From Perkinsela sp. CCAP 1560/9 (Eukaryota; Protista; Euglenozoa: Kinetoplastea), in the NCBI GenBank assembly GCA_965644495.1, contig CBFFSA010000082.1, positions 1-21,474 of the forward strand: a stretch of DNA of 21,474 nt. The letters run 5' to 3'. Every line of letters begins with the position of its first letter. Position 1 is the first letter of the stretch. Of the stretch, positions 1 through 21,474 are shown in pieces. The translations under genes were made by a program, and so were the position numbers. The notes under the pieces were generated by a model. The model had not been told where the DNA came from, ran no database searches, and worked only from the letters and a program-made list of their open reading frames with translations.

Positions 1-43
1 GATCACCAAATACAAAAAAAAAAGAAAAAAAAAGACAAGACAC

Positions 44-81
44 ATCTTTAACGATAAAGATACAGTTTCTGTACCTTGTTG
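44..81 (+). other. Spliced-leader (mini-exon)-like sequence, copy 1, without SL intron
   Basis: ATCTTTAACGATAAAGATACAGTTTCTGTACCTTGTTG contains the kinetoplastid/diplonemid SL core ACAGTTTCTGTAC and ends in TTG. It is followed by AATT rather than a GT donor. Identical copies at 755-792 and 5400-5437. Confidence 0.8.
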
Positions 82-720
82 AATTATTTCCCCTTTTCTT
101 CCATACACCATCTTCCAGACCATGGGAGGGCACCCCCCTCAAATACACTCCTTTTTGTCGGCATCCCCCTTCCCCGTCTCGTCCCATCACCCCCCTGCGC
201 CGCATCCCCCCACCTCACCCTCCCTCCGCAGTGCGCTTGCCCCCCTGTTGTGTTTCTCTCTCGCGTCCCCCACCCCCGTGTCAGCAGCCAAAAGTATACA
301 ATACTTGCTCACGGGGTGGGGGCAGAGTTCCTGGCAGATGGGCCCGTGCTTCGCCTCCTCTCGCCCCTGCGTCAGTCGCCCCGTGTCTCTCTCCGCGCTC
401 TTCTCCCTCGGCGTGACGACGTCTTTGTGTTTCGTGGCCTCCACGTCTCCCACCCTCGTACGGCAACCAAAAGTATTTATTACTGCTAACGGGGTGGGAG
501 CGGAGGTGCAGGACCATACGGGCCTGGGTGCATGCGGATCGGTGAGTGGGGTAGGGAGTGAGGGAAGGGAAGTACGAGAGGGCTAAGAGGAGTAGGTGTG
601 GAAAGTATGCGGAGTAAGGGAAAGTGAAGGGCCGTAAGTGTGGAAATTGTGGAAAAGTTGGACTCCATACATAAAAAGTTAGACCCAATACTATTCCCCC
701 CAATTATTTGCAAAAAAAAA
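44..720 (+). mobile_element. Short non-coding SL-headed retroposed element (putative non-autonomous CRE partner)
   Basis: Starts with SL plus AATTATTT, as element 2 does. It has a C-rich first half, an internal imperfect duplication with hairpins, and a G/A-rich second half. It ends in a tail (662-703) that recurs at 16625-16666, followed by poly(A). No credible ORF. Confidence 0.55.
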
Positions 721-725
721 ACGAT

Positions 726-801
726 AAAAGAAATCAACAAGGTACAGAAACTGTATCTTTAACGATAAAGATACAGTTTCTGTACCTTGTTGATTTCTTT
801 T
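726..801. repeat. Perfect palindrome built from the SL (36-bp arms, 4-nt loop ACGA); includes SL copy 2 at 755-792
   Basis: 726-761 AAAAGAAATCAACAAGGTACAGAAACTGTATCTTTA is the exact reverse complement of 766-801. Confidence 0.95.
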
Positions 802-825
802 CCCTTTATATCATCCTTACGCCCT

Positions 826-3800
826 ATGGTGACAACCCGGTCCAAAGCTAAGCAGGGTACCGACTTCCAGCACGAAGCTAGCGCGCACAAGCTTGGCTCT
901 TGGGATCAATTTGAAGCCAATAAAGATCTAGTCGAAGGGGTGAGTACATTCGAGGAGAGTCTTTATACCACGCCACTTCCACCTGATCCCTCATCTGAAT
1001 TATTGGAGCGCGCTGACAAGATTGCCTGCGACATTAAGAACTCCACAGAAGGCGAAACGCCAGACACAGGACACCAGAATGCTACCACCGAAGAAGAACT
1101 GTTCTCCAGTGCCCGCCCGACGGAAAGCCTCGAGTTCCAATTCGAAGGAGCCAATTCCTCTTCACTCAGCCAATTAAAGTCCTCTAGAAAGGCTGTGAAG
1201 GAGAAGTACGAGCGCCATAACCGCAGGGTAGGCTGTGCCGAATATGACTATGCTGATAACAGGCTAGTTTTTCCCGATCTCACGCCTCCTGATCTTCGCT
1301 TCTCAGTAAAGGGTAGCAGTAAAGGCCGTAAAAAGAAGAAACGCCCGAAGGGCATCAATCTTTCTCAGCTGGGTGCAGTGTCCGGGGCCGACAGCGAGGA
1401 ACGCGACAATATAGAGTCCAGCGCGAATTCACCCGGGCCACGCACTCATGCCACCGGAGTCATGGACAGCCCGTCTATCAAATTGTCCCAAAAGGAACAG
1501 AACACTAACACCCCCACGGGTAAGCGTAAACGTCACGTGCAGGTGTCGAAACCAGGGCCACGCGATTCCTCAGATACCGAAAGGCTCAATCAACCCCCCA
1601 ATACCACTCCAGAAAAGCCACCTACAGTCAATGGAAACACGCGGAAATGTCCTTCTCAGGGATGTGCATGGCAAACTGTGCCTCACGGGGGCCAATGGCA
1701 ATCCTTTTATAACCACGTATCCCACAGACACGGGGACGAGGTGCCTGATACCTGGTGGAACGAGGAGGGACGTTTCCGATGCAGGGATTGCAACAGGCAC
1801 TACAACCTAAGCAAACAGGTCACCCATGCCGAAAACTGCGCTTTCCGCTGCTCTTCTCCCCCACCTATCTCCGAACCTACACAGACAGGGGGCGACCCGA
1901 GGGACAACCCTGCATTTTTTGCCGCACAAGCCGTCGCCGAACCCCTTCCCTCCCTGGCGTCAATCTGTTCGACACCTCTCAACACATGCAAAGACATTCC
2001 CAACAGCTGTCGCCAGGGGTGGGCGAAAGTCTTCTGTGATTGTCTCTCTTCCGCTGTACGAGACAATACAGTTGAGGCCTGGACTCTTCTCGCCATGCTA
2101 CCGAAATGCGTACTACCGGCACCTCATCGTGGGGGGAGCAGGGCAAAACTATCGTACGCCTCGCACGTTCGGAAGTGTCTCGCCCGGTGGTCACGGAAAG
2201 AATTTCTCCCCCTTTGGAACGAAACAATTGCGAGCCTACAACACAAAAAACGCGTCGCACAAGCACAGAGTCCGGAGGACGAGATATCCAAATCTGCTAT
2301 GCGAGCTGAAAGACTCGTTCGCGACTCGGAACTATCTCGAGCCATGGCTGCCCTAACCTCTGAACCAGTAGCCCCGGATGACGATGATACTTACACTAAA
2401 CTCCAAGCTAAGCATCCATCCCGACTCGCTACGTCGGTGAAACCCCTCAGTTCATCGACGGAAATGGGACCAAAACCACTTCGAGCCACAGAGGAAGACG
2501 TAACGCAGGCTCTTGCAACTTTTCACCGGGGGTCATCGGGTGGCGCTTTTGGGCTACGCCCTGAACACGTACAAGTGGCACTAGAGTACCACCATGACGG
2601 CCGTACGGATCCATTGGGTACACTGACCGACTTTACGAACCACATGCTCGCGGGGCAAGTGCCGCTCGAAGTTCAGTGCTATTTCGCTGGAGGCCGCTTA
2701 TGCGCGTTAAAGAAAGGGGAGCGCGACGTGCGGCCAATAGCGGCCGGAGAGACGCTCCGTCGCCTGGTGAGCAAAGTCGCCTGTCTCTCCGCCAAAACAA
2801 CAGCTCGTAAGCTCTTCAAAGGACACCAATACGGTGTGGCCACTCCAGCAGGGTCTGAGCGCGTCATCCATCGATGCAGACAGACATTCGATTCTCACGT
2901 TGACGACAATGACTTCATTCTATGCAAAATTGACCTGAAAAACGCATTTAACCATGTCTCACGGGACTGGATCATTGCCCTTACTCGCGAACACTTTCCC
3001 GCTCTCAGTCACTACGTAGATTGGTGTTACTCTTCGGACAGCCTACTTACTTTCGGAACACGCACCATTCCGTCTTCTGAAGGAGTGCAACAAGGCGACC
3101 CCTTAGGTCCTCTCCTTTTTTCCCTGGTCCTGAGAGAAGTAGCGGCGGAAATTCACGCGGTAGCCCCAATGCTCGATTTGAATCTGTGGTATCTGGACGA
3201 CGGGGTGCTGGCTGGATCATCTGCTGATGTGCGGCACGCATTCGACGTGCTGGAAACCAAAGGACCACAACGGGGACTCCATATCAACGCCGCTAAATGT
3301 GAACTCGCCTTACACCCCTCATCATCCCCTCGCGCCTCCGTTTTCCCTGACATCCCTGGCCCGAATAAAAATTTAGAGGGTAATTTCAACATTTTAGGTA
3401 GCCCAGTCGAATCCACTGAATACTGTCATAAATTCCATTTGGACAATGCCTTCGAACTGGCCCAAGATTCCCTAACCGCTATAACTTTGCTCGAGGATCC
3501 CCAGATCGCTCTCTCCCTCATCCGGCATTGTACAGGCTTCTGCAAGATGGTCTACTCTCTCCGTACCACCCCGACATCTGCACTGCAAGATATATGTCGA
3601 CGCCTGGACGACACTGTTCAGTCCACTGTCGAAAACTTTTTCCACCCACTTGGCGATGACGCCCGGAGACAGACACAACGAGACAAGCGCTTCGGAGGGC
3701 TAGGGCTCCGTTCAGCAGAGGAACATTCCTCTTCTGCTTACGTGGCCTCCGTGGCATTCGCATCAAGGAAGGATGGCTGGGCCCCCACCGAAGCAAAAGG

Positions 3801-4815
3801 TTTCGAAGAAGCAGTGAGCGATGTCAACAATCGCGCTGGACTGAATCTGGTAGACGGCGAAAATGGCACAATACCCAAGAGCATGGTTGTGTCAGATCGT
3901 TCCCTCTTTAGTACTATCGAAGCGAGCGAATCTAGAAATGAAGCGGTAGTTCCCAGACAACGGGATCTCAGTCACTCGATCTCTTCCCAGGAATACAACA
4001 ACGCGCTTAATACCGCTGACCCGCGGACGAGGGCCCGATGGATCTCTGAAACGGGGGAAGGAGCGTCGGAGTGGGCATTTGTTTTGCCTTCCAAGAAGAA
4101 CGGTCACGCATATACCCCGACAGAGTTCCGGATGCTGGTACGCTGGTGGCTTGGGGAGAACATATACCCCGGCACCCGACCTTGCCCCATGGACAAATGC
4201 ACGCAGCCGCTTGGTCCAGAGGGGGATCACGCGATGTCGTGCAAAAGCGGGCATGGTATCATTTCCCGACACAATGCTCTGGCAACACAGTTTGCGGCGG
4301 AGTGTTCCAAGGCCGGGCTCGCCCCCAAACGAGAGGTCAGCCTGGGAAACAAGGGTCCGGGGGGCACCCTCACTAGGCCTGCAGATGTCTTTATAGACAG
4401 CCACCTCGGTCGGTCCCTTGTACTCGACTTCGCTGTCACCCATGTCCAGCAACAAAAGTATACGGACACAGTCCGTGACGCTAACTGGGTGACGGCGGGG
4501 TCGTTCGCGGAACAATATGCCACCGTGAACAAGAGCATGCAACGCGCAGAGGCGACTGCAGCACACTTTAAGTTCGGAGCCATGGTCGTAGAATCCTACG
4601 GCTCGTGGTGTCCCAGCGCAATGTCTGTTCTCCGAGAGGTCGCAGTAGCTAGGGCGGCTAAATCGGGCAGTGACGTATCGAAGGGGGCGGCCTTACATCA
4701 GATTCTCACAGCTCTGAATGTAACACTGATGAGGTCGCAGGCCCGAATGCTAGTCTTGCGATTACCCGCAACGGGCCCCGACCTGGCTCTCCTGGGGTAC
4801 GGGAAGGAAGAGTAG
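826..4815 (+). CDS. CRE/SLACS-like retrotransposon protein, 1329 aa: LsmAD-like N-terminus, basic NLS-like patch, C2H2 and C2HC zinc fingers, reverse transcriptase, CCHC knuckle, restriction-like endonuclease
   Basis: The first ATG after the SL is at 826 (the ORF-track TTG start lies inside the SL). Zinc fingers: CPSQGC..HVSHRH and CRDC..H...C. RT: VRPIAAGETLRRL, KIDLKNAFN, GVQQGDPLGPLLF, WYLDDG, GGLGL. Knuckle and REL: CPMDKC..DHAMSC, RHN, RPAD..LDFAV, VESYG. Confidence 0.93.
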   Translation: MVTTRSKAKQGTDFQHEASAHKLGSWDQFEANKDLVEGVSTFEESLYTTPLPPDPSSELLERADKIACDIKNSTEGETPDTGHQNATTEEELFSSARPTESLEFQFEGANSSSLSQLKSSRKAVKEKYERHNRRVGCAEYDYADNRLVFPDLTPPDLRFSVKGSSKGRKKKKRPKGINLSQLGAVSGADSEERDNIESSANSPGPRTHATGVMDSPSIKLSQKEQNTNTPTGKRKRHVQVSKPGPRDSSDTERLNQPPNTTPEKPPTVNGNTRKCPSQGCAWQTVPHGGQWQSFYNHVSHRHGDEVPDTWWNEEGRFRCRDCNRHYNLSKQVTHAENCAFRCSSPPPISEPTQTGGDPRDNPAFFAAQAVAEPLPSLASICSTPLNTCKDIPNSCRQGWAKVFCDCLSSAVRDNTVEAWTLLAMLPKCVLPAPHRGGSRAKLSYASHVRKCLARWSRKEFLPLWNETIASLQHKKRVAQAQSPEDEISKSAMRAERLVRDSELSRAMAALTSEPVAPDDDDTYTKLQAKHPSRLATSVKPLSSSTEMGPKPLRATEEDVTQALATFHRGSSGGAFGLRPEHVQVALEYHHDGRTDPLGTLTDFTNHMLAGQVPLEVQCYFAGGRLCALKKGERDVRPIAAGETLRRLVSKVACLSAKTTARKLFKGHQYGVATPAGSERVIHRCRQTFDSHVDDNDFILCKIDLKNAFNHVSRDWIIALTREHFPALSHYVDWCYSSDSLLTFGTRTIPSSEGVQQGDPLGPLLFSLVLREVAAEIHAVAPMLDLNLWYLDDGVLAGSSADVRHAFDVLETKGPQRGLHINAAKCELALHPSSSPRASVFPDIPGPNKNLEGNFNILGSPVESTEYCHKFHLDNAFELAQDSLTAITLLEDPQIALSLIRHCTGFCKMVYSLRTTPTSALQDICRRLDDTVQSTVENFFHPLGDDARRQTQRDKRFGGLGLRSAEEHSSSAYVASVAFASRKDGWAPTEAKGFEEAVSDVNNRAGLNLVDGENGTIPKSMVVSDRSLFSTIEASESRNEAVVPRQRDLSHSISSQEYNNALNTADPRTRARWISETGEGASEWAFVLPSKKNGHAYTPTEFRMLVRWWLGENIYPGTRPCPMDKCTQPLGPEGDHAMSCKSGHGIISRHNALATQFAAECSKAGLAPKREVSLGNKGPGGTLTRPADVFIDSHLGRSLVLDFAVTHVQQQKYTDTVRDANWVTAGSFAEQYATVNKSMQRAEATAAHFKFGAMVVESYGSWCPSAMSVLREVAVARAAKSGSDVSKGAALHQILTALNVTLMRSQARMLVLRLPATGPDLALLGYGKEE

Positions 4816-4973
4816 CAAAGCGGCCAAGAGGTGGAAAACCTCGTGGGCAAGGGTGGGGCGGTAAGTGTCGTGGTTGCTTTGTTTGGTTCCTGGTTCTGCA
4901 GGGGGGTTGTGGCCAGCGTCGGACGGTCCTGCGGGCAATAAGGTCCGGGGTAGTGAGAGAGGTGGCAGGTTGA

Positions 4974-5023
4974 GGTTTGCTCGTTTCGGGTTTGCTTGGT
5001 TTGGGTTTGCTCGGTTTGGTTGG
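4974..5023 (+). repeat. Degenerate ~15-nt G/T-rich tandem repeat in the 3'UTR of element 1
   Basis: GGTTTGCTCGTTTCG / GGTTTGCTTGGTTTG / GGTTTGCTCGGTTTG. Confidence 0.7.
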
Positions 5024-5399
5024 GCTTTACATACATTTGCTAGTTTTGGGCTCACCAAAAAAAAAAAAGAAAAAGACATTTTATGTATAAAATGGTTTTC
5101 TATAGACGCAAATTAAGAAAATTTCATGTTGGAGTTTCTTGAACACACAACATTCTATAAATTGAATCAAAAAAAAAAAAACAAAACTGAGATAAAATTG
5201 CTAATTTGATTGCTTGTTTTCAACTCGTTTCCCCCCCCCCCCCCAATGGACCTACTTGGTTCGTCTACTGGGTCAAAATATAGAGGCAATGCCGCGACTC
5301 ATACTTCTCCCCCCTCATTAATTGCAAAAAAAAAAAAGAAGAAAGAAAGGAAAAAAAACAAAGACAAAAAAACAAAGACAAAAACACAAAAAAAATAAA

Positions 5400-5437
5400 A
5401 TCTTTAACGATAAAGATACAGTTTCTGTACCTTGTTG
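5400..5437 (+). other. Spliced-leader-like sequence, copy 3, heading element 2
   Basis: Identical to 44-81. Preceded by an A-rich tract and followed by AATT, not GT. Confidence 0.8.
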
Positions 5438-5473
5438 AATTATTTTCTTTTCTTTATCTCACTCTTACGCCCC

Positions 5474-8400
5474 ATGGTTGTTTTAACTCGACCTAAGGCG
5501 AAGCAGGTCTCGAACTTCGAGCGCGAGGTGAAAGCACACACACTCGGCTGCTGGGACCAATTCGACGCAAACAAGGACCTTGTTGAAGGCAAGAGTACGT
5601 ACCATGTAGACTTATACACTACGCCCCTCCCACCTAATCCTTCAGCTGAATCTTTACGGCGAGCGGACGAGATTGCACTCAGCATTACGAACTCTGTGGA
5701 AGGTGAGACACCAGATACAGGGCAACAGCAGACAAGCACGGAAGAGGAACTTTTCTCCAGTGTCCGTCCAACTGAGGACTTCGAATTCCAGTTTGCGGGA
5801 GCAGAATCTTCTTCACTCAGCCTATCAAAAACCACAAATAAGGCTGTGAAGGAGAGGTGCGAACGACATATCCGGAGGTCATACGACAACGAATATAATT
5901 ACGAAAAAGATGAATTGCTCTTCCCCGATCTAACTCCTGAAGACCTTACTGTGTCTGTGAATGGATGCGGAAAAGGACGGAAAAAGAAGAAGCGACCCAA
6001 GAGCATCTCCCTTTCCCAATTGTGTGCTGAGTCCGGGGCCGACAGCGACGACCGTGACACCGCACAATCAAGTTCCAACTCCCCTAGGCCATACACTCCT
6101 GAGGCTGAAAGTGACAGCAATCTGTCTGCGGCATCATCTCCGAAAAAAACGGACACAAAACCCCATGCGGACACTTCAGTAAGTCTCAAGCGACACCGAC
6201 GCCCATTAACCTCCAGAAACGCCGAGTCATCTAAAAGCACGCCCGCCCCCATTATTAGCACACCAAGTCGGCCCAGGAAATGCCCCTTGGATTCATGTAC
6301 CTGGGAAACAGGGCCGCACGGCGACCAATGGTAAGCCTTTTACAACCACGTGGCTAACAGACATGGGGAAGAAGTGGCGGAATCATGGTGGACAGAGGAG
6401 GGAAGATTCCTATGCCCGGGTTGCAAAAAGCACTACTCCATGCGCAAGCAAGCAACACACAAGATGCACTGCAGGTTTCGCACGCCGTCACCCAAACCTT
6501 CGCATGGTTCCTCCGCTGGCTCCAAAGATTACCCCGTCCCGCCCCCAAATTCCGTTACTGAGCACCACCCTGAGCAGCAGCTTAGCGAGAACACTATGCA
6601 AGGCGCCCCAACAGTGGAAGATCTGCCGTCCCTATCATCAGTATGCGCCTTGTCCGTCAATACCTGCAAAAATATCCCAAACAGCTGTAAGCCTGAATGG
6701 GCGAAAACACTTACCGAATGCATGGCGGCGGCCGTACGTGACAACACCATCGAGGCTTGGACCCTGCTGGCTATGTTACCTAAATGTGTAATTCCAGCAC
6801 CACGACGCGGCGGGGACAAGGGTAAAGCCTCATACGCCTCCCACGTCCGCAAATGCCTTTCCAGATGGAAGAACAAGGAATTTCTACCACTTTGGAACGA
6901 GGCGTTGTCAAGCCTGAAGCGTAAGCGGAAAAGTTCTCCACAGGCTCAGAGCATTGAAGAGGAGGATCAGAAAGCTGCGCTCCGAGCAGTACGCCTCGTG
7001 CGAGATGGTGAACTTTCCCGCGCAATGACTGCGTTGACATCCGAACCACTTGCCCCAAACGATGACACGACTTATCAAAAGCTCCAGGCGAAACACCCGT
7101 CTCGACTTCTGGGTCCAAGTCCGATTACCACGCCTTCTTTGGATATTAAACCGATCACCGCAACCGAAGAGGACATCATTACGGCGCTTTCCAGCTTTCA
7201 CCGAGGTTCCTCAGGGGGAGCTCTCGGACTTCGGCCTGAGCACCTACAAGTAGCAGTGCAATTCCATCACGACGCCAGGACAGATCCGCTCGGTACGCTC
7301 ATGAAACTTATTAGTCATATGCTAGCGGGCAAAGTACCACTTGAAGTCCAACACTGCTTCGCCGGCGGACGCTTATGTGCTTTACACAAGGGTCAGGGTG
7401 ATGTCCGCCCCATTGCCGCAGGGGAAACCTTCCGCCGACTAGCGAGCAAGATAGGATGTCTGTCTGCAAAGGCGAAATCCAGAACGCTCTTCAAAGATCA
7501 ACAATATGGAGTGGCGACGCCCGCAGGAGCCGAACGTGTTATCCACATTTGCAGGCGCCTGGTTGCGCACCACGTCAATAACGAGGATTTTGTGCTATGC
7601 AAGGTTGACCTTCGCAACGCTTTCAATCACATTTCAAGAAATAGCTTTATGGCCTTGACACGGCATCATTTCCCTGAGTTGAGCCCGTTCGTGGAATGGT
7701 GCTACAGTTCGGACAGTAACCTGACATTCGGCGCACGTGTAGTTCAATCCTCTGAAGGCGTACAACAAGGAGACCCGCTCGGACCCCTTTTGTTCTCGCT
7801 CGTCATGAGAGAAATGGCCGCAGAAATTAAGGCCGGAGCTCCTGATCTTCATCTCAATCTCTTGTACCTTGATGATGGCGTCCTTGCAGGCCAGGCTTCT
7901 GATGTACGTCACGCACTAGATATCATCGAAATTGGAGGGCCAAAGTGGGGTCTGAACCTCAATCCGTCCAAGTGCGAAATAATCACATACCCTTCCTCAT
8001 CTCATCAAACTACCCACTTTCCTGACATTCCCGGGCTCAACATCAATATGGAAGGTAATCTGAGCATCTTGGGAAGCCCCATCGGATCTACGACGTACAG
8101 CCGTCAGTTCCTCCTCGACAGCGCGATTTCCCAGGCGGAGGAATCCCTTGAAGCGATCGAGAAACTGGAGGACCCTCAGGTCGCTTTCTCTCTCATCCGA
8201 CAGTGCACAGGGTTTTGCCAGATGGTTTACTCCCTTCGCACGACGCCGACGGACGAACTACTGGACTTATGTCGCAGACTCGACAACGCCGTTCAGCGTA
8301 CGGTTGAAACGTTTTGTCGCCCACTGAGTGACATGGCTCGACGACAAGCACAAAGAAATAAACAGTTCGGCGGTCTCGGCCTTCGCTCAGCGGAAATGCA

Positions 8401-9490
8401 TGCCACCTCAGCGTACGTAGCTTCAGTAGCTTTCGCTTCCGACAAGGATCGATGGGATGCAAATGTGGCTGAGGGCTTTTCTTACGCCGTGGAGGACATT
8501 AACCGGCGTGTAGGGGGGTGTATGGTGGACAAATCTACCGGGAAAATCCACAAGGACTCCGTCATAAAGAGATGCCCCTTCTCGCCCTCCCCCGATATTG
8601 ACCTTTCTCAAGATTTGGCGATTCCTCGACAACGCGATCTCAGTCATGCGATTTCAGCGAGAGACTTTGAGGAAGATTACGCAAGAGCGGATCCCCGCAC
8701 TCGGGCTAGGTGGCTCTCACAAACGGGCGACGGGGCATCCAACTGGGCCTTCACGGTTCCCTCAACTCTCTGCGGTCATTCCTACACCCCTACTGAATTT
8801 CGGACTCTGATTCGTTGGTGGCTCGGGGAGAGTATATACCCTCAAGGTCACAACTGCCCGATTCCGAATTGTCGCCTCCCACTCGGCCCTGGGGGGGACC
8901 ATGCGCTAGCCTGCAAGTGCGGCCACGGAATCATTACAAGGCACAACGCCCTAGCGGAACAGTTCTCCGCTGAATGCAGCAAGGCCGGGTTGAGCCCACA
9001 GAGAGAAGTCTCTCTGGGAAACAGGGGTCCGGGCGGCGCCCTCACGCGACCCACAGATGTCTATGTCCGGAACGGTGGTCTCGGTCAGGCCCTCGTCCTT
9101 GATTTCGCTGTCACACATGTTCAGCAACAAAAGTATACGGACCTGGTCCGTGATGCTAACATGGTGGCAGCCGGGTCATTCGCCGAGAGGTACGCCGTCG
9201 AACACAAGCGGAAGCAACGGGAGGAAGCTGAAGAGGCGAAGACCAAGTTCACAGCTATGGCTGTCGAAACATACGGATGCTGGAGTCCGGCCGCTATGTC
9301 GGTCTTGCGGGAAGTCTCGAAAGGCCAAGCTGCGACCTCAGGTGGAACACTTTCGCAAGGGGGGGCGTTACAGCAAATACTAACAAGTCTGAACGTCACC
9401 CTCATGCGCTCCCAGGCGCGTATGCTCGTTCTTCGCCTCCCCTCGGCGAACACAGGCCCTGCACTTGTGGGGTATGGCAAAGAAGAGTAA
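5474..9490 (+). pseudogene. CRE-like LsmAD/ZnF/RT/REL ORF interrupted by one in-frame TAA at 6332-6334
   Basis: Track ORFs 5432-6334 and 6350-9490 are in the same frame. GPHGDQW*AFYNHVANRH aligns with VPHGGQWQSFYNHVSHRH of element 1 (CAA vs TAA). RT (YLDDG) and REL (RPTD..LDFAV) are intact, and both proteins end GYGKEE. Confidence 0.88.
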
Positions 9491-9584
9491 GGAAAACTTC
9501 TGGCCTGGATGTTGGTCGAGTCGACAGAGTCTATGCTCACGCCTAGCCCGCGAGGGCTAGGTACCCCAAGTGAGGTAGCACACG

Positions 9585-9701
9585 GGAAGTAATGCATGAC
9601 TACCTACAAGGAATGTTATGCACACTTCCTGTGGGAGGCTGAGGTCGGATGATACTATATACTAAGTAAGGGATGGGAAGCATGAAAGGGGGGAAAGTAT
9701 T
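9585..9701 (+). repeat. 117-bp perfect inverted repeat, left copy
   Basis: GGAAGTAATGCATGAC...GGGGGGAAAGTATT is the exact reverse complement of 16013-16129. Confidence 0.95.
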
Positions 9702-10190
9702 GTTGTTGTTGTTGTTGTTGGTAACAAGAGCGCCTGCAATCCCCACATGCAAGCGCCGCAAGTACCACTCCGGCTCCCGAAATTGTTCCGGGTACGGGGA
9801 CGCAAGGCTCTCCTAGGTCCTTCACCAATGACAGAGAACACTCCGTAGTTAGCCTACCATGTGTCAATCCCACTGGGAGGGTTCCTGATCAAGCACGAGT
9901 GCCGCTTTTACGCTTTAGAGTAGTGTAGCTTTTATGTTTCGGAGGTTCTTCAATTAATTATGCATGTGTAAGCAAGGAATTTACGTAGTGAGACGTCTAT
10001 GTCAATGTGTGAATGTAGATATTGTGTGGTATATAGAGCATGTATTTGTGCACCCGCTCAGGAGAAAACAAAATTATTAAAGGATATTTTGTACAGTATA
10101 ATGACATGCAGGACCGTAAGTGAAAGTATGAAAATAGCTGATGTCGTATTCTATTTTACGTTTGTATGCTCAGCGGATACCTAAATGTCT

Positions 10191-11924
10191 TCAGTCTCTT
10201 GATATGAATGTGAGGCCCTGTTCTGTGAAAAGTCTCCATGCTTTCTGCAAGCGTTTCCATGAATTGTACAATCTGAAGTTCAATTCATCACTAGAGAACA
10301 TCCTTTTCGGACGAGTGCCTATGTCAGCTACATTTTCTTCTGTAGGTATATCACAAATGATGAGATTACCCGCAAAGCACTCATGCTAGCTGATGACCTC
10401 GTCCAAGGGATGCACACGAGAGTACCCCTTGTCAAAAGCACGAGAAGCCGCGAGATTGTCGCTTGCGATCACCATATTAGCGTATCCATGCTCGGTAGCC
10501 ATGGTGATCGCTTGTGATATGGCTGTCGCTTCTGCAAGCGCAATCGGCAGGTCGCACGACTGCTCGAGTAGGCGGTCCTTACAGATATTTCCGTTTTCCA
10601 TAGGCCACACCGCCCAGCGAGAGGTGGTTGCATCAACCGCAGTGTAGAAAACACGTTTCTTGTATGTCAATCTGGAAAACATGGCCCAGTCCCGGGGCTT
10701 ATTATTCATAGAAAGAACGCGACACATTCCTGCCTGTATCAGAGACCGACATGGCTTATCAACCGGTACGCTCCAGTCGGAGATTTCGCCCAAGATACTT
10801 TGTTGCTTGGAAATTCGACCTAGATTTCTTGTCGCCACGCCCAGTATAGCGTAAGCATGGCGCAAGTAACCTGCGAATTGATACAGTTTCCTTGCAGATA
10901 CAATATCCATACGGCCCGCTGCAAGTGCCCAACTCTTTACAATAACTGGGTCTGGTATCCATTTTGCCCTTCCTTCGCTTTGTATGATTTTTATGCCGCA
11001 ATATGTAAACGAGCAAGTTCTATTTTCCAAAGTCATGTATTTCGTGACAACGTTGAAAAGCTTGAAATTTCGCTCAAGGCGATAATACCAATCTCTTACT
11101 GTTTGTTTACAAGATACGACTAGAAATGAGTCGTATAATAGGGCAATGAATCCTCCCTGGGATAAACTTATTAGACCTGGAGCTTCAGTGCATTCATATA
11201 AGGTTTTATCTACGTTCAAGTCGAGATCTCCCTCTTCTTCGTATAGCATTATTGCCCACATAATGCTTTGTGCAATGCCGCATGCATGCTTGTAACCCAT
11301 CGGTAATACCGCGGGTCGACATATCATAGGTCCATGCTTTATACAACAGGCATGTCCAAGACCAGATGAGATCGGTATCTGGTAGTAGCAGTTGCGGATG
11401 TCCCCATGCAGAAAACAGAAACCATTCATTGCGCAATCCCCCAACCGAACTAGAGCGCGGACGAGTACTTGTGTGCTCGGCACGTGAAAGGGAACACCCT
11501 CCCCGACAACACGTTCATTGGTCCAGCGCAAGTCAAAAATTGCTCGCGAATACGTCCCATCCTTAAGTACTGCTATGTACTTTCCAAACCCTCGGGCCAT
11601 CTCCTTTGTAGTCGATATCAATACCCCACATTCTTGTAGGTAACGAATGTGCCTCCTATACTGGGAGGAGTCTGGCTCAGTCTTTTCAATGTATTGGGTG
11701 TCTGGCGGCAAGGGATCAGTGCCTATAAGGGAGATTGCCTGTCGCGAAAAGGGGAAACGGTCTAGGCCTGCGCTATCTAACCGGATACCACCTACATTTT
11801 GTAGAGGGTAGAGAGTATCCGAGTCGTGTGCAAAGCTTCCGCGTCTGCGAAAATCGCTATCCTCCGGTGCGTAGTACGCATCAAAAGGGGAGGACAGTTC
11901 AGAGCTTAGAAGTTCGGTATCCAT
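10191..11924 (-). pseudogene. Reverse transcriptase-RNase H of a YR (DIRS-order) retrotransposon, with an in-frame TAG at 10386-10388
   Basis: RT: SRAIFDLRWTN, GDIRNCYYQIP, VLPMGYKHA, LLYDSF. RNase H: AVDATT, AEATA, ASDN. Reading past the TAG gives 64 more aa, including IPTEENVADIGTR (the terminal RNase H NxAD motif), ending at TGA 10191-10193. Confidence 0.85.
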
Positions 11925-12213
11925 TGTTTTGTGTGCGAAGTGCGTTTGAGATATAATTTATATCATATAATTTATTCTACTATGGGTGATCTATTTCCTA
12001 CACAGCCACTATCTCCACATTTCTTAACTTTTATAGTTGGTCCACTTGTCACAGTTTATTGTGACTTTTACTTCAATGACAGTGTGTAACTGTGTTCCCA
12101 TATCTCTCGTCCTTCTCGATACGATTCTACTTATCACCTGTTTATCTAAAGTGTTCTAGTGATGCATACATTGTGTGCTTTACAATAATGGGACTGATTG
12201 TAAATTATTTATT

Positions 12214-13083
12214 TTATTCCATAGAATAACGTGTTGCAGTGAGTTCTGACATCCAGCGCCCTCTTCGAAGACGCGTGCTCAGATCAACTCCTTGCCGTGT
12301 CAAGTGTCCAGCGCAGCCGTGGCGCAGACAGTGGAACGACCATGTTTGCTGGCTGTTCCATCCAAATCGCGCGGCCGCGGCCGCTATCAAGCGATTGGCT
12401 TGCACCTTGTTCCAAGTCGGAAAGAGGCTTGATGTTGTTGAGATTGTTTTGAAGTACCCGAGTAAATGGCGTACTTCAGGTGCTTGTACCGTATCAACGG
12501 CAAAGTGGTGACGACCTTTCCCTCCACGAATTTTTATTAGTACATCGCTTTCGCTGATTTCCACGTCTGATGTCTGAAGACCTACGAGTTCGGAGTGTCG
12601 CAAAAGGCCAAAGTAACCAATTGCAAATCCTTGACCATACGTAATCTCTCCCTGGTCAATACAATATGTGGATAGTACGCGAAGCTGGTCACGTGTGATG
12701 GAGCCCCGCGGCTTGGGGTCTAAACAAATTTTGAGCACCCCTTTAAATCGCCTTCGAAATCGAAGGGTTTGCGACCAACACTCGCTCTCTGGAAGGTCCT
12801 CAATTTGTCGCCAAACCAGGGCAGCGCGAAATGCTTCCAAGGTGGAGGGTCTGTAAAATCTCGACATGCTAGCACATAAGGCAAGGAAATTCTCTTCTGC
12901 CATGTTGCATGCACCATGGACACCCATAAGGTGTTCCAGGCGATAAAAATATTGTGCTCGTTTTTGAGCCGTTCCCGCCGAAACGCCCACCTGAGCGAGC
13001 TGTCTATGAATTCCCACTTGAAGAAGAGAACGATACCCTCTCTGAATTTCTGCATCCCGCGAGGTTCGAGACTCTAGTGTCAT
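12214..13083 (-). CDS. Tyrosine recombinase (YR) of retrotransposon, 289 aa from the first ATG
   Basis: Catalytic set present: GLLRHSE (R), GGKGR (K), SFHCLRHG (HxxR), GRW (W), TRY (Y). ATG at 13083 has an AG 8 nt upstream on the minus strand. Confidence 0.9.
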   Translation of the reverse strand: MTLESRTSRDAEIQRGYRSLLQVGIHRQLAQVGVSAGTAQKRAQYFYRLEHLMGVHGACNMAEENFLALCASMSRFYRPSTLEAFRAALVWRQIEDLPESECWSQTLRFRRRFKGVLKICLDPKPRGSITRDQLRVLSTYCIDQGEITYGQGFAIGYFGLLRHSELVGLQTSDVEISESDVLIKIRGGKGRHHFAVDTVQAPEVRHLLGYFKTISTTSSLFPTWNKVQANRLIAAAAARFGWNSQQTWSFHCLRHGCAGHLTRQGVDLSTRLRRGRWMSELTATRYSME

Positions 13084-13432
13084 GTTGAGTGCTAGAAATG
13101 GCGGAACAATAATTACATTATACAGTATGTAGTATACGTATGATCTGGAGTTTTCATAAAGTAGACACGTACAACTGGCTACCGTGTGCAACGATTCTTA
13201 AATAGCTGAAGTATATAGCTACTTCGTAATAGAACACTTGTTTATAAATATTGTGTCGGCACACTTATCAGCACCCATAATATATTTATCGGCATCCATT
13301 TTTAGTATCTTACTACTTTTTTGGGAGTTTTTATCAAATGTACGTGAAAATACTTTTCTAGTGTTTGATACGAACGCTTACTTTGCTTTCCACTCTTTCT
13401 TTCATACTTATTTTCATTTTGTAGTTCAATGT

Positions 13433-14497
13433 TTATTCATCGCGCCCGCGTTTGCCATGTCTAGGGAGAAATGGTTTTTCATGGTCGCGATGTTGACTAG
13501 CTTTGCAGTTCCGGGCCTGGTGCCCCCTTTTTCCGCAGTTCCAGCACGTTCCACCAGATGTACTGGAAACCGTTTGTCTAAAGCCATAACGGGGCTTTAA
13601 GTCCGGAGGAGCGCCGCGAGCGGATGCGCGTCCTTCAATATTCAGACTCGGACGAGAGTGATGTACCTGCGACACCGCACGTGAATGCGCGGCGAGATGC
13701 GCAACAATGGACTTGTTGCTCGTATCGACTGAATTGTCCCGCATGAGGGATTCCAGCGTTTCACGGGACACTGAGACTCCCTCGTGCCGCAGTCGATACG
13801 ACATTACGATCGCACCGAGCTTGCACAACAGCGTCCACACGCTCAGACGAACCCCGTCGTCTTTCGCGTTCGCGAAGGGGACACCTGGTGGAATTTCGGT
13901 CAGTGCCTTGGCGTAGTATGCCCAGTCCAAACGTCCTGCGGCAACGTCACAAACTTGGCGTTTGACATTCGGAGTAATCCAGGGCTCCGTGCAGAAACCG
14001 GTCTGGGTAAGGCACGTGTGGATCGCCTCCCCGCACCGGGGGTCTTCTTGGGTCCCGATAATGGATCGAAAAGCCTCGCGGAGGTCTTTAGACGGGTGCT
14101 TCGTATTTGCTTCGGGGTGATGCGTCTGAGAGTTCACCGTAGGTTTTTCGAGAAGAGACGCCTCTTCTGCACCAAGCTCATCACGAAGCGCAACAAGGAC
14201 TTGCGCGGGCACTTCGCTGCTTGCAAATGTACCATTTTGTACTGCAGCCAACGCGAGACGAATGCTCCGCGAGCCTGGTACACTGCTGCCTCTTCCCGCG
14301 TGCGCGCACGCACGTTCTAGGAGAGGATCGATTGGCATGCGCTCTTTCGCGAATTGGATTGCCCCGGGAATAACGGTGAGTAAATCCTGACGAACAGTCA
14401 GTCCCAGGCGTTTCATTGAGCATATTTGCTTAAATGCCTCCTCAGCCGAAACAGTGGGTGCTGCAACAGGCACCAATTCGGGGATAGCATCAGACAT
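13433..14497 (-). CDS. Gag-like protein with C-terminal CCHC zinc knuckle
   Basis: CWNCGKRGHQARNC fits CX2CX4HX4C. First ATG at 14497. Lies upstream of YR and RT-RH on the same strand. Confidence 0.82.
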   Translation of the reverse strand: MSDAIPELVPVAAPTVSAEEAFKQICSMKRLGLTVRQDLLTVIPGAIQFAKERMPIDPLLERACAHAGRGSSVPGSRSIRLALAAVQNGTFASSEVPAQVLVALRDELGAEEASLLEKPTVNSQTHHPEANTKHPSKDLREAFRSIIGTQEDPRCGEAIHTCLTQTGFCTEPWITPNVKRQVCDVAAGRLDWAYYAKALTEIPPGVPFANAKDDGVRLSVWTLLCKLGAIVMSYRLRHEGVSVSRETLESLMRDNSVDTSNKSIVAHLAAHSRAVSQVHHSRPSLNIEGRASARGAPPDLKPRYGFRQTVSSTSGGTCWNCGKRGHQARNCKASQHRDHEKPFLPRHGKRGRDE

Positions 14498-14808
14498 TGT
14501 AGTATTTTGAAAAACGACCAAAGACGTAAAACATGCGTTTTTACACTGCTTACGGAGTGAGAAACTCACAGCCGATTACACATTACCTAAAGATTAATCC
14601 AACCGTAACAATATCTACATCAAGACGGGGCTATCCTTCAAATCAAGCAGCCGTGTAAGCCTAAATTAAACGATAACTTGCATCCCGTGCCGATTCTTGC
14701 AAACTAGATATTTTTGAGTCACATCACGACTCATATTACCAAAGGTTGGAGTTATTAACTCGTCACAAGGTAACCTGACGCGCCGCTTCGTACGGCATTT
14801 TCAAACGT

Positions 14809-15871
14809 ATCACAAGCTTAAAAACTGCGCTTGTAACATACAGAGCGCTTGGCGCACGATCACGGCGCTATATTCCTTGCGTTTAACGTAATTACCGAGC
14901 CAATGGGCTCATGTAGTGCTCGGCATGGCAACTACATCACAAACTTAAAAGCTACGCTCGTAACACACAGAGCGCTTGGCGCATGATCACAGCGCTATAT
15001 TACTTACGTTCAACGTAATTACCGAGCCAATGGGCTCATGTAGTGCTCGGCATGGCAACTACATCACAAACTTAAAAGCTACGCTCGTAACACACAGAGC
15101 GCTTGGCGCACGATCACGGCGCTATGTTCCTTACGTTCAACGTAATTACCGAGCCAATGGGCTCATGTAGTACTCGGCATGGCAACTACATCACAAACTT
15201 AAAAGCTACGCTCGTAACATACAGAGCGCTTGGCGCACGATCACGGCGCTATATTCCTTACGTTCAACGTAATTACCGAGCCAATGGGCTCATGTAGTGC
15301 TCGGCATGGCAACTACATCACAAACTTAAAAGCTACGCTCGTAACACACAGAGCGCTTGGCGCATGATCACAGCGCTATATTACTTACGTTCAACGTAAT
15401 TACCGAGCCAATGGGCTCATGTAGTGCTCGGCATGGCAACTACATCACAAACTTAAAAGCTACGCTCGTAACACACAGAGCGCTTGGCGCACGATCACGG
15501 CGCTATGTTCCTTACGTTCAACGTAATTACCGAGCCAATGGGCTCATGTAGTACTCGGCATGGCAACTACATCACAAACTTAAAAGCTACGCTCGTAACA
15601 TACAGAGCGCTTGGCGCACGATCACGGCGCTATATTCCTTACGTTCAACGTAATTACCGAGCCAATGGGCTCATGTAGTGCTCGGCATGGCAACTACATC
15701 ACAAACTTAAAAGCTACGCTCGTAACACACAGAGCGCTTGGCGCACGATCACGGCGCTATATTCCTTACGTTCAACGTAATTACCGAGTCAATGGGCTCA
15801 TGTAGTGCTCGGCATGGCAACTACATCACAAACTTAAAAGCTACGCTCGTAACACACAGAGCGCTTGGCGC
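14809..15871. repeat. 127-bp tandem repeat, about 8.4 copies, with 381-bp higher-order periodicity
   Basis: ATCACAA recurs at 14809, 14936 and onward every 127 nt. Diagnostic variants recur at 14981/15362, 15121/15502 and 15171/15552. Confidence 0.95.
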
Positions 15872-16012
15872 TCGCTCGCATTACGTGTCATGGATTTTGA
15901 GAGATAAAGGAAAACATGCAATGGCAGTACGTGAAACCAGTGCTATGATATTTATCGATCTAATTATCTGCATTGTCTATAAATTTATAGATTTTTTTTT
16001 TTTTTTTTTTTA

Positions 16013-16129
16013 AATACTTTCCCCCCTTTCATGCTTCCCATCCCTTACTTAGTATATAGTATCATCCGACCTCAGCCTCCCACAGGAAGTGTGCATAACA
16101 TTCCTTGTAGGTAGTCATGCATTACTTCC
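16013..16129 (-). repeat. 117-bp perfect inverted repeat, right copy, next to a T-tract (poly(A) on the minus strand)
   Basis: Reverse complement of 9585-9701. T run at 15992-16011. Confidence 0.95.
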
Positions 16130-16315
16130 TTTCGTGGGCATCGGTCTCCTTTAACCCTGCCGGTGCAAAGCAAAGGTCGGATGTAATCCCCCCCCTCATT
16201 CGGTCGTATTTCCCCCTAGCCTTCCATCACCTTTCCACATTTCCTGAGAAATGTGGCCCCGGGCTTTGGACCGGAATTGCAGGGTTAAAGGAGACCGATG
16301 CCCACGAAAGGAAGT
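16124..16315. repeat. Long hairpin or MITE-like unit with 37-bp perfect inverted arms
   Basis: 16124-16160 is the exact reverse complement of 16279-16315. Further nested stems: CGGTGCAAAGC/GCTTTGGACCG and CCACATTTC/GAAATGTGG. Confidence 0.9.
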
Positions 16316-16534
16316 GAATCTCCTCCCCGTCGACCAGCATCCTGTTTCGCGACCGTGTCGCTGTCGACACAGGCCCGCGCCTGCGCCCTCCCGTATAGCA
16401 AGGGAAGGGTTCACAAGTCAGGCCGTGGAGAGGTCGAAAGACCCGGTCCGGAACGCGCGAATGGATTGGGTCTGGATTGCTTGTTTTTATTTTTACTGTG
16501 TCTTGTTTGTCGTATATACTTAGGGGAGATTGAA

Positions 16535-16691
16535 TTGCTAGTTTTGGGCTGAGAAAAAAGAAAAAAGAAAATATACTTCTGTGGAAATAAAAAGAATTGC
16601 AAAAAAAAAAAAAAAAAAAACTCTACTCCATACATAAAAAGTTAGACTCAATACTATTCCCCCCAACAAAAAAAAAAAAAAAAAAAAAAAA
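16535..16691 (+). repeat. Stacked retroelement 3' tails with poly(A) tracts
   Basis: 16535-16550 TTGCTAGTTTTGGGCT equals 5037-5052. 16625-16666 matches 662-703 at 41 of 42 nt. Each is followed by A runs. Confidence 0.75.
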
Positions 16692-17339
16692 GCGGACGGG
16701 GTCCTGGGGTTTGGAGGTTGTCCCTATAATTTTGGAAGGTTATGGATGTTAATCGGTTAACAGCTCTTTATTCTCACGCCTTGTTTTTTCGGAAGCAAGG
16801 TTCCCCAATGTGAGGTAAATATGAGTAAAGGTTTCCTTTGCTCTGCGGTTAGCGCCTTAATGTTTTTTTGCCGCGTCCCTGTTGACACGGCCCTACGCAT
16901 CACGCCTAGTTGCTCCACACTTCTAGGTACACAAGTTGGTCTAGGGCAGAGGTTAAAAGCGTAACCTGCGTAGCTCGTGTGAGCTTGTAAAGGGCGTGGC
17001 AGTGGACTGGTCATCTATTGCTATCGTTATCCTTTTGTGAGTTCTGGGATGGTATATGAAAAATTATTTTACTATGTGATTGGGCATTTCTTTGTTATTT
17101 ATATTGATTGTGTGACGTGTGTGTGGGCAGGTTGGCCGAGGGTTCCGGTGGGGGGGAATCCCGTTAACAACGTGACACATGATTATTTGTTTTATGCAGG
17201 CTTTCTTTTGAACGAGGTATAAGCGTGTGAATTCTATCTATATATCGTATTATGTGTTCTTTGATTTTGGGACGATTTGGAAGTGTGATTATATTAGTCA
17301 TAGGTATTTGCTTATATTTGTTTGTTACTTATATGTTTC

Positions 17340-19399
17340 ATGGAGCCCCCTCGGCGTGGATTTCGTTGTAGAATCATCGCCTTAGCAAAGCCGAATAACG
17401 GGGTAAGACCGATAGCGATGGGTGACACAATGCTCAAAATAAGTGGCTCAATCCTGCTGCAACGTCATGAAAACTCGTTGAAAAGGTTCTTCCACCCTAT
17501 GCAACGTGGTGTCTTAGAAAAAAATGCATGTGAAGGAATCGTTCACGAGCTTCTTGATGACTACAGCAACGGACACACTATTCTTTCGGTAGATTACACC
17601 AACGCATATAACACTGCACAGCGCTCAGCAATTGCTCAATCCCTGCAGGCGCACAAAGTTTTCAAGCCGTTTATGCGCATGTTTTATTGCGAATACGGAA
17701 ATCCCTCGGGCCTGCTCTTCTTTGCCAACAATCGACTACATTCTATACTTCAGAGCACTTCCGGAGTGCGGCAAGGCTCAGCTCTTTCCTCTCTGTACTT
17801 TTGTTCACTAATACAAGGTGCGTTGGTGGAAGTCTCTGATCTTTTTCCAGAAGTGAAAATTAGAGCATACATGGATGACGTTACATTGTCCTCAAAAAAT
17901 CGCATCTCACTGGAAGCCGCGTTCTTACATCTCAGAGAGCTATCCACTGACCTTGGCCTGCACATAAATTATTCAAAATCAGAATGGTTCAACGCTGAGA
18001 GCAGTAAGAATCGGAACAGTCATCCTGATGCTCTTCGCTCCCTAGGCGTCACCCATTCTGACAAGACAATCAAAATCCTTGGAGCCTACATCGGGGATCA
18101 CCAAGAGGTCAGCTCACTTCTGGTCAAAAAACTAAAGAAGCACCAATGCCTGTTCCGTAGGCTTCGTCGAATGGGGCCCAGCAACATTTCACTGGCTGTA
18201 CTGCAACGCTGTGCGCTCCCACGTCATGATTATCACCTGCGTGTACACCGTCCAGAAGACTCGCTTCTTATGGCCCAAAAATTTGATGAACAAGTTAATG
18301 ATATTGTGTCGCACTGGTTCTTTGCTGATCCTATCTCTATCAAGCTATCGTCACTTCCACAACACCTAGGAGGACTTGGTTTGACACCGTCAACATTAAA
18401 ACATCGTTTCTTTTTCGACACCGCGCGCAAATCGATTGATGAGCGAACACTATCCAATAAAGCTCCGGTAGTTTTGCGCAAGTCGAAAGGAGGCATTCCC
18501 GATGATAATGGAAGCTCAAGCCGTACAGCCAAGCATCAGACAGCCAGAATTCAAGCATCAAAAGCTATGAAGACGGAACAAAAACTATTTGCCACCGAGT
18601 TACGTAAGGATAGCAGAATAGACTCCATACTAAAACGCACAACGACTGCCTTTCGACATCTTCCTTCAACTAGCGGATACGTTAATCCTTACCTTTTCAG
18701 ATACGCTATCATGTTTAGATTAGGCATCAAACCGCCTTCGTTGCCGGATCAAGTGAGTTGCCCTGGATGCGCTGCTCAGATAAAATCAGAGGAAATCCTT
18801 CACCACATTGTGGGTTGTACAAAGTGTTCTGGAATGAACGCTACACGAAAACACTCATCTCTAGTGCGCTTTCTAGCCGAACTTTGCTCAAAAGCAGGCC
18901 TCCAGTCCGTCATAGAACCTCGCGCTTATTCATCCTTCTATTGTACCAAGTGCAAGGCACACGTCTCCGCTGATGCGATTGATAACCATCCGTGCCGCGC
19001 ACGAAGGATAAGGTCAGGCCCCGACCTCGGAATTATGTGGCCCCATATGGGTGAAGTACTTTACGACCTCACAGTTGTCCACACCGGTAGCCCAAGCTAT
19101 CGAAAAATGACAGAAGCTCAGCTCCTGCAAAATGCTATTGAGAGAAAGCAGAAGAAATACGTTGAGAAGGGGGGATTGATGAAGACTTTTTTCGCTGCAT
19201 CTCCATGACAGAAGGCGGTTTCTTACACAGCCATACGAAAAATCTCCTTTCCTGTCTAGCAAAGAAAGCCGAACTTAAAGTCCCTGAAGTACTAGAAGCT
19301 TTTCAACTTGAGATTGAAAAGCTTAATGCATATACAATAGTTGCGCAACTGCGCGATTATCTACCCCGAGCATCGTGGCTGGGTTCACTGCAATCGTAA
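17340..19399 (+). pseudogene. Third CRE/SLACS-like RT-REL ORF, 5'-truncated, with a -1 frameshift near 19169-19193
   Basis: RT: VRPIAMGD, VDYTNAYN, GVRQGSALSSLYF, AYMDD, GGLGL. Knuckle and REL: CPGC..HIVGC, RKH, GPD..YDLTV, KQKKY. The -1 frame continues IDEDFFRCISMTEGG..., matching the REL C-terminal F....E.G motif. Confidence 0.85.
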
Positions 19400-19741
19400 A
19401 GAATCCGTAAAGATTACGAATTGGTTACGAATTTTCATTAACTGAAAGAAGAAATGATGTTTTATTTTATTATATTAAAGTTTAAACGTATGCGTCTGGC
19501 ATACTCCAAATTCCTACAAATGCACCACAAATATTTCCATCCACGTGTTTCATGCACTACGATAAATTACCAGGATTAAATGCTCAGCCAGCCGTAGCAA
19601 GCCACGGCTGGCACTTCACTTAGGACTGGAGTCGGAGACGCAGCGTGGCTAGGCCACACACTGACCAGCGGTCCCTACGAGAGGGGCAACCAATCCTCCG
19701 CGCGCCTTCAAAGAAGGTGGTACAAAACGTTTAATTTAAAG

Positions 19742-20319
19742 TTATTGAATTCCAGATGCCCTACGTTTCCTTTTTCGAGCCCACGTCCCGTCTTCTTTGT
19801 GGTTCTTTATAGCTTGGGCCCACCTATTTCTGTTCTGGGCCATCGTCTTCCACAGTTGTGGTGGTATTCCTGACCTTTCACACGCTTTTTCTACGGCTTG
19901 AACGTAAGGAGGATTTGTGCATGGTAAGCGGTGGTGCATTAGTATCCCGAATAGCGTCTTATTAGGGTGCCGATGTTCATCCATACGAGCTACGTGCCCT
20001 GCATAGCTGAGAATTCTTAGGTCATAAAGCAGTTGAGTAGGCTCCATGTCAGACATTCGCATCACCTCGGAGTTGCTGGTTCGTTTGCGTTCGGGGCAGG
20101 TATTTCCATCAATTGGGCTCCATGGAATCTTGAGTGCCCTCCGGATCATACTCAAGTAGTGGACATCTAGTGTACTTTGGAGTTTGGCGTCCAGCGCCCA
20201 GGACACACTTCCGTACATCAACCGTGGATAGACGTAAATCTTAAAGACAGTTGACTTCCGGTGCCTGGAGATGAGTTTGTTATTCCAAATCGATTTTAAC
20301 TCGTGTATTTTAGTCTGTG
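19742..20319 (-). pseudogene. 3' fragment of an RTE-clade LINE ORF (post-RT thumb and C-terminal region)
   Basis: The frame stays open upstream of the track ORF: LKSIWNNKLISRHRKSTVFKIYVYPRLMYGSVSW. Then LRILSYAGHVARMDEHRHP and WKTMAQNRNRW, all typical of RTE/BovB C-termini. Confidence 0.82.
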
Positions 20320-21010
20320 CAACAAGGTACCCCCTTGTTAGGGTCGCATAAATGTATTTTGCCCCCGACCGCTCTCAATTTCCGTTTTTGTGGATTCGAA
20401 TTGTTGCTTGGAAATGTTGATTTTGGTGATTGGGACCGTGGTGGTCAGGTCGGGAATGTACCTTGCCTCTGTAGATGGGGGCCCACACAGCTGTTCGTGT
20501 GGACTATTGTGTGTGTGTGTGTTGGAAGATTGAACTCCATGGATAAAGTTCTGCGTATGCTTGCCTTTTATTTGTGCGTGGTTTTAAATTTCTTTGGCAT
20601 TGGCAAATTTTGTTTTGTTTCTCTTTTCCACATGCCGTCCATTTTTGTGCGCTTGTGTTTGTGGAATGTTGTGCCCACTCCACTGCGCAGTGAGTGTTAC
20701 AAGGGCTGCCGCCCCCACACGCCCTTTGCTTCACGTTACGGTGGGTATGGCACTTTCGGTGCGTAGACCACTTTACGAAGCGATTGGGAGATGCACAAAC
20801 CCTCCATCACAACGGGGCGTTCGACGCCCCCCTCCCCTCGTGCAAATACGTAGAAATGACTGCACCTCGCCATTCCAGGCCCTGTGCTGACATGTTTGTT
20901 TATCATGCGCTCTTTGGCGCAGAGATAATCCTCTTAATGCGACGGCCGATATCATCGGCACATAATCCGCCCACAACGGATGTCGCCAAAGGGGGTTCGA
21001 CACGGACTCG

Positions 21011-21305
21011 GTCGGTATAGGGGGTCCAGGCAACTCGCCCTCTCTTTACGCAGCCGGAGGGGCGTACTGCAACCGACTCGGTCCCAGTCGGTAGAGGTGG
21101 TCCAGGCAACTCACCACCTCTTTACGCAGCCGGAGGGGCGTACTGCAACCGACTCGGTCCCAGTCGGTAGAGGTGGTCCAGGCAACTCACCACGTCTTTA
21201 CGCAGCCGGAGGGGCGTACTGCAACCGACTCGGTCCCAGTCGGTAGAGGTGGTCCAGGCAACTCACCACCTCTTTACGCAGCCGGAGGGGCGCACTGCAA
21301 CCGAC
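21011..21305. repeat. 76-bp tandem repeat, about 3.8 copies
   Basis: GGTCCAGGCAACTC recurs at 21023, 21099, 21175 and 21251. Confidence 0.95.
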
Positions 21306-21474
21306 CGCTGCCTCGCGATAATGCGAGGCAGAGTCACGCCCAGTGGTCCTCAAGGGAGGCCACCATGGCGCATAGCTCCCGGGAAGAGACAGGCGCGAGA
21401 AGAAGAAAGCCGGGGAGGGAAGAAAACTCACTCAAGGAGTGAGCCGGGGAGGGGTGAAAAGTCGGAAGTACGTC

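Follow-up and report, generated by a model that had tools for sequence, protein, structure and literature searches.

An LsmAD domain at the N-terminus of a spliced-leader-headed retrotransposon family with an R2-like endonuclease

What is an LsmAD domain doing at the start of a retrotransposon protein? An initial annotation of the window analyzed here (the whole 21,474-nucleotide stretch of DNA, to which all coordinates refer) described a retrotransposon whose protein begins with a domain resembling the LsmAD of ataxin-2 and Pbp1. Surveys covering 216 orthologues found LsmAD exclusively beside an Lsm domain (PMC4105795). According to the literature, the LsmAD of ataxin-2/Pbp1 on its own has no RNA-binding activity and is poorly folded, and the known Mkt1 and PABP contacts of these proteins lie elsewhere than in LsmAD. 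The locus raises the questions of whether the domain is genuine, where it came from, and how it might serve a mobile element.

Window positions 895-1119 encode a genuine LsmAD domain. The translation from GSWDQF to LFSSARP is exactly as initially annotated, and the segment lies inside a slightly larger LsmAD module at 868-1125 (plus strand; residues ~15-100 of the ORF). The Pfam LsmAD profile (PF06741; curated gathering cut-off, 25 bits) matches this module at 31.7 bits (E 2.2e-7, profile positions 5-69 of 72) and that of a second copy at 5522-5776 at 28.7 bits; 71 places in the genome score above the cut-off. When 13 element-module sequences (alignment A1) were compared with 26 cellular LsmADs (A3) using hhalign, the match had a probability of 99.9% (E 4.1e-32) over 81 aligned columns with 38% profile identity, and BLASTP aligned the module to the host's own PBP1 with 47% identity over 51 aa (E 2e-12). 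Reciprocally, a profile built from the elements, which scores the module of element 1 at 131 bits, picks out canonical SM-ATX+LsmAD(+PAM2) proteins, which it matches where their LsmAD lies.

The four sequence blocks on which the domain had originally been recognized (WDQF..N, STY.E.LYTT, A..IA..I and EE...S.V.R) are present in order and conserved across subfamilies. Element 1 displays them as GSWDQF (895-912), STF/Y..E.LYTT, a helix around ERADKIA, and EEELFSSARP, whose last position is 1119. Sixteen columns are invariant in 13 divergent copies, and W, Q, F, N, Y-T-T and E are among those in or near the blocks. The element clade also has hallmarks of its own, namely an invariant TPDTG in the middle of the domain (1057-1071 in element 1) and PIP where cellular LsmADs have KLD. 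AlphaFold2 (AF2) gives a low-confidence model of the module (pLDDT 67) in which a single helix, at module residues 43-57, is predicted confidently. The PDB, searched by sequence with the N-terminus of the element and with the host Lsm-LsmAD region, yielded no solved LsmAD structure. The other parts of PBP1 are missing, as had been proposed: no SM-ATX/Lsm match was found in the element even at E up to 10, and the PAM2 pattern is absent from 21 of 21 element ORFs (it is present at residue 434 of host PBP1).

Element 1 comprises one uninterrupted ORF of 1329 aa on the plus strand (826-4815; ATG at 826, stop at 4813-4815), in which LsmAD is fused ahead of the other domains in the order first described. 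Downstream of the module, a basic stretch, KGRKKKKRPK (1321-1350), which we read from the sequence as a possible nuclear localization signal, is also kept in copy 2. It is followed by two zinc-finger-like motifs (1648-1839), C-x4-C...H-x2-H-x-H and C-x2-C-x11-H-x4-C; these Cys/His motifs are conserved across subfamilies (copy 2, P0258) but give no match to Pfam zinc-finger families. The reverse transcriptase (RT) domain occupies 2710-3312 (Pfam RVT_1, 65.8 bits; YLDD at 3190-3201), and among solved structures its sequence is closest to R2 proteins (8gh6, E 1.6e-6). The C-terminal part (4006-4812) contains a CCHC knuckle (4183-4242) and a restriction-like PD-(D/E)xK endonuclease (RLE) with motifs RHN (4267-4275), E (4333), RPADV (4375-4389) and DFAVTH (4426-4443). 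Across 35 aligned endonuclease sequences (A2), C, C, C, H, E, D and D are invariant and the CCHC histidine is nearly so. The AF2 model of the CCHC and endonuclease part is confident (pLDDT 91.6), and its best seven Foldseek matches in the PDB are R2 retrotransposon proteins (E 1.7e-5 to 1.8e-2), followed by PD-(D/E)xK nucleases. The element belongs to the non-LTR retrotransposons with a single ORF and a restriction-like endonuclease (the R2-like type), and its protein has an N-terminal LsmAD. A 3'UTR and poly(A) tail complete it (4816-5068; A-run from about 5057). Its near-identical copy L041 (99.5% over 4308 bp, window 761-5068) loses similarity at 5068. Rfam and tRNA scans of the window gave no matches.

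The 5' end of the element is derived from the spliced leader (SL). Element 1 begins with SL nt 3-38 (757-792, plus strand), identical to the exon of a true SL RNA gene elsewhere in the genome (L032), and the leader joins the 5'UTR (793-825) directly. In the true gene the exon runs into the GTATGAGAAG intron. Among the copies we looked at, 18 of 21 have the leader head 48-69 nt upstream of the ATG; SL nt 3-38 are intact (a few are shorter) and nt 1-2 vary. Flanks upstream of the head differ between copies and are mostly poly(A) or A-tracts, the leader is fused to the element's own 5'UTR without the SL intron, and the copies end in poly(A) at positions outside SL genes. We considered the leader as a mark of insertion into an SL gene and rejected this reading on the differing upstream flanks and the missing intron downstream. 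Judging from the structure of these copies, the element mRNA is evidently trans-spliced and polyadenylated, and the entire mature mRNA, leader included, is copied into DNA, mostly at A-rich tracts. An inverted repeat of the 5' end of element 1, covering some of the leader and ~10 nt of 5'UTR, lies at 726-756. It pairs with 771-801, belongs to repeat family D7, is specific to this insertion and is lacking from L041. More generally, the leader of this genome is of the kinetoplastid/diplonemid type, its HSP70 genes are in tandem, and one possible RNA run covers the leader only.

These features bear on the initial description of the element as CRE-like. SLACS, CZAR and CRE1-CRE2 of trypanosomatids are likewise euglenozoan, single-ORF non-LTR elements with an RT, a C-terminal restriction-like endonuclease and an SL association; they have N-terminal zinc fingers, to which the zinc-finger-like motifs here may correspond. 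CRE-clade elements occupy one fixed insertion site within SL RNA genes, so that the leader is split around the element. In contrast, the 5' end of the present element is itself a leader, nearly complete and lacking the intron; the element ends in poly(A), lies outside SL genes, and its copies do not show site-specific insertion inside SL RNA genes. The CRE-like designation thus fits in part: the endonuclease is of the R2/RLE type, but the mode of insertion is not that of the clade; the element is of RLE type yet behaves unlike SLACS/CZAR/CRE, since its leader-headed, poly(A)-ended copies lie outside SL genes. None of the 120 relatives listed is a named CRE, SLACS or CZAR sequence, and our literature search found no report of LsmAD in the CRE clade. 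The R2 elements of Bombyx mori, zebra finch and turtle (PDB 8gh6, 9dou and 9nl2) resemble it in RT sequence and in the CCHC/RLE model, although sequence identity in the endonuclease part is only 10-16%. R2 targets 28S rDNA and is not known to have an LsmAD, a leader head or poly(A) dependence.

A second element, from a different subfamily, lies downstream of element 1 on the plus strand. Its SL-derived head is at 5399-5437, and its ORF (5474-9490), which contains the LsmAD module at 5522-5776, is broken by one in-frame TAA (6332-6334). An intact sister with the same head and an open frame (L048) is 99.2% identical; it aligns collinearly with window 5380-9593 and resumes at 16310-16550. The interval is filled by a 6.7-kb insert in the 3'UTR of element 2 (9594-16309) composed of a tyrosine-recombinase (DIRS-like) element, whose ORFs in 12217-14569 match Pfam Phage_integrase and zf-CCHC, and a 127-bp satellite (14682-15997). 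Beyond the insert, the displaced 3' end of element 2 with its A-rich tail (16310-16570, plus strand) is 94% identical to the L048 3'UTR.

Elements of this kind are numerous. The genome (21 Mb, with a euglenozoan-type SL) holds at least 150 LsmAD modules in about ten or more subfamilies, each scoring at least 98 bits with the element profile, and many of them belong to ORFs 1150-1484 aa long. On contigs C30 and C62 there are also tandem arrays of ~190-aa ORFs that encode LsmAD alone. For the minority of pairs in which dN/dS could be computed (dS is saturated in most), values were 0.07-0.13 for LsmAD, 0.05-0.08 for RT and 0.10-0.27 for the linker, and dN of LsmAD was as low as dN of RT in 14 of 14 pairs. 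Purifying selection therefore appears to act on LsmAD about as strongly as on the RT. Elsewhere, no LsmAD+RT protein from another source was among the best 150 of 1288 matches in a search of 1.84 billion representatives, and an atlas search with the whole ORF returned generic RT clusters only. A literature search gave no description of an LsmAD+RT protein, nor of LsmAD in any non-LTR element, in line with the novelty initially claimed.

Where did the domain come from? In an unrooted tree of 93 columns, the element LsmADs form one clade (SH-aLRT 96), with host PBP1 and its relatives branching basally among the cellular sequences; a long-branch non-RT ORF (P0154) falls within the element clade. 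Host PBP1, which has the architecture SM-ATX (31.1 bits), LsmAD and PAM2, is among the two cellular sequences closest to the element LsmADs, and the element profile scores it at 77 bits, versus 50-61 bits for ordinary ataxin-2 proteins. This is the tree against PBP1 that the initial annotation had asked for, and it agrees with the suggested capture from the host lineage. We infer that LsmAD was captured once from the PBP1/ataxin-2 gene of the host lineage, before the subfamilies split, and that the captured part probably excluded PBP1's Lsm domain and PAM2 motif. What the element shares with ataxin-2, Pbp1 and trypanosome PBP1 is the whole length of LsmAD; it differs in its own TPDTG motif and in the absence of SM-ATX/Lsm, PAM2 and the disordered C-terminal half. 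Another euglenozoan LsmAD outside the ataxin-2 architecture is found in Paradiplonema papillatum proteins with a PDZ domain, two LsmADs and an RRM (P0132 and relatives). Unlike the retrotransposon LsmAD, P0132, the family member that was traced, belongs to a cellular gene that contains introns and has no RT in its vicinity. We rejected this family as donor: its domains group with the cellular LsmADs, outside the element clade, and the present genome has no orthologue.

Relatives of the element carry a different host module. Sister elements P0021 (L074) and P0025 (L075), from another euglenozoan (JGI metagenome 3300050212), are 41% identical across RT and endonuclease and share the SL head and poly(A) tail. 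They differ from the LsmAD elements in having a 2A-like DVEKNPGP near the N-terminus and no LsmAD that we could find, and they carry a PABP MLLE domain at the C-terminus (46.8 and 49.3 bits). Like the LsmAD elements, they bear a module from the PABP-PBP1 tail complex.

What might LsmAD do for the element? One explanation, to which we give about equal chances of being right or wrong, combines capture and selection with docking of the element RNP to the host mRNP machinery, which would be the function of the module. The ORF protein would bind its own mRNA in cis, and the orphan LsmAD would act as a protein-docking module that mimics PBP1 and engages the usual binder or binders of PBP1's LsmAD. 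A candidate partner from the literature is the DDX6/DHH1 helicase, DDX6 being a partner of the ataxin-2 Lsm/LsmAD region (PMC4105795); the PBP1-LSM12-PABP tail complex could supply others. Docking would place the element RNP in the host poly(A)-tail and granule machinery, which would favor stability, translation or RNP assembly and would hold the RT near the poly(A) tail, the start point of reverse transcription. In trypanosomes, tethering of PBP1, LSM12, MKT1 or PABP raises mRNA expression (bioRxiv 10.1101/2020.03.02.973057). The Mkt1-binding site of yeast Pbp1 lies outside LsmAD (PMC12345631). In flies, deletion of LsmAD only mildly affects target binding (PMC7946432), so the domain may need a neighboring Lsm domain, which the element lacks. 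A complex prediction for the element LsmAD with the Lsm domain of host PBP1 had a score of 0.02, which speaks neither for nor against binding, and a Pfam AD search, run without a working control, did not find an LSM12-type AD domain in the genome. A more tentative and, in our judgment, rather doubtful extension is that SL-headed, poly(A)-tailed RLE elements captured pieces of the tail complex at least twice (LsmAD and MLLE), and that these would anchor the RT on its own mRNA tail and start reverse transcription there.

The best-surviving alternative, though an unlikely one, is that the module serves a role unrelated to PBP1 partners, such as letting the ORF protein associate with itself, routing it within the cell or binding a new ligand gained after capture. 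Replacement of the middle of the cellular domain by the element-specific, invariant TPDTG, together with PIP for KLD, would fit such a role, as would the link between LsmAD and localization signals in ataxin-2 (PMC4105795, PMC11898529). However, the invariant blocks are those held in common with cellular LsmADs (W, Q, F, N, Y-T-T, E-E), which speaks for conservation of the ancestral contact surface.

Somewhat less probable still is that the domain acts as a decoy or antagonist, a free LsmAD that would titrate a partner off host PBP1 and so disable, for example, granule-based repression or decay of element RNA. The domain does occur without the Lsm and PAM2 parts that make PBP1's other contacts, and hundreds of copies together with the LsmAD-only arrays could provide it in bulk. 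Yet all full-length copies examined have the module covalently linked to the RT protein, with no 2A-type release site found, and for this reason cis-acting docking fits better than a soluble competitor.

Non-LTR elements are able to acquire fragments of host transcripts, and the module might have been a piece of PBP1 mRNA acquired by template switching and merely carried along. We consider such a neutral passenger very improbable in view of the low dN/dS of the module, a dN equal to that of RT across subfamilies with saturated synonymous sites, an adjoining linker that evolves two to three times faster, and retention of the module in at least ten subfamilies. Chance resemblance or a gene-model artefact, for instance a chimeric ORF created by insertion into a PBP1 copy, is refuted, short as the domain is (~80 aa) and missed by Pfam in some subfamilies (no match in P0006, 17 bits in P0011), by the hhalign E of 4e-32, by identical architecture in at least 150 places and by an ORF read straight from raw DNA downstream of the leader.

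The family offers a natural case of an LsmAD that has no Lsm neighbor and is apparently maintained by strong purifying selection across hundreds of copies and many old subfamilies. Because the domain seems to be kept by selection without that neighbor, it can be argued that LsmAD is an independent interaction module. If captured tail-complex pieces do anchor the RT on its own mRNA tail, the orphan LsmAD would be a self-sufficient binding module and a direct route to its partner. The LsmAD+RT combination may help to reveal what LsmAD does, with the element domain as a simple bait for a partner search. For mobile-element biology, it represents a new kind of captured host domain, and the leader-headed copies indicate that the template for transposition is the mature, capped, trans-spliced mRNA. 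LsmAD here and MLLE in the sister elements suggest that these retrotransposons depend on the host poly(A)-tail and mRNP-granule machinery.

Near the 5′ start of the element 1 ORF (ATG at 826, stop at 4813-4815, + strand; 1329 aa, uninterrupted), the initial annotation had read an LsmAD-like domain from window positions 895-1119, and its quoted translation matches the + strand reading exactly. Two Pfam families matched this ORF, RVT_1 (65.8 bits) and LsmAD (PF06741; 31.7 bits, curated cut-off 25 bits), the latter spanning profile positions 5-69 of 72. The LsmAD of element 2, a diverged copy with ~70% DNA identity to element 1 (+ strand; start 5474, in-frame TAA 6332-6334), scored 28.7 bits. Profile-profile comparison of the LsmAD modules of 13 divergent copies (A1; 16 columns invariant) with 26 cellular LsmADs, including that of the genome's own PBP1 (A3), returned a probability of 99.9% and an E-value of 4.1e-32 over 81 columns, the whole domain. 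Searching 1.84 billion representative proteins with A1 yielded 1288 matches, and those checked outside the element's kin were ordinary SM-ATX + LsmAD (+PAM2) proteins aligned at their LsmAD. At the level of sequence comparison, the presence of LsmAD is thus confirmed and a chance motif excluded. Pfam found no SM-ATX domain in the element ORFs and the PAM2 motif occurs in 0 of 21, in agreement with the earlier reading that both are missing; the captured part of PBP1 therefore appears to be LsmAD alone.

Among solved sequences, those closest to the element RT belong to R2 retrotransposons (8gh6, E 1.6e-6). In an alignment of the last 269 residues of element 1 with 34 relatives (A2), Cys/His and E, D, D positions (CCHC, RHN, RPADV, DFAVTH) are invariant, the CCHC histidine nearly so. 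A Foldseek search of the PDB with an AlphaFold2 model of this C-terminal region (pLDDT 91.6) ranked R2 proteins in the first seven places (E 1.7e-5 to 1.8e-2, probability 1.0) and PD-(D/E)xK nucleases next, among them cap-snatching endonucleases, Hjc and MspJI. The order of fusion originally proposed holds in that LsmAD precedes RT and endonuclease; the supposed zinc fingers are two Cys/His motifs which, together with a basic KKKKRPK stretch, lie between LsmAD and RT, are kept between subfamilies and lack a Pfam match. The RT, the R2-like endonuclease fold of the model and the ORF layout identify the element as a non-LTR retrotransposon with a single ORF, of the restriction-like-endonuclease type.

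Such elements are numerous in the genome (21 Mb, 110 contigs). Pfam LsmAD matched 105 places; the best lies on contig C3, where a cellular gene combining SM-ATX, LsmAD and a PAM2 motif is therefore the host PBP1/ataxin-2. An element-specific profile detected at least 150 LsmAD modules (of 216 candidates), each scoring at least 98 bits and many residing in ORFs of 1150-1484 aa, and an endonuclease profile detected at least 150 places (of 509 candidates). In comparisons among twenty full copies, drawn from about ten subfamilies, most pairs are saturated at synonymous sites, indicating that the subfamilies are old. In pairs with computable dS, dN/dS was 0.07-0.13 for LsmAD, 0.05-0.08 for RT and 0.10-0.27 for the linker. 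Across all 14 pairs, LsmAD dN (0.11-0.40) was close to that of RT (0.09-0.38) and well under that of the linker (0.27-0.96). Purifying selection acts on the LsmAD module to a degree comparable with that on the catalytic domain.

Against the element profile, host PBP1 LsmAD scored 77 bits and P0143, a PBP1-like protein of environmental origin, 84 bits, compared with 50-61 bits for ordinary ataxin-2 proteins. In a maximum likelihood tree of 149 LsmADs (quick search; 93 columns, a short alignment; unrooted), a branch supported at SH-aLRT 96 has all element modules on the same side, with host PBP1 and P0143 lying basally on the cellular side. These scores and the topology fit the initial proposal of host-module capture, as a single event from PBP1 of the host lineage before the subfamilies split. 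One long branch within the element clade belongs to a 360-aa ORF without RT, P0154 (L026, contig C16, - strand), which joins an unrelated 260-aa N-terminus to a C-terminal LsmAD and may be a domesticated or decayed derivative.

Upstream of each copy is sequence resembling the kinetoplastid/diplonemid spliced leader (SL). In the true SL RNA gene (in L032), a GTATGAGAAG intron comes after the 38-nt exon. Of 21 copies inspected, 18 instead have the exon joined directly to the element 5′UTR, 48-69 nt upstream of the ATG. Leader nt 3-38 are mostly intact and nt 1-2 differ from copy to copy; 5′ flanks are unlike between copies, and a poly(A) run is found in about 12 of 18. Element 1, whose leader head begins at 757, is 99.5% identical to copy L041; the match runs from 761, inside the leader because the L041 leader is shorter, to 5068 in the poly(A) tail. 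The fused leader, variable flanks and poly(A) tail show mature, trans-spliced, polyadenylated mRNA to be the source of the copies. Insertion into SL genes was rejected, given the fusion of exon to 5′UTR and the unlike upstream flanks. This is the chief difference from SLACS, CZAR and CRE, which insert into SL genes, and the description "CRE-like" is for this reason only partly right.

The heads of L041-L057 read AAT-, AAA-, TAT-, ACT- or GAA- before CTTTAACG, with a few copies shorter; variation at nt 1-2 is what would be expected from misreading of the leader's hypermethylated cap-4 nucleotides by RT. Adjoining the leader of element 1, window positions 726-756 form a perfect inverted duplicate of its 5′ end (771-801; 31-nt palindrome arm, 14-nt loop) that is missing from L041, and integration may have left it as a snap-back or twin-priming scar. 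Leader-like sites number about 730 genome-wide, and a dispersed repeat family (L033, L035, L036 and L038; contigs C5, C1 and C3) begins with a 5′-truncated leader, then GTACATTTT, with a conserved CCCGGAAACGGGCAT...GCCCGTTTCCGG hairpin. A 675-bp unit at 46-~720 shares its leader and 5′UTR start with the elements, lacks a long conserved ORF and terminates in ...TTGC(A)10; a 98% identical copy adjoins L048, the intact sister of element 2. The unit resembles a non-autonomous, SINE-like passenger that uses the same retrotransposition machinery. The 3′UTR of element 2 is split by a 6.7-kb insertion (9594-16309). Within it are a tyrosine-recombinase ORF (12217-13191, - strand), an ORF for a Gag-like zinc-knuckle protein (13436-14569, - strand) and about 10 units of a 127-bp satellite (14682-15997). 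These ORFs and a separate RT ORF (17322-19205, + strand) point to one or more DIRS-like elements. Elsewhere (G000:C15:296874-312893), at least 7 HSP70 genes form a head-to-tail array that repeats every 2366 bp, an arrangement typical of kinetoplastids.

All traced element-like matches came from one ENA assembly, ERZ24900291, which contains sequences identical to the Perkinsela genome under study. The 120 listed RT + endonuclease relatives include sponge and metagenome proteins (28-43% identity), and among them LsmAD is found only in seven "ena" proteins. Two JGI metagenome relatives (P0021 and P0025; 41% identity) have, in place of LsmAD, a C-terminal MLLE domain (46.8 and 49.3 bits), the PAM2-binding domain of PABP. 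The P0021 contig is one whole element that starts within a leader ending TCTGTACTTTATTG and finishes in poly(A); it therefore belongs to another euglenozoan and shares the life style of the LsmAD elements. Near its N-terminus, P0021 (L074:265-5661, JGI metagenome 3300050212) also has a 2A-like ribosome-skipping motif (DVEKNPGP), which the LsmAD elements lack. Cellular proteins combining PDZ, two LsmADs and RRM occur in Paradiplonema papillatum; their LsmADs cluster with cellular ones in the tree, and no RT was found near the one traced (P0132). In tandem arrays at L068 (G000:C30:2000-7000) and on contig C62 (2.28-kb period, at least 17 units), each unit begins with the leader, followed by a ~170-200 aa ORF without RT in which an LsmAD module precedes unrelated, partly hydrophobic sequence.

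Mobile elements are well known to capture host domains. Literature searches combining LsmAD with retrotransposons returned nothing relevant, in line with the initial claim of novelty, and those combining MLLE with non-LTR retrotransposons gave no result. A 2026 survey of ataxin-2 chimeric proteins does not mention reverse transcriptase or transposons (PMC12898128), and LsmAD always adjoined the Lsm domain in 216 orthologues surveyed (PMC4105795). In the sources searched, an R2-type retrotransposon with a captured LsmAD thus represents a host domain new to such elements. We propose that the element protein binds its own mRNA in cis and that the orphan LsmAD would be a docking module, replacing PBP1 towards an LsmAD partner and tying the element RNP to poly(A)-tail and granule machinery. 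A candidate partner named in the literature is DDX6/DHH1, since DDX6 is bound by the Lsm/LsmAD region (PMC4105795; also cited in PMC12898128). The Mkt1-binding site of yeast Pbp1 (residues 491-549) lies outside LsmAD (PMC12345631). In trypanosomes, tethering PBP1, LSM12, MKT1 or PABP raises reporter mRNA expression (bioRxiv 10.1101/2020.03.02.973057). By pointing to the same host complex, the MLLE-bearing sister element supports docking indirectly; complex prediction of element LsmAD with the host PBP1 Lsm domain (score 0.02) counts neither way. That LsmAD took on a new function after capture is the less improbable of two unlikely alternatives, and that it serves as a decoy, as was also suggested initially, is somewhat more doubtful still. 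A neutral passenger is disfavored by the selection data and very improbable. An element bearing LsmAD makes the function of this domain testable.
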